64,000 nt of DNA, taken from Bacteroidales bacterium (lineage in GTDB: Bacteria > Bacteroidota > Bacteroidia > Bacteroidales > GCA-2748055). The notes below the pieces were generated by a model that saw only the letters and a list, made by a program, of their open reading frames with translations, made no database searches and was not told where the DNA came from. The DNA lies in NCBI GenBank assembly GCA_021738565.1, contig JAIPBT010000012.1:36843-100842 (forward strand), given 5' to 3'. The first letter of the stretch is position 1, and each line of letters starts with the position of its first letter. The position numbers and the translations under genes are program-made. Of the stretch, positions 1 through 64,000 are shown in pieces.

Positions 1-212
1 GATCTGATGGCAACAACCGTTTTGTGACCCTCAGGAGCGGATGTACAGATTGGACCATGCATAGTTCATGGTGGTATATGCCCGGTGCGCCTTACGGAAA
101 AACAGTTGGCGGTCCCCAGCCCGTCGATTCGCACGTAAAATATTTCCTGATCTACCCCGGGTTGGACAGGGCTGCTACAATTGGCTTCCGATGTATTGCT
201 AACAGAAAATAA
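1..212 (+). CDS. C-terminal fragment of a formylglycine-generating enzyme (SUMF1/EgtB-like) domain protein, truncated by the window edge
   Basis: Ends with ...LRSG...PGLDRAATIGFRC, the typical FGE-sulfatase C-terminal GFRC motif. Confidence 0.65.
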   Translation, partial: SDGNNRFVTLRSGCTDWTMHSSWWYMPGAPYGKTVGGPQPVDSHVKYFLIYPGLDRAATIGFRCIANRK

Positions 213-223
213 AATCATTAAAC

Positions 224-1249
224 ATGAAACGCAGGACATTCTTCAAAACATCAGCATTCGCCAGCCCTGCAGTACTCATGGGCTGCCGCATGAATGAAAA
301 TGAAGCTTCAGATCCAATGATAAAAAAAGTTGAAATGGCCATGCTTTCAATGCAGCGTGCCTCCTGGGAACAGGGAGTAGCGGCACAGGCGTTCCTTGAA
401 TCCGGAAATAAAGAAATGACCATCCGGATGGCGTATGAAGCGGTGCTCAGGCAACAGGAAGATGGCCGGCTGTCGGTATTGTATACGGGCAACGGGGTTA
501 CCGATCCTGCCGCTTCCGGACAGGCAGTGCTGTATGCTGCTGAAAAGACCGGGGATGAAAAACTAAGGGAGGCATCTGCCAATATGGTCAGTTACCTGCT
601 CACTACGGAACACCGGGCAGAGAACGGAACCCTGCACCATATACGGAGCGGTCCGGAAATCTGGATCGATGCCATGTACATGGCACCCCCATTTCTTGCT
701 GCAGCCGGGCAGTATGATGAAGCCATAAAACAGATCGACGGATTCAGAAAAGCTTTGTGGAGCGAACCATCAAAATTATATTCCCACCGTTGGAATACAG
801 AAGAAAAAGTCTTTGTAAATAAAAAATTCTGGGGTGTCGGAAACGGTTGGACACTTGCCGGGATCAGCCGGGTAATAGAATTGCTTCCCGCTGCTTATGC
901 TACACAAATTCAAAAACTGATCGGATATGAGCAGGAGCACCTGTCAAGCATCCTCTCATACATGCGGTCAGATGGACTGTACCACGACATCATCGATGAT
1001 CCTTCCAGCTTCGTGGAGACCAACCTTGGGCAGATGATCGCATACACGATCTATACCGGGGTAAGGGCAGGATGGCTTGACAAGAATCTGATTCCAGAGG
1101 CAGAGAAAATGCGCAGCGCCGCTCGTTCAAAAGTGGACGAATACGGATATGTCACAGATGTATGCGGAGCACCCTATTTCAATGCACCCGGCAGGGCAAC
1201 GGAAGGACAGGCATTTTTCATGCTGATGGAGGCTGCAAGGAATAAATAG
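224..1249 (+). CDS. Glycoside hydrolase family 88/105 (unsaturated glucuronyl/rhamnogalacturonyl hydrolase), Tat-type signal
   Basis: MKRRTFFK twin-arginine signal with possible lipobox LMGC; WIDAMYMAPPFLA and FWGVGNGW motifs typical of GH105/GH88. Confidence 0.85.
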   Translation: MKRRTFFKTSAFASPAVLMGCRMNENEASDPMIKKVEMAMLSMQRASWEQGVAAQAFLESGNKEMTIRMAYEAVLRQQEDGRLSVLYTGNGVTDPAASGQAVLYAAEKTGDEKLREASANMVSYLLTTEHRAENGTLHHIRSGPEIWIDAMYMAPPFLAAAGQYDEAIKQIDGFRKALWSEPSKLYSHRWNTEEKVFVNKKFWGVGNGWTLAGISRVIELLPAAYATQIQKLIGYEQEHLSSILSYMRSDGLYHDIIDDPSSFVETNLGQMIAYTIYTGVRAGWLDKNLIPEAEKMRSAARSKVDEYGYVTDVCGAPYFNAPGRATEGQAFFMLMEAARNK

Positions 1250-1420
1250 TGTCTGTCCATAATATCCGATATCTGCGTTGCTGCAAAAATTTTAAATCCT
1301 CGAATACTTTAGTATACTGCGGTTTAAAATTTTTGCGCGCCTTGATCTCGAATATTATGATCCAGCCACTGCACTTTATTAACGGAATCTAAATAGTGTC
1401 TGTCCATAATATCCGATATA
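1247..1420. mobile_element. MITE/REP-like dispersed element (family A), followed by a second partial copy at 1394
   Basis: TAGTGTCTGTCCATAATATCCGATAT at 1247 and 1394; internal hairpin GCAAAAATTTTAAA...TTTAAAATTTTTGC; shares ends and ATTATGATCCAGCCAC with the copy at 33404. Confidence 0.75.
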
Positions 1421-1545
1421 CTCATGTATATTATAATTTCAGCAGTATTTCCCGAAGTATCGGGACAGGCAGTGAGCTCGCTTTGCTCGGTTCTGCGTTG
1501 CTCTATTTTTAGTATCATTGCAAGTAGAAACCAACATCCTGGAAT

Positions 1546-3867
1546 ATGTTAAGAAAAATCTTGTTTTTGCTCATACTGTTCACTCATTTAGCGGGTAATT
1601 CCCAGGATACTGTACATATCAAAAACCTGGTGAACTCCATGTTCCCTGCCGATTCGCTATACATGGGCACAGCAGCCCATGAATGGGTACTTGGAACCAT
1701 GACCGAGACCATCATCGACAACGAATACAGCTACATAACTCCGGCCAACGATTTCAAACAATCCTACGTGCATCCTACCTTCGATACATGGAGATGGGAA
1801 CGCGCTGACACCTGGGTTCAGCACTGCAGGGAAAACGGACAGGTGATCAGAATGCATGCACCCATCAGTCCGCAGGTATCCACATGGGCAAAGGAGGATT
1901 CAAGGACCGCCGATGAGCTGGAAAGAATGCTTGAAGAGTATGTGACTGCCATTTGCCAGCGATACAACGACACTGCTCATATTGTCTGGCTTGATGTGGT
2001 AAATGAGATCCTGAATCCCGACGGCACCTGGTTCGGACCTAAGCCCGGAACAGACAGCTGGGAAAATCCATGGCCTAAAATGGGATATGATGAATCGGTG
2101 GAACTGAATCCCCCAATTTACATCAAGCGGGCTTTTGAGGTTGCCAACCAGTATGGTCCAAATATAAAATTGATCATCAACCAGCATACGGATTCAAAAG
2201 CTTCATGGGAAAAACTCAAGCAGGTGGTATACTATTTAAGGAACAACGGATTGCGGGTTGACGGTGTCGGCTGGCAGGCGCATGTTGACCTGGGATGGGA
2301 AAAGATACCCGGAAACAAAGAAAGGCTGTATGATTTCATCGACTGGTGCCACCAGAATGACCTCGAATTCCACATAACAGAATTCAATGTCTGGCTGAGA
2401 ACAGGCGATGAATTAAAATATGAGGGGCAGGCCGACTCTTTTTATGAGATCGTGAAGCTAGCAGCAAGCAAATACAAAAACGGGATCGTGGGAATAAATT
2501 TCTGGCACATCAGGGCCGAAGAGACCAACCAACCCACGAGAGATGGCGGATTGTGGACCAATGATCGTATTCCAAAGAAGGCCTATTATGATGTGAAGAG
2601 GGCACTGTATGAGATCGCCAATAAGACCGGCCCGACAATCAAAACAACACCCGTTCGTTCAGCGGTTGTAAACGAAGAGTACAGGTTCGAACCTGAAATT
2701 GTCGGTGTTGTGGGACAGGTATCCTACGACCTCTCCACGGACAAACAATCAGACTTGCTTACACTGAGTGAAAACGGAGTCTTATCAGGAACTCCATTGG
2801 TTGAAGATACAATTAATATTACCTACACAGTTACCGATGATATCGGGCCCAGAGAACTTAAATATGAATTGATCATATATGGTGAAAAACTGCAGATCCT
2901 GTCAGAGCCAGCGAATGAAGCAACCGTAGGATACAATTATGAATATCAGCTGGAATGGTCGGGTGAGGGAACATGGACGCTCGAAACAGATCCCGATGCC
3001 GGCTGGCTGACAATAGACGAAAAAGGACAGCTCTCAGGAATTCCGGATTCCACAGGACAATACAGGGTTACTGTAAAGCTGAAAAGAAATGACCAGGTTA
3101 CAGAGCAGACCTTTGCCCTGCAGGTTTATGATAAACTGGAAATTACTTCTTCCCCAAAGACAGAAGCTACAGAAGACAAACCATACCGGTACCAGGTTAT
3201 TTTTAAAGGATTTGCAGAATTCAGCCTGGTTACGGATCCGGTTGCAGACTGGCTCACCATCGATGAAAACGGTACATTGAGTGGAACACCCCTGCAAGCT
3301 GACACCATTCATGTGATCATTACCGCATGGAATGATCTTACAACCGTAACCCAGGAATTCGACCTGCACATTGCAGAATCACTCGAATTTGTCTCCACTC
3401 CCATAGATACTGCCAGGGTGGGAGAACTTTACCAATACCAGGTGGAGCACCGGGGAATTGGCGACATTGTTTTTTATACCGGCAAACCGGCCGATTGGCT
3501 TTCCATGGACTCAACAAAACTGATCAGTGGAATACCCCCAAATCCGGATACCCTGAAAGTAACCCTGAAACTGTTCAATGATGCTACAACAACCTTCCAG
3601 GTATACAATCTGGTGATACATCGTCCCCTTGCCGTTTCTCAGGACCAGTTTCCATCTTTCGAGGTTTATCCGAATCCTGCTGAAGAGAGGTTCATCATAA
3701 GCAACCTGATTCCTGGAGACCGGGTAACGGTCCATGACCAGTCGGGCAAATTAAAATATGATGCAAGGGCGCTTTCGGAAAAAATCATATTGCCTGTTCA
3801 TTCCTGGATCAAAGGAGCATACTATATCAGGCACAGGGATCAAACAAAACTGGTGATCGTACAATAG
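1546..3867 (+). CDS. GH10 endo-1,4-beta-xylanase-like enzyme with tandem Ig-like (He_PIG/cadherin-like) repeats and T9SS C-terminal domain
   Basis: ITPANDFK, WLDVVNE (acid/base), VDGVGWQAH, HITEFNV (nucleophile); repeated WLTIDENGTLSGTP modules; C-terminal VYPNPA...KLVIVQ. Confidence 0.88.
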   Translation: MLRKILFLLILFTHLAGNSQDTVHIKNLVNSMFPADSLYMGTAAHEWVLGTMTETIIDNEYSYITPANDFKQSYVHPTFDTWRWERADTWVQHCRENGQVIRMHAPISPQVSTWAKEDSRTADELERMLEEYVTAICQRYNDTAHIVWLDVVNEILNPDGTWFGPKPGTDSWENPWPKMGYDESVELNPPIYIKRAFEVANQYGPNIKLIINQHTDSKASWEKLKQVVYYLRNNGLRVDGVGWQAHVDLGWEKIPGNKERLYDFIDWCHQNDLEFHITEFNVWLRTGDELKYEGQADSFYEIVKLAASKYKNGIVGINFWHIRAEETNQPTRDGGLWTNDRIPKKAYYDVKRALYEIANKTGPTIKTTPVRSAVVNEEYRFEPEIVGVVGQVSYDLSTDKQSDLLTLSENGVLSGTPLVEDTINITYTVTDDIGPRELKYELIIYGEKLQILSEPANEATVGYNYEYQLEWSGEGTWTLETDPDAGWLTIDEKGQLSGIPDSTGQYRVTVKLKRNDQVTEQTFALQVYDKLEITSSPKTEATEDKPYRYQVIFKGFAEFSLVTDPVADWLTIDENGTLSGTPLQADTIHVIITAWNDLTTVTQEFDLHIAESLEFVSTPIDTARVGELYQYQVEHRGIGDIVFYTGKPADWLSMDSTKLISGIPPNPDTLKVTLKLFNDATTTFQVYNLVIHRPLAVSQDQFPSFEVYPNPAEERFIISNLIPGDRVTVHDQSGKLKYDARALSEKIILPVHSWIKGAYYIRHRDQTKLVIVQ

Positions 3868-3872
3868 TCTGA

Positions 3873-6800
3873 TTATCTTCCCGATATCACCCTGAAAGTG
3901 GCAATCCTTCCATCCTGCATCTCTACGACCAGGAAATACATCCCCACACTGAGCTTCAGTTCATCAAGTGTCAATTCCATTCTTCCCCCTGCGTCTATAT
4001 TATAAATGGTTTCTCCTGTGATATCCGCAAGTCGAATGCGGGAAACCGGCAAGCCTGACCTTACTTCGATAAAGTTGTCAAAGGGGTTCGGATAAATCAC
4101 AACAGGAATAAATCCCGATTCCACAATGCCGGAAGTGCCTACCACAAACATTATACTATCGCAAACATCAGGATTGGAAACCGATGTTGCGATTATGCTT
4201 GTTGTTCCTATAGCTGTTCCGGTAACGAGTCCTGCATCATTTATAAAAGCAATACCGGTGTCTTCACTTTTCCATGAAACCGTTTTATCGGTTGCATCTG
4301 GTGGTTCAATATTTACCGTGAGTTGAACAACGCTGTCAACTTTCAGATACAGGGTGTCTCCTTCGATTGTTACAGAAGTTACTTCGGTGAAGGAATGATC
4401 TTCAACTGTGATTTCCAACTCCGCGGATACTTCGGGATCAGAAACACTGGCAGCTGAGATGACAGTTGTCCCCCGGTCAAGTGCAGTTACCAAACCTGCT
4501 TCATTTACAGACGCTACTGTGGGAACTGAGCTTTCCCAGGAAATTCCGGGCTCTGATGCATTTACAGGACTTACTGTTGCATCCAGTTGCAGGACATTGC
4601 CTTTTTCCAGTGTGACTGGGGCAATTGTATCCAGGAAGGTACCTGTTACAGGTATATCTGTTCCTCTTTCCAGCCAAACGTTATCCAGGTATACCGTATA
4701 TATATCCTGTGTTCCGACACCGAACATGAATTGTATTTTGGTAATTTCCCGGTTCACCATATCAAGATCCGCCAGGTCGAACACGAGCTGTGTCCACCTG
4801 TTTGCAGGAACAGTGATCTCTGCCTGGGTTTTTCCAAGCAGGCTGGTATCACGGAAGAATTCAAACTGAACACTTCCTGTTTCACCTGTGCTGTAGACCA
4901 TCATTGACAACCTCGACCAGTCACGGGTGGATTTTGGGGGAAACGCGATTCCAAAACCTCCTACGAATGCGGCACCGCGTTCCCAGGAAAAAACATTTTC
5001 AGAATTGTTGATGTCTGATGACTCAGGATTGGCAATCTTTGACCAGGTATCTGTTGACCAGGCATACCCCCCGTACCCGGCAGACCAATCCAGTTCATAG
5101 GCTTCAAAATCAAGAATCATACTGGTTTCATAGGTTGTTGGTTCGATGTATGTTCCTCCATCAACATAAACTGTACACTCCCTTATATCACCATACAAAG
5201 GAACAGCTTTGAGAGCAACTGTTCCCTTTGAAACTGCAGTAACCTTTCCGTATTGATCAACCATGGCGATTGTGCTGTCCATGCTTATCCATGAAAACGG
5301 ATGGCCATCCGATTCCGCAACTATGACATATTCATCTCCGGAGGACATTTCGAGTGATTGATCACTGATGGTCAATCCTTCAAAATATTCAGCAGTCTTA
5401 CCCGATAGTATAAAGTCATCAAAAAAGCATGTCATGGCAGGCATGTTACCGGTAGGATTGACAAAAACATTGAATTGCTTCAGTGCATAATTCACATCCA
5501 GGTCATATGCAAAAAGTTTCCATGCATTTTCACCCGCTACGGGTGCTGTGAATTCATTGCCTGTTTCACCGGTTGTGTCTTTCAATTGTATATAGAATGC
5601 TTCGATCCCATCCCCAAAGTACTTGAACCTGAACTGGCTGAATTTATCCAGGTCCTGCGGGTGGTCGGTTGGAAGCACAATACCTATCAGTTTGTAATCA
5701 CCTGCAGGTTTGTTGTACTGCACCACTTTTTCACTGTTATTGGATGCAACCTTCAGGGGATTGGCCGCAGCAATGTCAGAACTGCCCCCGGGAGTATACA
5801 ATTGCGCCACTTCCGGCATGGGTGAAGAGAGGACCGGGACCACACTGTCAAAATCAGCTACAATATAATCGTATGCTGCAATGACTGTTACGCTGCATGT
5901 ATCTCTCCTTGAACTGTTCAGTGAAGTGGCAATTACATGTACTTCTCCGGGTGCAATTGCATGAAGGATACCATTTTCGTCGACACTGACAATTCCTTCA
6001 ACGCTGTATGACCAATCGATAAAATTATTCGTTGCACTGTCCGGGTAAAAAAAAACATCCAGGTATGCTGTCTGACCCTCGACCAGGCTGAGGGAGTCAG
6101 GTTCAACCGAGATCGAATCCACAGCGATCTCCTCCCAATCGCAAATGACATTGCAACTTGCTTCAACAGAACCATCCAATGTTGAACAGGTTATGGTGCA
6201 GGTGCCGCTTGTTACACCGGTTACTCTTCCCATCTCATCCACATGGGCAATCCGGCTGTCAGATGATGTCCATGCCAGCGCCGGAAAGGTGGCATCTTCC
6301 GGGTCAATGGTAACTTTAAGTGTATCAATGCTCCCGGGCTTAGAAAGTGTTGTTTCCGGCTTATTGATATTCAGCGCTGTTACCGGTTTGGCAGATGTTG
6401 CATTTTCATTGTGCCTGTTGTTAACAAAGCCATAGGTCAGCAAACCATAAACAGCGTTCTGATGCACAGTATTTTCAGAAGACAAGGGTGCATGGATATT
6501 GCTGTTCCATCTTTCGTGACCCGGCCATTCCTCCATGAACGGGTACTGGGAAAAGTTGGCCCAGTCCTTGTTCCATGGGCCATGTCCTCCTTCATATTCA
6601 ACACCATCGATGGTCCAGGTATAGGGATCATAACCATAGGACATAGACCACGGACCATAAGGGATAAATCCGGGGTAAACCACCCAGTCGTTGTTGTACC
6701 TGCTGTCGAGATGAAACCCAACCTCAGCGGGCCGGGGGCCCAGATGGGTGACCCAGGTGGTATGGAGGGGATTGCAACCAAGGAAATAATCTGCCGTGGT

Positions 6801-8879
6801 GTGCGCCACATCAAGGTACTCCTTTTCACCTGTAATTCCATATGCCATCATAACCTCAAAGATCTTCGGAGTGGTTGCCTGTCCCACAAGCATGGGCATA
6901 TCAAAGACGCCCCCATAGCGGCATGCACGTTGCTCTGCTGCGACCATCCCGTTGAACTCTGCATTTCCTGCAGCAACATCAACAAGATCTTTTTCGAGAA
7001 TTCTATCCTTTGAATAATTATCGGCCAACAGGTAGGTATAAACTCCATATCGCTCATCCTCTGCAAGGCGGGTTTTGTTTCTTATCTCTTCCAATTCCAG
7101 CAAGGCTGCATCATGATATATAGGTTCGTTGGTCAGCCTGTAAAGACTTGCCGCTGCATACATCCTGTAAATTCCAAGCGGTCCTCCGAAATTGTTGTTG
7201 CTCTCAGGCTGGTTTCCAGGTGCAGAGGCCCATGCATAGGCTTCAATTGCCTCTTTCTCCCAGTCTACCGTATCCCTGGTCATGGATTGTAGATCCACAT
7301 GGTCCAGCATCTCTACCGGGAAAGCATGTGGATCTTTTCCTAATTTTTCCAATATCAGCGCAAACTGCGCAGCCTGACCTGCATAGAGATAAGTCATGAA
7401 AGGATCTGCCTGTGTGACCACGTAATGCCTGTAATCCTGCCAGGAAGGTTTATTGCTCTGTGCATTGCCCTCCACTTCGTTGTAAACATCCGGACAAACC
7501 CTGGCACCCCCGACACCTCCGTCTGAATAGCCTTTGTCCATCAGTTCCTTCCTGAGACGGTAATTGAACTTGATGAGCCAGGATGCTTCATCCACGATAT
7601 CAGGTATGCCGTTCCCGCATTCAGGCAGGTTCAGGTCACCATCTGCAAATCTTTCCGGGAAAAATTCATAGGTAAGCATCAAAAGTGGGGGGATCCGCTG
7701 GTGTGAAAAATAACCATCCCAATCTCCTGCGTCATGGTACCATCCCACAACGTCGAGGACATTCCCTTCAGCAGCATCGCGGATCGCAGCCTGTGAACTG
7801 CCTCCTCCATCCCCGTTCTGCCAACTGGTATAGGGAAAATCAGAATAAAGCAACTGACCGGAGAAATCGGCGCCGTCATCACTGGTCACTTTTGTATTCT
7901 GATTCACCGGGCGGATGTAACCCTCTTCAGTGTATGGAGGTGCAAGTCGAATACCGCTGCGCTGGTGGTAAAGTGCGCGACCGACCGTGTAATATGCATT
8001 CCATAAAGCATCATTACCGATCTTAAAAGGAAAGGAACAGCCCATTCCCTCAACCACAAGCTCATAGATTCCGTTATCCGTGATCGAAGTGAATTCGCAT
8101 TCATAAACTTCCGCACCAAGGAAATTGCGGTCCGGCGTATCATTGGGCTGACCCGTTTCAGCATTCGTGGCAGACTTCCGCTTCTTCAGTACTCCTGAAA
8201 ATACGGGATCAACAACCCCATCCTTATATACATAAAATGATTTCCCGTTGTATGCAGTAAGATCAAGTCCGCCCCTGTCTCCCATCCATTGGTAAACATA
8301 CCCTAATTTCGGAGCATTGGTCTCGTATCCGATGGTATTGACATGCACCGATTCACTTCTTAACTCCTTTTCATCAAAAGTGAAGCTCCATTCGCTTCCA
8401 TTCGCTGCAAGGTTACCCGTTTGGAGGACATAGGTGTTCCCAGATTTAAGTTCATTTTCCAGGAACAGGTAGATAAAATGCTTAGATGCCCATGGTTTGG
8501 ACCGCGGATCGAAGGAGTTACCGCCCCATGGCGCATCTTTTACAAACTCGGTGCCCTTGCTCTTGCGGCCTATATCAACCGGATGCAAAGCCGGGGAGTA
8601 CTCTGCATCCGTATCGCTGGTTATTGTATAGCTTACAACGTCAGTGGCAGCGTCAATGGCAAGCCTGTCAACCTGAAGGTCGCTGGGATAAACAACCGTT
8701 CCGTCATCAAAGACCACTAGCAGGATCTTGTTCGTAACGGGAGTTATGTCTACAATATCAGAGGACCTTGCCGGTAGAATAGAAACAAGTAAGCAAGTCA
8801 AAACAAATATAACCTTGTATAAAACTTTTTCAGAAGATCTCATATAAATTGTTAATGATAGATGCATTAAAGTTAACAT
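3873..8879 (-). CDS. Large GH9 glycoside hydrolase with N-terminal Ig-like domain, several Big_2 domains, CBM-like modules and T9SS C-terminal domain
   Basis: ALYHQRSG, GWYHDAGDWD, YFLGCNPLHTTWVT and SENTVHQNA GH9 motifs; repeated WTSSDSRIAHVDEMGRVTG-type Big_2 modules; IYPNPF...MYFLVV CTD. True start may be at MRSSEK. Confidence 0.85.
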   Translation of the reverse strand: MLTLMHLSLTIYMRSSEKVLYKVIFVLTCLLVSILPARSSDIVDITPVTNKILLVVFDDGTVVYPSDLQVDRLAIDAATDVVSYTITSDTDAEYSPALHPVDIGRKSKGTEFVKDAPWGGNSFDPRSKPWASKHFIYLFLENELKSGNTYVLQTGNLAANGSEWSFTFDEKELRSESVHVNTIGYETNAPKLGYVYQWMGDRGGLDLTAYNGKSFYVYKDGVVDPVFSGVLKKRKSATNAETGQPNDTPDRNFLGAEVYECEFTSITDNGIYELVVEGMGCSFPFKIGNDALWNAYYTVGRALYHQRSGIRLAPPYTEEGYIRPVNQNTKVTSDDGADFSGQLLYSDFPYTSWQNGDGGGSSQAAIRDAAEGNVLDVVGWYHDAGDWDGYFSHQRIPPLLMLTYEFFPERFADGDLNLPECGNGIPDIVDEASWLIKFNYRLRKELMDKGYSDGGVGGARVCPDVYNEVEGNAQSNKPSWQDYRHYVVTQADPFMTYLYAGQAAQFALILEKLGKDPHAFPVEMLDHVDLQSMTRDTVDWEKEAIEAYAWASAPGNQPESNNNFGGPLGIYRMYAAASLYRLTNEPIYHDAALLELEEIRNKTRLAEDERYGVYTYLLADNYSKDRILEKDLVDVAAGNAEFNGMVAAEQRACRYGGVFDMPMLVGQATTPKIFEVMMAYGITGEKEYLDVAHTTADYFLGCNPLHTTWVTHLGPRPAEVGFHLDSRYNNDWVVYPGFIPYGPWSMSYGYDPYTWTIDGVEYEGGHGPWNKDWANFSQYPFMEEWPGHERWNSNIHAPLSSENTVHQNAVYGLLTYGFVNNRHNENATSAKPVTALNINKPETTLSKPGSIDTLKVTIDPEDATFPALAWTSSDSRIAHVDEMGRVTGVTSGTCTITCSTLDGSVEASCNVICDWEEIAVDSISVEPDSLSLVEGQTAYLDVFFYPDSATNNFIDWSYSVEGIVSVDENGILHAIAPGEVHVIATSLNSSRRDTCSVTVIAAYDYIVADFDSVVPVLSSPMPEVAQLYTPGGSSDIAAANPLKVASNNSEKVVQYNKPAGDYKLIGIVLPTDHPQDLDKFSQFRFKYFGDGIEAFYIQLKDTTGETGNEFTAPVAGENAWKLFAYDLDVNYALKQFNVFVNPTGNMPAMTCFFDDFILSGKTAEYFEGLTISDQSLEMSSGDEYVIVAESDGHPFSWISMDSTIAMVDQYGKVTAVSKGTVALKAVPLYGDIRECTVYVDGGTYIEPTTYETSMILDFEAYELDWSAGYGGYAWSTDTWSKIANPESSDINNSENVFSWERGAAFVGGFGIAFPPKSTRDWSRLSMMVYSTGETGSVQFEFFRDTSLLGKTQAEITVPANRWTQLVFDLADLDMVNREITKIQFMFGVGTQDIYTVYLDNVWLERGTDIPVTGTFLDTIAPVTLEKGNVLQLDATVSPVNASEPGISWESSVPTVASVNEAGLVTALDRGTTVISAASVSDPEVSAELEITVEDHSFTEVTSVTIEGDTLYLKVDSVVQLTVNIEPPDATDKTVSWKSEDTGIAFINDAGLVTGTAIGTTSIIATSVSNPDVCDSIMFVVGTSGIVESGFIPVVIYPNPFDNFIEVRSGLPVSRIRLADITGETIYNIDAGGRMELTLDELKLSVGMYFLVVEMQDGRIATFRVISGR

Positions 8880-9022
8880 AATACGACAACAGTCAGTAAT
8901 TCGTAATTATTCTCCCGACTGATTGTCGGGATCATGAGCTCTTCGCCGCGGCGAATCGGTTCGTAATTCCTAAACGGTTATCACATTTATACATAGAGGA
9001 AAAGATCGGAATTATTGCCCCA

Positions 9023-9185
9023 GGTCCTTCGACGCGAGGTTCGGCGAAGCTCATAATTACGTATAGGAAAAGGGGGGAGACTATCCCGGGTCCTTCGACG
9101 CGAGGTTCGACGAAGCTCATAATTACGTATAGGAAAAGGGGGGAGACTATCCCGGGTCCTTCGACGCGAGGTTCGGCGAAGCTCA
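9023..9185. repeat. 66-bp tandem repeat, about 2.5 copies, built on a REP-like palindrome
   Basis: GGTCCTTCGACGCGAGGTTCG(G/A)CGAAGCTCA starts at 9023, 9089 and 9155, with identical intervening TAATTACGTATAGGAAAAGGGGGGAGACTATCCCG. Confidence 0.9.
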
Positions 9186-9187
9186 CC

Positions 9188-9340
9188 TCTTCGCTCAGGA
9201 ACCGGTCTTTATTGTCAGGTACCGATCTCGACAAGCTCGATCTTCCCACCTCACACCCCAACCAGCCGGTTCCTGAGCGAAGCGTTGCACTGAGCGTAGC
9301 GCTGTACTGAGCGAAGTCGAAGTGCCGAAGTGTCGAGGGA
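9188..9340. repeat. REP-like inverted repeat cluster
   Basis: CTTCGCTCAGGAACCGG at about 9189 pairs with CCGGTTCCTGAGCGAAG at about 9267; further CTGAGCG(A/T)AG motifs follow. Confidence 0.75.
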
Positions 9341-9391
9341 TTGCTCGTTATTGAAATGTGTTAATAATAAAGTGAATACAAATCGCAAACT

Positions 9392-9433
9392 AAGAAATAT
9401 ATATTTATTTTACTATATAAATATATATTTCTT
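9392..9433. repeat. Perfect 17-bp AT-rich inverted repeat (operator or terminator candidate)
   Basis: AAGAAATATATATTTAT-N8-ATAAATATATATTTCTT. Confidence 0.6.
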
Positions 9434-9509
9434 TTTTTTGAAAAAATTTTGTTTGATGAATTGACCAATAGGGCGGGTTTTCTTTCAGACGCTTACTAAA
9501 TCGAAATTT

Positions 9510-11642
9510 TCATTGTCTTCGTATTGGCACCTGGCCCTGCAAATACTTATCCAGCCATCCCCTGAATTCCCGTTGCCATAGGATGGCGTTCTGTGGACTG
9601 GTGACAAAGTGGGTCTCATCGGGAAATACCAGCAATTTACTGGGTACGCCCAGCAGCTGCGCAGCATTAAATGCTTGCATACTCTGTGTGTAGGGGATCC
9701 TGAAATCATATTCCCCTGTAATGATGAGTATCGGTGTATCCCAGTTCTTTACCTTCAGGTGCGGTGAAAATGAATAGTTCCTGGGTTTGGGGACATCCCA
9801 GTAGGCTCCGCCATTGTCGTGGTGGACGAAGAACATCTCCTCTGTCTCTGTGTACATGCTTTCCGTATTGAATATCCCGCAATGGGAAATGAAAGTTTTG
9901 AACCTTCCCTCATGGATGCCGGCCAGGTAGAAAACAGAATACCCCCCGTAACTTGCACCTACCGCTCCCAGCCGATCCTCATCCACATAAGGCTCCCCTG
10001 CCAGGTTATCGATTGCTGAAAGGTAATCCCGCATATTCTGACCACCATAATCCGTCGAAATCTGATCGTTCCATTCCTGTCCGAAAGTAGGCAGCCCTCG
10101 CCTGTTGGGAGCTACAACAACGTATCCACCCGATGCCATCATCTGGAAATTCCACCTGTAGGACCAGAACTGGCTGACGGCGCTCTGGGGTCCTCCCTGG
10201 CAATAAAGGAGCGCCGGGTATTCCCGGGTTTCATCAAACCCCGGGGGATGGATCACCCAGGTAAGCATCTCCTTCCCGTCCGTTGTGGGAACCCACCTCG
10301 ACCGTACTTCTGCCATTTCGATATGATCATAGATATGTTTGTTAACAAAACTTATTTGCATCAAACCCCCGGTCTGCGGATCGATCTTAAAAAGCTCCGT
10401 TGCCATTTGCATCGACATGACTGATGCCGTTATGACACCGTTGGCCATATCAAACGATGTAATATCATGAATGCCTTCGGTTACCATTTCAATATCCATA
10501 GAGTCCAAATCGATCCTGCCAACCTGGTAAGTCGCGTGATGCCCGGTGATGAACCAGATGGTACCGTTGTCTTCCGACCAAACCAGGTTGGAAACATTCT
10601 GATCGAAATTCCCGGTGAGATAACTGATCTCGCCGGTTTCGAGGTCCCTCAGCATCAACCGTTCCTTATCCGCTTCAAAACCCGGCGTCTCCATGCTCTG
10701 CCATGCCATCATCTTCCCATCGGGTGAAAATGTAGGATACCTGTCATACCCATCCATTCCTTCTGTAAGATTCTCTGTCGTCCGTGATTGAATGTCATAC
10801 AAATAAATATCGGAATCGGTACTGATGGCATATTCATTCCTGCTCATTTTTTTGCAGGAATAGGCAACCTTTGTACCGTCTGCATTCCACGTGATCCCGG
10901 CCTGGTCAAACCAGGGAGAAAGCGGCGCTTCATAGGGTTCCCCCTCCATGATGTCAAAATGGCGCTTCAATCCTTTGGCTGTAAGGTCTGCCACGAAAAT
11001 ATGAGAGACGTATTCATCTTCCCAATGGTCCCAGTGCCGGTACATCAATTCATCAATGATACGGACATTTGCTTGGGGAAGATCTGGATAGATCTCATCA
11101 AGGGACTTCCTGTACTTAACTTCGGTCAGGTACAGTATCTTTGACCCGTCAGGCGAGTACTCAAATCCGTTGATGCCGCCGTCAATTTCAGAGACCATCA
11201 CTTTTTCCAGTCCATTGATGTCCATCTCCCACAATTGTATCTCACCCGATGCATTCGAGAGGAATCCGATACTGTCCGACCCGGGCTTCCATCTTGGATT
11301 GTAAGCAGATCCGCCACTTTCTGTCAGTTGCAGCAGGTCAGTACCAGCGGTTGTCGTTACAAATATATCGGAAGAGCGTGCTTCTGTGGCTGCGTCGTAC
11401 CTGGTAACAGTATACAATACATTTTTCCCGTCCGGTGAGAGCCGCTGCTCCCCCACCCTTCCGAATTTCCAGAGGATTTCGGGAGTCATTACACCGGCTT
11501 CAATTTCCTCCTGCGTCAGTTTTCCGGTGAAATCAGGTATGCTTTCTGAACGATCCGCACCGTCATTGCATGAAGCAAAAACCAGCAGAAATACAACCAA
11601 TAATGAACCTGGCAATGCAAAATATTTTTTCATGTTGATCAA
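9510..11642 (-). CDS. S9 family peptidase (DPP5/acylaminoacyl-peptidase-like), probable lipoprotein
   Basis: Beta-propeller SPDG repeats, QGGPQS, GASYGG nucleophile, DFRIP and DETH catalytic Asp/His; FASC lipobox. Confidence 0.92.
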   Translation of the reverse strand: MINMKKYFALPGSLLVVFLLVFASCNDGADRSESIPDFTGKLTQEEIEAGVMTPEILWKFGRVGEQRLSPDGKNVLYTVTRYDAATEARSSDIFVTTTAGTDLLQLTESGGSAYNPRWKPGSDSIGFLSNASGEIQLWEMDINGLEKVMVSEIDGGINGFEYSPDGSKILYLTEVKYRKSLDEIYPDLPQANVRIIDELMYRHWDHWEDEYVSHIFVADLTAKGLKRHFDIMEGEPYEAPLSPWFDQAGITWNADGTKVAYSCKKMSRNEYAISTDSDIYLYDIQSRTTENLTEGMDGYDRYPTFSPDGKMMAWQSMETPGFEADKERLMLRDLETGEISYLTGNFDQNVSNLVWSEDNGTIWFITGHHATYQVGRIDLDSMDIEMVTEGIHDITSFDMANGVITASVMSMQMATELFKIDPQTGGLMQISFVNKHIYDHIEMAEVRSRWVPTTDGKEMLTWVIHPPGFDETREYPALLYCQGGPQSAVSQFWSYRWNFQMMASGGYVVVAPNRRGLPTFGQEWNDQISTDYGGQNMRDYLSAIDNLAGEPYVDEDRLGAVGASYGGYSVFYLAGIHEGRFKTFISHCGIFNTESMYTETEEMFFVHHDNGGAYWDVPKPRNYSFSPHLKVKNWDTPILIITGEYDFRIPYTQSMQAFNAAQLLGVPSKLLVFPDETHFVTSPQNAILWQREFRGWLDKYLQGQVPIRRQ

Positions 11643-11741
11643 AATTTATTGGATAATTAAAAATAATGATTTTAGATGATAATGTCTGCAGTTTTCCCGG
11701 ATATTTATGCCAGATAAAAACATTTCGTTATTTTAGCAAGC

Positions 11742-14033
11742 ATGAAAACTACAGTACTATCAATCCTACTGTCAGCAATGACTTTAACAATTCATTCTCA
11801 ACCGGGAAATAATCCAGAAAGAATGCAGCTCAACTGGAAACTTGAATATTCCCTGCCGGGATCAGAGGAGGTAAAAACCACCGGTGCCGAAGTACCGGGT
11901 GCCGTTCAACTTGATATAGCCAGTGCTGAAAAATACGGTCCGTATGCTTATGCAGAAAACTGGAAGGATTATTTGTGGATGGAGGATGAATATTTTACCT
12001 ACAGGACTGAATTTCCCGAACCAGATATTGAGAAAGGTGAAAAGCTCTATTTCATTTCAAAAGGGATCGATTATGAATTTGAAATTGCATTGAACGGAAA
12101 GGTTTTGCTGCACCAGGAAGGAATGTTCACCCCTGTGAAGATCGAACTAACCGGTCTTCTTGATAAAACAAACGAATTGAAGGTCAGTATCTTCCCGGTT
12201 CCAAAAATGCACAAGCACCCGGAGAACAGGAGCCAGGCAGCTCAGAGTGTCAAGCCTGCAGTCAGTTATTCCTGGGACTGGCATCCCCGGTTGATTCCCT
12301 CCGGGATATGGGATGACACCTACCTGGAAATTCGCCCCGGCACCCATCTGGATGATCTGTTTATGAATTATGTACTCGATGAAACCTTGTCAACTGCTTC
12401 GATCGACCTGCACATCACGGGAGAAGAGCTAAATGGGAAAATCCTGCAATGGCAGCTTATTGATGCCAAAGGAAATATTAAAATTGACAAAGAGATCCGC
12501 CCGGGAAACAACAATGCGGTAATTGATGCTGAACTTGAAAATCCGGAGCTCTGGTGGACCCATGACCACGGAGAACCTTACCTGTATCAATCCGTTGCAA
12601 CCCTTCTTGATGATCAGGGCAACCCCATTGACAGGAAAGAGACCAGTGTTGGCTTCCGCCGTGTGAGGCTCGTGATGAGTGAAGGTGCATGGAGGGGTCC
12701 CGAAGGATTCCCGAAATCCAGGAATGTTGCTCCCGCCCAGCTCGAGCTGAACGGAAAAAGGATATTTTCCAAGGGAACCAATTGGGTGAATCCCGAGATC
12801 TTTCCTGGTATAATCACAAGGGAAAGGTATAATGAACTTACCAACCGCGCGCTTAATGCAAATTTCAATATGCTGCGCGTATGGGGAGGTGGCATTGTGA
12901 ACAAACAATCATTCTATGATCTTTGCGATGAAAAGGGAATCCTCGTATGGCAGGAATTTCCACTGGCTTGCAACAACTATAAAGGCACGCCTGAATACCT
13001 GGCAGTCCTTGAACAGGAATCAGGATCCATTATCAAAAGGCTGCGCAGGCATCCCTCCCTTGCAATTTGGTCGGGAGGCAATGAACTTTTCAATTCCTGG
13101 AGCCGGATGACGGATCAGTCCCTTGCCCTGAGGCTGCTGAACAGCCAGTGCCTTGAACTGGACCCGCACACTCCCTATATCAATACTTCACCGCTGGAGG
13201 GTATGGGCCACGGACACTATGTTTTCAGGGACATGAACACCGGTGAAGAGGTATATTCAACAATGCAGAGGGCGCATTTTACGGCCTACACAGAATTTGG
13301 TATGCCCTCTCCCAGTTCTGTGGAGGTCCTGCGGTCCATCATCCCGGAAAATGAACTCTGGCCGCCAAAACCAGGAACCTCATGGGAAAGTCATCATGCA
13401 TACAAAGCCTGGGTAGGCAACACCTGGCTGATGCAGGATATGATTGAAGATTACTTTGGCCCTTCAAAGGCCCTTGAAGAACTGGTTGAAAACGGCCAAT
13501 TGATACAGGTAGAGGGCTACAAAGCTATCTATGAAGAAGCAAGAAGACAAAAACCCTACTGTGCAATGGCACTTAACTGGTGTTTCAACGAGCCATGGCC
13601 CACTGCTGCAAACAACAGCCTGATTAATTATCCGAACATCGCAAAACCTGCCCTGAAGGGGGTTGGTGATGCATGCAGACCCGTACTGGCAAGTGCAAGG
13701 ATCAAAAAATTCAAATGGCGTGAAGGTGAAATCTTCGATACCGAAGTCTTCATGTTAAATGACCGGTTTTCAGCGCTTCCCGGAGGAAAAATTAAGATCA
13801 AACTTGTTGCAGGTGAAGAAGAAGCTGTATTGATGACCTGGAACTACGGTGAAGTGCCCGCCAATGATAATCTTGCAGGTCCGACTGCAAGGGGAAAACT
13901 TCCACACTGGAAAACGGATCGTTTCAAACTGGTACTTGAAGTGAAAGACCATCCCGAATACAATTCAGAATACCTTTTGTTGTATGAACCAAAACACAGC
14001 ACCAAACAGGCCGCTGCTTTAATGAATCAATAG
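11742..14033 (+). CDS. GH2 beta-mannosidase-like glycosidase
   Basis: YSWDWHPR, KGTNWV, NMLRVWGGG, VWQEF, IWSGGNE, TEFG motifs. Confidence 0.88.
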   Translation: MKTTVLSILLSAMTLTIHSQPGNNPERMQLNWKLEYSLPGSEEVKTTGAEVPGAVQLDIASAEKYGPYAYAENWKDYLWMEDEYFTYRTEFPEPDIEKGEKLYFISKGIDYEFEIALNGKVLLHQEGMFTPVKIELTGLLDKTNELKVSIFPVPKMHKHPENRSQAAQSVKPAVSYSWDWHPRLIPSGIWDDTYLEIRPGTHLDDLFMNYVLDETLSTASIDLHITGEELNGKILQWQLIDAKGNIKIDKEIRPGNNNAVIDAELENPELWWTHDHGEPYLYQSVATLLDDQGNPIDRKETSVGFRRVRLVMSEGAWRGPEGFPKSRNVAPAQLELNGKRIFSKGTNWVNPEIFPGIITRERYNELTNRALNANFNMLRVWGGGIVNKQSFYDLCDEKGILVWQEFPLACNNYKGTPEYLAVLEQESGSIIKRLRRHPSLAIWSGGNELFNSWSRMTDQSLALRLLNSQCLELDPHTPYINTSPLEGMGHGHYVFRDMNTGEEVYSTMQRAHFTAYTEFGMPSPSSVEVLRSIIPENELWPPKPGTSWESHHAYKAWVGNTWLMQDMIEDYFGPSKALEELVENGQLIQVEGYKAIYEEARRQKPYCAMALNWCFNEPWPTAANNSLINYPNIAKPALKGVGDACRPVLASARIKKFKWREGEIFDTEVFMLNDRFSALPGGKIKIKLVAGEEEAVLMTWNYGEVPANDNLAGPTARGKLPHWKTDRFKLVLEVKDHPEYNSEYLLLYEPKHSTKQAAALMNQ

Positions 14034-14142
14034 GTTTCAAACACCGGTCCCGGTATTGAAGCAAAATCTGTACAGGTACCAGGCAGACAGGCAAAAAAAG
14101 CAAATAAAAGTCGCAATTAGTAAAAAATAGTGGTTTAACCAG

Positions 14143-15636
14143 TTACCATCTTTTAAAGATGTTTCTCTTGCGACGGGTTTTATTTTCCATCCATGCACAT
14201 TTACCCGATAGCATGGTATTCCTGTTGCGATGAACCTTCCCGGGTTTTAATGGACAACCAAGCATGAAATTCATCCCAAACCTTATATTTACTGTTCTGA
14301 CGTCCAGTGGTTTAAATAGTCCATACACATTATCAGAGACCGCATATACCTGAAAATTATCACCCGTATATGCCAACCCCGCACCAAAATTCATAATGGT
14401 ATTGTTCAGGTGTGAAAGGCTGACGCTCGCCCTGAAATGTTTGCGGATAACGGCATTCAGGGAAGCTGTCAATGAACTGCTGATTCTCCTGTTAACAAGC
14501 ACGTTCCGGTTCACGAGTCCAAGCGTAATATCCCTGCTCCACCTGATCTCCGCTCCAAGAAAAACCTGAAGGGGCAGCGGGGCAAAATAGGATTCCTGTG
14601 TCACACCGTATTTGATATCGTTCATGATCGAATCTGTCAGGTCCCTGAAATATGCTGCTGTCGAAAAGTCCGTACCCTCGGAGGCTCCTGCATAGAAAAA
14701 ATCCACTTCACTCCCCACATTGTATGTATCATGGGTGTACCTGACAACTCCAAGGTCGAGAATGCTGGCAGAAAGAGAGATCTCGTCGCTGAATTCGCTG
14801 ATGATCCCAAAATCTGCTGCAACACCTACGTTGCGCGGATTCATCAGCAAAGAAAAATAGTTCAGCTCCTGGAAGCTAATGCTCCGAATCAGACTGTCAC
14901 CTCCCTGTTCAATTACAATAGGCAACGAACTGTTCAATTGTACATTTCCAGCTACAGTAAGATCAAACCTGACCGGGTCGGTTCCAAGCAATACACGGGA
15001 GGAACCGGTATTGATATTTGCCTTCCCGAACAGCAGTTTGGCACGTACCCCTGCACGTGTATATTTATCAAGAAAAAATGCATATCCTGCACTGTATTCA
15101 CGGTAATAGGAAGCATTGACCCTTGTATTGTCAAATCTTTGCGGATCACCCACATATTCAGGATAGTTTCCGTACAATAACAATCCTGCCAGTTTCTTAG
15201 AGAACGAATTATACGTGCTGAATTTATCGGCCACAGAAAACGTAAAATACCTGTCACCCATCCTGTATCCCAGTGAAACAGGGTAAGCTATTGCTTCTGC
15301 GAAAATGCCGTTCTTGCGATCAAGGAAATCATACACCTTGTCCAGCTCAAGCATGCTCTCATTGGCTATGTCATTGAAAGTAAATGAAGTATTTGAATAA
15401 TTAAAGTGCAGTGTATTCAAAACGGGTATCCCGACGAAATATTTACAACGGAGCTGGACTGCCGGGTTCAGCTGGTTCGACTGCGGAACGGAATGCATCA
15501 GGAACAGGGTGTTGCTTTGCTGGGCCGGTGCAACCATGGCTGCAGTCAACAGCATAAGCATATACAGAAATCCTGAGACCTTTTTCGCGGGGATCCTGAA
15601 TTTCAAGGGACAATATGTGTTAAAACAGGTTCGCAA
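14143..15636 (-). CDS. DUF5723-family outer-membrane beta-barrel protein
   Basis: QQSNTLFLMHSVPQSNQLNPA N-terminus, YYREYSAGY, SASILDLG, NIRFGMNFMLG; true start probably downstream of the annotated TTG. Confidence 0.7.
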   Translation of the reverse strand: MRTCFNTYCPLKFRIPAKKVSGFLYMLMLLTAAMVAPAQQSNTLFLMHSVPQSNQLNPAVQLRCKYFVGIPVLNTLHFNYSNTSFTFNDIANESMLELDKVYDFLDRKNGIFAEAIAYPVSLGYRMGDRYFTFSVADKFSTYNSFSKKLAGLLLYGNYPEYVGDPQRFDNTRVNASYYREYSAGYAFFLDKYTRAGVRAKLLFGKANINTGSSRVLLGTDPVRFDLTVAGNVQLNSSLPIVIEQGGDSLIRSISFQELNYFSLLMNPRNVGVAADFGIISEFSDEISLSASILDLGVVRYTHDTYNVGSEVDFFYAGASEGTDFSTAAYFRDLTDSIMNDIKYGVTQESYFAPLPLQVFLGAEIRWSRDITLGLVNRNVLVNRRISSSLTASLNAVIRKHFRASVSLSHLNNTIMNFGAGLAYTGDNFQVYAVSDNVYGLFKPLDVRTVNIRFGMNFMLGCPLKPGKVHRNRNTMLSGKCAWMENKTRRKRNIFKRW

Positions 15637-15674
15637 AAATGTATTTCCTTTTTTAAGTACCCGTCCTGTTGAAA

Positions 15675-16325
15675 CTAAAGATCGGATTTGATGCCAAGTA
15701 CTGCACCAATTTGTACGATAAAAATATATTCAGGAAAATAGGCTACACTGCTCATCCTTCCTTTGAACCTGAAATACTTTGCCTGCAGCAGGATGTCAAG
15801 TCTCTCCGCATCAAAATATACCTCTTTCATGGTATGTTCATAGCGAGCAGTTTCACCCCCCGACAGCAGCTCGCCTCTTTCCATGACCATAAGCGGATTG
15901 AAAAGGGAATCAATGACTGTACCATATTCATCCTCTACGTATCCCTGTATCTCTGCCTCAATCGGAAAACCATTGTATGTATTGAAACGCAATATTGCCA
16001 TATTGATCTCCTCCCGCTTGCCGAGCACCTCTTCAAAATCAAAATCTATTCCGCCTGACATAGGGATGCTGTCAAGCAAATCCCAGTAAGGCCTTCCACT
16101 GACCGGATCTATCTCAAGCAATAACGTATCAAATCCAGATGGAATTCTTAATCCGAATTCAACTTCCCCGATTGGAAATGCAAGGAACGGTTCCCAGTTG
16201 TACTGGGTTGGAAATACCTCCGGAAAATCCCTTTTGCAACTTTGCAGGCCAAACAAAAGTATCACAGGAAGCAACACAACGCTTCTGGCCAATGGATATG
16301 TATGGAAAATGTTTCTGATCATCAA
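15675..16325 (-). CDS. Hypothetical lipoprotein, partner of DUF5723 protein
   Basis: Hydrophobic signal with LQSC lipobox; WEPFLAFPIG and NGFPIEA motifs seen in DUF5723-adjacent lipoproteins. Confidence 0.65.
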   Translation of the reverse strand: MMIRNIFHTYPLARSVVLLPVILLFGLQSCKRDFPEVFPTQYNWEPFLAFPIGEVEFGLRIPSGFDTLLLEIDPVSGRPYWDLLDSIPMSGGIDFDFEEVLGKREEINMAILRFNTYNGFPIEAEIQGYVEDEYGTVIDSLFNPLMVMERGELLSGGETARYEHTMKEVYFDAERLDILLQAKYFRFKGRMSSVAYFPEYIFIVQIGAVLGIKSDL

Positions 16326-16482
16326 GCACGGTTAAATAATATAAGTTTTCTTTCTGACACTATATAACACACAATTAATAAAAACGTTGTAATGAGTTCA
16401 AATAACATGCCAGATGATCAGCATGCGCAGCAAATGATTAAATATATTGACCTGGCCTTTGGCCTTTAGCACCTGGCCCTTT

Positions 16483-18621
16483 TTATTTCACGGCAATCTT
16501 TTTGCTGAATGCCACCGGGTAGGTGCCAATCATACCCTGTACTGTAACCTTGTAAGTACCGGGCATATCAGATGTATAGAATTCAAATGAAGATCTGCCA
16601 TTATCCTCCAATAGCAGATCAGGATTCCAGTACAATAGCCTTCGATGGTCAGTAAGCACCGATGTAGCATCACTTTCAATACTGTAATCGGGATAACCCG
16701 GAAGGTATTTCCCGTATGAATCGGTTACAACCTTGTCCCTCGGTGTTTCATCAGACAATCTCGATTCTGAGCCATATCCTATCATGGTAATCTCGATGAT
16801 GCCAACAACATTCAGACCTGTGTACTGGTGAATATCACCGGGGTCCGTTGATACAAAAATCGATTCAACCTGTGCGGGTGGTATGGTTCTCAGGATGGAA
16901 GCATCCTCCCCCATTTGCTGGTTGTCTATAACAATGAGTGCTCCCTGCTGGAAATTTATGGAATTGGTCGTTCCTGCAAATATGATCTTGTTCCCGTCCA
17001 TCGTGAAAGGCTTGATGGTACGTACCACATCAAGTACAGAAATGCCGCTTTCAAGCTGTTTTTTGTAATTGAGTTCTTCAGCGTCAGGATGTCTTTTGTC
17101 TTTTATCCCAAGTGAAAAATCCTTCATTTTAGGAGCATTGAAGTAAGATGGGAAGAAATCACTGTGCATGAATTCTCCCGCAAGATCTTCTGATTCGCCT
17201 GAAATGGCAGCTTCCTTGCTGCCCAGGATAAAATCCCACGTATAACCGTTCCTGTCGCATGCATTGATCATCCTGTTGAGCCTCTCACTGCTTCCGGAAG
17301 AACCACGAATCTCTGCAAGTTTATATTTGACTTCCTGCTGAAGGTCTGCGCCAATCAGAAGGTAATCATCCACGGGAATTGCCGGTCCTGCAGACAGTTC
17401 CTCCGGGACCACCGAAACAGAAAGCCTTGAACCAGATGGAATATTTTTGAAGTAATTGGTATCCAGCATGACATCAACCCGGACCGGTTGCCTTTTCCTG
17501 TACGATTCCGCTTCAGTATGAACCGATACTGAAGGTTTGTCCTCCCGCTCTAAAAAGATCATTTTCTCTCCAAGAAGTTGTCCTTCAATATCAAACAATG
17601 CAACCTGCAGGATCCCTGATGGAATGTTCCCAACGGGGAGTGTCAGTTCACGGGTCTGCGATAATTTTCCCGGTGCAGACCAATACAACAGTCCCTTTCT
17701 GAACAAGGCGACAACAACCTGTTTGTTCTCATCAATGCCTGAACCGGAAAAACGGGTTTTCATTGCGATCCGCCTGTCGGATATCCTGTCAAGCTCAATC
17801 TGAACTGCATTGTTTTCCTGCTTTTCACTGGCTATATCCGGTACTTTTTCCGTAGGAATGAGTATGCGAAAAGACTGCCCTTCCCGGCGCTTCTGCGCAG
17901 AAATTTCCACTACAAGATTGCCTTCCGGTGCTCCGGGAACAGATGAGTTCATGATATATGTTCCATCTTTGCCTGTTTTGCCTTTCCCTGAATCAATCGT
18001 CTGCTCTCCATTTATAATTTTATAACCGATCTTTACATTGGATACAGGACGTGACCTGTACCCGAAAAATTGCAGCTTTAGTTCAAAATCATCCCCGGCA
18101 TCATACAACTCCCTTTCTAGTTGATAATCTGCCATTAACTGGTTCTCAGGATCAGTGATGATCAATTCCTTATTGAACACCTTGTTCGCCGTAATGACAT
18201 CACCATTCATCACGTAACAGACCAGCTGGTATTTTCCCTGGTCCATATCTTCAGGCAACCTGAAACTTCCATCCGAAAAACCATGGATGACCTCAAAGGA
18301 GGCACTGAGTACCTCTGCTCCCTGACCGTTGATCAACATCAATGTCAATGTTCCTGACCGGTCGGAAGGACGAAGGTTGGCAGCATCGGTTACAGAAGCG
18401 CTGAACAATATGTAATCTCCGGAAAAATAGACAGATCGATCGGTATGAACAAAAACATTGTCATGTGCCCTGCTCATAAAATAGACATTGATCCTGTCCA
18501 CCATATCGTTCACAAAATCATCGCTTGTCTGACTGTGAGCATGCCTGGTCAAAAACAAGCCTGCTGATATCATCGTAATGAAAATCAATTTATTCATCAG
18601 GTTCCTGGTTAATTTCAACAC
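16483..18621 (-). CDS. MG2 (macroglobulin) domain protein with TonB-plug-like domain and no beta-barrel
   Basis: VFVHTDRSVYFSGDYILF (MG2), ALIVIDN...IPPAQVESI...GIIEIT (plug-like), DHRRLLYWNP...FYTSDMPGTYKVTVQG C-terminus. Confidence 0.75.
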   Translation of the reverse strand: MLKLTRNLMNKLIFITMISAGLFLTRHAHSQTSDDFVNDMVDRINVYFMSRAHDNVFVHTDRSVYFSGDYILFSASVTDAANLRPSDRSGTLTLMLINGQGAEVLSASFEVIHGFSDGSFRLPEDMDQGKYQLVCYVMNGDVITANKVFNKELIITDPENQLMADYQLERELYDAGDDFELKLQFFGYRSRPVSNVKIGYKIINGEQTIDSGKGKTGKDGTYIMNSSVPGAPEGNLVVEISAQKRREGQSFRILIPTEKVPDIASEKQENNAVQIELDRISDRRIAMKTRFSGSGIDENKQVVVALFRKGLLYWSAPGKLSQTRELTLPVGNIPSGILQVALFDIEGQLLGEKMIFLEREDKPSVSVHTEAESYRKRQPVRVDVMLDTNYFKNIPSGSRLSVSVVPEELSAGPAIPVDDYLLIGADLQQEVKYKLAEIRGSSGSSERLNRMINACDRNGYTWDFILGSKEAAISGESEDLAGEFMHSDFFPSYFNAPKMKDFSLGIKDKRHPDAEELNYKKQLESGISVLDVVRTIKPFTMDGNKIIFAGTTNSINFQQGALIVIDNQQMGEDASILRTIPPAQVESIFVSTDPGDIHQYTGLNVVGIIEITMIGYGSESRLSDETPRDKVVTDSYGKYLPGYPDYSIESDATSVLTDHRRLLYWNPDLLLEDNGRSSFEFYTSDMPGTYKVTVQGMIGTYPVAFSKKIAVK

Positions 18622-18880
18622 GCAATTTACGGTTAATTATAAGATTTCTGAAATATCAACAACGAATACAGGGAATTGGTTGACAGATTGAAAATTATTA
18701 AAATGACCATGAAATTCAAAACATACCGAATGCAATGCAAAAATAAAACTAGCTTAGAATAATTCTAAATATATAGAATTATGATTAATCGATTATTTAT
18801 AATCTATTTTTATTATATATTTACTTTCTATTTTTTTATAATATTTTATCTAATAATAATTTTTCGTTAATCATCATATT

Positions 18881-19564
18881 ATGCCAGATAAAATTTATGC
18901 CGTAATAGCGGGTGAACTGGCTGAAACCAGGAAGTTGCCTCAGGATCATCTTGGCAGGATCCCGGATATCATCAGGGCCTCTTTCCGCGATGTTACAATG
19001 CGGCAAAGAAATCTGCAAAAAATAGATTATGAGATCATCAGGCTGGATGAATTTCTATCCATTACGAACAATCCGGCGACATCTCTGCAAGCGATGATCA
19101 TGCTTGCCAGTGACTTCAGGTTGCGCGCTTACAGGGAACTCAACATTAGAGCAGACCTCCGGTTGTCATTCGGAATCGCACCTGCAGAATTATTGCAGGA
19201 GGCATTGCGGGAGTCAGATGGGACTGCTTTCAGGATTGCTGCTGATGAATTGAGGAAAATGAAAAGAAACCAGAGGCTCAGCATCAAGACTTTGAATGAT
19301 GATTTGAATGCTGAATTTCAGGTTGCATGCGGTTTTATGGATTCCGTTATTCATGACTGGTCGGATGAGCAGGCTGAAGCTTTGTTCCTGAGTTTATCGG
19401 GGGAAAATCAGAACCAGATCAGCGAAGAATTAGGGATCTCACAGCCGGCAGTGAACCGGAGATTGAAGGCAGCACATGCTGAGTCGATAGAAAAGTTTAT
19501 TGCACGTTTTGAATCATTGTTATCTAAAAACGGAGATCTATGGTCAAACCAATACACTGGATAA
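18881..19564 (+). CDS. SatD-family protein with C-terminal HTH
   Basis: YAVIAGE, RLSFGI, SDGTAF, DWSDEQAE, NQNQISEELGISQPAVNRRLKAA pattern. Confidence 0.75.
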   Translation: MPDKIYAVIAGELAETRKLPQDHLGRIPDIIRASFRDVTMRQRNLQKIDYEIIRLDEFLSITNNPATSLQAMIMLASDFRLRAYRELNIRADLRLSFGIAPAELLQEALRESDGTAFRIAADELRKMKRNQRLSIKTLNDDLNAEFQVACGFMDSVIHDWSDEQAEALFLSLSGENQNQISEELGISQPAVNRRLKAAHAESIEKFIARFESLLSKNGDLWSNQYTG

Positions 19565-21975
19565 CCTTGGTAACCGTTTTCAGCTTATCCACCTGGATCA
19601 TACTCAAAACGGGGAAAAGCGAATCAAGGATCGATCAATACATTGACCTTAACTGGCGATTTACAATGCAGGATGACTCTGCGTTCAGCAAAGTCGGCTT
19701 TGATGATGCAGATTGGGAAATTGTGGCCCTCCCGCATGACTGGATGATCCGTATGCCGGTAAATAAAGACAATCCCTCGGGTACTGCAGGCGGATTTTAT
19801 CCCGGGGGTATCGGCTGGTACCGTAAGCACCTTGATGTTTCAGATTATGCCGGCAAGGACCAGTTCTATCTTGCCTTTGAAGGTGTTTACATGAATGCTG
19901 ACATCTGGGTAAATGGTCATTATGCAGGACGCCAGGGGTATGGATACATTGGTTTTGATCTTGACGTAACCGATTACCTTGTAAAAGATACGATTAACAT
20001 CATTGCTGTAAGGACAGACTGTTCAAAACTGCCCTCAGACAGGTGGTATTCCGGTGCAGGAATTTACAGGCATGTGCGGATCATTGCTACTGAAAAACTA
20101 CATTTTCCCGTTCTTAATACAAAAATAGCCAGCTACAAAAATGAAAGCCGGCAATTCATAACTGTAACTCAGAACGTAGTTAACAACGACCGCAAATTTA
20201 AAAGGTTCAAGGTCAGGACCGACCTGTTGGACCCGGAGGGCAACCTGATCGAAAGTAAAATTACAGCAAGGTCGATTGATGGAAAATCAACCAGGAGTTA
20301 TACCGAGGATTACCATATAGAATCTCCAGAGCCCTGGTCTCCCGATTCACCGAACCTTTATGAGGTTCGCAATTTCATAATACACAAAAAACAGGTTACA
20401 GACAATATTAGAACAATGTTCGGGATCAGGGATGCCCAGTTTACTCCCGATTCAGGATTCGTTCTCAATGGTAAAAAGGTAATTTTAAAAGGTGTATGCA
20501 TTCACCATGACGGGGGTGCACTTGGAGCAGCTGTTCCGGCAGCAACCTGGAAATACAGGCTGGAGACCCTCAGGGAGATCGGGGTAAATGCGTTGCGGCT
20601 TGCACACAACCCGCATTCACCGGAATTGCTGGATCTCTGCGACAGGATGGGCTTCCTTGTTATCAATGAAATGTACGACAAATGGGAACTGCAATGGAGT
20701 GAAGACCTGCCCGCATTCGATTTTCCGGGATCCTATGAAAAGGACCTGACATATTTTATAAACAGGGACATCAACCATCCCAGTGTTATTGCATGGAGTC
20801 TTGGAAATGAAACGGTTGAGCAACTGGAGAATCCTGAGCTCGGGGTTCAATGGTACCGCCGGCTTATCCGGATCGCAGAAAGCCAGGACAGCTCAAGAAT
20901 GTTTACTTGCGGACTGCATCCGGATTATTCTGGAGACATTGGCGAAGTACCATCCAGCTATATACATGTTTCACCGCTTGTTAGTTATAATTACCGCACA
21001 GATTCTTTTCCTTCGTGGCACAGGAAATACCCGGACAAGATCTGGCTTGCATCAGAAACCAGGCGATACAACAAGGACAGGCGATCGGAATTTCAGAAGA
21101 TCAGCTATCGTGACAATGCATGGTTTGATCTGAAACCTTTTGTTGCAGGACAATTTATCTGGGCCGGGATCGACTACCTTGGTGAAACCATGGGATGGCC
21201 GGACCACACATTCAGGAACGGATTGTTAACAACAAGTGGCGAGATTAAACCTGGTACTTATTTTACGCAAAGCATATATTCAGAAGAACCCATGGTAAAA
21301 ATCGCAGTGCTGGATAAGGCACTTGCAGATTCACTGAACAACCTCAATTCATGGCAGGCTCCCTGGTTTGATGCTCCTGTTGTAAGGCACTGGAATTTCG
21401 GAAATGATGAAAAGGAGCTTCAAATTGTCGTGTACACCAACTGCAGTGACGTTGATCTGACCGTCAATGGAGTACTTGCAGATAAAAAACAAAAAGAAGA
21501 TTTCCTGGATGGAGTGATAAAAACAACTGTACGGTACAAACCCGGGATCATAATGGCAAGAGCGGCATGCAGGGATGAAGAAGGCAGTCTCTTTTTCGTA
21601 ACAGACTCTCTGATAACATCCATGAAACCCCTGAGAATTCATATGGATCCTGATCGCCCGGACATCCTGGCCGATGGAAAGGATGTTGTTCACATAAGAA
21701 CGAGCGTGACGGATTCTGCAGGTATTACATACCCAACTTCCAATCACCTGATCAGCTATAAGGTTCAGGGGCCCGGAAACATCCTCGCGATCGATAATGG
21801 TGATCCTGCTGATCACAACCCGAACTATTCCCATAAAAAACGAGCCCACAGGGGAACACAGCTGCTGATTGTTCAGTCAACCATGGAACCGGGAGATTTG
21901 ATAATCAAGGCAAGCAGTGACGGACTTGAACCTGCAAAGATAAGTATCAGGTCGCTTGAACCCGGAAAAAAGTAA
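19540..21975 (+). CDS. GH2 beta-galactosidase-like glycosidase (DUF4982-type C-terminal domains)
   Basis: LPHDWMI, GIGWYRKH, WYSGAGIYR, LKGVCIHHDGG, NALRLAHNP, NHPSVIAWSLGNE, FIWAGIDYLGE. Confidence 0.9.
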   Translation: MVKPIHWITLVTVFSLSTWIILKTGKSESRIDQYIDLNWRFTMQDDSAFSKVGFDDADWEIVALPHDWMIRMPVNKDNPSGTAGGFYPGGIGWYRKHLDVSDYAGKDQFYLAFEGVYMNADIWVNGHYAGRQGYGYIGFDLDVTDYLVKDTINIIAVRTDCSKLPSDRWYSGAGIYRHVRIIATEKLHFPVLNTKIASYKNESRQFITVTQNVVNNDRKFKRFKVRTDLLDPEGNLIESKITARSIDGKSTRSYTEDYHIESPEPWSPDSPNLYEVRNFIIHKKQVTDNIRTMFGIRDAQFTPDSGFVLNGKKVILKGVCIHHDGGALGAAVPAATWKYRLETLREIGVNALRLAHNPHSPELLDLCDRMGFLVINEMYDKWELQWSEDLPAFDFPGSYEKDLTYFINRDINHPSVIAWSLGNETVEQLENPELGVQWYRRLIRIAESQDSSRMFTCGLHPDYSGDIGEVPSSYIHVSPLVSYNYRTDSFPSWHRKYPDKIWLASETRRYNKDRRSEFQKISYRDNAWFDLKPFVAGQFIWAGIDYLGETMGWPDHTFRNGLLTTSGEIKPGTYFTQSIYSEEPMVKIAVLDKALADSLNNLNSWQAPWFDAPVVRHWNFGNDEKELQIVVYTNCSDVDLTVNGVLADKKQKEDFLDGVIKTTVRYKPGIIMARAACRDEEGSLFFVTDSLITSMKPLRIHMDPDRPDILADGKDVVHIRTSVTDSAGITYPTSNHLISYKVQGPGNILAIDNGDPADHNPNYSHKKRAHRGTQLLIVQSTMEPGDLIIKASSDGLEPAKISIRSLEPGKK

Positions 21976-21979
21976 TGCA

Positions 21980-24034
21980 CTAAAGATCTTCTTCGGAAGC
22001 GGGCAGACCGACGCTGAATTTACTGCCGGCGCCCTTGCGACTCACAGCCTTGATCCAACCGTGATTCATTTCCGCCAATTCCCTGGATAATTTCAGTCCG
22101 AGGCCGGTTCCTTTTTCGTTGCGGGTACCTGGGATTGATTTCGTTTCTCCGTTAGAAAAGATCGCCTCAAGTTGCGATGAACTCATGCCAATCCCGTTGT
22201 CTTCAACTTCGATCAGAACTTTTCGGTTCGCCTGGCTGAAATAGGAATTTACTGACACCTTTCCCCCCGGGTTGGTAAATTTCACGGCATTGCTGACCAG
22301 GTTCCTGATGATCAGTTTAACATGCTCCCTGTCGGCAAAGACACTCAGACTTTCTGAAATATTTATTTCCAGGTTGATGTTTTTTTCCTTTAACGGTAGC
22401 CTGAACAAGGACATTGTATCATTTATTACAGGTTTCAGTTCAAACTTTACAACGATGTGGGTAAGCTCCCCTGTCTTTGTTCTTCCCCAGGCAAGCAGAT
22501 TCTCAAGCAGATTCAAAACCGCCCCAGAGCTTTCGGCAGCAAGCATGATCATCTCCTGTGCCTCCTTCTGCTTTAACTGACCGATGGCAAGCATCTCAAG
22601 AACCTGCCTGATGTAGCCAACGGGCCCCCTGATGTCATGCCCCAGGATAGCAAAAAAACTGTTACGAATATTGATCTCTTTTTGCAAATCAGAATTAAAT
22701 TTGCTGAGCTTCTTCTGCTGTTCGGTGAGCGCAAGCGATTTTTCATTTAACTCTTTGGTTCTCTTCTCAACCAGCATTTCCAGTTGCTCCCTGATCGTGG
22801 TATTTTCCTTGGAAAGCTTTTCTGCCATTTTAAAATCATGGTTCCCTTTGCCTGAAAAAATCATTGCATAAATAACCAGGTAAACAAACATCATCACATG
22901 TGATATATATCCAGTATTGATGCAATCAGCGACATAAAGCATGTCATTAATGGCCCCAATTGCCACAATGGCCAGGCCAATGGCAAATGCCGGCGCATAT
23001 TTCCTTCCTCTGACCCACGCAATGATCATTGTATATAGGATAACAGCCAGCGCCAAAAAGACAAAATACATGTAATAATTATACGCCTCTGAAAACAGGC
23101 TCACAGGACTGAAAATGACAAGAAGGATCATCAGTGAGCAGATCCAAAGTATGATCTTAAAAAGTAGTTTTGGGAAATCACCCGGGAAGATGAACCTGAT
23201 CATCATTACAAACAGGGGAACAAGGATGTCAAAACTTAGGTACTCCAATCTCAACCTGGTTATACCATTTGAAATAAAACTGTCTGAAATTGCTGTATCG
23301 CTGAGCAGGAATATCCTGAATGCCATCATCAGACATATGAGCGAAAAGAACAACTTGTACAATTCTGCGCGGATCAGGTACAATCCCATAAAGTATATAC
23401 CGATGATCAGAAATGCACCCATCAGGAAGAAATCCATGAACTGCCTGTTTGCCCTGTCATGCATAATGTCAACTGTGGTCCCGATTTCAACACTTCCCCG
23501 GATACCTCCTGACCGGTGTTCAAAGTTTGAAACATGAACAACAAGATCCATCTCATTGGATTTCGGGGTAAACACGAACATCACCGGTGCATAACTGAAA
23601 GTGCTCTGATACCTGTTGGCACTTGGAAATCCGTTGAAGCCGATATTAACCCCGTTGATATAGTATCCGGAAGCAGAAAACACCTCTGTAAATCTCAGTG
23701 CCAGTCGTTCTACATCACCGGGCAAAAGTATTTTTAATTGATAGGTGGCAAAACCCTTTGGTCTGATGCCAGTTACTATATCCCCAAGTTGTCCCCATGC
23801 AGAGGGTACCGGAACAAAATGGCCGCCTTCATTCTCTTCGCTTATCGGATTTGTAATCTGCTCCCAGAAGAATTTCCATTCCCCCTCAATGGTCAGTATC
23901 CCACTTTTACTGAAATCATACCCCTGAAGATCAAGCACTCCTTTTTCTGCCTTTGGTTGTGCAACAACCCAGGCAGTAATTGCGCTGATGAACAGAAACG
24001 TTATGATCCGTTTTGCATGGTGAGGCATAGACAT
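21980..24034 (-). CDS. 7TM-DISM sensor histidine kinase (no adjacent response regulator)
   Basis: Periplasmic sugar-binding-like GEWKFFW...VPSAW...ATYQL domain, 7 TM helices, GHDIRGP H-box, NAVKF, DNGIG, GTGLGL. Confidence 0.9.
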   Translation of the reverse strand: MSMPHHAKRIITFLFISAITAWVVAQPKAEKGVLDLQGYDFSKSGILTIEGEWKFFWEQITNPISEENEGGHFVPVPSAWGQLGDIVTGIRPKGFATYQLKILLPGDVERLALRFTEVFSASGYYINGVNIGFNGFPSANRYQSTFSYAPVMFVFTPKSNEMDLVVHVSNFEHRSGGIRGSVEIGTTVDIMHDRANRQFMDFFLMGAFLIIGIYFMGLYLIRAELYKLFFSLICLMMAFRIFLLSDTAISDSFISNGITRLRLEYLSFDILVPLFVMMIRFIFPGDFPKLLFKIILWICSLMILLVIFSPVSLFSEAYNYYMYFVFLALAVILYTMIIAWVRGRKYAPAFAIGLAIVAIGAINDMLYVADCINTGYISHVMMFVYLVIYAMIFSGKGNHDFKMAEKLSKENTTIREQLEMLVEKRTKELNEKSLALTEQQKKLSKFNSDLQKEINIRNSFFAILGHDIRGPVGYIRQVLEMLAIGQLKQKEAQEMIMLAAESSGAVLNLLENLLAWGRTKTGELTHIVVKFELKPVINDTMSLFRLPLKEKNINLEINISESLSVFADREHVKLIIRNLVSNAVKFTNPGGKVSVNSYFSQANRKVLIEVEDNGIGMSSSQLEAIFSNGETKSIPGTRNEKGTGLGLKLSRELAEMNHGWIKAVSRKGAGSKFSVGLPASEEDL

Positions 24035-24054
24035 CGCTTAAACAACCTACTAAT

Positions 24055-24990
24055 CTAAGAATTATTTTTATTGTTATGTGCCGTTTTGAGCTTAACAATC
24101 CTGCTGAGTCTGTTAAAAATTATCAGTGCCCCTGCCGTAATCAACATACCTGTCAGGGTGATCCAGTTTGGTGATTCTTCAGGCAAAATGAACCATGCAA
24201 GCGCCGCACCGGAAACCGGGATCAAAAATTTCCAGAGATTCAAATCAGAAACAACAATTCCTGGTTTTTTCAGCAAAACGACCCAGATTGAAATTGCAAC
24301 AGCCGAGAGGATACTGAGCCACCCCAGTGAAAAGTAATATACCGGAGGTTTTGGAGAAAAATCCAACCCCTCAACGGGAAGTGAAAATAAAAAAAGAAGC
24401 AGCCCTCCAAACACCATTGATACTGAGCTCAATACAAGCGGCGGTATGCTTCTTTTTTCTAGGGCAATGATAACATTGGAAAAACCCGAAATGATGTTGT
24501 TGCCAATCAGTATCAGTATGCCCAAAAGGTTGATTGCTCCCGACATCCCTTTGTTTCTGCCAAAAATTACAAGCACAATCCCGGAAAAACCAAACAGAAT
24601 TACAAGCGCCTTCTTCATTGTAATTTTATCATCGGGCATGACAATATGTGCAACAATGGCAATAAACAGGGGCCCTGAACCAATAACAATCGCACCTACT
24701 GATCCGGGAACAAGGTTGATTCCGGTGTAGAACAATGCATATTGCAGGAACGTCTGCAGGAGTCCGATAAGCAGAATAAACCTGATATTATCCTTCAATA
24801 TCCTGAAAAACGCGGGATTGAAATAGAGCGCAACAGGAAATACAAGAACTCCGGATATAAAAAACCTGATTCCTGCAAATTGCAGCGGAGTTGTATAGGG
24901 CAATCCCAACTTAATACCCACAAAAGCCGAGGACCAGAGCAAGCACGCCAGGATTGCCTGCAGGGTGATTTTTAGCTGCCCCTGAATCAT
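24055..24990 (-). CDS. DMT/EamA family transporter
   Basis: About 10 hydrophobic helices, LLWSSAF...PLQFAGIRF; ATG at 24990 preceded by a TATATTTG -7 box (24997-25004, - strand). Confidence 0.88.
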   Translation of the reverse strand: MIQGQLKITLQAILACLLWSSAFVGIKLGLPYTTPLQFAGIRFFISGVLVFPVALYFNPAFFRILKDNIRFILLIGLLQTFLQYALFYTGINLVPGSVGAIVIGSGPLFIAIVAHIVMPDDKITMKKALVILFGFSGIVLVIFGRNKGMSGAINLLGILILIGNNIISGFSNVIIALEKRSIPPLVLSSVSMVFGGLLLFLFSLPVEGLDFSPKPPVYYFSLGWLSILSAVAISIWVVLLKKPGIVVSDLNLWKFLIPVSGAALAWFILPEESPNWITLTGMLITAGALIIFNRLSRIVKLKTAHNNKNNS

Positions 24991-25035
24991 AGGGCGCAAA
25001 TATAGAAATATTTAAAATCGCCGGTATTGTTGTGT

Positions 25036-26388
25036 TCAGTAATCATCCCCCGGTGCGAAATCATTTTTCCTGCTCATCCATCTGCCACGGGTAAAATCAG
25101 GGAAGTCCTGGGGTTCCCCGTTATTGGCAATGGAGGTTTCAGACAGCGGGGTTATGGCGCTCCAGGCTGCAGCATCATAAGCGTCAAGGGGTGCGGGTAA
25201 TTTTCGTTTGACCACTTCAACAAAAGCATGGTCAACAAAGAAATCCATTCCCCCATGACCTGAACCTTCTGCATAGTCTCCGTATTTTTTCCACAACGGG
25301 TGGTCATATCTTTCAAGGAAACTGTCCATTTTTTCCCAGCCATGCCCTTCACTCACTCCCTCTATGAAGATCCTTTTTGTATGTTGATCAAATTCTGTGA
25401 TCCCTCCTGTACCCTGCACCCTGAAACCAAGGGAATAGGGCCTTGGTAAATTCGTATCGTGTGTAACGATGACAGATTCACCACGGGCTGTGGTAATGGT
25501 CGTTGTAACTATATCTCCCAGTTTCCAACGAAGCTTTGCGTTCTCATGACCTGGTCCTCCTTCCGGGTGACTCACAATATAATCGTGCAGCCCCCGTGAC
25601 TTGGTTGCAACGGATACCAGTGATTCAAACCTGTTGCCCCGGTTGATATCGAATATCGTGGCGATCGGTCCTACCCCATGCGTCGGATAGAGGTCTGCGT
25701 TTCTTTTCAAAGAATGCTCAGTTCTCCAGGAAGCTTCATTGATCGCCTTACTGCCAAACTCCACGCCGCCTCCGTGGGCCTGTTTACCATTGTTGAATTT
25801 CACTTCCCTTAAGTCATGCTGGTAACCGCAGCGGGCGTGGATCAGCTCACCAAACAGGTTGTCTCTGACCATCTGCAGTACAGCCATCACGTCCCTTCGG
25901 TAACATACATTCTCCAGGATCATTACCGGAACCCCCGTTTCCTCGTAAGTATTCACCAGGTCCCAGCACTCCTCCAGGGTGTTCGCGGCTGACACTTCAA
26001 CTCCTGCATATACGCCTGCTTTCATTGCAGCAACCGACATCCTGGTGTGCCACAACCACGGCGTGGAAATGATCACTCCATCCAGTTCCTCTTTTTCGAG
26101 CATGTCCAGGTAGGCATATTCATGATCCCCGTAACTGGCAGCTGGTTTGAATCCATTCTCTTCAATCATTGCTTCAGCTTTCCCCAGCGCCTGCGGATTT
26201 ATATCGCAAATTGCGGGAACAACTATATCTTCCCTCTGCAGAAGATTTCTCAAATGACTTCTTCCGCGCAATCCTACACCTATGAACCCAATTTTTGCTT
26301 TGGTCTGCAAAGAAGCTGCTAACAGTTCAGGCATGATCAGTGTAACTGCACCTGCAGTTCCGGTTTTTATAAATGTCCTTCTCTTCAT
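25036..26388 (-). CDS. GH109 alpha-N-acetylgalactosaminidase (Gfo/Idh/MocA fold), Tat signal
   Basis: MKRRTF signal, GFIGVGLRG, STPWLWH, LENVCY, YPTHG, GHGGMD. Confidence 0.9.
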   Translation of the reverse strand: MKRRTFIKTGTAGAVTLIMPELLAASLQTKAKIGFIGVGLRGRSHLRNLLQREDIVVPAICDINPQALGKAEAMIEENGFKPAASYGDHEYAYLDMLEKEELDGVIISTPWLWHTRMSVAAMKAGVYAGVEVSAANTLEECWDLVNTYEETGVPVMILENVCYRRDVMAVLQMVRDNLFGELIHARCGYQHDLREVKFNNGKQAHGGGVEFGSKAINEASWRTEHSLKRNADLYPTHGVGPIATIFDINRGNRFESLVSVATKSRGLHDYIVSHPEGGPGHENAKLRWKLGDIVTTTITTARGESVIVTHDTNLPRPYSLGFRVQGTGGITEFDQHTKRIFIEGVSEGHGWEKMDSFLERYDHPLWKKYGDYAEGSGHGGMDFFVDHAFVEVVKRKLPAPLDAYDAAAWSAITPLSETSIANNGEPQDFPDFTRGRWMSRKNDFAPGDDY

Positions 26389-26429
26389 GGCATTTGTTTT
26401 TATGGTAAAAGGTTGTTTTTCTTCAATAT

Positions 26430-29606
<3,177 letters not shown>

Positions 29607-29700
29607 TTAGTTCTTATTCATTTGGTTAAACACACAACAGCACATGATCACCAACTCCTCCTGAGAAAGACCGTGATCCGTTTGCGGTTCATATTTTTGC

Positions 29701-30783
29701 TCAATCTACAATATCTGCCATCTCATTTTCCCTCTTTATCATTTTCTCCATCAATGTATACTGGGCCCTCGCCCGCTGGTAATTATGTGTTTCAAATTCT
29801 GTTTTATAGTAGGTGTCACCATTCAGGTAATCGGTAAGGAAACGGAGTCCCTGCGTATATGCAAACACAGCCGGGGCCCGGTGCAGCAATTTTCTTTCGT
29901 CCGCAGTGAGAAAACCTGAAGACCCCGCAAGGTATCCTTTGGTGAATCCTTCGAAGATCTCAATACGGAAATCAATTTTACTGGTATCGGGCTCATCTTC
30001 AGGGGCAACACTGGCACATGTTCTCAGGGCATCTCCAATGTCAAACCAGGAATACCCTTTCATTACCGTATCCAGATCGATCATACAATTTGATTTTCCG
30101 GATGATTTGTGGAACAGTATGTTATTGAATTTGGTGTCGTTGTGCGTAAGCCTCACGGGAACATTCCCCTGGTCTGAAAATTCATATACTTCCATGGCTC
30201 TATGCATGTATTTTTCAGAAAGGCCAATCATATCAGCAGCCACACCCTTTCGCTTTTTCACCCCTGTTGAGAGGGCATCCATGAATTGATCTATGCGCAT
30301 GCGTAAATCATGAAACCTCGGTATCGAATCTCCGATTCTATCGGGATCCAGGTCGGACAACATTCCCTGGAACCTTGCAATGGCAAGTCCGCCCTGGTAA
30401 GCAACATCCGGGTTTGGGGCCACTTCATAGGAGATCTGATCTTCAATGTACCAGAACATTCTCCAATATCCCTCTTCACTATTTCCGATCCAGCTTTTGC
30501 CTTCATCTGTTTCAAGCAATACAATACCGGAACAGGCAGGATCAATCCCTGCTATCCTGTTCTTGTCGGCAATGTGGGATGTTATGACCTCCATATTGCG
30601 CATAAGAAGTTCAATGTCCTTGAAAACATGATGATTCATGCACTGCAGGATCAGCGGAGGATGTTCCTGACAACGGTCCACAAGGTATGTGTCGTGAATA
30701 TGTCCCTTTCCCAATGGTCCGGTATTACAGGCTGAAGGGTCTATCCCGAAGGACCTGATAATATCATTCAATCGATTGCTCAT
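29701..30783 (-). CDS. Aminoglycoside phosphotransferase-fold sugar kinase (N-acetylhexosamine 1-kinase/MdsC-like)
   Basis: GKGHIHDTY, THNDTKFNNILF, IDLDTVM, LRFLTDYLNGDTYY. Confidence 0.85.
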   Translation of the reverse strand: MSNRLNDIIRSFGIDPSACNTGPLGKGHIHDTYLVDRCQEHPPLILQCMNHHVFKDIELLMRNMEVITSHIADKNRIAGIDPACSGIVLLETDEGKSWIGNSEEGYWRMFWYIEDQISYEVAPNPDVAYQGGLAIARFQGMLSDLDPDRIGDSIPRFHDLRMRIDQFMDALSTGVKKRKGVAADMIGLSEKYMHRAMEVYEFSDQGNVPVRLTHNDTKFNNILFHKSSGKSNCMIDLDTVMKGYSWFDIGDALRTCASVAPEDEPDTSKIDFRIEIFEGFTKGYLAGSSGFLTADERKLLHRAPAVFAYTQGLRFLTDYLNGDTYYKTEFETHNYQRARAQYTLMEKMIKRENEMADIVD

Positions 30784-30788
30784 AGCGT

Positions 30789-31685
30789 TTACTTCCAGAG
30801 AGGTGACGGATATACTTTTTCGTCTACCAGGTTATTGATCATATTAACAACATGCGGCCGGTCATCCTGGTAGGTAACCCCAAACCAGGATTCAGAGGTT
30901 CCCAGCACTTTAAATGACGCTTCACCACTTTTAATAAGGTTATCGGCAACATACGGAATAAAAAATTCGGCCCTGGCACTGTTGATGTTTTCAGCAATAT
31001 ATTCCCTGAATTGTTTTTCAAGATGTTCAAATACATCGGGCATAAAGCCAAACAGGTTCATGGATACCTTTACATTGGGATCAAGATCAATATTTTTACC
31101 ATCTTCTTCATAGTATATTCTTCCATTTTTACTATATATCCTGGTCCGCTCAACGATCGCCGTCAGGGTTCCATCACGATCGGTCTCACATACCCCCCGC
31201 GCAACAGAACCATGTTCTGACACTGTTTTCAACAGGGTAAAACCGATCAATGCATATTCTGCGGGCCGGGCTTTGACCAGGAAATCGTGCATAATTTTGT
31301 AGGAAAGTCTTCCGTAGAAATCATCGGCATTGATCACAGCAAAAGGTTCCCTGATCACATCCTTTGCCATCAATACAGCATGGGCCGTCCCCCAAGGTTT
31401 AACCCTGCCTGAGGGTACTTCAAACCCGTTCGGAACATGTTTAACGTCCTGTATAACGTATTCTATATTGAGTGAAGAAGGAAACCTATCCATGTAAGTC
31501 TCAGTGAATTCAAGCTCCATGGCAGGGGATATTACAAAAACGATCTTGCCAAATCCTGCTTCCAATGCATCATAGATTGAATAGTCAGTGATCGTTTCCC
31601 CTGCCGGGCCAAATTCATCGGTTTGTTTTTGTCCGCCATAACGACTGCCCATTCCGGCAGCCAGGATAAGAAGCGTTGGTTTCAT
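30789..31685 (-). CDS. Sugar-1-phosphate nucleotidyltransferase (NTP transferase family)
   Basis: LILAAGMGSRYGG, KPWGTAHA, VINADDFYG, VSMN, WFGVTY. Confidence 0.88.
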   Translation of the reverse strand: MKPTLLILAAGMGSRYGGQKQTDEFGPAGETITDYSIYDALEAGFGKIVFVISPAMELEFTETYMDRFPSSLNIEYVIQDVKHVPNGFEVPSGRVKPWGTAHAVLMAKDVIREPFAVINADDFYGRLSYKIMHDFLVKARPAEYALIGFTLLKTVSEHGSVARGVCETDRDGTLTAIVERTRIYSKNGRIYYEEDGKNIDLDPNVKVSMNLFGFMPDVFEHLEKQFREYIAENINSARAEFFIPYVADNLIKSGEASFKVLGTSESWFGVTYQDDRPHVVNMINNLVDEKVYPSPLWK

Positions 31686-31976
31686 ATTTTATCAGTTTGA
31701 TTCCCTAAATTGAATATTTTCTTCAAAAGTAAAATTTAAAAGTAAGCAACATTTTATATTTCTTAACGATCAAACAACAAATGAACAAACAATATTTCAA
31801 CAGGAGGCAGTTTCTTTCCCCTGCTGGACAATCAATTGTTTTCCCACGCTGAAGGAAAGTTTACCTGCACAGTTATCTTTGCAGACAATGATATTATTCG
31901 TTGCCGCCGGAAAAAAATGAATGCATCAATTGATGGCTGAAACAACCTGTAATGACAAAACAAAACCAGTGTTCCT

Positions 31977-32636
31977 GTGAAAAGACAAATAAAAAAGACA
32001 GGTGATGGTTCCCATACACTGTATGTTCCGGAACTGAATGAGCATTACCATTCCATTCATGGTGCCGTCATGGAATCAAAACATATTTTCATTGAAGCAG
32101 GTTTCAATTCTTCTTCACCGGATACAGTGAAGGTACTTGAGTTTGGAATGGGAACCGGTTTGAATGTACTGCTTACATTTCTTGAATGTGCAAAATCCGG
32201 TCGGAAGGTATACTACCATGCCATCGAGAAGTATCCTGTTTCTGAAAAAGAGGCAGAGAAATTAAATCTTGAAGGATTCACAGGATCAGGATCAGAAGGG
32301 ATTCTTGATCAAATCCACAGATCTCCATGGAACCACACAGCAAATATTTCCGAAAGCTTCACTTTGTACAAGGAGTTGAATGATTTTCGGAAAGCTGATC
32401 CGGGCCAGGGTTACCATGTGATCTACTTTGATGCATTTGCACCGGAAGTGCAACCTGAATTGTGGACTGCAGATATCTTCAGGAGGATCTGGAAAATGGC
32501 CGAAACGGGGGCCGTTTTAACTACATATTCTTCAAAAGGACAGGTTAAGCGCAACCTGGTTGAAGCAGGATTCTCCGTTGAAAAAATTCCCGGTCCTCCC
32601 GGAAAAAGAGAATTCATTCGTGCAACAAAGCCATAG
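31977..32636 (+). CDS. mnmD: tRNA mnm5s2U34 methyltransferase (stand-alone MnmC N-terminal domain)
   Basis: TGDGSHTL, EHYHSIHGA, LEFGMGTGLN, YFDAFAP, PGPPGKRE. Confidence 0.9.
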   Translation: MKRQIKKTGDGSHTLYVPELNEHYHSIHGAVMESKHIFIEAGFNSSSPDTVKVLEFGMGTGLNVLLTFLECAKSGRKVYYHAIEKYPVSEKEAEKLNLEGFTGSGSEGILDQIHRSPWNHTANISESFTLYKELNDFRKADPGQGYHVIYFDAFAPEVQPELWTADIFRRIWKMAETGAVLTTYSSKGQVKRNLVEAGFSVEKIPGPPGKREFIRATKP

Positions 32637-32701
32637 AATTATACTGTTCGTTCTTTTTTTCGTAAATTCGCAACTTCATTAAACACTATTAAAACAATAT
32701 T

Positions 32702-33397
32702 ATGAACAACAAATCATTGACAACACTAATCATAGCTGTTGTAGCTTTTGCCGGGGGTTATTTCCTGAATAGCTTTATCGGTGGCGACGAGATTCAATCA
32801 GAAACACAGGTAAACCTTGAGAACAACTGGGATTCCCTGAGTTATTTCCTGGGACTTTCAATAGGTTACCAGACGGGTGACATGTTTGCAGGAATACAGC
32901 CGGCCCTGGTAGGTTCGGGAATAAATACTGTAATCAATGACTCCTCAGAATTTGATCCACAAACTACCCAGATGATCCAGATGCGTCTGATACAGACCAT
33001 TATGGATGAAAAAGCTCAGGCTGGACAAGTATTTCTTGAGGAGAATAAACTTAGGGATAATGTTTTCGTTACTGAATCAGGGCTCCAGTATGAACCTATT
33101 GTTGAAGGGGATGGAGAAATGCCTGCAGATACATCAACTGTCACCGTACACTATCACGGAACGCTGATTGACGGAACCATATTTGACAGCAGCATTGACA
33201 GGGGCGAACCGGCGACCTTCAAATTAAACCGTGTGATCCCCGGCTGGGCAGAAGGACTTCAACTTATGAGTGTAGGCTCCAAATACAAGTTTTATATTCC
33301 GTCTGATCTTGCATATGGAGAGAGGCCTCCTTCACAGGCAATTCCCCCCAATGCTGTTCTTATTTTTGAAGTGGAACTGCTATCTATCGGCGAATAA
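32702..33397 (+). CDS. FKBP-type peptidyl-prolyl isomerase (FklB/Mip-like)
   Basis: DSLSYFLG, TESGLQY, VHYHGTLIDGTIFDSS, VIPGWAEGL, IPSDLAYG, LIFEVELL. Confidence 0.95.
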   Translation: MNNKSLTTLIIAVVAFAGGYFLNSFIGGDEIQSETQVNLENNWDSLSYFLGLSIGYQTGDMFAGIQPALVGSGINTVINDSSEFDPQTTQMIQMRLIQTIMDEKAQAGQVFLEENKLRDNVFVTESGLQYEPIVEGDGEMPADTSTVTVHYHGTLIDGTIFDSSIDRGEPATFKLNRVIPGWAEGLQLMSVGSKYKFYIPSDLAYGERPPSQAIPPNAVLIFEVELLSIGE

Positions 33398-33403
33398 AGT
33401 ATT

Positions 33404-33553
33404 TAGTGTCTGTCCATAATGTCCGTTTGCTGCGTTACGCTCGTCGGGAAATTGCTCATCCCGATAATATATCGGGACTCCGCATTTCTCAACTTCGCAG
33501 GCCTTGCAAACGAACATTATGATCCAGCCACCGGACTGTATTGACAGACTCTA
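33404..33553. mobile_element. MITE (family A), complete copy with terminal inverted repeats
   Basis: Left end TAGTGTCTGTCCATA and right end TATTGACAGACTCTA match at 13/15; no ORF; homologous to 1247 and 41845. Confidence 0.8.
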
Positions 33554-33562
33554 TTTAAATGC

Positions 33563-33601
33563 AAAAAAGCCAGGTTACTGTAAAATGACCTGGCTTTTTT
33601 T
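33563..33601. terminator. Rho-independent terminator, possibly bidirectional
   Basis: AAAAAAGCCAGGT...ACCTGGCTTTTTT hairpin with A/T tails. Confidence 0.8.
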
Positions 33602-33697
33602 ATAAAAAAAATTGGCTTTCTTTCTAAGTTATTTTAAACTGCATCAAAGTTGCAGTCGTTTTTATTAGTTTTGTCCAAACATTATAAATAATCAAAC

Positions 33698-34117
33698 ATG
33701 AGCTTTGAAACATCCGGAAGGATCACTGAGATTTTTCAAACACAACAGGTAACCGATAAATTCAAGAAACGAGAGTTTGTTATCGAAATCAAAGAGACCG
33801 GCAATGCCGGTTTTGAGTTTGTCGAGTATGTTAAATTCCAGACTGTCCAGGACAAGTGCAGCATGCTTGACGCGTTCAATATAGACGACAATGTTCGCGT
33901 TAGCTTCAACCTTCGCGGTCGCAAATGGGAAAAAGATGGACAGACCTCCTATTTTATAAATCTTGATGCGTGGAAGATTGAAAATGAACAATCAACAAAT
34001 AATTCCCCCTCAGCAACCGGATCGCAAGATCAGGATAGGTCTGACAATTTCTCCAGCGACATTACCCCTGGCGAACCGCCTGCCGACAGTTCGGGATTTG
34101 ATGATCTCCCCTTTTAA
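33698..34117 (+). CDS. DUF3127 protein (OB-fold, SSB-like acidic tail)
   Basis: FKKREFVI, VSFNLRGRKW, YFINLDAWKIE, low-complexity linker, C-terminal DDLPF; TAGTTTTG -7 box at about 33666. Confidence 0.85.
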   Translation: MSFETSGRITEIFQTQQVTDKFKKREFVIEIKETGNAGFEFVEYVKFQTVQDKCSMLDAFNIDDNVRVSFNLRGRKWEKDGQTSYFINLDAWKIENEQSTNNSPSATGSQDQDRSDNFSSDITPGEPPADSSGFDDLPF

Positions 34118-34120
34118 TTT

Positions 34121-34159
34121 TTGAACGATCAACCCTAATTACATTGGGTTCGTCATCAA
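34121..34159. terminator. Imperfect hairpin between convergent genes; one arm matches the peptide 5' UTR
   Basis: TTGAACGATCAACCCTAAT-TAC-ATTGGGTTCGTCATCAA. Confidence 0.5.
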
Positions 34160-34165
34160 TCCCGT

Positions 34166-35026
34166 TCAGTTCAGCAGTCCGGTATAATTTTCCTCCTGTC
34201 GCATTTCCAGATCCTTACGCATACCGATCATTTTAACCGGCAGGCAGATCGTTATTCCCATTCGTTTAAGATCGGGGTTATTCAGGCTGACTGTTCCACC
34301 CATTTGACGGACCATGTCCCTTGTCAGTTTAAAAGCTATGCCGGTATTATCTAAATAATTATACCAATCATTCCCGTTAACCGTATTTTCAAAGATCATT
34401 TTTGCCCTCTCCTCGAGCAATTCATTTTTGTCGCTCACAATGGTTATATGTGCCTCCTTTTCTTCAGCGATTCTCAACCTCAATTCCACTACTCCCTTCT
34501 GCTGGTTTGTCATTGCATTGATAACCAGGCTTTCCAGTATTCGCTGAAGGCGGAATCCATCGGTTTCAACGACGATCCGCTTGTACATCCATGGCAGCGT
34601 GAGCAACAGCACTGCAGAATATCGCAATTCTCTGATTGAATGTATATGGTTCTTCTGATAGATCACCTTCAGGAGATCATCAACAAACACCGTTTCCTTG
34701 CTGAAAGTCAGGTTATTTGTTTCCAGCAATGCAAAATCAATGATGTTGTCGACCACTTTCAGAAGCATATTGCTGTTCAGGGAGATATACTCAATGTACT
34801 CATCCCTTTCATTCTCAGAGATATTCTCACTCTTCAGCAGGTCCGAGAATCCCAGGATTGCATTCATTGGTGTCCTGATCTCATGCGAAACATTGGAAAG
34901 AAACCTGGTTTTGACCTGGGAGCCTGCATCCTTGTTTGCATGGTAGATCCCTTCCAGCCACCTTACCTTTTCCATCAGCATTTGATTCACCGATTTCAAT
35001 TCCTCGTATGTGGGTTTTTCATTCAT
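34166..35026 (-). CDS. Sensor-less histidine kinase-like protein (HisKA plus degenerate HATPase)
   Basis: MNEKPTYEEL coiled N-terminus, FLSNVSHEIRTPMNAILGFSDLL H-box; G1 box replaced by SDKNE, G2 replaced by NTGIAF. Confidence 0.8.
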   Translation of the reverse strand: MNEKPTYEELKSVNQMLMEKVRWLEGIYHANKDAGSQVKTRFLSNVSHEIRTPMNAILGFSDLLKSENISENERDEYIEYISLNSNMLLKVVDNIIDFALLETNNLTFSKETVFVDDLLKVIYQKNHIHSIRELRYSAVLLLTLPWMYKRIVVETDGFRLQRILESLVINAMTNQQKGVVELRLRIAEEKEAHITIVSDKNELLEERAKMIFENTVNGNDWYNYLDNTGIAFKLTRDMVRQMGGTVSLNNPDLKRMGITICLPVKMIGMRKDLEMRQEENYTGLLN

Positions 35027-35056
35027 TCTGAAGCTGTTGAAATACCTCTTTACTGT

Positions 35057-35809
35057 TTAATTTTTGAGTTTTCTCAGCAATTTTCTTGCCGCTCTCTTTT
35101 TATCACTGTTACTGGATGCAATCCTGGCAAATTGTCTCCGCGCCCTTTCAGTATCATTCGTTGCCAGGTAGCACAATCCAAGGTACCATTCAGCCTGCTC
35201 AACATACAGGTTATCATTGTGTTCGATAACCTTGTTGAAAGAAATTCCTGCATCGGTATACCTGTTCATCTCAAAATATGAGATACCAGTATACAGGTTG
35301 GTTGCCACCTGGTCGGGATGCTGCTCGAGCACCTTTTCAAAATAAACAACGGCTTCAGCAAATTCGCCATCCAGGTACAATCGCTCAGCATGCTGAAGCA
35401 TCAGCTCCAGTTCCGTGTCGTTCGACCTGTTAATGAGCGCAACCTCATATGGCTTGTAATATTTTTTAAGCAGATCCTTGTTCGAAATGGGCCTGTCTAA
35501 AAAAGATGCCATCCCAATGGCAAGGATCAGGGCAATAGCTGCAGTGGCAGCATAGTGCCAGGGTTTTGTAAAGCGTATGGGCAATCTTGAATTGCCACTG
35601 CTCTGTTTGGTCTCTTTTCGCAGATCCCTGAGTTGATCTCTGAAATTCAATACTTCAGTATCAGCAAGTGCCTCATCGACTTCCCTGTAAAGTACCAGTT
35701 CTGCCTGTAATTCGGGACTTGTCTCCAGGTCTGCTTCGAACCTCTTCATTTCCTTTTCTGAAAGGTCATGATCGAGGTACATCTGGATCATGTACTTGTC
35801 TCGTTTCAT
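35057..35809 (-). CDS. Putative anti-sigma factor: N-terminal ASD-like helices, one TM helix, C-terminal TPR domain
   Basis: IQMYLDHDLSEKEMKRFEADL N-terminus, TM WHYAATAAIALILAIGMASFL, TPR helices ending EQAEWYLGLCYL. Confidence 0.75.
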   Translation of the reverse strand: MKRDKYMIQMYLDHDLSEKEMKRFEADLETSPELQAELVLYREVDEALADTEVLNFRDQLRDLRKETKQSSGNSRLPIRFTKPWHYAATAAIALILAIGMASFLDRPISNKDLLKKYYKPYEVALINRSNDTELELMLQHAERLYLDGEFAEAVVYFEKVLEQHPDQVATNLYTGISYFEMNRYTDAGISFNKVIEHNDNLYVEQAEWYLGLCYLATNDTERARRQFARIASSNSDKKRAARKLLRKLKN

Positions 35810-36013
35810 ATGATTATGTAAATAAATTTTCCATGTAAATTCATCTAGAACTACACATCCATCAGATCACACTGATCCACAGATGTATTTATGTATTGCC
35901 ATGCTGAAATAATTCAGCTCAGCGTACCATTTTCATTACTTAGTTCAGTTCGGGCGTTCCCAAATAAGGTATTTACAAGGTATTTAAATCTCTTTTCGGA
36001 TTGTCCCGCAAGA

Positions 36014-36157
36014 TTAGTTGCCATCATCGGTAGCTCCGCCGGGAGGTACTAATAAGTCCGTTGGTTGATCAGAACCTCCTCCTTTTAAAAAATTCATCTC
36101 TACCATGGTCATTGCATCCGTTGCAAAATTGTCGATTGTGAATTGTAAAGTTTTCAT
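36014..36157 (-). CDS. 47-aa double-glycine-leader peptide precursor, absent from the ORF track: MKTLQFTIDNFATDAMTMVEMNFLKGG-GSDQPTDLLVPPGGATDDGN
   Basis: Manual translation, ATG at 36157 to TAA at 36016-36014; MTMVEMNFLKGG fits the (L/M)(S/T)xxE(L/M)xx(I/L)xGG leader consensus; A-rich Bacteroidota-type leader AACCCTAATTACAAACGAC. Confidence 0.8.
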   Translation of the reverse strand: MKTLQFTIDNFATDAMTMVEMNFLKGGGSDQPTDLLVPPGGATDDGN

Positions 36158-36204
36158 GTCGTTTGTAATTAGGGTTTAACATATTTGTTGATCGTTCAAC
36201 CCTT

Positions 36205-36232
36205 TATTCCCAAAAACATGGAAACGTTACCC
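36205..36232 (-). promoter_or_regulatory. Candidate ECF-sigma promoter for the peptide/anti-sigma/kinase operon
   Basis: Minus strand GGGTAAC-N15-GGAATA; AAC-containing -35 typical of ECF promoters, preceded by a T-tract. Confidence 0.4.
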
Positions 36233-36372
36233 AAAAAAAATAAAAAATTTTCATTTTATTTTTAATAGCTTAATAATCAAATATTTAATTATATATTTTT
36301 TAATGAAAAAAATGATATATTTTGGAATCTATACTTGTTTTTATTTCATTTACATTGTATATATAGAATATA

Positions 36373-39165
36373 ATGAAAATAGTTTCAATATTCCTGTCAT
36401 TTTTTCTTATCCATTATTTTTTCTCTGCTCACGGGCAAATTGAGAAATCAACACCTGAGCAAAAAATTAATTCCCTGAGTCAAAAGGCATGGGATTATTT
36501 TTATCAAGGCAAGTATGATAGTGCTGAATATTTTTATCAAAACACTATCAACTTACAAGAAGCTTATTTTGGGCATTATGATAATCATACAGCTGGAACA
36601 TATTTAAATTTAGGAGCAGTATATAGAAGACTTTATCATTTGAAAGATGCACTGAAGTATTTAAATATTGCTGAGGCTATTTTTAAGCAGACTAGTCCAG
36701 ATACCTACTTATTGGGATATATTTATAATAATAAAGGAAACATCTATTATACTTATTCTGATTATGGCGAAAGCGAAAGGTATTACAAACAAAGTCTTAA
36801 TCAGCTAATTAGAACACAACAATATAATAATGACATATTTGAAATAGTATATTTAAACCTATTTAATCTTCTAATAACCCAAAATCGTTTAGAGGAAGCT
36901 GAGACTTTAATTGAGGAAATTAAAGAGATTGAAGTAATTGGAAAAAATTCATATTCCAAAAACAAATATTTAGCTCAAGCATATGATATATTAGGCCATA
37001 ATGAATTAGCTCTAATCGAAATTAGTAAAGGTAAAGCGAAATTAGCATCGGATAAAAATTCAAGCCCTCATGACTTAATAGAATTTAATTTTAGAGAAGC
37101 ATCTGTACATTTAAAATTAAATAATCTTTCCAAAGCATTAGAGCTTTCTCTTGATAATATTGGTTTGTTCCAAAATATTAAGACAATTGATTATCAGAAA
37201 TTGGCAGACACATATTGGTTAGTAGGTAATATTTATTTTATTAAAGAAGAGTATCGGAATTGTTACGATTGGTTATCAAATGTTATTAATGAGTTAAATG
37301 AGGCACTAAAGAATTCAGATATTACTCAAATAGACCCTACCTCCCGCATTTTGAAAAGTTTTTTTGTGGATCTAAATCACTTACAAGCTCAAACTTGTGT
37401 TGCTCTCCATGAAGAAACTGGAAATAATAAATATTTAGAACAGTCACTCAAATTATATACTGAGATTATAGAAGTATTAAAGATCTTTAAAATTCATATG
37501 AGGAATGACAAAAGCAAATTTAGTAACACAGAAAATAGATTATCATTAATTCATGAAGCAACCAATGTTGCATTGCAACTATATGAAACTAGTAAACAGG
37601 AAAAATATTTTAATAAGGCATTTAATTATGCAGAGAATTCCAAGTCATTTATTTTATTATCTCAAATAAAAGAAGTTGAAGCTATTCAATTTGCTGAATT
37701 ACCAAAGAAAATACTCGATAGAGAAACAAATTTATCTGGTGAAATATCAGGTTATGAAGAATTAATTTTTGAAGAAAATATTAGTCTTGAACCAGATAGT
37801 CTTAAACTAGCTACTTTGACCAATAAGTTATTTGAGCTTAAAGATGATTATAATGCATTACTAGACTCAATTGAGTTATTATATCCCAACTATTTTGAAC
37901 TGAAATACAATCCCCATTTTATAACGCCATCGGAGGCACAGTTCAGACTTCACAGGCATGAGGCACTTGTGGAATACTTACTTTCAGATTCCATACTCAC
38001 CACGTTTGTTATAGACAAGGAGCAGATTGAAGCGTTCCAGCAGCGGCTGCCCGAAGGTTTTTCAAAGAAGTGCATCGACTATTTCACATTGATCCGTGAC
38101 CAGAATTTCAGTCAGGATGTACACCAGACATACAGGGATTTTGTTCGGCTCAGCAGGATGTTCCACGAGATCCTGGTTGCACCTGTACTGGAATTAACGG
38201 AAAGCAGGGAGATCACTTTTGTCCCCGACGGCGCCATCATGTACCTGCCGTTTGAAGCTTTTCTCACCGCGGATGTCGATGAGGAGTACATTGATTACCA
38301 TTCCCTTCCTTACCTGATCCACGATGTATCGGTAGGTTATTCATATTCTTCAACCCTGCTCTTCAATAAGAGGTTCAAAACAGGATCCCCGGAGCGGAAG
38401 GTACTGGCTTTTGCCCCATCCTATAACAACCTTCTTGGTGAAGATCCGCTCGAATGGGACAGGCAAAGCAACCCGGATTTTCTGGTACCATTGCAGGGTG
38501 CTGTAGAAGAGGTGGAGTACATTTCAAAAAGGGTCCCCTCGGTAGCATTTATGGATTCAATGGCCTCCGAAGCGAATTTCAAAAAGCATGCATCCGATTA
38601 TTACGTGTTGCACCTGGCCATGCATACCATATTGAATGACCAGGAACCGATGTATTCCAGGCTTGCATTTACCAGGAACTTTAATGACACAACGGAAGAT
38701 CACGATCTGTTTACATACGAGATCTACAATATGCAGCTCAATGCCGATATGGTGGTCCTGAGCTCCTGCAACAGCGGGTATGGCAAGATGCAGAAAGGGG
38801 AAGGAATGATGAGCATGGCAAGGGGTTTTATTTATGCCGGCTGTCCAAGCATTATCATGACCCTCTGGCAGGTTTCCGACAGGTCAAGCTCGGAACTCAT
38901 GAGCAATTTCTACAAGCACCTGAAAAAAGGCAAGAGCAAAAAAAGTGCATTAAGGCAGGCAAAAATTGATTACATCAGGGCATCGGACAATTTGAAATCC
39001 AATCCCTATTTCTGGTCCTCCTTCCTTGTAGTTGGCGATAACTCTCCCCTGTACATGACATCGGCGGGTTGGTACCTTGCAATGATCATTCTGGCGTTCC
39101 TGATCGTGGTATTGCTTGCAACCTATAAAAAACAGATCCGCAAAAAACTTAAAAAATTCAGATAG
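36373..39165 (+). CDS. TPR-CHAT (caspase/HetF-associated, clan CD) protease with signal peptide and C-terminal membrane anchor
   Basis: Signal MKIVSIFLSFFLIHYFFSAHG; TPR helices; FVPDG, LPFEAF, AFAP, LHLAMH (His at about 38623), VVLSSCNSG (Cys at 38767), MTLWQVSD, PYFWSSF; TM WYLAMIILAFLIVVLLATY followed by basic tail. Confidence 0.92.
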   Translation: MKIVSIFLSFFLIHYFFSAHGQIEKSTPEQKINSLSQKAWDYFYQGKYDSAEYFYQNTINLQEAYFGHYDNHTAGTYLNLGAVYRRLYHLKDALKYLNIAEAIFKQTSPDTYLLGYIYNNKGNIYYTYSDYGESERYYKQSLNQLIRTQQYNNDIFEIVYLNLFNLLITQNRLEEAETLIEEIKEIEVIGKNSYSKNKYLAQAYDILGHNELALIEISKGKAKLASDKNSSPHDLIEFNFREASVHLKLNNLSKALELSLDNIGLFQNIKTIDYQKLADTYWLVGNIYFIKEEYRNCYDWLSNVINELNEALKNSDITQIDPTSRILKSFFVDLNHLQAQTCVALHEETGNNKYLEQSLKLYTEIIEVLKIFKIHMRNDKSKFSNTENRLSLIHEATNVALQLYETSKQEKYFNKAFNYAENSKSFILLSQIKEVEAIQFAELPKKILDRETNLSGEISGYEELIFEENISLEPDSLKLATLTNKLFELKDDYNALLDSIELLYPNYFELKYNPHFITPSEAQFRLHRHEALVEYLLSDSILTTFVIDKEQIEAFQQRLPEGFSKKCIDYFTLIRDQNFSQDVHQTYRDFVRLSRMFHEILVAPVLELTESREITFVPDGAIMYLPFEAFLTADVDEEYIDYHSLPYLIHDVSVGYSYSSTLLFNKRFKTGSPERKVLAFAPSYNNLLGEDPLEWDRQSNPDFLVPLQGAVEEVEYISKRVPSVAFMDSMASEANFKKHASDYYVLHLAMHTILNDQEPMYSRLAFTRNFNDTTEDHDLFTYEIYNMQLNADMVVLSSCNSGYGKMQKGEGMMSMARGFIYAGCPSIIMTLWQVSDRSSSELMSNFYKHLKKGKSKKSALRQAKIDYIRASDNLKSNPYFWSSFLVVGDNSPLYMTSAGWYLAMIILAFLIVVLLATYKKQIRKKLKKFR

Positions 39166-39168
39166 TAT

Positions 39169-39747
39169 TTATTCTTCCATCATATCACGGTAATCCTGGT
39201 CCTCCCTGATCCTGTTGATAAGGTACTCTTTGCAGAAATGCCTTCTCTTCCTGACATACGTATCGCTCCGGAAACCCAATTGCTCTGCTATCTCCCTGGC
39301 AGACAAATCCTGGACAGTAAGTTTTAGTATTTCCTGGCAATCCCCGGGAATCAGTTTTAAATTTCGCTGGTACACTGCAAGACGCAGGTCCTTGTCCTGC
39401 ACAGGCGGGGGTTCCTCAAATTCAATGAAATCCTCCATCTCCCTGTCAAGCCTGCCAACCTCCATTTTGCGGGAATCCCTTAATTTCTTTAACAACAACA
39501 ACCGGTTTATGGAATACAAATAGGTGGAAAAAGTGCTGGTAAGCTGAAATTCCTTCTCCTCACGAATCCGTTTGAAAATTATGATGAGGGATTCCTGGAA
39601 AATATCTTCTGCATCGTCTTCACTGCAACTGTTTGAAAGCACCATCCTGCTTACCCTGTCGAAATTGGTCGAATAGATGAAGTGGATTACATGGTTGTCT
39701 CTCCTGCGGAGACCATGGATTATCTCTTCATCGGAAAACCTCTTCAT
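39169..39747 (-). CDS. ECF-type sigma-70 factor
   Basis: Region 2 DAEDIFQE...FSTYLYSI, region 4 LSAREIAEQLGF; 192 aa. Confidence 0.9.
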   Translation of the reverse strand: MKRFSDEEIIHGLRRRDNHVIHFIYSTNFDRVSRMVLSNSCSEDDAEDIFQESLIIIFKRIREEKEFQLTSTFSTYLYSINRLLLLKKLRDSRKMEVGRLDREMEDFIEFEEPPPVQDKDLRLAVYQRNLKLIPGDCQEILKLTVQDLSAREIAEQLGFRSDTYVRKRRHFCKEYLINRIREDQDYRDMMEE

Positions 39748-39791
39748 GAAATAGTCTTATTGCGTCAGTTGATAGTGCACACTTGGAATGA

Positions 39792-39799
39792 CAAATATA
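39792..39799 (-). promoter_or_regulatory. Bacteroidota primary-sigma -7 box upstream of the ECF sigma gene
   Basis: TATATTTG on the minus strand matches TAnnTTTG. Confidence 0.5.
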
Positions 39800-39936
39800 A
39801 TTATTCTGATGAACCCCGGACTTTGAAAACCAAAACTAATGAAATTCTTATGAATAGATGTCAATATATCCTAAATTTGAAGAGAACTGAAAACTGCAAT
39901 CTTTCAGGTTGCCAGTTGTAAAAAAACCATTGAACA

Positions 39937-41196
39937 ATGATCGAAAATTTACTGAATAAATACCAGGAACTGCTGATTGGTGCCGGCTTGTCGGAAAACC
40001 TTGCCATTGTGCTTGAAAATCTTTCGGTCTTCCTGGTTATCGCATTGCTTGCCTTCCTGGCCGACCGCATTACAAAAAGGATCCTGGTTGTTTCTATAAA
40101 GAATCTTGTCAGTAAAACCAGGACAAAGTATGATGACATACTTTTTAAAAAGAAAGTATTTATCAGGATCGCCCATATAGCGCCAGCCCTGGTTATCAAT
40201 GCCACCATCGTGTTTTTTATTGATGCCGAAGGACTTGCAATTTTCATAAGACTGCTGACCAATCTGTATATCATCCTGGTAACATCACTTGTTGTTGATT
40301 CATTGCTCAGTGCCCTGCATGAAATATACCTGCAACTTCCTGTTTCCCGCGGCAGAAATATAAAAGGCTATGTGCAACTGCTTAAGATCCTGATTTATGT
40401 CATTGCCTTGCTGGTTGCCATTTCAATAATAACGGAAAAACCGGTTTCAGGTCTGCTTGCAGGTATTGGCGCTTTCGCTGCTGTGCTCATCCTGGTTTTC
40501 AAGGATACGATCCTTGGGCTTGTAGCAAGCATCCAGATTGCAGCCAATAACATGGTGCATGTGGGTGACTGGATCTCCATGCCCAGTCATAATGCCGACG
40601 GTGATGTGATCGATATCGGCATAAACACGGTAAAGGTTCAGAACTGGGACAAAACCATATCCACCATACCGACCTATGCACTGATATCTGAGTCATTCAA
40701 TAATTGGAGGGGAATGTCAGAATCGGGCGGAAGAAGGATCAAACGGTCCATAAACATAGACATGCAAAGCATCCGGTTCGTGGATGAAAAGATGCTTGAT
40801 AAATTCAAAAAGATACATGTGCTGGGTGATTATATTGAGAAAAAAGAGAAGGAAATTGAAGAACACAATAAAAAAATTGGTGCCGATGAAAGCAACCTTA
40901 TCAATGGCCGGAGGATGACAAACCTGGGGACATTCCGGAAATACCTTGAAATATACCTTCAGAACCATCCCAAAATCAACAGGGACATGACTTTTCTTAT
41001 AAGGCACCTGCAACCCACTGAAAGGGGGATCCCCATCGAGATATATGTTTTTAGTAATGATGTGAAATGGGCGAACTATGAAGCCATCCAGGCAGACATA
41101 TTCGATCATATACTTTCAGTTATTCCGGAATTCGGACTTCGTGTGTTCCAGGATCCCAGTGGAGATGATTTTAAAAGTTTCATTTCAAATCGCTGA
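39937..41196 (+). CDS. MscS-family mechanosensitive channel (YbdG-like)
   Basis: LVFKDTILGLVASIQ, GDWISMP, VKVQNWDKTI, NWRGMSESGGRRIKRS, TNLGTFR. Confidence 0.92.
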   Translation: MIENLLNKYQELLIGAGLSENLAIVLENLSVFLVIALLAFLADRITKRILVVSIKNLVSKTRTKYDDILFKKKVFIRIAHIAPALVINATIVFFIDAEGLAIFIRLLTNLYIILVTSLVVDSLLSALHEIYLQLPVSRGRNIKGYVQLLKILIYVIALLVAISIITEKPVSGLLAGIGAFAAVLILVFKDTILGLVASIQIAANNMVHVGDWISMPSHNADGDVIDIGINTVKVQNWDKTISTIPTYALISESFNNWRGMSESGGRRIKRSINIDMQSIRFVDEKMLDKFKKIHVLGDYIEKKEKEIEEHNKKIGADESNLINGRRMTNLGTFRKYLEIYLQNHPKINRDMTFLIRHLQPTERGIPIEIYVFSNDVKWANYEAIQADIFDHILSVIPEFGLRVFQDPSGDDFKSFISNR

Positions 41197-41382
41197 GTCT
41201 ATTGTATAACATGCCTTTTGCCATTGGAAAAACGAGCCGCTTCATTAAATTTAAACATTCGAACTTTTTTAGGGTAAAAGCTTTTAATTTTTTAGTGAAC
41301 AAATCAATTGCCGTTAGAAACATTAAAATATATTAAAAGCTGCCTAACAGTTCATTGTATCTGAATCTAACTTATTTTTACT

Positions 41383-41847
41383 ATGGAAAACGCACTGCAC
41401 CTGGATAAACTCGACCGCCAGATCCTCTCACTTGTAACAAAAAATGCCAGGATACCCTATCTTGAGGTAGCAAGGGAATGTAATGTATCTGGCGCAGCAA
41501 TTCACCAGCGTATTCAAAGACTTACCAAACTGGGTATTATATCAGGATCTGAATTTACGCTTGATCCAAAAAAGATAGGATTCCACACCTGTGCCTATGT
41601 TGGGATATTTCTTGACAATGCCGGGTTGTATCCCGAAGTTGTAAAACAGCTTGAAAAGATCCCTGAGATCACCCAGTGCCATTATATTACAGGGGGATAT
41701 TCCATCTTTATTAAGGTTTATACAAGGAACAATGAGGACCTGAAACATATGCTCGTGGATAAGGTACAGGCCATTGCCGGCGTATCAAGGACGGAGACTT
41801 TTATATCGCTTGAAGAGACCTTCAACAGGCAGATACCGCTTATATAG
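41383..41847 (+). CDS. asnC: AsnC/Lrp family transcriptional regulator
   Basis: LDKLDRQIL...NARIPYLEVARECNVSGAAIHQRIQRL, TETFISL. Confidence 0.9.
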   Translation: MENALHLDKLDRQILSLVTKNARIPYLEVARECNVSGAAIHQRIQRLTKLGIISGSEFTLDPKKIGFHTCAYVGIFLDNAGLYPEVVKQLEKIPEITQCHYITGGYSIFIKVYTRNNEDLKHMLVDKVQAIAGVSRTETFISLEETFNRQIPLI

Positions 41848-41888
41848 TGTCTGTCCATAAAGTCCGATAGCTGCATTGACAAGCACTA
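41845..41888. mobile_element. Short internally deleted MITE (family A) whose TAG/CTA ends form the stop codons of asnC and rlmB
   Basis: TAGTGTCTGTCCATAA...TTGACAAGCACTA. Confidence 0.7.
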
Positions 41889-42644
41889 TATAACATGATG
41901 TTGCCGTTGCCGGAACACCTCATATAGAATTACCCCGGCAGCAACCGATACATTAAGAGACGCTATCTTCCCTTTCAGTGGTATTGAGATCAAATGATCC
42001 GATCTGTAAAGGATAACAGGTGTTATACCTTTCTCTTCGGATCCAAGCAAAATTGCTGCCGGAACGGTAAAGTCGGTATCATACAAGGTTTTTTCTGCCT
42101 TTTCAGATGCAGCAAATATCTGGAGTCCGCTGCTTTTCAAATATTCAACCAATACTTTAAGATCGTCATGCCTGCAAACAGGGATGGTATGCAGGGCGCC
42201 GGCTGAAGTCTTGACAGCTTCTGCCGTTATCATGGCGCTTCCCTTGAAGGGCAGCACGATGGCATCCACCCCGGCACATTCCGCAGTACGTGCAATCGCT
42301 CCGAAATTCCTTACATCGGAAACCTGGTCAAGTATAAGTATCAACGGTGTTTTTCCGTGTTCAAAGATCCGGGGCAATATAAAATCAATATCGCTGTAGT
42401 TGATCTCCGAAACATAGGCGACCACCCCCTGGTGGTTCTTTCGTGTGATAGAATCAAGTTTTTCAATCGGAACATATTGAAATGGGATTTGCTCGGATTG
42501 CAGTCGACTGACCAGGTCCCGCATGATCTCACTGTTCACGGAGGAGGATTTCCTGACCAGAACCTTTTCAATCTCTCTACCTGCATCCAGGGCCTCGAGC
42601 ACAGGTCTTATCCCGAATATTACCTGTGGCTTTTGCTTTTTCAT
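41886..42644 (-). CDS. rlmB: 23S rRNA (Gm2251) 2'-O-methyltransferase
   Basis: IFGIRPVLEAL, NHQGVVA, LDQVSDVRNFGAIARTA, GSEEKGI, SLNVSVAAG. Confidence 0.93.
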   Translation of the reverse strand: MKKQKPQVIFGIRPVLEALDAGREIEKVLVRKSSSVNSEIMRDLVSRLQSEQIPFQYVPIEKLDSITRKNHQGVVAYVSEINYSDIDFILPRIFEHGKTPLILILDQVSDVRNFGAIARTAECAGVDAIVLPFKGSAMITAEAVKTSAGALHTIPVCRHDDLKVLVEYLKSSGLQIFAASEKAEKTLYDTDFTVPAAILLGSEEKGITPVILYRSDHLISIPLKGKIASLNVSVAAGVILYEVFRQRQHHVI

Positions 42645-42915
42645 TAGAAAATAATTAAGTTATACTATTAATATTCAATCTATTATATCTTTAAAAAACA
42701 GATGTCATAATCCTAATGCCATGGAACCCTCATGTTATTTTCATTATCTTTTGCGAACGATAGTGCATGAGGGCTTCATTAGAAAATAATTAAGTTATAC
42801 TATTAATATTCAGTCTATTATATCTTCAAAAAAACAGATGTCTTAATCCTAATGCCATGGAACCCTCATGTTATTTTCATTCCCTGTTGCGAACGTTGGT
42901 GCATGAGGGTTTCAC
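42640..42915. repeat. About 136-bp tandem duplication, each copy ending in a hairpin
   Basis: TTCATTAGAAAATAATTAAGTTATACTATTAATATTC...GGAACCCTCATG...CATGAGGG occurs twice (hairpins at 42721 and 42857). Confidence 0.88.
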
Positions 42916-43100
42916 CAGTATAGAATTCAGTTAAACATTTGTATTTCTTACAATTAAAAAATAAATGGTATTAAACCCCAGAGTAGAACTCTGGACACAA
43001 AAACGGAGTAGAACTCCGAGGAATTAAACCTAATCCTTCTCGTCCGCCGTAGCGAACGTGAAGGAGGATTCAAAAATATAACAATTTCGATATTGATATC

Positions 43101-43160
43101 GTGGAACCCTCATGTTATATTCATTCCCTGTTGTGAACGTTGGTGCATGAGGGTTTCATC
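43101..43160. repeat. Third copy of the GAACCCTCATG...CATGAGGGTTTC hairpin, abutting the GWxTD gene stop
   Basis: Near-identical to 42857-42916. Confidence 0.85.
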
Positions 43161-44442
43161 ATCTGTTAAATGAATATACTTTGCCTGTCCGCCAAGCACT
43201 TATGGCCGACGACCAGTATTGTAATGTTTCATAAGTCTTTTTCCAAACCATATCATGGTTGGTAAAAAGGCTTTGCTTTCGCTCAAAAACAAATTCAATG
43301 ACCCTGCCCTGGCGCTGGGATATGTAATACCACCGTTGCTCCTTTCCTGTATCCCGCATTCGGTCGGGAGGACCAAAAAGTATAAATATCATTCCCCTGT
43401 CTGTTTTCCATCCCTCATTATCAGCTGTAAAATACAAATTTGAGTAGAGCACCCTGTTGTAGTAGATCCGGATCAATTCCCTTGCCCTGTCCGGATAAGG
43501 ATTCAATTGCAGCCAAAAATCATCCACTGCCAGTTTCAGGTTCTCGCTCCTCTTCATATTTCTGTACTCCGCCAGCGTGGCAATATAGAAAAGAGGTTCC
43601 ATCAAACCCTTATCGGATTTAACCTGTGGGAAATCAGGACCAAAATTGTGAAGGGTGATCCCCTCCTTTATCAGGGAATCAACCCTTAAATGATACATGC
43701 CCCTGTCGGGAAGCGTAAAAACCAAACTATCACTAAAGGGAAGCACAATTGTTGTATCTAATCTATGACCAAAGGTATAACTTGAATCAGATTCCAGAAC
43801 GACAGGTCTTGGCAAATCATCTTCATCAGCAAATATATCAAGGTACATCGTATCAATCCCGAGGTTGCGGTAAACCAGTCGAAATCTTTCGCCCGGAACA
43901 AAATAGTTCAAAAATTTGGGATATGCTGTCCTTGCACCTATAACACTGAAGTTCTGTGCAGAATAGATGTTCCTCTTATCAATATACACATGTTTCAGTC
44001 CGAGCGCACCCCGGTTCTTATCTTTTGCCTCCAACCTGATCAGGTATTGTTTGCCGGATACTATTTCAAGCACCTTGGAAGCAAAATAGGCCGATCGTTC
44101 CTGGTCCCTTGCATTCAACTTCAGCGTAATCCTGGCTGAATCTATACGGTTTACAATCTCAGCCCTGTCGTCCAGTTCATAAAGCACATAATCGATGGTT
44201 ACCAACGCCCTGTACTCATTTTCAGGATTTGCCTGGTTAAACAGCAATTCTCCCGGATACAATCTTATGTAGAGGGATGTCATATCATCATTGAGATGGT
44301 AAAACTTGTAATCCGTATTCAAGGAAAACTCACTGGGATTGTACAACGAAGCAAATGATTCAGCAGGAACATCCAGGTTTTTTGTTGAAGAACAACCTGC
44401 AACCAGTGTCAATAAGAATACCAGGTAATAAAATCCTTTCAT
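43159..44442 (-). CDS. GWxTD domain lipoprotein
   Basis: LVAGC lipobox; VDDFW...YYNRVLYSNLYF...EGWKTDRGMIFILFGPPD. Confidence 0.88.
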   Translation of the reverse strand: MKGFYYLVFLLTLVAGCSSTKNLDVPAESFASLYNPSEFSLNTDYKFYHLNDDMTSLYIRLYPGELLFNQANPENEYRALVTIDYVLYELDDRAEIVNRIDSARITLKLNARDQERSAYFASKVLEIVSGKQYLIRLEAKDKNRGALGLKHVYIDKRNIYSAQNFSVIGARTAYPKFLNYFVPGERFRLVYRNLGIDTMYLDIFADEDDLPRPVVLESDSSYTFGHRLDTTIVLPFSDSLVFTLPDRGMYHLRVDSLIKEGITLHNFGPDFPQVKSDKGLMEPLFYIATLAEYRNMKRSENLKLAVDDFWLQLNPYPDRARELIRIYYNRVLYSNLYFTADNEGWKTDRGMIFILFGPPDRMRDTGKEQRWYYISQRQGRVIEFVFERKQSLFTNHDMVWKKTYETLQYWSSAISAWRTGKVYSFNR

Positions 44443-44472
44443 ACCATCATTGGATCAATCACTACAAAATAC

Positions 44473-46410
44473 TTAATTCCCATGACCTTTCAAACTATGG
44501 AGTTCATTTGATGCTTTTTCCCATTCCTTCATCAGCTGTTCATGCTTTTGCTGTTTTTCTCTGTAGGTATCAAAAACATTCTGATCACTTATCCGGTCGG
44601 GATCCTCCATCATCCTGTCCATATGCTCTATTTCACGCTCCAGACCATCAATTTTCTGCTCAAAAGCTTCCACCTTTTTCTCAACTTTTCGCAATTTCCT
44701 GTCACGCTTTTTCCGCTCCTCATATTCAATAACAGACCTCTTCTTACCGTTTTTTTGCTGCAGGGAAGTAGCGGTTTCCCTGCGTTCGATTTCACTAATG
44801 GTCCTGATGTTGCGTTTTTCAAGGAACTCAAAAATACCACCTGTATATTCTTTAACGGTTTTGTCCCTGAATTCATATACCTTATCAATCAATCCATCAA
44901 GGAATTCACGGTCATGTGACACAACAATCAATGTTCCATCGTATTGAAGCAATGCCTCTTTAAGTATATCCTTGGACCGCATATCCAGGTGGTTGGTCGG
45001 TTCATCCAGCACAAGAAAATTATAAGGCTGCATGATCATCACAGCAAGTGCAAGCCGCGACCTTTCCCCGCCCGACAGCACTTTAACTTTTTTGTCAATG
45101 TCTTCACCCCTGAAAAGAAAAGCGCCAAGGACATCCCTGATCTTCGTTCGCATATCCCCTGTAGCTATATTATCAACGGTTTCATAGACAGTTTTACCTT
45201 CATCCATCAGCTCATCCTGGTTCTGGGCAAAATAACCAAGTTCGGTATTATGACCTATCCTGAACTTCCCTTCGAAGCCCAGTTCTCCGACAATGATACG
45301 CGACAGGGTGGTCTTCCCCTCTCCATTGCGGCCTACGAAGGCTACCTTGTCGCCACGCTCGAGCACCAGATCCACATTGTGAAGCACCTCATTTGCTCCA
45401 TAGGCCTTGGACAGCCCTTCTGTTTCAACCACAATCCTTCCTGACCGCCTTGAGGGAGGAAACCTCAAATTCATCTCAAGGGTATCCTCCTGCTCAACTT
45501 CTATTTTATCGAGTTTCTGAAGTTGCTTGATCCGGGATTGAACCTGCACTGCCTTGGTCGCTTTGTAACGAAACCTGTCAATAAACTGTTCGGTATCCCG
45601 GATCATTTTCTGCTGGTTCACATATGCTGCCATTTGATGTTCGATGCGCTCCTGCTTTAGAGAAACATATTTTGAATAACCTACCCTGTAATCAAAGATC
45701 TTACCCAGTGAAAGATCCAGTGTCCGGTTTGTCAGGTTATCCAGGAACACCCGGTCGTGAGAAATAACAAGCACTCCCCCACCATAGGAAGCAAGGTAAT
45801 TCTCAAGCCATTGGATCGAATCGATGTCGAGGTGATTTGTTGGCTCGTCCAGCAAAATATAATCGGGTCTGCGCAGCAATATCTTTGCAAGTTCAATCCG
45901 CATCCTCCACCCACCTGAGAATTCTGACACCGGTCTGTCCATGTCGGAAGTGCGAAATCCCAGTCCGATGAGTGTCTGCTCAATAGCCGCATGTATGGTA
46001 TTTCCACCCAGGATCTCAAACCTGTCGTTAAGCGTGGTCTGCTTCTCGATCAATTTCATATAGGAATCAGAAGTGAAATCCCCCCTCTCTTCCATCTCCC
46101 TGGCCAGTTCGGCAATTCTCGCCTCCAATTGAAGGATATGATCAAATGCCTGCATCGTCTCTTCATACAAAGGTTTTGATCCCTGGTGTTTCATCTGCTG
46201 TGGAAGGTATCCGATTTCCGCTGCATCTGACCGCACAATCTGACCTTCATCCGGCTTATTATGGCCTGCAATGAGGTTCAGTATCGTGGTTTTTCCTGCT
46301 CCGTTGCGGCCCACCAGCCCCACCCTTTCTCCTTTGTTAAGCTGAAAAGAAACACCATCGAACAACACAAAGGCTCCGAACCGTATGGAAATATTATCAA
46401 CTGATATCAT
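44473..46410 (-). CDS. ABC-F family ATPase
   Basis: Two NBDs (GRNGAGKTT, FSGGW, LLDEPTNHLD; GRNGEGKTT, LSGGE, LDEPTNHLD), no TM, C-terminal coiled coil. Confidence 0.95.
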   Translation of the reverse strand: MISVDNISIRFGAFVLFDGVSFQLNKGERVGLVGRNGAGKTTILNLIAGHNKPDEGQIVRSDAAEIGYLPQQMKHQGSKPLYEETMQAFDHILQLEARIAELAREMEERGDFTSDSYMKLIEKQTTLNDRFEILGGNTIHAAIEQTLIGLGFRTSDMDRPVSEFSGGWRMRIELAKILLRRPDYILLDEPTNHLDIDSIQWLENYLASYGGGVLVISHDRVFLDNLTNRTLDLSLGKIFDYRVGYSKYVSLKQERIEHQMAAYVNQQKMIRDTEQFIDRFRYKATKAVQVQSRIKQLQKLDKIEVEQEDTLEMNLRFPPSRRSGRIVVETEGLSKAYGANEVLHNVDLVLERGDKVAFVGRNGEGKTTLSRIIVGELGFEGKFRIGHNTELGYFAQNQDELMDEGKTVYETVDNIATGDMRTKIRDVLGAFLFRGEDIDKKVKVLSGGERSRLALAVMIMQPYNFLVLDEPTNHLDMRSKDILKEALLQYDGTLIVVSHDREFLDGLIDKVYEFRDKTVKEYTGGIFEFLEKRNIRTISEIERRETATSLQQKNGKKRSVIEYEERKKRDRKLRKVEKKVEAFEQKIDGLEREIEHMDRMMEDPDRISDQNVFDTYREKQQKHEQLMKEWEKASNELHSLKGHGN

Positions 46411-46588
46411 AAATTAAATATTCATTACCGGGTACGATCCTGTATCCATACCCCCACATTATACCATGCAAGGGTTGTTTTGTTTTCAACTTTCCTTTCA
46501 CACAAAATATTTACGTGTAATATTGTCTTCAATGTCAGTGAACAAATGAACAATAAAACTGTATTTTTATTAACAAAACAATCTAACG

Positions 46589-46804
46589 ATGAAAAATATG
46601 GTAACATTCTTAGTAATTGGATTGATCATCGGTATTATTCTTACTTCGGTGATTATATTTTTAAGTGCCACGTCAATGATGTTCAAGGAAAACAAAAGTA
46701 ATTATGATTTTGAAACTACACTCGGCGAGCTGGAAAAATCTGTTGAAAATGCCGGCTGGAAAATACCGCATGTTAAAACTGTATCAGGACCGATTCTTTA
46801 TTGA
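46589..46804 (+). pseudogene. Truncated DUF302-like protein (N-terminal third only)
   Basis: TM anchor then MMFKENKSNYDFETTLGELEKSVENAGWKIPHV, after which similarity to the expected HDLQ...ELC...MPC core stops. Confidence 0.6.
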
Positions 46805-46806
46805 AC

Positions 46807-48210
46807 ATGGGAAGAAAAAAATTACCCGTTTATACTGATGTGACCATTGAAGACATTGCCTCTGAAGGGAAATCACTGGCAAGGATCGATGACTTGGTCA
46901 TTTTTGTTAAGGGCCCTGTTCCCGGAGATGTCGTTGACCTTCAGGTGAAGCGAAAAAGAAAAAATTACCAGGAGGCTGTTGTAATGCGATATGTTCGTTA
47001 TTCTGAAAAACGAATTGATCCGTTCTGTGAGCATTTTGGCCTCTGCGGCGGATGCAAGTGGCAGCACCTTCCTTATGATAAACAATTGATTTATAAAGAG
47101 AAACAGGTCCTTAACGCAATACAAAGGATCGGAAAGACAGCTGTTGAAAGAATTGAACCCATTTTGGGATGCGATCAAACCACTTTTTACAGGAACAAAC
47201 TTGAATATACATTCTCCAATCACAGGTGGCTCACGAAGGATGAAACCCAAATCCAAAAAGATATAGCAAACAGAAATGGACTCGGATTCCATGTTCCGGG
47301 AAGATACGACAGGATCGTGGACATTCAGAAATGCCACCTCCAGGAAGATCCCAGCAATGAGATCAGAAACACAATAAAGGAGTATGCATTTTCTGAGAAC
47401 CTGAGCTTTTACGACCACAATACAAACGGGGGATTGCTGCGCAACCTGATCATAAGGACTTCAACCACAGGGGAAACAATGGTCATTCTCTCCGTACAAT
47501 ATGATCAGCCTGAAGTATATGAATTGCTCAGACACATTTACGAGAGGTTTCCAGCTCTCACAAGCCTCTTATATGTGATCAACCCGAAAAGAAATGAAAC
47601 CCTGTATGATCAGGATATCAAGGTATTCGAAGGCAGGGATCACATCATTGAAAAACTGGATGGACTGAAATTCAAGATCGGGCCAAAGTCTTTTTTCCAA
47701 ACAAATACCAGGCAGGCAGAACGATTGTATCAAAAAGCCAGGGTACTGGCAGGGCTAAAGGGGAAAGAGATCGTTTATGACCTGTATACCGGGACCGGTA
47801 CCATAGCAAATTTCCTGGCACCTTCCGCTGCAATGGTCGTTGGCATAGAATCTGTGCCCGAAGCTATCGAAGATGCCCGGGAGAACGCATCACTGAACAA
47901 CATCAGCAACACTGCTTTCTATACTGGTGATATGAAAGATATTTTCACTCCGGAACTGGTTTCAAAACATGGAAGACCTGATGTTATTGTTACCGATCCT
48001 CCCCGGGCGGGAATGCACCAGAAAGTGATAGAAAATATTCTTGATATCGCTCCTCCGAGGATCGTATATATAAGTTGCAATCCTTCAACACAGGCCAGGG
48101 ATGTAGCATTGATGACCGAAAAATACAAAATCACCGTCTCACAAGCCGTGGATATGTTCCCCCATACCCATCACATTGAGAATATTTTGCTGCTTGATAA
48201 AAAGGACTAA
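46807..48210 (+). CDS. rlmD: 23S rRNA m5U1939 methyltransferase (RlmD/RumA)
   Basis: TRAM domain, [55 protein letters not shown]. Confidence 0.93.
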
Positions 48211-49943
48211 ACACCTTTTGGCAGTTTTTCATCCGGCCAGTCTTTTCTGAAATCAACCCAGTATTGTCCTATGGTGGACTTGATATCGCGCTGCAGGACA
48301 AGGATACCGAAAAGGTTCGGGATGGTCATTAATGCAATGGTAATGTATGACAGGTTCCAGACAATGGTCGTATCAGTGAACGATGCAAGGAAGAAGCCTG
48401 CCACATAAACCAATCTGTATACAAGCACATACCTGGGGCCAAACAGGTAGGTGACGGCCCTTCCCCCGTAATACGACCATGATATGGCCGTAGAAAAAGC
48501 AAACAAGAGCAGGCCTATGGCCACAATATACTGACCTGAATCCCCAAGGATGCTCCTTTTAAATGCTTCGGTAGTCAGTGCAGCACTGTGGATAAGCGAT
48601 CTTCCCCTGAAATATACATTGCTCTCCTCCAGGTCATTGGATGTAATATCCAGTCGACCTCTTCTAATGGGCAATGTACCGGTATAACGTTCATCTCCCG
48701 AATAAACGAATACATCCTCTGCAAAAGATTCAGCATGCAAAATGGTGATATTGCCTGATTCAATCGCCCCTTCCTTTACCGCCAGGGTTCCTTCAAATTG
48801 ACGGAGTAAAGTATCCTTACTGAAATACCTGCTCAACAATTCTACATTAGAAAAATCGGATTCATCATAATATCCCTCAAGTATTTCAAGATCCGCCTGT
48901 TCAAACTTATTGTCGATCTTTTCATTCCACACACCTGACGACAACAGTACAAGTCCTGTAATGGTGCATATTAAGATTGTGTCAATGAAAGGTTCAAGGA
49001 TGGCAACCATCCCTTCGGAGACAGGTTCCTGGGCCTTTGCAGCAGAGTGAGCAATGGGTGCCGAACCCTGGCCCGCCTCGTTGGAAAAAAGTCCGCGATT
49101 CACGCCCTTGTTGAATGTAAATGCAAACGATGCCCCCAAAAAGCCACCTATGGCAGCGGTTCCTGTAAAAGCATCAGTAAATATCGAAACAAATGACGAT
49201 CCGATATTCTGGTAATTGGTAGCAATAACAAGAATTGCTCCAACCAGGTAGATCAGGGCCATGGCCGGGACCAGCGTTGATGTAACCTTTGCAATGCGCT
49301 TGATACCTCCGATAATAACAAGTCCAAGCAGTACTGAAAGGACTGCCCCGGTTATTATATGCTCAATTCCAAAGGATTTGAACATGGCATCTGAAATGCT
49401 GTTGATCTGGGGCAAACTCCCTGTTCCAAACGAGGACAAAATAGTGGCAAATGCAAAAAATGCTCCGAGAACAGCGCCGGTTCGGATTATTTTTCCTGAC
49501 CTGGTTTTGATATTCAACCTTTTTTTCATGTAGTACATCGGACCTCCTGAAACGGTGCCGTCCGGAAGAATATCCCGGTATTTGTGTGAGATGGTCACCT
49601 CAACGAATTTGGTGCACATCCCAAGTACTGCAGTGATCAGCATCCAGAACAAAGCCGCCGGACCACCCAGGTGAATGGCAAGTGCAACCCCTGCAATATT
49701 ACCCGTACCAACGGTACCTGAAAGTGCCGTGGAGAGGGCCTGGAAGTGGGATGTGTCGCCAATGTCCTCTTTCCTGTCGAATTTTCCCCTGACAATCTTC
49801 AAGGCATGTCTGAAATACCTGACCTGAGGAAATCTCAGGAATACGGTGAAGAAGACCCCCGTAAAAAGCAAAAAGTATACAAACCACCAGTGTCCGCCAA
49901 GGAAATCATTCAACCCAATAAGAATTTCGTTGATCTTTTGCAT
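48207..49943 (-). CDS. Alanine/glycine:cation symporter (AGCS/AlsT family) with an extra soluble insertion
   Basis: [64 protein letters not shown]. Confidence 0.93.
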
Positions 49944-49955
49944 GGAGCATTGTTT

Positions 49956-50013
49956 TAGCCTGAATTATTCACGAATTGATCTGTCACGAAAAACTCATGA
50001 ATAATTCAGGTTA
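49956..50013. repeat. TA-ended inverted repeat (mini-MITE/REP-like) in the symporter 5' UTR
   Basis: TAGCCTGAATTATTCA ... TGAATAATTCAGGTTA. Confidence 0.65.
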
Positions 50014-50243
50014 GGTTGTAGCATGCAAAAATAGCATTATTTACATATGAGCAACACAAGGAATTTCATTACAGATTCACAAATAAGACCTGGCAGCATC
50101 CCGGTACCCTTTTCAAATTGAATCTATACAATTACAAACATACCATTTACAGCGTAGACCAAAAAAACCATATGCCAGGATACCTGTATTGCACGCAAGG
50201 TTGTATTGAAATTTTTTTGCCGGAAAAATGAACAATTTAGGGA

Positions 50244-50290
50244 TATGTGACTTTAGTTACATACAGGCATCGCGGAACACCTTACTTTTG
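50244..50290 (+). promoter_or_regulatory. Crp/Fnr-like palindrome plus -7 box upstream of the thioredoxins
   Basis: TGTGA-N6-TTACA at 50246-50261; TACTTTTG at 50283-50290. Confidence 0.45.
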
Positions 50291-50337
50291 CACCAGTTAA
50301 TTATGATTGAAAACAGGTAACACTAAATTTAATAACC

Positions 50338-50697
50338 ATGAAACTAGAACATTTGACAGTTGATACTTTCAAACAAAAGATATTCAACTACGAAAACAGC
50401 AAAGACTGGAAATATGAGGGTGAGAAGCCTGCCATTATAGATTTCTATGCCGACTGGTGCGGGCCATGCAAGATTATTGCTCCCATCCTTGAAGAATTGA
50501 AAGAAGAATATGGTGATAAGCTCGATATCTACAAAGTAGATACTGAAGATCAGCGTGAATTAAGTACCATATTCGGAATTCAAAGCATCCCTTCACTGCT
50601 ATTTATTCCAAAAGAAGGTCAGCCTCAAATGGCCATGGGCGCATTGCCGAAGGAGACTTTCAAGCAGGCAATCTCTGAAGTTTTAAATGTAAATTAA
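50338..50697 (+). CDS. trxA: Thioredoxin
   Basis: IIDFYADWCGPCK, IQSIPSL. Confidence 0.92.
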   Translation: MKLEHLTVDTFKQKIFNYENSKDWKYEGEKPAIIDFYADWCGPCKIIAPILEELKEEYGDKLDIYKVDTEDQRELSTIFGIQSIPSLLFIPKEGQPQMAMGALPKETFKQAISEVLNVN

Positions 50698-50704
50698 TAC
50701 GATT

Positions 50705-51241
50705 ATGATGATACAGAAATATATAATGATCCTTGCTTTTGCCTCATTTTCAATAGCTGGGTGCAGCAACAGCACCGACAGCGGGAAAAGTGGATCCTCA
50801 AACTACGAACCTGCAATAGCAGCGAGCGATAAAGAACAGGAAGCAGGCAAAACCATCCACCTTACAAAAGCCGATTTCATTGAAAAGATCATGGATTACG
50901 AATCCAATCCTCAAGAATGGATTTACAAGGGTGACAAACCTGCAATTATTGATTTTTATGCAGATTGGTGCGGTCCATGTAAAACAGCAGCTCCGATACT
51001 TGAAGAACTGGCAGAGGAATACAAGGGTGATATCTATATTTACAAAATTGATACTGAGGTTGAGCAAGAGCTTGCCTCTGTATTTGGCATACGGAGCATT
51101 CCTGCCTTCCTTTTCATCCCTGAAGAGGGACGGCCTACCATGAGCAATGGAATAGCAAGAACAGCTGAAGAAACAAAGCAGATGTTCGTCAAACTGATCG
51201 ATGAACTGCTCCTTGGTGAGAACACACAGGAAAACCTCTGA
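50705..51241 (+). CDS. Thioredoxin-family lipoprotein (paralog of the upstream trx)
   Basis: IAGC lipobox, IIDFYADWCGPCK. Confidence 0.88.
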   Translation: MMIQKYIMILAFASFSIAGCSNSTDSGKSGSSNYEPAIAASDKEQEAGKTIHLTKADFIEKIMDYESNPQEWIYKGDKPAIIDFYADWCGPCKTAAPILEELAEEYKGDIYIYKIDTEVEQELASVFGIRSIPAFLFIPEEGRPTMSNGIARTAEETKQMFVKLIDELLLGENTQENL

Positions 51242-51321
51242 TCATGTTGTGATGAAACATTCCAATTGATGCAGGATTGATACACACTTTCGATCCCTGA
51301 TCCAGGTAAATTTATTTAATA

Positions 51322-51348
51322 AGAGCCGGTATTCACCGGTTTTTTTTA
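51322..51348 (+). terminator. Rho-independent terminator
   Basis: GCCGGT-ATTC-ACCGGT followed by T-run. Confidence 0.7.
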
Positions 51349-51394
51349 TTTAATACCCAAGAACTAAGTATCTTTATACAAACAATTATCATTC

Positions 51395-52237
51395 ATGAAG
51401 TATATTGGTGCACATGTCAGCGCAGCAGGAGGTGTCGAAAATGCGCCCTTGAATGCAAATAAAATCGGAGCCACGGCATTCGGACTTTTTACAAGGAATC
51501 AGCGTCAGTGGAATCCCAAACCGCTGACAAAAGAAAACATCATCAATTTTAAGAAAAATTGCGAAAGGTTCGGATATGGTCCCGGTCAAATTCTACCGCA
51601 TGACAGCTACCTCATCAATCTCGGGCACCCTGTGAAAGAAAACCTTCAAAAGTCAAGGGATGCCTTTCTGGATGAAATGAAACGGTGTGAGCTGCTGGGA
51701 ATAGACCGGCTTAACTTTCACCCGGGGAGCCATCTCAACCAGGTGTCTGAAGAAGAATGCCTTGGAACCATAGCCGAAAGTATCAACATCACCCTGGATC
51801 ATACCAAAGGAGTGACAGCGGTAATAGAGAACACAGCAGGTCAGGGAACCAACCTTGGGTATCAGTTTGAGCAAATTAAATACATTATTGAGCAGGTGGA
51901 AGACAAGGACCGCGTAGGAGTGTGCATCGATACATGCCATGCATATACAGCAGGGTATGACCTGAAGGATTTACAAGGATTCAATGATGTATTCACGGAG
52001 TTTGAACGGATCATTGGATTCGGGTATGTGAAAGGAATGCATCTGAACGATTCGAAAAAGGTTCTGGGGAGCAGAGTAGACAGGCATCACAGTATCGGCA
52101 AGGGTGAACTCGGGCTTGACCTCTTCAGTAACATTATGAATGACAGTAGGTTTGATAACATCCCGCTGATCCTTGAAACGCCTGATGATGCCCTTTGGAA
52201 GGATGAGATCCGCCAGTTAAAAGAGATGGCAAAATGA
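51395..52237 (+). CDS. nfo: Endonuclease IV
   Basis: [56 protein letters not shown]. Confidence 0.96.
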
Positions 52238-52287
52238 ATCCCCCTGCATTGGAGCCTTAACATTACATATCATAAAATCAATTTATT

Positions 52288-53718
52288 ATGAGACATGAAC
52301 GGTCACATGCAAAAATAATAACGACACTTGGTCCTGCTACTGACAAAAAACAAATACTGGAACAGATGTTCCATGAAGGCATTGATGTGGTCAGATTGAA
52401 TTTTTCACATGGCGATCATGATGAACACTTCAAACGCATTCAAATGGTCCTGCAGTTGAATGAGGATCTGAATTCCAATGTTGCCCTGCTCGCGGATCTG
52501 CAGGGTCCAAAACTTCGCATCGGTAAAATTGAAAACAACAAAGTCAAACTCTCCGACGGCCAGAAATTTATCCTGACAACCAAAAACTGTGTGGGCAATG
52601 CTGAAAAAGCTTACATAAGCTACGAACCGTTGCCCGGGGATGTCAGCAAAGGAGACCTTATCCTGGTTGATGACGGAAAATTGCAATTGATCGTTAAAGA
52701 GACGAACGGAACAGATACGGTTGTTACCGAGGTAAAAGTGGGCGGACAGCTTTCATCTCACAAGGGAGTGAACCTGCCAAACACTAAAATCTCCAGGCCA
52801 AGTCTCACTGAAAAAGATGTTGAAGATGCGAAATTTGCACTCGAGAACAATATCGACTGGATCGCCCTCTCATTTGTAAGAAAAGCACAGGACATAAAAG
52901 ACCTGCGGAACCTTATTCAGGAATCAGGAAAAATGGCAGGAATTGTAGCAAAAATTGAAAAACCCGAGGCCCTTGATGAGCTTGATGAGATCATCGAAGT
53001 ATCTGATGCAATAATGGTAGCCCGCGGAGACCTGGGGGTGGAAGTAGATTTTGACAAGGTTCCGCTGATCCAAAAGAGCATTGTAAATAAATGCATTTCT
53101 ATGTCGAAACCCGTTATCATCGCCACGCAGATGATGGAAAGTATGATCACAAATCCCACACCAACACGTGCAGAGGCCAATGATGTAGCAAACGCGGTTC
53201 TGGATGGGGCCGATACTGTGATGCTTAGCGGGGAAACCTCGATAGGTAAGTACCCGGTGGAAACGATCAGGAATATGCAAAAAGTAATTGACTCCACTGA
53301 ATTCAGGGGAATCCATTTCTTTAGAAAACATCCTCCAAAGATCCACAACCAGACTTTCGTTCAAGACTCTGTTTGTTACAATGCAGTGGTAACAGCTGAA
53401 CAGGCTGGGGCCTCGGCAATTATTTGCCTGACCAATTCCGGGTACACTGCCTTCAGGATCAGTTCGCACAGGCCAAGGGCAAACATCTTCACATTCACCA
53501 TGAACAACAACTTACTGCGCAGGATGTCACTCGTTTGGGGAGTCAGGGCATACCATTTCGATGATTGCACAACCATCAATGAATACATCGACTATACCCT
53601 TCAATTTCTTCTCAGCCAAAACCTGATCAAAAAAAATGACCTGGTTGTTCATGTAGGAAGCATACCGATCATAGAACAGGGAAAGACCAATATGATCAAA
53701 CTAAGTAAAGTAAAATAA
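52288..53718 (+). CDS. pyk: Pyruvate kinase
   Basis: TLGPA, RLNFSHG, DLQGPKLR, AKIEKPEA, MVARGDLGVE, ATQMMESM, DTVMLSGET. Confidence 0.97.
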   Translation: MRHERSHAKIITTLGPATDKKQILEQMFHEGIDVVRLNFSHGDHDEHFKRIQMVLQLNEDLNSNVALLADLQGPKLRIGKIENNKVKLSDGQKFILTTKNCVGNAEKAYISYEPLPGDVSKGDLILVDDGKLQLIVKETNGTDTVVTEVKVGGQLSSHKGVNLPNTKISRPSLTEKDVEDAKFALENNIDWIALSFVRKAQDIKDLRNLIQESGKMAGIVAKIEKPEALDELDEIIEVSDAIMVARGDLGVEVDFDKVPLIQKSIVNKCISMSKPVIIATQMMESMITNPTPTRAEANDVANAVLDGADTVMLSGETSIGKYPVETIRNMQKVIDSTEFRGIHFFRKHPPKIHNQTFVQDSVCYNAVVTAEQAGASAIICLTNSGYTAFRISSHRPRANIFTFTMNNNLLRRMSLVWGVRAYHFDDCTTINEYIDYTLQFLLSQNLIKKNDLVVHVGSIPIIEQGKTNMIKLSKVK

Positions 53719-53724
53719 GGCGCC

Positions 53725-54582
53725 TTGCACAAACATCCTATTGATATAATTTCAATCATGGAATCCAGGTGGCTGGAACCCGTGTCTCAATTTGTCGACA
53801 GGATCTTCAGAGATGTGTACCTGCCCTCACACGATATGACACATCACATCAGAACATGGGAAAATGCAAAAAAACTTCTTTTAGAAACATACAGCAACCC
53901 GGGGTCGGTTGGTGAAGACATTGTGGAAGCCTTGCTTTTCACGACACTGTTTCATGACACCGGTATGACTGAGACGAAAGGGAAGTCACATGGAACCGCA
54001 AGCAGGATCATCTATGAAAGTTATATAAATAATTTCGGATATTTACCTTCAAAGCACAATGAAATATGCCACACCATTGAATTGCATGACAACAAAAAGG
54101 ATGACATCTTTCATAAGATAGAAAAGGAGGGAACCCCGGATATCCTGACATTAACCGGAATTGCAGACGATCTGGATGCGCTCGGCACAGTTGGGATCTA
54201 CCGGTATGCAGAAATATACCTGCACAGGAACTCCAATTTCCGGATACTCGGAAGTTCCGTTATCAGTAATGTCGCAATTAGGTACAGCAGACTTTTGAAT
54301 GCAATTTCAGCACTTCCGGGAATGGCATCATCGGTCACGAAAGATTATAAGATCATCCTTGACTTCTACACGCATTACAACCAGGATATTGATAACACTC
54401 CCAACCTGGTTGATGCCGGTGACGGTCAGATCGGGGTGATCAAACTGATCCGTGAATACATTATGAACCAAAAAATCCATCCTTCTGCATTTGCATCCCA
54501 CCCTGTCCTTCAAAATGCTGATCCATTTGTCAGAAACTTTTTCAATACATTAAAAAATGAATATGAACCAGCTCTTACTTAA
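53725..54582 (+). CDS. HD-domain metal-dependent phosphohydrolase
   Basis: SHDMTHHIR, FHDTG, HD, ADDLDALG. Confidence 0.75.
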   Translation: MHKHPIDIISIMESRWLEPVSQFVDRIFRDVYLPSHDMTHHIRTWENAKKLLLETYSNPGSVGEDIVEALLFTTLFHDTGMTETKGKSHGTASRIIYESYINNFGYLPSKHNEICHTIELHDNKKDDIFHKIEKEGTPDILTLTGIADDLDALGTVGIYRYAEIYLHRNSNFRILGSSVISNVAIRYSRLLNAISALPGMASSVTKDYKIILDFYTHYNQDIDNTPNLVDAGDGQIGVIKLIREYIMNQKIHPSAFASHPVLQNADPFVRNFFNTLKNEYEPALT

Positions 54583-56305
54583 GTTGTCATCAGGCATGCT
54601 GGCGTGCTTTATCTCTGCTTCCGCCGGTGCCCAGGCAAATCTTTCGTATATGCAAAATAAAACGCCTGAATACGAAGATGTTATCAGCATGTATGCCCTT
54701 ATGGATGATGTTTATGAAAATGCCAAGCTGGTTACAGCCGGCACCACTGATGCCGGAAAACCTTTACATGCGTTCATTATTTCAGACGATAAGCTGTTTG
54801 CTCCCGCTGAAGTTCACCAGCACGGAAAAACTATAATCATGATCAACAACGGCATCCATCCCGGAGAATGCAATGGCATTGATGCAAGTATTGAATTTGC
54901 CCGGGAACTTTTATCAGGGCAGAGCATATATTCTGAATATCTGAAAAATACCGTAGTTCTTATTATACCCGTTTTCAACATCGGGGGAGCACGCAACAGA
55001 AGTGCCTATCACCGTGCCAACCAGAATGGCCCTGAATTGCATGGGTTCAGGGGCAATGCGTGCAACCTGGACCTCAACAGGGACTTTGTAAAAATGGACG
55101 CAAACAATACCCGGTCAATGATTCAGCTTTTCCATGCCTGGGACCCGGATATCTTTATTGATACGCACAGTACAAATGGAGCCGATTATCCCTATACGGT
55201 AACTTTAATTCCGAGTCATCACCAGCAACTTGAAGAGCCACAGGCCAAATTCATCCGCACAGAAATGGTCCCGGAACTGTTCAATGCAATGGACCGGTCA
55301 CCCTATAAAATCTCGCACTATGTGAATGTTTTCAGGAGAAGTCCGGAACAGGGATTTGAAGGGTTTTACCAGTATCCAAGGTATCTCTCCGGGTATACTT
55401 CAACATTCCATGCCCTCTCTTTCACGGTGGAAAGCCACATGCTGAAGCCTTACCCTGAAAGGGTGCTGTCAACCAAAAGATTGCTGGGTGAAATGCTGAA
55501 ATTCTCATCAGTAAATGCAACTAAAATTAAAGAGGTCAAGCAGGAATCAATCGCAATTTCAGAAAACCGGAAACACCATGTCTTACAATGGTACAACGAT
55601 ACCTCGCAATACGACCTGATCACTTTCACGGGTTACAAGGCCAAAACAAGTAAAAGTGAAGTTACCGGTCAGGATATCCTTTATTACGACAGGGATGATG
55701 CCTGGACCGACCTTGTTCCATTCTACAACTATTTCAGACCCAATATAGAAACCGAAGCGCCGGAATACTACATTGTACCTTCTGCCTGGGATGATGTGAT
55801 CGAACGCCTCCGATTAAGTAACATTAAAATGAAAGTACTTCAACAGGACACTTCATTGCATGTGGAAATATATTTCATAGAAGATTACCAGACAACCCGG
55901 CAACCCTATAACGGTCATTATTTACACTTTGCAACCCGGGTGAGGAAAGAGACCGGTTCAATTAAGTTCCACAGCGGAGATGTAATGGTACCAGTAAAAC
56001 AAAGAGGCTCGTCCTTTATTGTGAATACCCTTGAACCACATGCATATGACTCATTTTTCAACTGGAATTTCTTTGATGCCATACTGGCAAGAAAAGAATA
56101 TTTTTCACCCTACCTGTTTGAAAAAACTGCAGAACGTTACCTGGAGGAAAACAGTGATCTGAAAAATGAATTCCTTGTTAAAAAAGCATCAGATCCGGAA
56201 TTTGACCAGAACTCATCTGCCCAGTTAAGATGGATCTATGAACGGTCTCCCTGGTCCGAACCCACATATCGCCGGTATCCTGTTTACAGGTACAATACCA
56301 AATAG
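54557..56305 (+). CDS. M14 zinc carboxypeptidase family protein
   Basis: NNGIHPGE, NLDLNRDF, IDTHSTNG, ESHMLKPY. Confidence 0.88.
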   Translation: MNMNQLLLKLSSGMLACFISASAGAQANLSYMQNKTPEYEDVISMYALMDDVYENAKLVTAGTTDAGKPLHAFIISDDKLFAPAEVHQHGKTIIMINNGIHPGECNGIDASIEFARELLSGQSIYSEYLKNTVVLIIPVFNIGGARNRSAYHRANQNGPELHGFRGNACNLDLNRDFVKMDANNTRSMIQLFHAWDPDIFIDTHSTNGADYPYTVTLIPSHHQQLEEPQAKFIRTEMVPELFNAMDRSPYKISHYVNVFRRSPEQGFEGFYQYPRYLSGYTSTFHALSFTVESHMLKPYPERVLSTKRLLGEMLKFSSVNATKIKEVKQESIAISENRKHHVLQWYNDTSQYDLITFTGYKAKTSKSEVTGQDILYYDRDDAWTDLVPFYNYFRPNIETEAPEYYIVPSAWDDVIERLRLSNIKMKVLQQDTSLHVEIYFIEDYQTTRQPYNGHYLHFATRVRKETGSIKFHSGDVMVPVKQRGSSFIVNTLEPHAYDSFFNWNFFDAILARKEYFSPYLFEKTAERYLEENSDLKNEFLVKKASDPEFDQNSSAQLRWIYERSPWSEPTYRRYPVYRYNTK

Positions 56306-56399
56306 GACCTGTCTGTTCCGGTCAAAAAAATTTGCAATTACCTGGCAGGTTTTGATCAAAAAGCTTCATTTTGATTAAATTTGTCCTTTCATAAAAAAT

Positions 56400-57701
56400 T
56401 TGTCTCAAGTGGCGATGACCAATAACTTCAAAAAATATATCCCGCTGTATCTGTTCCTGCTGCTGGTTGGTTTGCCCTCCTATGCAGGGGAAAGCATAGA
56501 CGACTTTCTAAAGAAACTTCCCCTGAAGAACATCAGGGTAATGGAGAAAGAATCGTTTTACAACAACATCTATGAAGTTCTTTTTGAACAGCCGATTGAT
56601 CACCGGGACACAACCAAAGGATACTTTTCTCAAAGACTCTACATCTCACATGTTGATGCATCCAAGCCGGTTGTACTCGTCACAGAAGGATATAATGCAG
56701 GACATTACTACACGAGTGAACCTGCTTCATTGATGCAATGCAACCAGATCATAGCGGAACACAGGTATTTTGGAGAAAGCGTACCAGACAGCATTCAGTG
56801 GGAATTCCTAACCACCTGGCAGTCGGCCAGCGATCATCATCAAATCATCAATGCATTCAAAAAATTCTACACGGGGAAATGGATCACAACAGGTATCAGC
56901 AAAGGAGGACAGACCGTTATGTTCCACAGCTACTATTATCCCGAGGATGTGAGTCTGAGGATCCCTTATGTGGCCCCCTTGAATAACTGTGTGGAAGACG
57001 AGCGAATCTACCATTTTCTTGACCATGTAGGCAGCAGGAAATGCAGAAAAAAGATCAGGGAGTTCCAGGAAATGGCCCTTAGGGAACAGGACACACTTCT
57101 GCCTGTTTTTAAAAGTTTTTCTAAGAGAAAAAACTACACCTATGACATTGTGGGCGGGTTTGAAAAAGCATATGAGTATTCTGTACTCGAATATTCATTT
57201 GCATTCTGGCAATGGGGATACTGCGACTGTATTGACATACCCGACGAAAACAGTTCCCCTTCGGGGATCATTTCACACATGAACATGGTCGCGGGTTTTG
57301 ATTATTTTGCTGATCAGTTTATACAGCAATACCAGCCGTTTTTCTACCAGGCCTATACCGAAATGGGTTATTACGGTTACGACCTGGAAGAATTCGCACC
57401 GCTGCTCAGACATGTAACAGACGGAAGGTTTAACTTCACGTTGCCCAGTGATATTCCCGTTACTTTCAATGATTCAATTTTAATTAAGGTTGAAGGGTAT
57501 ATACGTAAAGAAGCAAACAACTTCATATTCATTTATGGGGAATATGACACCTGGTCCGCAACTGCAGTCAGACTGAGCAACAAAACAAATTCAAAGATCT
57601 TTTATAAAAACAAAGGTTCACACAGGACCCGCATCAGCAACATGCCTGAAAATCAACAAAAAAAGGTGATTGAAACGATCAATGATTTTCTGGAAAGCTG
57701 A
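56400..57701 (+). CDS. S37/S28-family serine aminopeptidase (PS-10-like)
   Basis: QPIDH, EHRYFGES, TGISKGG, PYVAP, YGEYDTWS; likely ATG start at 56415. Confidence 0.85.
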   Translation: MSQVAMTNNFKKYIPLYLFLLLVGLPSYAGESIDDFLKKLPLKNIRVMEKESFYNNIYEVLFEQPIDHRDTTKGYFSQRLYISHVDASKPVVLVTEGYNAGHYYTSEPASLMQCNQIIAEHRYFGESVPDSIQWEFLTTWQSASDHHQIINAFKKFYTGKWITTGISKGGQTVMFHSYYYPEDVSLRIPYVAPLNNCVEDERIYHFLDHVGSRKCRKKIREFQEMALREQDTLLPVFKSFSKRKNYTYDIVGGFEKAYEYSVLEYSFAFWQWGYCDCIDIPDENSSPSGIISHMNMVAGFDYFADQFIQQYQPFFYQAYTEMGYYGYDLEEFAPLLRHVTDGRFNFTLPSDIPVTFNDSILIKVEGYIRKEANNFIFIYGEYDTWSATAVRLSNKTNSKIFYKNKGSHRTRISNMPENQQKKVIETINDFLES

Positions 57702-57739
57702 CCGGCAGGCATTGCAAATGCCGCTTCGTTCTGTTGGTG

Positions 57740-58441
57740 TCAAACATACCTTTTCCTGGCATTGTCAATCTCTGACCTAATAGATGCAATTTCCACAGCC
57801 TTGCCATGCGCAGGATGCAATACCTCAACACCGCTGTTGATGTAATATTCCCAGCTTTTTATCACCTCTCCACAATCGTTTGCAAATGGAGGGAAATGTT
57901 GCTTGTCAGAAATGCCAAGGACATTGTCGCCCACCATGGCATTCCCATTTTCCAGTAAAACAGAGAGGGATCCCTCCGTATGCCCCGGAGTGTGGACAAT
58001 CTTGCCGGGAATTCCAAAACTTTGCAGATCCATCTCATCTTCGATCACTACTCCTGCTTTTACAGGAGCATAGCGGGCAAGTCTGCGGGCAAATATCCTG
58101 CCGATAAACACGATTGATTTTCCTTTCCACCTTGTACCCCGTGGAAAAGAAGCATATCCATTTTCCAGGTATTTCACTTCGCTGTAATGCACAGCAACAG
58201 GGGCCCCGGTAAGCCGGCTGATCTCGCCTGCTCCGCCGGCATGGTCAAAATGGGTATGTGTAAGTATGATCAAACGGATCCTGCTTTGCGGGATCCCCAG
58301 CCGTTCCATTGCTGCCGTAAATGCACCAACCGTATGAGGATGACCGCAATCTATAAGAACAGCCGTTTCTTTGTTGTATACCAAAAAACCTGCAACATTA
58401 GAATAGCGTATTCTATTCAAAAACAGACCCTTGTCTTCCAT
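57740..58441 (-). CDS. MBL-fold metallo-hydrolase
   Basis: LIDCG, THTHFDHAG, HTPGHT, GD, PAHG. Confidence 0.9.
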   Translation of the reverse strand: MEDKGLFLNRIRYSNVAGFLVYNKETAVLIDCGHPHTVGAFTAAMERLGIPQSRIRLIILTHTHFDHAGGAGEISRLTGAPVAVHYSEVKYLENGYASFPRGTRWKGKSIVFIGRIFARRLARYAPVKAGVVIEDEMDLQSFGIPGKIVHTPGHTEGSLSVLLENGNAMVGDNVLGISDKQHFPPFANDCGEVIKSWEYYINSGVEVLHPAHGKAVEIASIRSEIDNARKRYV

Positions 58442-59052
58442 TATTTAACAAAGAAATCCATCATTTTCTTCTCTTCAAGGAAGCATTCTATATGATCATT
58501 GATCTGTACGGGACCAACTCCGGAGGGAGTTCCGCTAAAGATCATGTCTCCCGTTTTGAGCGTTATGAACTGTGATACATAAGAGATGATCCTGTCAAAA
58601 TTGAATATCATGTCCCTGCTGTTACCTTGCTGAACGGTTTTTCCGTTGATGTCCATTCGAAAATCAATACCCTGCGGTTCTTCAAGGGATGATAATTTCA
58701 CGAAATCACTCACCGGTGCAGAATAATCGAATGCCTTTGCAATTTCCCATGGCAGGCCTTTGCTTTTCATCTCACCTTGCAGGTCTCTCGCTGTAAAATC
58801 AACACCAAGTGCTATCTCACTGTAATACTGATCAGCAAATTTTTCAGATATCCTCCTTCCAAGCTTGCTGATCTTTATCACAAGTTCAACCTCATGATGT
58901 ACATCCTTGGAAAAATCGGGATAGAAGAACGGCCGGTTCTTAATTACCAGGGCCGAATCAGGCTTCATAAAAAACACCGGTTTTTCGGGAACCGCGTTTT
59001 TCAACTCTTTGGCATGATCAGCATAATTTCTTCCAATACAAATTATCTTCAT
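58441..59052 (-). CDS. Fumarylacetoacetate hydrolase family protein
   Basis: CIGRNYADH, HHEVEL, DFTARDLQ, WEIAKAFD, GDMIFSGTPSGVG. Confidence 0.93.
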   Translation of the reverse strand: MKIICIGRNYADHAKELKNAVPEKPVFFMKPDSALVIKNRPFFYPDFSKDVHHEVELVIKISKLGRRISEKFADQYYSEIALGVDFTARDLQGEMKSKGLPWEIAKAFDYSAPVSDFVKLSSLEEPQGIDFRMDINGKTVQQGNSRDMIFNFDRIISYVSQFITLKTGDMIFSGTPSGVGPVQINDHIECFLEEKKMMDFFVK

Positions 59053-59059
59053 ATGCTTT

Positions 59060-59833
59060 TTACTTGTTTTCCTGCAACCCTCTCAATTTTATAGAGGTCA
59101 ATACTTTCTTGGTATACATTGGGAAATCTCCATGCATCATCCATCCGTAATATCCGGGATCGGATGCAAGTACTTCAGCCACCGGTTTTCCTTTGTATTT
59201 ACCAAAATTAAATATCTCCACATCATTTTCATCATAAATGATCCGACCCACAAAATCAGCATTCCTGTTGTGAGAAGAAAATTCCGCAAGCTTGCCAATG
59301 TCATTTTCCAGGTTACTGTATGTGTCTAGCTGGGATTGAAGAACCTCGTATGTGGCAAGAGTATCTGCAGCTGCACTGTGTGCATTTTGAAGCTCTTTGT
59401 TACAATAGAACTTATAAGCTGCTTCAAGCGTTCTTGGTTCCATCTTCATAAAGATAACCTGCACATCAATAAATTTTCTTTTTTTCATGTCAAAATCCAA
59501 ACCTGCCCGCAGAAACTCTTCTGCAAGCAAAGGGATATCAAATCGAACTGAATTGTATCCGGCCAGGTCACACCCCTCAAAATCCTGCACCAGTGACTTG
59601 GCTATCTCTTCAAATTTGGGCGCATCTTTTACATCCTCATCCCTGATCCCGTGGATCTGTGCAACTTTTTCAGGAATGGGTATGCCGGGATTTACCCTGA
59701 TGGTCCGGGAAGTCTCATTTCCGTTAACATCAACTTTCAGGTAAGATATTTCAACAATCCTGTCATTGGCAATATTGATGCCTGTTGTTTCCAGGTCGAA
59801 AAAAATTATTGGATTTTTCAGATGTAGCTTCAT
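59060..59833 (-). CDS. dnaQ: DEDDh 3'-5' exonuclease (DNA polymerase III epsilon-like)
   Basis: FFDLETTG, GYNSVRFD, AHSAAAD; adjacent to dnaN. Confidence 0.85.
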   Translation of the reverse strand: MKLHLKNPIIFFDLETTGINIANDRIVEISYLKVDVNGNETSRTIRVNPGIPIPEKVAQIHGIRDEDVKDAPKFEEIAKSLVQDFEGCDLAGYNSVRFDIPLLAEEFLRAGLDFDMKKRKFIDVQVIFMKMEPRTLEAAYKFYCNKELQNAHSAAADTLATYEVLQSQLDTYSNLENDIGKLAEFSSHNRNADFVGRIIYDENDVEIFNFGKYKGKPVAEVLASDPGYYGWMMHGDFPMYTKKVLTSIKLRGLQENK

Positions 59834-59890
59834 AATTCAAATAGTTGAGCGAACCCACACAAGAACAAATGCCCTGGTGGAGCATTGTTA

Positions 59891-61021
59891 TCAGGCATTG
59901 ATCATCATAGGCATCAACAGCATAAGAATATCCTCGCTCTCATTTTCAGTGGTTGCGGGGAGAATTATTCCGGCTCTTGTAGGATCTGACATTTCAAGAA
60001 CTACATCCGAAGATGGAAGGTTGGCAAGGATCTCTATCAAAAATGTCGATTTGAATCCTATTTCCATATCATCTCCCTCATACTGGCAATTGAGACGCTC
60101 TGTCCCTGAAATTGAAAAATCAATGTCCTGCGCCGAAACGGTTAACTGGTTCCCAGTCAACGACAATTTAACCAGGTTACTCGCCTGGTTCGAAAATACA
60201 GAGACCCGGCGAAGTGCATTGTAGAATTCCACCCTGTCGATGGTCATCCTGAATGGATTATCGGTAGGAATAACAGAATTATAACTTGGGTAGTTACCCT
60301 CAACCAATCGGCACACCATCTTGTAATTGGTAAGTGTGAATGATGCATTCCTGTCATCAAACTCAAGTTTTACCATGTTCTCTTCTTTTGGAAGAATATT
60401 CTTCAGCAGTCCGGCCGGTTTTTTGGGAAGAATAAAAGATGAAGCGCTGCCGGCAGCAATGTCGGTTCGCTTGTATCTGACAAGTTTATGGGCATCTGAA
60501 GCCACAAATGTGGTATCATCTTCTGAAAGCTCCATGAAAACACCATTCATCACCGGTCGCAATTCATCATCTGCTGTAGCAAACAAAGTCTTTGTTATTC
60601 CGGAAAGCAATATTTCTCCATCAATCTCAAGTTCCTGCTTCTGATCGTCTTTGATCTCCGGCAATTGTGGAAATTCTGCACCATTCTGTCCCATAATGGT
60701 AAACTTCCCGCTTTCAGATTGTATCACAACCACGAGGGAATTCGTATCGATCTCAAAAGTAAGCGGTATTTCAGCAAATTCCTTAAGGGTATCGTTCAGA
60801 ATACGGGCAGGGACAGCAATTTCTCCGGATCCGTCAGCATTTTCAAGATTGATTGACGTAATCAGCGTGGATTCAAGGTCTGATGCTGTTATTTCCAGGA
60901 CTCCATCATTCAGTGAAAAAAGGAAATTATCGAGTATCGGGAGCGTATTTTTATTGCTGATGACCCGGCTTATTGCCTGCAAGTGGCTAAGCAACTCCAT
61001 ACTTGAAACAACAAATTTCAT
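59891..61021 (-). CDS. dnaN: DNA polymerase III beta sliding clamp
   Basis: LPILDNFL, ASDLE, DELRPVMNG, VASDAHKL, YPSYNSVIP, LLMPM. Confidence 0.97.
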   Translation of the reverse strand: MKFVVSSMELLSHLQAISRVISNKNTLPILDNFLFSLNDGVLEITASDLESTLITSINLENADGSGEIAVPARILNDTLKEFAEIPLTFEIDTNSLVVVIQSESGKFTIMGQNGAEFPQLPEIKDDQKQELEIDGEILLSGITKTLFATADDELRPVMNGVFMELSEDDTTFVASDAHKLVRYKRTDIAAGSASSFILPKKPAGLLKNILPKEENMVKLEFDDRNASFTLTNYKMVCRLVEGNYPSYNSVIPTDNPFRMTIDRVEFYNALRRVSVFSNQASNLVKLSLTGNQLTVSAQDIDFSISGTERLNCQYEGDDMEIGFKSTFLIEILANLPSSDVVLEMSDPTRAGIILPATTENESEDILMLLMPMMINA

Positions 61022-61150
61022 AGATGTATGTTTTTATGAAATGGTTAATTAATCGGTTTTCTCATTCGATTTTGAACTACCAATAATACGAAAAAAAAGT
61101 GAAAAATACTTTGCTCTCAGTCAATATTTAAGCAAGCAGTAAATGATACA

Positions 61151-62089
61151 TCATTGATAACTTTTCAACCCCCGCATCAAAAGATCCAGATAATAGTAAT
61201 TGATCGAATAATATTCCTTGCTGTCATTAAATATCACCAGTGATTCAAACATATCCGGGGCTTCATTTTCATCCCTGGTCCATAGGAAGACCTCAAATTT
61301 CCATGCATTTCCCTCAAAATCCTTTACACTTATGACAGATATGGGTGTTTCAGGTATTGCTGAAGGAGAAAGCTCACCCTGTTCAATCTTATCGCCGAAC
61401 CTGATTATATTGAAATAGGACAACAACATCCGGATCTTAATTGAATCCAGGGCATCGGTAATATTTTCCCCGGATACTCCATCGAAAACATCAATGGAAT
61501 GGTCTGTATGTTGCCGGACCAAAAAAGACCTCCCCACTATCGGGGAAACAACCACCTCGCTTACCTCCGATGGCATTAAGCTTATCAGCTGGTGTTTGCG
61601 GTAATGGTCTGCATTGGAAGAAAATATCTTTTCCAATGGATAATCTTCATAACCTGAAAGTTCAACTCCATATGCATATTCAGACTGATCACCAAAAATA
61701 TAATATCCTGCTTCTGAAGCTGCAAATCTGAAACAGGACAGCTCCTTCTTTTTTCCGTAGAACCGGAATTGAACACTGTAACCGTATGGCGCAATATCCT
61801 GGCGGGGAACAATGGAACTCTTTTGCAGGTGGGATGCTGCCAGCAGCAGGTTATTAACTGACCTGGTGTACATCAACTCTCCACCGGAATACCATAAAGT
61901 ATCCTTTTTTACAAAAATAAGCGTATCGTATATTCCATTCACCCGGATGCGTTCAATGGATCCGGTATCATCCGGCAAAAGACTGGAAATATCATATTTC
62001 TTTCCTTTCCAGGGTTGTGCAAGGAGTATCAGCGCGGCGGCCACAATAACGGTACCAATCAGCAACCACTTATATTTTCTATAATCCAT
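61151..62089 (-). CDS. DUF4340-like membrane-anchored protein downstream of gldG
   Basis: N-terminal TM anchor and position in the gldF-gldG-X-dnaN cluster. Confidence 0.6.
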   Translation of the reverse strand: MDYRKYKWLLIGTVIVAAALILLAQPWKGKKYDISSLLPDDTGSIERIRVNGIYDTLIFVKKDTLWYSGGELMYTRSVNNLLLAASHLQKSSIVPRQDIAPYGYSVQFRFYGKKKELSCFRFAASEAGYYIFGDQSEYAYGVELSGYEDYPLEKIFSSNADHYRKHQLISLMPSEVSEVVVSPIVGRSFLVRQHTDHSIDVFDGVSGENITDALDSIKIRMLLSYFNIIRFGDKIEQGELSPSAIPETPISVISVKDFEGNAWKFEVFLWTRDENEAPDMFESLVIFNDSKEYYSINYYYLDLLMRGLKSYQ

Positions 62090-63801
62090 TATCTGCCGTA
62101 TCTTTTGTTTCTGAATACATTGTAAACGGTTCCGAATACAACAATCAAGATAAACGGGAAGAATATGTTAATCACCATCCATTTCCCCCTGGCTGCCTTA
62201 TCCGATGTAATGGCTTTGTTGAGCAATCGTAACCTGAACTCCCTTGACCTGAGTTCCATCAGGCCCGTATCGTCGGTCATGTAGTTCACTGTATTCATGA
62301 TAAATTCCAGGTTGCCGAAGGTCTGATAGGTATATTTGTCGTATCCAAGGTCGTTCGCGACATAGCGCCCGCGCTGCAACGACACATCATTTCTGATCAG
62401 GTCACCATCGGCAGCTACAAGCATGCTGGTTTTCTTACTTTTATCCAGAATTTTTACCCCGGGAGGATAGACCCCATCAGGAACACTGTAATTTATATAG
62501 AATGATGTAAATGTCCCCTCGGAGAGTACTGCCACGGGCAAATGTTTTTCGACAAACAACCCTGGGTCCGGATCACGTGAAACCTCATCCATGGTAATCC
62601 TTAAAGGCACCTTCCTGGATCTGCTCCGTTCTGATGTAGACAATAAAACGGTGTGCTTCAACGGGTCTGATTTGTGCTCGAGTGTATCCAGACTTGAAGC
62701 GAATTTTGCCTGTATATAATTCAGTCCCCTGGTTATCGGGTGACCGGATGGTGCAGTAAGAAGCGGATTGTAGACCCAGGGCCTCATTTCCGTATCCTCC
62801 TGTTCTCCCTCCACGGAGATATTTACAGGAATAAAATTGCATTGCAGGTCATTAATGATGTTGTAATTGATCCTGATCCCGTATTTAAAAAGCAGGTCCT
62901 CAATATTCAGCTGGTTGACCAGGGAAATGGTCATTCCGCTTTCAAGACTGTCCGGGATTGTAAGTACCGGGTCAATAAACCAGAGCACCTTACCTCCATT
63001 CATAATATACTGGTCGATAGCAAATTTATCTGCCTCATTGAAGGGGCGCATTGGCTGGGCGATGATGATCGCCTCGTAATCCAGCAAGGCCTCCAGGTTG
63101 CCATTAATGAATCCCCTGTCGACCTGGAAATGATTTTTCAGCTCATTCATTAAACTGTGTGTCTGAATGGAATCGAGTTCTCCATGCCCCTCAATAAAAG
63201 CTATTTTTGGCACATCATCCGCAGTAAGACTGTGTATCGCCTTTGAAAACTCATACTCAAGCGTCTGTATAGAGTTGCTTAGGTTCACCTCATGCGGAAG
63301 GGCAGGATTGTTTTTTAAAAGGTTGACCGGAAATTCCAGTCCGCGGTAATTTACCATAGCCCCGGGGAATATGGTTTTGTCAACGGACCCCCCTTCTTTA
63401 TCCTTCATCTTGATGGTGGTAACTTTCAGTCCCTTCTGGTAAAGATTGTATATGGTCCTGTTCCTGGTCTCAGTGTTCTTTTCATCGTAAAGATTGATGA
63501 AATCGTACTGAACATTCTCTCCGGCATAGGCCCTGAATTCCTCAAGCATCTCCCCGATGGATTCCTGGAATTTTAAAAAATCAGGGGGGAGGTCACCCGC
63601 AAGATATACCCTGAAATATACCGGTGCATCCAATTGCTGTAAAATCTCTTTTGTAGATTCAGCAAGTGTGTAGCGCTTTTCCGAAGTAAGGTCCAGCCTG
63701 AAGAAATGGCCGGATGAAAATGCTGAGACTATGCCCAGTGTGATCAATAGCATCAGAAACTGCAATACACCTTGTTGTATGATCTTTATACGCTTCATCA
63801 A
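62089..63801 (-). CDS. gldG: Gliding motility ABC transporter auxiliary component GldG
   Basis: RLDLTSEKRYTL, YLAGDLP, FIEGHGE, IDQYIMNGG, ADGD, NTVNYMTDDTGL. Confidence 0.93.
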   Translation of the reverse strand: MMKRIKIIQQGVLQFLMLLITLGIVSAFSSGHFFRLDLTSEKRYTLAESTKEILQQLDAPVYFRVYLAGDLPPDFLKFQESIGEMLEEFRAYAGENVQYDFINLYDEKNTETRNRTIYNLYQKGLKVTTIKMKDKEGGSVDKTIFPGAMVNYRGLEFPVNLLKNNPALPHEVNLSNSIQTLEYEFSKAIHSLTADDVPKIAFIEGHGELDSIQTHSLMNELKNHFQVDRGFINGNLEALLDYEAIIIAQPMRPFNEADKFAIDQYIMNGGKVLWFIDPVLTIPDSLESGMTISLVNQLNIEDLLFKYGIRINYNIINDLQCNFIPVNISVEGEQEDTEMRPWVYNPLLTAPSGHPITRGLNYIQAKFASSLDTLEHKSDPLKHTVLLSTSERSRSRKVPLRITMDEVSRDPDPGLFVEKHLPVAVLSEGTFTSFYINYSVPDGVYPPGVKILDKSKKTSMLVAADGDLIRNDVSLQRGRYVANDLGYDKYTYQTFGNLEFIMNTVNYMTDDTGLMELRSREFRLRLLNKAITSDKAARGKWMVINIFFPFILIVVFGTVYNVFRNKRYGR

Positions 63802-64000
63802 CTACCAATTATTTCTCTTTAATACCAACCTGGTTGTCATAGTAAAAAGTACGATCACTCCAAGAAAATAGAGGAGATCCCTGGAATCAAGCACACCCCG
63901 GCTTATGGAGTTATAATGATGGTCGATTCCTATTCTTGAAATTAAAAAACTCATCTTTCCGGAGCCTGCCAGGCTGCCAAGCAGATCAAACCCCAGGTAC
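63802..64000 (-). CDS. gldF: GldF ABC permease, C-terminal part (truncated by window edge)
   Basis: Manual translation YLGFDLLGSLAGSGKMSFLISRIGIDHHYNSISRGVLDSRDLLYFLGVIVLFTMTTRLVLKRNNW*. Confidence 0.9.
   Translation of the reverse strand, partial: YLGFDLLGSLAGSGKMSFLISRIGIDHHYNSISRGVLDSRDLLYFLGVIVLFTMTTRLVLKRNNW

What the first reader, a model, noticed from the sequence alone, without database searches (positions are those of the whole stretch)
34166..39747. Candidate peptide-pheromone / TPR-CHAT protease / anti-sigma / ECF sigma signalling system
Seen: five clustered genes. These are an ECF sigma (-), a TPR-CHAT protease (+) with signal peptide, intact His/Cys dyad and C-terminal TM anchor, a 47-aa GG-leader peptide (-), a TM-TPR anti-sigma-like protein (-) and a degenerate kinase (-). 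The protease and peptide sit between the sigma and its presumed anti-sigma. Known: CHAT domains are clan CD cysteine proteases; in type III-E CRISPR, TPR-CHAT cleaves Csx30 to release a sigma factor; TPR domains are the peptide sensors of RRNPP quorum-sensing receptors; GG leaders mark exported pheromones and bacteriocins. Inference: the mature peptide binds the periplasmic TPR array and modulates CHAT, which cleaves the periplasmic part of the anti-sigma. This would free the ECF, which transcribes the peptide (positive loop) and the anti-sigma (negative loop). I know of no described quorum-sensing circuit of this kind in Bacteroidota.
Basis: partly seen in the sequence, partly recalled or inferred. 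Interest (0 to 1): 0.92.

Follow-up and report, generated by a model that had tools for sequence, protein, structure and literature searches.

The report
Peptide-linked protease and sigma-factor switch
A gene set kept across many Bacteroidota joins a small exported peptide, a membrane-anchored protease with a peptide-binding repeat domain, and a sigma/anti-sigma pair, and it looks like a so far undescribed way for these bacteria to sense a peptide they make themselves.

Summary
All five genes are present as described. This is a conserved module, not a chance cluster. Gene order is the same across the window's genus and family. A GG-leader peptide gene lies just upstream of the TPR-CHAT gene in 45 of 59 assessable loci that also hold the sigma or anti-sigma gene, and in 0 of 12 that hold neither. 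Each peptide gene follows an ECF-type promoter. In 8 loci the same motif also precedes the ECF gene itself, so the peptide is probably an ECF target. In 15 distant loci a C39-peptidase ABC exporter sits beside the module. Its ortholog is unlinked in this genome. A complex model puts the conserved peptide core in the N-terminal TPR groove of the CHAT protein (score 0.78, best control 0.00). That region is also the fastest-evolving part. The closest known system is Myxococcus DdvA/DdvS, a fused anti-sigma-TPR-CHAT; here it is split and has a self-made peptide. Cleavage of the anti-sigma, peptide export and the direction of the effect are inferred, not shown. Eight literature searches found no description of this module.

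The parts
34166..35026 (-). Sensor-less histidine-kinase-like protein (286 aa), downstream of the anti-sigma gene on the same strand
   Evidence: HisKA E 3.5e-16 and HATPase_c E 2.7e-8. H-box His is kept in 31 of 33 aligned homologs. The G1 (DxGxG) and G2 boxes are lost in the window genus but intact in other clades. tblastn finds it in 35 of 71 assessable loci.
35057..35809 (-). Single-pass anti-sigma-like protein: cytoplasmic three-helix N-terminus, TM 86-104, conserved juxtamembrane motif, periplasmic TPR 132-248
   Evidence: In other clades it lies directly downstream of the ECF gene (for example L056, L059, L077, L090).
36014..36157 (-). 47-aa double-glycine-leader peptide precursor. Predicted mature part starts after GG(G) and holds the conserved core PTDLLVPP
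   Evidence: tblastn recovers it in 7 of 7 closest complete loci. ORFs are listed, and aligned as A2. Weak, below-cut-off hits of relatives to GG-leader families TIGR04149 and TIGR01847.
36203..36232 (-). ECF-type promoter candidate: GGGTAACGTTT, 11 bases, GGAATAAA, about 73 nt before the peptide ATG
   Evidence: Both blocks are invariant in 12 aligned loci. Clade-specific versions stand before peptide genes elsewhere. The same motif precedes the ECF gene in 8 loci. The exact motif occurs once in the own genome, with one near-match of different spacing and no evident gene behind it.
36167..36176 (-). Invariant 5'-leader element AACCCTAATT about 10 nt before the peptide start codon; role unknown
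   Evidence: No Rfam match in 33500-40500.
36373..39165 (+). TPR-CHAT protease (930 aa): signal or anchor helix 2-19, TPR superhelix about 28-525, CHAT domain 593-889, C-terminal TM 898-917
   Evidence: The fold matches craspase Csx29 (8eey_B, E 8.7e-16), separase and DdvA (8rot_A, E 1e-13). The predicted peptide groove is formed by residues 33-392.
39169..39747 (-). ECF sigma factor (192 aa)
   Evidence: 60-71% identical in relatives L022-L028. Its only close paralog in the genome is ECF2, next to the orphan exporter.
39792..39803 (-). Housekeeping-type promoter element TAATTATATTTG before the ECF gene
   Evidence: Conserved in L022-L026, L040 and L041; coordinates. The consensus TAnnTTTG is recalled, not taken from a call.

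Best explanation
This is a conserved Bacteroidota signalling module in which the cell's own exported peptide controls an ECF sigma factor through a periplasmic TPR-CHAT protease.

Proposed sequence of events:
1. The ECF sigma transcribes the GG-leader peptide gene.
2. A dedicated C39-peptidase ABC exporter cuts off the leader and exports the short, proline-rich, acidic peptide. A membrane-fusion partner assists. In this genome both genes are unlinked to the module.
3. The peptide core binds the concave groove of the N-terminal TPR superhelix of the membrane-anchored, periplasm-facing TPR-CHAT protein.
4. Binding changes CHAT activity. I favour activation.
5. CHAT cuts the periplasmic part of the single-pass anti-sigma, as proposed for the fused DdvA of Myxococcus.
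6. Intramembrane proteolysis then frees the sigma, which closes an autoinduction loop.

Shown by computation: the genes, their conservation and linkage, the shared promoter, the exporter linkage, and the predicted binding.
Inferred: export, cleavage of the anti-sigma, the sign of the effect, and any role in cell-cell signalling.
Unexplained: the role of the kinase-like protein.
For: 1. Conservation. The CHAT protein matches in 30 of 41 related genomes and in 21 of 24 genomes of the same family. Gene order mnmC-FKBP-DUF3127-HK-antisigma-peptide-CHAT-ECF-MscS-Lrp-TrmH is kept.

2. Peptide gene.
- 45 of 71 assessable loci have a leader-HMM ORF within 1.5 kb upstream of CHAT, and 44 of these are divergent to it.
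- The split is 45 of 59 loci with a sigma or anti-sigma homolog against 0 of 12 with neither.
- Four more were found by eye.
- The leader is conserved and so is the core motif D-[LM]-[IL]-[IV]-P-P within the family.

3. Promoter.
- GGGTAACGTTT...GGAAT[AT]AA is invariant in 12 loci.
- Other clades carry their own versions.
- In 8 loci the ECF gene carries the same motif as the peptide gene of that locus.

4. Exporter.
- Orthologs of the genome's orphan exporter, 50-58% identical, lie beside the module in 15 of 98 non-duplicate loci.
- A HlyD-type gene lies next to the exporter in the two loci annotated.
- All 15 of those loci have a GG peptide.
- All 11 relatives with a peptide-bearing locus have a C39 gene. 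G027 and G031 have CHAT, ECF and anti-sigma but no GG ORF, and have no C39 hit.

5. Binding model.
- ipSAE is 0.78 (runs 0.79, 0.78, 0.77), and the best of 3 controls is 0.00.
- That mark was reached by 58 of 80 solved complexes and 2 of 110 mismatched pairs.
- The runs agree in at least 52% of contacts, and partner pLDDT is 45-50.
- Peptide residues 32-37 lie against TPR residues 78-86, 115-129 and 158-162.
- Groove residues N79, N119, N123 and N165 are invariant, and N162 is kept in 7 of 8, among close relatives whose TPR region is only 22-56% identical apart from one 82% pair.

6. Evolutionary rate. The TPR region is 39-43% identical within the genus, against 73-76% for the CHAT domain and about 70% for the ECF.

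7. Precedent. DdvA is a periplasmic TPR-CHAT fused to an anti-sigma, and it is proposed to self-cleave before RseP acts (PMC11506125; abstract and passages read).
Against: - There is no experimental or expression evidence.
- Cleavage of the anti-sigma by CHAT was not tested in any way.
- 10 of 59 sigma-linked loci show no peptide after the additions, and two of those have a weak or frameshifted copy. The sigma/CHAT core may therefore work without a peptide in some lineages.
- In the window's genome the exporter and its fusion partner are unlinked. No ECF-type motif was seen before ECF2 or the exporter by eye.
- In the window's family the ECF gene is not visibly autoregulated.
- An exporter with a HlyD partner would send the peptide out of the cell. 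How it returns to the periplasm is unknown.
- The peptide's own fold is uncertain in the model, the alignments were my own, and many TPR-peptide complexes are solved, so part of the score may come from likeness to those.
- The leader HMM was built from hits in the same loci. The independent control is only the own genome and the flanks.
Confidence: 0.45

Rival explanations
1. The TPR-CHAT protein is a second-step processing or degrading protease for the exported peptide. It recruits the peptide through its TPR groove, as some exported peptides need a further extracellular cut. The sigma/anti-sigma pair senses something else and only regulates production.
For: The model shows the peptide bound to the CHAT protein. 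Peptide, exporter and protease genes are linked. The dyad is intact.
Against: - In the model no peptide residue touches the CHAT domain. All confident contacts lie in residues 33-392.
- CHAT stays linked to the ECF and anti-sigma genes in loci with no peptide found.
- The fused DdvA precedent ties TPR-CHAT to anti-sigma control.
Confidence: 0.18
2. The parts are the same but the sign is opposite. The peptide holds CHAT inactive or blocks its groove, so sigma-driven peptide production is a negative feedback that resets the switch, and another cue activates CHAT.
For: Separase, a structural relative, is held by an inhibitor that occupies its substrate sites (recalled knowledge). The binding model says nothing about the sign. 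In the window's family the anti-sigma gene lies downstream of the peptide gene, so both brakes could be made together.
Against: The peptide is not modelled at the active site. Self-made GG peptides under their own regulator usually autoinduce (general knowledge, not tested here).
Confidence: 0.13
3. The peptide is sensed by the small periplasmic TPR domain of the anti-sigma itself. CHAT acts constitutively or answers to another signal.
For: The anti-sigma has a periplasmic TPR domain conserved in all clades. This pairing was not modelled.
Against: The anti-sigma periplasmic part is fairly conserved (55-69% identity) and its juxtamembrane motif is the same in clades with quite different peptides. 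The CHAT TPR region diverges with the peptides, and it passed the complex test.
Confidence: 0.1
4. The peptide is an antimicrobial or other secreted product, and the module is only its producer-side regulator. No sensing of the peptide is involved.
For: GG leaders and C39 exporters with HlyD partners are typical of bacteriocin loci. Relatives give weak hits to bacteriocin-leader families.
Against: - The predicted mature parts are 8-30 residues, acidic and proline-rich, with no hydrophobic or cationic stretch in most clades.
- No immunity or modification gene is conserved in the module.
- The locus is core chromosome with fixed synteny.
- The genome's classic bacteriocin-like locus looks quite different.
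Confidence: 0.07

Closest known systems
DdvA/DdvS of Myxococcus xanthus (transmembrane anti-sigma with periplasmic TPR-CHAT and its ECF sigma; PMC11506125)
   Same: An ECF sigma is controlled by a membrane anti-sigma together with a periplasmic TPR-CHAT that has a His-Cys dyad. The fold match to 8rot_A has E 1e-13. The proposed logic is the same: a CHAT cut followed by intramembrane proteolysis.
   Different: - Here the anti-sigma and the TPR-CHAT are separate genes. The CHAT protein has its own signal or anchor helix and a C-terminal TM. No fused form was found among longer homologs of the anti-sigma (6 hits, none with CHAT).
- The cytoplasmic domain has no cysteine, so there is no CHCC zinc site.
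- No defence genes are present and PADLOC gives no hit.
- A self-encoded GG peptide and an exporter are part of the module.
- DdvA's authors found DdvA-like proteins only in Myxococcota and one Comamonas (passage). Their table S7 could not be read.
Double-glycine peptide pheromone systems of Gram-positive bacteria (ComC/ComAB/ComDE type; recalled knowledge)
   Same: A small precursor has a GG leader: hydrophobic residues at -4, -7 and -12, Glu at -8 (the consensus is recalled). There is a dedicated C39-ABC exporter. The precursor gene is under the pathway's own regulator.
   Different: The predicted receptor is a TPR-protease, not a membrane histidine kinase. The output is an ECF sigma, not a response regulator. 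The kinase-like protein here has no membrane or sensor part. The host is diderm.
RRNPP peptide receptors (Rap, NprR, PlcR, PrgX; recalled knowledge)
   Same: A linear unmodified peptide is held in the concave groove of a TPR superhelix. Conserved Asn residues line the groove.
   Different: RRNPP receptors are cytoplasmic and their peptides are re-imported. Here the TPR faces the periplasm, is fused to a protease, and has no DNA-binding or phosphatase domain.
Type III-E CRISPR craspase (Csx29 TPR-CHAT cutting Csx30 to free a sigma factor)
   Same: It gives the best structural matches (8eey_B, E 8.7e-16). It is also a TPR-CHAT protease whose cut releases a sigma factor from an inhibitor (abstract listing).
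   Different: Craspase is cytoplasmic and RNA-activated through Cas7-11. There are no CRISPR genes here, and sequence identity in the fold alignment is 11-13%.

Membership tests
ECF (group 4) sigma-70 factors | Sigma-2 and sigma-4 regions only, matching the ECF profile | tested here: met
   TIGR02937 scores 51.1 bits against a cut-off of 42.9, over residues 31-177. Pfam Sigma70_r2 is just under its cut-off, 23.7 against 24.
ECF (group 4) sigma-70 factors | Co-encoded cognate anti-sigma | tested here: met
   In the window the two genes are 3.4 kb apart. In many relatives the homologous anti-sigma lies directly downstream of the ECF gene (for example L056, L059, L077, L090).
Single-pass membrane anti-sigma factors | N-terminal anti-sigma domain that binds the sigma | tested here: inconclusive
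   NF052375 has E 3.3e-7 but scores 30.5 bits against a cut-off of 100, and PRK13920 has E 1.1e-4. The profile search against PDB gives RsrA as best hit at E 0.1. The AF2 model shows three N-terminal helices. Binding was not modelled.
Single-pass membrane anti-sigma factors | One transmembrane helix between the cytoplasmic and the outer domain | tested here: met
   Hydrophobic segment 86-104; helix 84-103 in the model.
CHAT / clan CD cysteine proteases | CHAT domain with a conserved His and Cys | tested here: met
   PF12770 scores 190.8 bits against a cut-off of 24. H747, H751 and C799 are invariant in 24 sequences. Which His is catalytic was not resolved.
CHAT / clan CD cysteine proteases | Separase/craspase-type TPR-CHAT fold | tested here: met
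   AF2 model has pLDDT 84.5. Foldseek top hits are craspase, separase and DdvA, with E from 1e-13 to 9e-16.
CHAT / clan CD cysteine proteases | Proteolytic activity and a known substrate | not testable with these tools
That the anti-sigma is the substrate is inference.
DdvA-type TPR-CHAT anti-sigma | Anti-sigma domain, TM and TPR-CHAT in one polypeptide | tested here: not met
   They are separate genes. No CHAT-bearing longer homolog of the anti-sigma was found.
DdvA-type TPR-CHAT anti-sigma | CHCC zinc-binding cytoplasmic domain | tested here: not met
   There is no Cys in residues 1-85 of the window protein or in the 15 aligned relatives.
Double-glycine leader peptides (substrates of C39 exporters) | Leader ending in GG with the conserved spacing of hydrophobic and acidic residues | tested here: met
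   Window peptide: L at -4, M at -7, E at -8, M at -12, then GG. It is conserved in alignment A2. The consensus is recalled. NCBIfam leader models give only weak hits in relatives.
Double-glycine leader peptides (substrates of C39 exporters) | Cognate C39-peptidase ABC exporter | tested here: met
   An exporter is adjacent in 15 loci. An ortholog with 50-58% identity is present but unlinked in the own genome. Cleavage itself cannot be tested here.
Histidine kinases | HisKA and HATPase_c domains with intact H, N, G1 and G2 boxes | tested here: not met
   The domains and the H-box His are present. G1 and G2 glycines are lost in the window genus. There is no sensor or TM part, and no response regulator in the locus.
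RRNPP quorum-sensing receptors | Cytoplasmic TPR receptor with an effector domain (HTH or phosphatase) and a re-imported peptide | tested here: not met
   The topology is periplasmic and the effector is a protease.

The most novel reading that the evidence does not exclude
This is the first peptide-pheromone circuit of Bacteroidota and a third kind of peptide receptor, beside membrane kinases and RRNPP proteins. A self-made, exported linear peptide is read in the periplasm by the TPR groove of a caspase-like protease. The protease then cuts an anti-sigma and frees an ECF sigma that makes more peptide. The fast-evolving, AT-rich TPR cassette and the variable peptide core would then be matched pairs that set strain or species specificity.
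Probability: 0.35. Interest if true: 0.9.

Novelty: new variant of a known kind. Interest (0 to 1): 0.82.

Why it matters
Bacteroidota are major members of gut, soil, lake and marine communities, yet I know of no established peptide-based signalling pathway for them. If the reading holds:

- Double-glycine peptide signalling would extend to a diderm phylum.
- A protease would be added to the known types of peptide receptor.
- The proposal made for DdvA, that a periplasmic TPR-CHAT is the first cutter of an anti-sigma, would get a natural split version. In that version protease, substrate and ligand are separate and easy to test.
- The small apparent regulon and the well-defined promoter would make it a compact, orthogonal peptide-to-transcription switch.

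The module also occurs in cultivated, harmless isolates named in the records (Labilibaculum manganireducens, Ancylomarina longa, Sunxiuqinia dokdonensis), so the bench tests are ordinary ones.

Tried and rejected
- **Chance ORF.** Rejected by conservation and by the own-genome control.
- **Recent horizontal transfer as the cause of the low-GC stretch.** Rejected, because the same GC cliff is present in 7 relatives.
- **Mobile or defence island.** Rejected: flanking housekeeping synteny is fixed and PADLOC gives no hit for the 5 proteins.
- **Peptide as a mimic of the anti-sigma juxtamembrane segment.** No covariation: that segment is conserved across clades whose peptides differ.
- **RNA structure in the peptide 5' leader.** A stem is seen in some loci but not in others, and there is no Rfam match. 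Left open.
- **Second regulon members.** The exact promoter motif occurs once in the genome. Loose patterns gave 3 and 13 hits, and one near-match at C29 has no evident gene behind it. No ECF-type motif was seen by eye before ECF2 or the orphan exporter.
- **Fused anti-sigma-CHAT forms.** None among the 6 longer homologs. This is weak evidence.
- **Sequence search of the CHAT protein against PDB.** It found only kinesin-light-chain-type TPR matches. The fold search was needed to reach craspase, separase and DdvA.
- **Expression.** No RNA holder was listed for the locus.
- **Anti-sigma model.** It was not sent to fold search, since its TPR half would dominate the matches.
- **The search of earlier findings.** Closed.
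- **Literature.** Searches found no paper on this module. only located the ECF classification paper, whose main text has 0 occurrences of CHAT. Its supplementary group tables, and table S7 of the DdvA paper, could not be read and may bear on novelty.
- **How much of each paper was read.** PMC11506125: abstract, outline and passages. PMC7826278: passages only. All other papers: search listings only.


Full report
**1.

The region 34166-39747 contains the five ORFs as described.

- ECF sigma (39169-39747, minus strand): passes the ECF superfamily model TIGR02937, 51.1 bits against a cut-off of 42.9.
- TPR-CHAT protein (36373-39165, plus strand, 930 aa):
  - It has a strong CHAT domain, PF12770, E 4.6e-56, residues 593-889. 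N-terminal TPR hits precede it.
  - The N-terminus is hydrophobic. A C-terminal hydrophobic helix (898-917) is followed by a lysine/arginine-rich tail.
  - H747, H751 and C799 are invariant in 24 homologs.
  - With both hydrophobic ends in the membrane and the basic tail inside, the bulk of the protein faces the periplasm. This topology is inferred.
- Anti-sigma-like protein (35057-35809, minus strand, 250 aa):
  - It gives only sub-threshold anti-sigma hits.
  - It has a hydrophobic segment at 86-104 and TPR repeats at 135-245.
  - Its AF2 model shows three N-terminal helices, one long membrane helix and a C-terminal TPR bundle.
- Kinase-like protein (34166-35026, minus strand, 286 aa):
  - It has HisKA and HATPase_c domains but no sensor or membrane part.
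  - The phospho-acceptor His is kept. The two glycine boxes of the ATP lid are lost in this genus, though intact in other clades.
- Peptide (36014-36157, minus strand, 47 aa): its leader ends in EMNFLKGGG.

**2. It is a conserved module**

The CHAT protein has matches in 30 of 41 related genomes, the window's own included, and in 21 of 24 genomes of the same family. There is a single CHAT gene in the window's genome.

In the relatives with enough flanking sequence the order is mnmC, FKBP, DUF3127, kinase-like, anti-sigma, peptide, CHAT, ECF, MscS, Lrp, TrmH, the same as in the window. The module is therefore part of the core chromosome, not an island. PADLOC has no hit for any of the five proteins.

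**3. The peptide gene is real**

- tblastn with the 47-residue peptide finds it in all 7 of the closest complete loci.
- A small ORF with the same leader and a related core lies between the anti-sigma and CHAT genes in 10 family loci. An eleventh, L033, has a frameshifted copy.
- A scan of GTDB species genomes with an alignment of CHAT homologs returned 80 more loci. By their record titles they come from Bacteroidales, Prolixibacteraceae, Lentimicrobiaceae, Rikenellaceae-labelled MAGs, Labilibaculum, Ancylomarina, Sunxiuqinia, Saprospiraceae, Lewinellaceae and others.
- Of 100 loci, 98 are non-duplicate with a CHAT match. Of these, 71 are assessable, meaning the CHAT 5' end is complete and at least 700 nt lie upstream.
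- 45 of the 71 have an ORF matching a leader HMM at E below 1e-3 within 1.5 kb upstream of CHAT. 44 of the 45 are on the opposite strand.
- The split is 45 of 59 loci that also hold an ECF or anti-sigma homolog, against 0 of 12 that hold neither.
- Inspection added L052, L055, L057 and L102.
- The HMM was built from regex hits in these same loci, so it is partly circular. Two controls stand apart from that:
  - In the window's whole genome the HMM gives one hit below 1e-3, the peptide itself, and the regex hits 9 of 32,341 small ORFs.
  - Within the loci, all hits lie next to CHAT or next to a duplicated anti-sigma gene.
- The predicted mature parts are short, acidic and proline-rich, and they differ by clade. 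Examples are PTDLLVPP and EPIDMIIPP in the window's family, DPILKPSLPPVQI, GIPIPIIITE and KSQDAYCDLN elsewhere.

**4. The peptide gene is probably an ECF target**

About 75 nt before every peptide start codon in the window's family lies GGGTAACGTTT, then 11-12 bases, then GGAAT[AT]AA. Both blocks are invariant in 12 aligned loci. In the window they are at 36232-36222 and 36210-36203.

Other clades carry their own versions in the same place: GGGTTACCTTTT...GGAATAAA, TGTCACAAA...CGACATGTA and GGTGACATTT...GGAAC.

In 8 loci the ECF and anti-sigma genes form an operon: L059, L069, L082, L090, L091, L093, L100 and L118. There the ECF gene is preceded, about 38-41 nt before its start, by the same motif as the peptide gene of that locus. 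ECF sigma factors commonly transcribe their own genes (established knowledge). The shared motif is therefore best read as the cognate promoter, with the peptide gene as a target.

In the window's family the ECF gene instead follows a housekeeping-type element (consensus recalled). The anti-sigma and kinase-like genes lie downstream of the peptide gene on the same strand, so they may be reached by read-through, which is untested.

The exact motif occurs once in the 3.98-Mb genome, which suggests a very small regulon.

**5. A dedicated exporter belongs to the module**

The genome has two C39-peptidase ABC exporters.

- One, on contig C49, sits in a classic locus with a hydrophobic GG peptide and a HlyD protein.
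- The other, on contig C72, has no peptide and no HlyD beside it. It follows a second ECF and a second TM/TPR-like anti-sigma. That ECF2 is the only close paralog of the module's ECF in the genome.

Orthologs of this orphan exporter are 50-58% identical to it, but only 25-31% identical to the C49 exporter. They lie directly beside the module in 15 of the 98 loci. In the two loci I annotated, L096 and L088, a HlyD-type gene comes next. All 15 loci have a GG peptide. The window's genome keeps an ortholog of that HlyD gene elsewhere on C72.

Among the 41 related genomes, all 11 relatives with a peptide-bearing locus have a C39 gene. G027 and G031 have CHAT, ECF and anti-sigma but no GG ORF in 15 kb, and they have no C39 hit at 97% and 99% completeness. 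These numbers are small and the genomes are related.

**6. Predicted binding**

The complex job used the CHAT ectodomain (residues 23-895, alignment of 24 rows) and the 47-residue precursor (alignment of 16 rows).

- It scored ipSAE 0.78 (runs 0.79, 0.78, 0.77), against 0.00 for the best of three controls.
- That mark was reached by 58 of 80 solved complexes and 2 of 110 mismatched pairs.
- The runs agree in at least 52% of contacts. The partner's pLDDT is 45-50, so its own fold is uncertain.
- The confident interface is peptide residues 23-41. The tightest contacts are at residues 32-37, the conserved core.
- The contacts on the protein side lie only between residues 33 and 392, the concave face of the N-terminal TPR superhelix. 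No contact with the CHAT domain was reported.
- Groove residues N79, N119, N123 and N165 are invariant in 8 close relatives, and N162 is kept in 7 of 8. The TPR region around them is only 22-56% identical, apart from one 82% pair.

The model supports binding but does not show it. Solved TPR-peptide complexes are common, so some of the score may reflect likeness to them.

**7. The sensor part evolves fastest**

Within the genus:
- TPR region: 39-43% identical
- CHAT domain: 73-76%
- ECF: about 70%
- anti-sigma: 58-74%

(All.)

The same TPR-coding stretch has GC3 of 0.23, against 0.58 for the rest of the gene. This cliff recurs in 7 relatives. Its cause is unknown. A fast-changing receptor face paired with a variable peptide core fits matched specificity, but relaxed constraint would look similar.

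**8. What it most likely is**

The best-supported reading is a split, peptide-linked version of the DdvA/DdvS kind of switch.

DdvA of Myxococcus is a single protein with a zinc-binding anti-sigma domain, a membrane helix and a periplasmic TPR-CHAT. Its authors propose signal-induced self-cleavage followed by RseP action. [quoted passage not shown]

The AF2 model of the window protein has pLDDT 84.5. It matches craspase Csx29, separase and DdvA.

Here the anti-sigma and the protease are separate and there is no zinc site. A self-made exported peptide is added. I put 0.45 on the whole chain: ECF makes the peptide, the exporter releases it, the TPR groove binds it, CHAT cuts the anti-sigma, and the sigma is freed.

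The rivals are:
- a processing or degrading role of CHAT on the peptide (0.18);
- the same wiring with an inhibitory peptide (0.13);
- sensing by the anti-sigma's own TPR domain (0.10);
- a secreted antimicrobial product with no sensing (0.07).

**9. Gaps**

- Nothing here shows proteolysis, export or expression.
- Ten sigma-linked loci lack a detectable intact peptide.
- An exporter with a HlyD partner should send the peptide outside the cell. Its way back to a periplasmic receptor is unexplained.
- The kinase-like protein is conserved in several clades but has no assigned role.
- Supplementary tables of the ECF classification and of the DdvA paper were closed.

**10. Novelty and score**

All the parts are known kinds: an ECF/anti-sigma pair, a TPR-CHAT, a GG peptide and a C39 exporter. 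Their combination, and a protease as the likely peptide receptor, was not found in the searches. I file it as a new variant of a known kind, with interest 0.82. The bolder reading is the first peptide-pheromone circuit of Bacteroidota with a new receptor type, at probability 0.35.

Noticed in passing
window 36373-37900 (+), against 37900-39165: There is a sharp GC cliff inside one gene. GC3 is 0.23 in the first ~500 codons (the TPR part) and 0.58 in the rest. The same cliff occurs in 7 relatives (L022-L028) but is weak or absent in L045 and L034. Cause unknown.
   Followed up: partly
L124:4627-8279 (own genome, contig C72:76626-80278): A second ECF (30% identical to the module's ECF and its only close paralog), a second TM/TPR-like anti-sigma, and an orphan C39-ABC exporter stand in a row, with no GG peptide or HlyD nearby. 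Orthologs of this exporter sit beside the module in 15 distant loci. The ancestral cassette seems to be split in this genome.
   Followed up: partly
window 36167-36176 (-): An invariant AACCC(C/T)TAATT lies about 10 nt before the peptide start codon in all 12 aligned family loci. A hairpin with it forms in some loci but not in others. There is no Rfam match.
   Followed up: partly
window 35810-36013 (-); L022-L026 equivalents: The spacer between the peptide gene and the anti-sigma gene varies from about 200 nt (window) to 540-750 nt (L022, L023, L025, L026) and has no conserved ORF. Whether it ends or passes transcription is unknown.
   Followed up: no
L033 (G015:C4:113000-129000): This looks like a decaying copy of the module. 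The peptide gene is frameshifted into two pieces, and the CHAT match carries an in-frame TGA.
   Followed up: no
L053, L069, L072, L100; L064, L073: The peptide gene is duplicated in tandem (L053, L069, L072, L100). In L064 and L073 it is duplicated together with a second anti-sigma gene.
   Followed up: no
anti-sigma residues about 108-128 (window 35426-35488, -): A juxtamembrane periplasmic motif (window: DLLKKYYKPYEVALINRS; YY.PYE and RS recur) is conserved in nearly all clades, whatever the peptide core. It is a candidate cleavage or docking site.
   Followed up: partly
L125 (own genome, contig C49:28890-32571): This is a classic bacteriocin-type locus: a 65-aa GG-leader peptide with a hydrophobic mature part, a HlyD-family protein and a second C39-ABC exporter. 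It is unrelated to the module.
   Followed up: partly

Follow-up and report, generated by a model that had tools for sequence, protein, structure and literature searches.

The 64,000-nucleotide stretch of a Bacteroidales genome analysed here (the window) carries on its minus strand, at positions 36014-36157, a gene of 47 codons plus stop, recognisable by its translation, orthologues and codon evidence as the precursor of a short double-glycine-leader peptide. In many Bacteroidales and Marinilabiliales, such a peptide gene lies beside a gene for a CHAT protease and a sigma/anti-sigma pair. The conservation of this arrangement, together with a promoter-like motif, an identifiable type of exporter and a modelled complex, leads us to favour, with moderate confidence, the view that the peptide is a small, unmodified and exported member of a conserved sigma-driven signalling module, in which it would be sensed by the TPR-CHAT and anti-sigma-like proteins. 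The peptide is probably the switch's own secreted signal and not an antibiotic.

Sequence and conservation of the peptide gene

An earlier note on this DNA had quoted a 47-residue open reading frame (ORF) without naming its strand, and the minus-strand translation of 36014-36157 reproduced it exactly, followed by a stop codon. The leader comprises codons 1-27 (36077-36157) and closes with E-M-N-F-L-K-G-G, in agreement with the ExxxLKGG ending that had been proposed, the Gly pair being G26-G27. The core comprises codons 28-47 (36017-36076). Its 20 residues include four Asp, four Gly, three Pro and no Cys, so that the earlier description of it as acidic, Pro/Gly-rich and Cys-free was accurate; it also lacks Lys and Arg and has a net charge of about -4. 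The consensus of double-glycine leaders includes hydrophobic residues at positions -4, -7 and -12 and an acidic residue at -8. The window peptide has M at -12. Among 18 orthologues, the Gly-Gly pair, an L, I or V at -4 and an M or L at -7 were found in all 18, with M at -7 in 17 and E at -8 in 14. A leader of this length ending in Gly-Gly, with these conserved positions, identifies the ORF by its sequence as a double-glycine-leader precursor.

A leader-like ORF alone is weak evidence for a gene, since a loose leader pattern matched 123 of the 24,948 small ORFs of the source genome. The strict pattern E-[LM]-x-x-[LIV]-x-G-G matched three of them: the window ORF, one peptide beside the exporter on contig C49 (see below) and one other. 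The earlier note had recommended looking for paralogous leaders; there were none in the source genome, where the search returned the ORF itself as a single copy (next-best small ORF, E 0.048). Evidence of another kind came from relatives. A six-frame search gave matches at E<=1 in 28 of 61 genomes. At this threshold the frame was open in 8 of the 12 genomes from the same genus and in 24 of the 36 from the same family, and 17 relatives matched at E<=0.002. In every orthologue that we extracted the frame was open and length differences were in-frame, without any of the stops or frameshifts that the earlier note had named as refuting its claim. In the alignment of orthologues (A1, 18 rows), F11, G26 and G27 were invariant and K2, M21, P32, D34, P38 and P39 were present in at least 90% of the rows. 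The invariant Gly-Gly pair was encoded by GGA, GGT and GGC, the core prolines by four codons and the Leu at -4 by TTA, CTT and CTA, and pairwise leader differences at codon positions 1, 2 and 3 numbered 532, 541 and 869, respectively. Because frame, leader and core are conserved with synonymous variation at invariant residues, we judge that the window ORF is a real gene under protein-level selection.

A conserved leader had been expected to contrast with a variable core. The leader part of this expectation was borne out, whereas the core varied only between subfamilies; within the family it kept the motif P-x-D-[LMIV]-[ILV]-[IV]-P-P, followed by a variable and often acidic tail. Of 99 candidates from a profile search of a large protein collection, 56 passed a threshold of E<=0.01, and no Pfam domain was found in any of these 56; the few named members are listed as 'hypothetical protein' from Bacteroidales MAGs. 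The exact window protein is present in a gene-call collection. Neither Pfam nor NCBIfam contains a dedicated model for this family, and the region 35500-36700 gave no Rfam match at E<=1. A look-up of sequencing runs listed three DNA runs from a single study and no RNA run.

Neighbouring genes

The earlier reader had overlooked the neighbours of the peptide gene, which form a compact block with it. A caspase-like TPR-CHAT protease of 930 aa (PF12770 CHAT, E 4.6e-56, with TPR_12 and TPR_10) is encoded divergently, on the plus strand at 36373-39165. The gene for an ECF-type sigma factor of 192 aa (39169-39747, minus strand; TIGR02937 sigma70-ECF, 51.1 bits, cut-off 42.9) is convergent with that of the protease. 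Downstream of the peptide gene, also on the minus strand, lie the genes for an anti-sigma-like membrane protein of 250 aa (35057-35809; NF052375, E 3.3e-07, and TPR families) and for a soluble histidine-kinase-like protein of 286 aa (34166-35026; HisKA, E 3.5e-16, and HATPase_c, E 2.7e-08).

The window ECF sigma factor groups inside the clade of ECF genes linked to such clusters (FastTree, midpoint-rooted). The match of the anti-sigma-like protein to NF052375 reached 30.5 bits, which is below the 100-bit cut-off of that model. This protein consists of an N-terminal helical domain, one transmembrane (TM) segment and a predicted periplasmic TPR domain. With no Cys and only one His (H14) in its first 70 residues, it cannot form a zinc centre of the CHCC type there, as in the anti-sigma domain of DdvA-type switches. 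A juxtamembrane segment, Y-Y-K-P-Y-E-V, is conserved across the family (22-member alignment A3), and in related clusters the gene for a member of this same family overlaps that for the ECF factor. The kinase-like protein lacks TM segments; among its 46 cluster homologues the H-box is conserved but none of the N, G1 and G2 boxes is. Its gene is the last of the putative peptide operon.

The CHAT protein has a hydrophobic N-terminal signal or anchor and a C-terminal TM helix, and from these terminal hydrophobic helices we predict that its body is periplasmic and membrane-anchored. His747, His751 and Cys799 are invariant in 38 homologues. Its AF2 model (pLDDT 86.2, pTM 0.81; terminal helices 2-21 and 899-929) had as top PDB folds the Csx29 protease of craspase (8eey_B, E 2.8e-16), separase and the Myxococcus anti-sigma DdvA (8rot, E 6.7e-14, rank 13). 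Residues 31-148 resemble the TPR domain of kinesin light chain (KLC1, E 7.3e-08).

Linkage of peptide, CHAT and sigma/anti-sigma genes across lineages

In the family to which the window belongs, synteny extends over the entire region, housekeeping genes such as MnmC2, FKBP, DUF3127 and MscS included. Linkage within the family consequently says little, and the argument rests on distant loci. The profile of the peptide family matched 13 of 301 genomes sampled across the order. The distant matches, which cover profile positions 1-33, are other short, acidic, Cys-poor double-glycine peptides, and in seven of the ten distant peptide loci that we fetched the CHAT gene adjoins the peptide gene, in differing arrangements.

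The reverse search used CHAT homology alone, with no peptide criterion, and we retained the best 80 of 575 relatives' loci, all from species-representative genomes. In these best 80 loci, the density of double-glycine-leader mini-ORFs was five times higher within 3 kb of the CHAT gene (78 in 378 kb) than further out (20 in 492 kb). Where at least 600 bp of upstream sequence was available, our pattern detected a divergent double-glycine ORF within 2 kb in 51 of 58 loci, and two more that it had missed (L108 and L131) were recognised by eye, giving 53 of 58. The other five loci had 710-1600 bp of upstream sequence, and in one of them (L109) the CHAT gene was fragmented. Many of the best 80 loci are cut by contig ends; an ECF gene was found in 58, an anti-sigma-like gene in 58 and a HisKA gene in 46. 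When all ORFs of these 80 loci were clustered, the recurrent families were CHAT, ECF, anti-sigma-like, HisKA, a small LytTR protein (13 loci) and the C39-peptidase ABC exporter (PCAT), and all other ORF families belonged to lineage-specific flanks. In some relatives an extra 500-700 bp separates the peptide gene from the anti-sigma gene, and we found no conserved peptide ORF in this DNA.

The cores of the different peptide subfamilies are quite different in sequence, that of a sister subfamily being D-D-L-W-P-P, and in some genera a peptide is present in 2-5 identical tandem copies. They measure 10-30 residues and are acidic and mostly Cys-free. Cultured carriers of these genes include Marinifilum, Labilibaculum, Prolixibacter and Sunxiuqinia. 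We regard linkage maintained across these lineages as more than the result of shared descent alone. It also shows that many mini-ORFs adjoining CHAT genes, now either uncalled or named 'hypothetical', are real genes.

A promoter-like motif upstream of the peptide gene

On the minus strand at 36203-36232, ending about 45 nt upstream of the peptide ATG, we found a promoter-like motif of two blocks, GGGTAACGTTT - 11 nt - GGAATAAA, with an A/T tract in front of it. The motif aligned in all 18 orthologous upstream regions, and a strict pattern located its sole full conserved copy in the 3.98-Mb genome upstream of the peptide gene. Variants (GGGT-N-AC-[CG]-TTT ... GGAAT-[AT]-A) also precede the first peptide gene of otherwise unrelated subfamilies. 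A 5'-UTR hairpin (AGGGTT...AACCCT) was considered as well and dropped, as it is not kept in relatives lacking its first arm.

A relaxed version of the motif pattern, scanned over both strands of the 80 CHAT loci (1.07 Mb), gave 60 occurrences. Of these, 45 were directly upstream of a peptide gene, three were in the spacer between peptide and CHAT genes and two stood at the peptide-upstream place in loci where the peptide pattern had failed. Six further occurrences were directly upstream of an ECF gene, in four Marinifilum and two Labilibaculum loci; these two genera alone supplied the ECF-upstream copies, and the genome scan detected no copy upstream of the window ECF gene. A motif common to a sigma factor's own gene and to a neighbouring gene typically points to an ECF promoter under autoregulation. 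Since the motif precedes ECF genes as well as peptide genes, we infer that transcription of the peptide gene is driven by the ECF sigma factor. This makes the motif a candidate target promoter of the cluster sigma factor, whose control over the peptide gene we consider likely. The neighbouring sigma factor would transcribe the peptide gene from the two-block motif, and the downstream anti-sigma-like and kinase-like genes are probably co-transcribed with it.

Probable export of the peptide

The earlier note saw no C39-peptidase exporter in the window and placed it elsewhere in the genome. Both points hold: the genome has two PF03412 matches (127.8 and 121.8 bits, cut-off 22), each belonging to a PCAT, on contigs C49 and C72, whereas the window is on C1. 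Precursor and exporter are thus unlinked in this genome, and the lack of any C39 or PCAT gene, which would have spoken against export, is not what we found; C39 is also present in 35 of 36 same-family genomes.

The two PCATs differ in their relation to the peptide clusters. The one on C72 is 56% identical over 727 residues to the in-cluster PCAT of a related locus, with which it shares the catalytic motifs D-C-G-P-x-C and H-W..N-H-F, whereas the one on C49 is 30% identical. A PCAT gene lies inside the cluster in six of the best 80 of 575 CHAT loci and in two of ten other loci (L070 and L071), whose PCATs are 52-54% identical to that of C72. The order in a full cluster is peptide, anti-sigma-like, HisKA, LytTR, PCAT, (PD-(D/E)XK) and HlyD. 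The in-cluster HlyD has a 40%-identical homologue on C72, the sole such homologue, ~58 kb from the PCAT. No LytTR gene was found in the source genome with the query used. The C72 PCAT gene directly follows a paralogue of the ECF gene (30% identity, E 1e-27) and a paralogue of the anti-sigma/TM/TPR gene. The idea that this operon might be a relocated second sigma/anti-sigma pair of the cluster was rejected, as both paralogues fall outside the cluster-linked clades (FastTree topology, midpoint-rooted). The C49 PCAT is accompanied by its own HlyD and by two peptides with long hydrophobic cores, which look closer to classical bacteriocins.

From these sequence comparisons, the C72 PCAT is identifiable as an exporter of the cognate type that now lies outside the cluster in the source lineage. 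We consider it likely that the leader is cleaved and the peptide exported. A C39-peptidase ABC exporter would cut the precursor after Gly26-Gly27 and export the peptide, and in the source genome this exporter would be the one encoded on the other contig, behind the paralogous sigma/anti-sigma pair.

Modelled docking of the peptide on the CHAT protein

We predicted one complex, between CHAT residues 25-895 and peptide residues 18-47, each chain with its own shallow alignment (38 and 18 rows, respectively); the modelled peptide chain carried ten leader residues that would be absent from the mature form. The complex score, which expresses the confidence of the model, was 0.76 (runs 0.77, 0.76 and 0.75) versus 0.19 for the best control. 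Among 80 solved complexes 58 attain this mark, and among 110 mismatched pairs 2 do. At least 86% of the contacts were common to the runs, with a partner pLDDT of 61-63. The lowest-error contacts joined peptide residues 32-37, which belong to the conserved core, to CHAT residues 78-86, 115-127 and 158-162. This region is a concave TPR groove with an Asn ladder (N79, N120 and N162) and is distinct from the catalytic site. Of the contact positions, N120 is retained in 32 of 38 CHAT homologues and the others vary.

TPR-peptide complexes are common in the PDB, and a high complex score may partly reflect likeness to them. TPR domains of kinesin light chains bind short acidic cargo peptides that contain Trp or Tyr. 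The CHAT TPR repeats resemble them in the repeat scaffold, to which the likeness is confined, and the modelled ligand here is likewise a short acidic peptide; a sister subfamily, as noted, has cores with a Trp (D-D-L-W-P-P). The model suggests, as a prediction that we find on balance probable, that the mature peptide binds the TPR groove of the CHAT protein.

Comparison with the DdvS/DdvA switch

The closest known parallel to the gene block of the window is DdvS/DdvA, which PMC11506125 describes as an ECF sigma factor with a single-pass anti-sigma and a periplasmic TPR-CHAT part carrying a His-Cys dyad. In the same text, the CHAT part is proposed to act as a site-1 protease that clips the anti-sigma ahead of RseP, the trigger is given as unknown and thought to be foreign, and DdvA-like fusions are reported from Myxococcota and one Comamonas only (PMC11506125). 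The window likewise encodes an ECF sigma factor, a single-TM anti-sigma-like protein and a predicted periplasmic TPR-CHAT protein with His and Cys, whose fold matches that of DdvA as given above. It differs in that the anti-sigma-like and TPR-CHAT proteins are encoded by two genes, the CHAT protein having its own C-terminal anchor. Clusters of the window type add a double-glycine-leader peptide and a kinase-like gene, often also PCAT, HlyD and LytTR genes, and no CBASS or CRISPR regulon is evident in the module. With its anti-sigma and TPR-CHAT parts in separate genes, the window block would work like the DdvA/DdvS family without being a member of it; by analogy, we regard it as a split relative of that switch.

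DdvA is the one TPR-CHAT anti-sigma switch characterised so far. The module described here, in contrast to it, encodes its own candidate ligand, for which a docking site could be modelled and a candidate promoter located. As its carriers include cultured, harmless marine and sediment genera, the idea of a peptide-gated caspase-like protease that controls a sigma factor is directly testable.

Proposed mechanism and alternatives

The earlier note had taken the peptide to be a signal. This reading is supported by the companion TPR-CHAT/ECF/anti-sigma module, by the motif common to peptide and ECF genes and by the modelled docking of the core, from which a function may be proposed. Once exported, the mature acidic peptide would use its P-x-D-hydrophobic3-P-P core to dock on the CHAT protease, in the concave groove formed by the TPR domain. 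Docking would alter the activity of CHAT on the anti-sigma-like TM-TPR protein and so set the level of free sigma factor, closing a self-inducing loop. That CHAT acts on the anti-sigma in such a positive loop is a tentative proposal, somewhat short of an even chance. A peptide sent through a PCAT/HlyD/outer-membrane route would need to re-enter the periplasm. About equally tentative is the full scheme of peptide autoinduction in Bacteroidia, in which the TPR groove of a periplasmic CHAT protein would read the peptide and CHAT would act as a signal-gated site-1 protease freeing the ECF sigma factor for the peptide gene. If true, this would be a type of receptor new to quorum-sensing systems, and peptide subfamilies with matching TPR variants would represent private channels (pherotypes).

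The peptide might instead be an output of the sigma regulon, that is, a secreted effector (an antimicrobial of narrow spectrum, a factor directed against phages or predators, or a signal for other cells acting through another receptor), with CHAT and the anti-sigma sensing something else. A sigma-type motif before the peptide gene fits this idea equally well, the strong differences between subfamily cores and the identical tandem copies of some genera recall bacteriocins, and the source genome does possess a classical cluster of double-glycine peptides, PCAT and HlyD. The signal of DdvA is also thought to be foreign, according to PMC11506125. However, the short acidic cores are neither amphipathic nor cationic, no immunity-like gene recurs in the best 80 of 575 CHAT loci, the core motif is kept across genera within a subfamily, and the modelled docking of exactly this conserved motif in the CHAT groove would have to be a coincidence. 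We consider an output role unlikely, although it is the most serious of the alternatives. As regards a bacteriocin in particular, the earlier note had argued against one, and the acidic, short and Cys-free core agrees with it: class II bacteriocins and bacteroidetocins are marked by a cationic or hydrophobic membrane-active core, often with a Cys pair, whereas this one has four Asp and no Lys, Arg or Cys, and the immunity gene to be expected near such a toxin has no recurrent counterpart in the CHAT loci.

The docking model bears on another possibility, in which the peptide would be a negative element, either a securin-like pseudosubstrate or a true substrate of CHAT. The CHAT fold matches that of separase, which is controlled by its pseudosubstrate securin (PMC11506125), the core contains an invariant Asp, and the peptide was indeed modelled on the CHAT protein. 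But the confident contacts extend no further than residue 392 and lie in the groove of the N-terminal TPRs, not at the His/Cys site (747-799), and a P1 preference is unreadable from the sequence. Such a role appears improbable.

The preferred reading, that of an unmodified signal peptide, also has to be weighed against modification by an enzyme encoded elsewhere, as expected if the peptide were a RiPP precursor of the Bacteroidota double-glycine family (TIGR04149-like). In its favour, 12 of 18 family members gave weak matches to TIGR04149 at E<=10, the best at 9.9e-05. Yet the window peptide had no TIGR04149 hit at E<=10 (the model's cut-off being 25 bits) and the six-frame translation of its genome gave no match either, so that membership of this radical-SAM-modified family is not indicated by the sequence. 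The corresponding maturase, TIGR04148, had no match in the source genome, which is 98.5% complete; similarity among distant peptides is confined to the leader; and the core has no Cys. Close to the gene, Pfam and NCBIfam scans of ten neighbouring ORFs confirmed the reported absence of LanB/C/M, radical SAM and ATP-grasp enzymes, and no maturase-like family recurs in the best 80 of 575 CHAT loci. These results agree with the original proposal of an unmodified peptide and make a modified one very improbable. Finally, we can practically dismiss the idea that the ORF arose by chance or is the trace of a non-coding element. Loose leader-like small ORFs are common, but the region has no Rfam match, indels preserve the frame, invariant residues differ in their synonymous codons, and differences are in excess at third codon positions.

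Relation to other protease and peptide systems

Full-text literature searches turned up no paper in which a CHAT protease is connected with a double-glycine peptide or with a PCAT; DdvA/DdvS and craspase were the nearest systems. Craspase, which is linked to Csx30 and an RpoE-type sigma factor, resembles the window module in that a TPR-CHAT protease is coupled to a switch based on a sigma factor. This type III-E system (Csx29 with Cas7-11; PMC10028731) provided the best structural match to the CHAT model, but it is cytoplasmic and RNA-guided, whereas the window protease is predicted to be periplasmic, has no CRISPR genes beside it and has a peptide as its candidate trigger. The precursors of the TIGR04149 family (GG_sam_targ_CFB) are alike in leader style, and differ from the window peptide, which their model leaves unscored, by the absence here of a maturase, the Cys-free core and the different gene context.

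Double-glycine pheromone signalling, as in the ComC/ComDE/ComAB and Blp systems of Gram-positives, is textbook knowledge in those bacteria and, to our knowledge, hardly known in Bacteroidota. The full clusters described here share with these systems a double-glycine-leader peptide, a PCAT, an HlyD-type accessory protein and HisKA and LytTR proteins, and a self-induced loop is likely in both. They differ in their sensing components. The window kinase-like protein is soluble and its ATP-binding domain poorly conserved, and the LytTR protein of related clusters has 117 aa, in which Pfam reports the LytTR domain only; from the sequences, the membrane histidine kinase and the LytTR regulator with a receiver domain that characterise ComCDE and Blp are therefore not represented. 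Sensing is here assigned to the periplasmic TPR-CHAT/anti-sigma/ECF route, and the hosts are diderm Bacteroidia.

In PMC7018657, PCATs are described as exporting double-glycine peptides for both communication and competition. On the side of competition, bacteroidetocins are longer toxins with a relationship to class IIa bacteriocins (PMC6671954). They and the class II bacteriocins resemble the window peptide in the combination of a double-glycine leader with PCAT export in Bacteroidota, and differ from it in that its core has 20 residues, a charge of about -4 and a regulatory gene context.

Histidine-kinase-like protein and C39 exporters

The histidine-kinase-like protein of the peptide-CHAT protease cluster (window 34166-35026, minus strand) has no transmembrane sensor. 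The H-box is retained in the window copy and its 45 homologues, and none of the N, G1 and G2 ATP-binding boxes is conserved across this same set. Two possible roles for this protein are those of a pseudokinase and of a phosphotransfer protein. Its gene is followed, where the cluster is full, by one encoding a 117-aa LytTR protein, for which Pfam reported LytTR as the sole domain.

Two other contigs of the same genome encode C39-peptidase ABC exporters (PCATs). On contig C72, the exporter gene lies in an operon (L051:6627-10279) with paralogues of the cluster ECF sigma factor and of its anti-sigma-like TM-TPR protein, with no HlyD gene adjoining this operon. PCATs of this type were found in nearly all genomes of the family. 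Contig C49 carries a classical bacteriocin-type cluster (L050:6891-10816) composed of a PCAT, an HlyD-type protein, two double-glycine-leader peptides, both with long and hydrophobic cores, and a 43-aa hydrophobic ORF that is a possible immunity protein.

Recurrent neighbouring genes

A gene for an IgA-peptidase-like Peptidase_M64 occurs a few kb past the ECF gene in 20 of the 80 CHAT loci compared, the best 80 of 575 (e.g., L120:14108-15424 and L090:12539-13999); its recurrence may reflect either flank synteny or membership of the regulon. The sister subfamily with D-D-L-W-P-P cores has an additional ECF sigma gene immediately past the cluster ECF/anti-sigma pair and unrelated to the cluster ECF (L110:12603-13193, L136:9245-9841 and L120:12609-13184).

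Sequences flanking the peptide gene

Downstream of the promoter-like motif, a second element, AACCC(C)TAATT, precedes the start codon of the peptide gene (window about 36170-36185, minus strand), 15-25 nt 5' of the ATG. It is conserved in the peptide family of the window and in the nearest sister groups; one possibility is that it acts as a signal in the 5'-UTR or in translation.

On the other side, an additional 500-700 bp separate the peptide gene from the anti-sigma gene in four related loci (L035, L036, L038 and L049). The loci share sequence within this additional DNA, and three of them have one reading frame in common, but it contains no conserved peptide ORF. Insertion of a repeat element is a possible origin.
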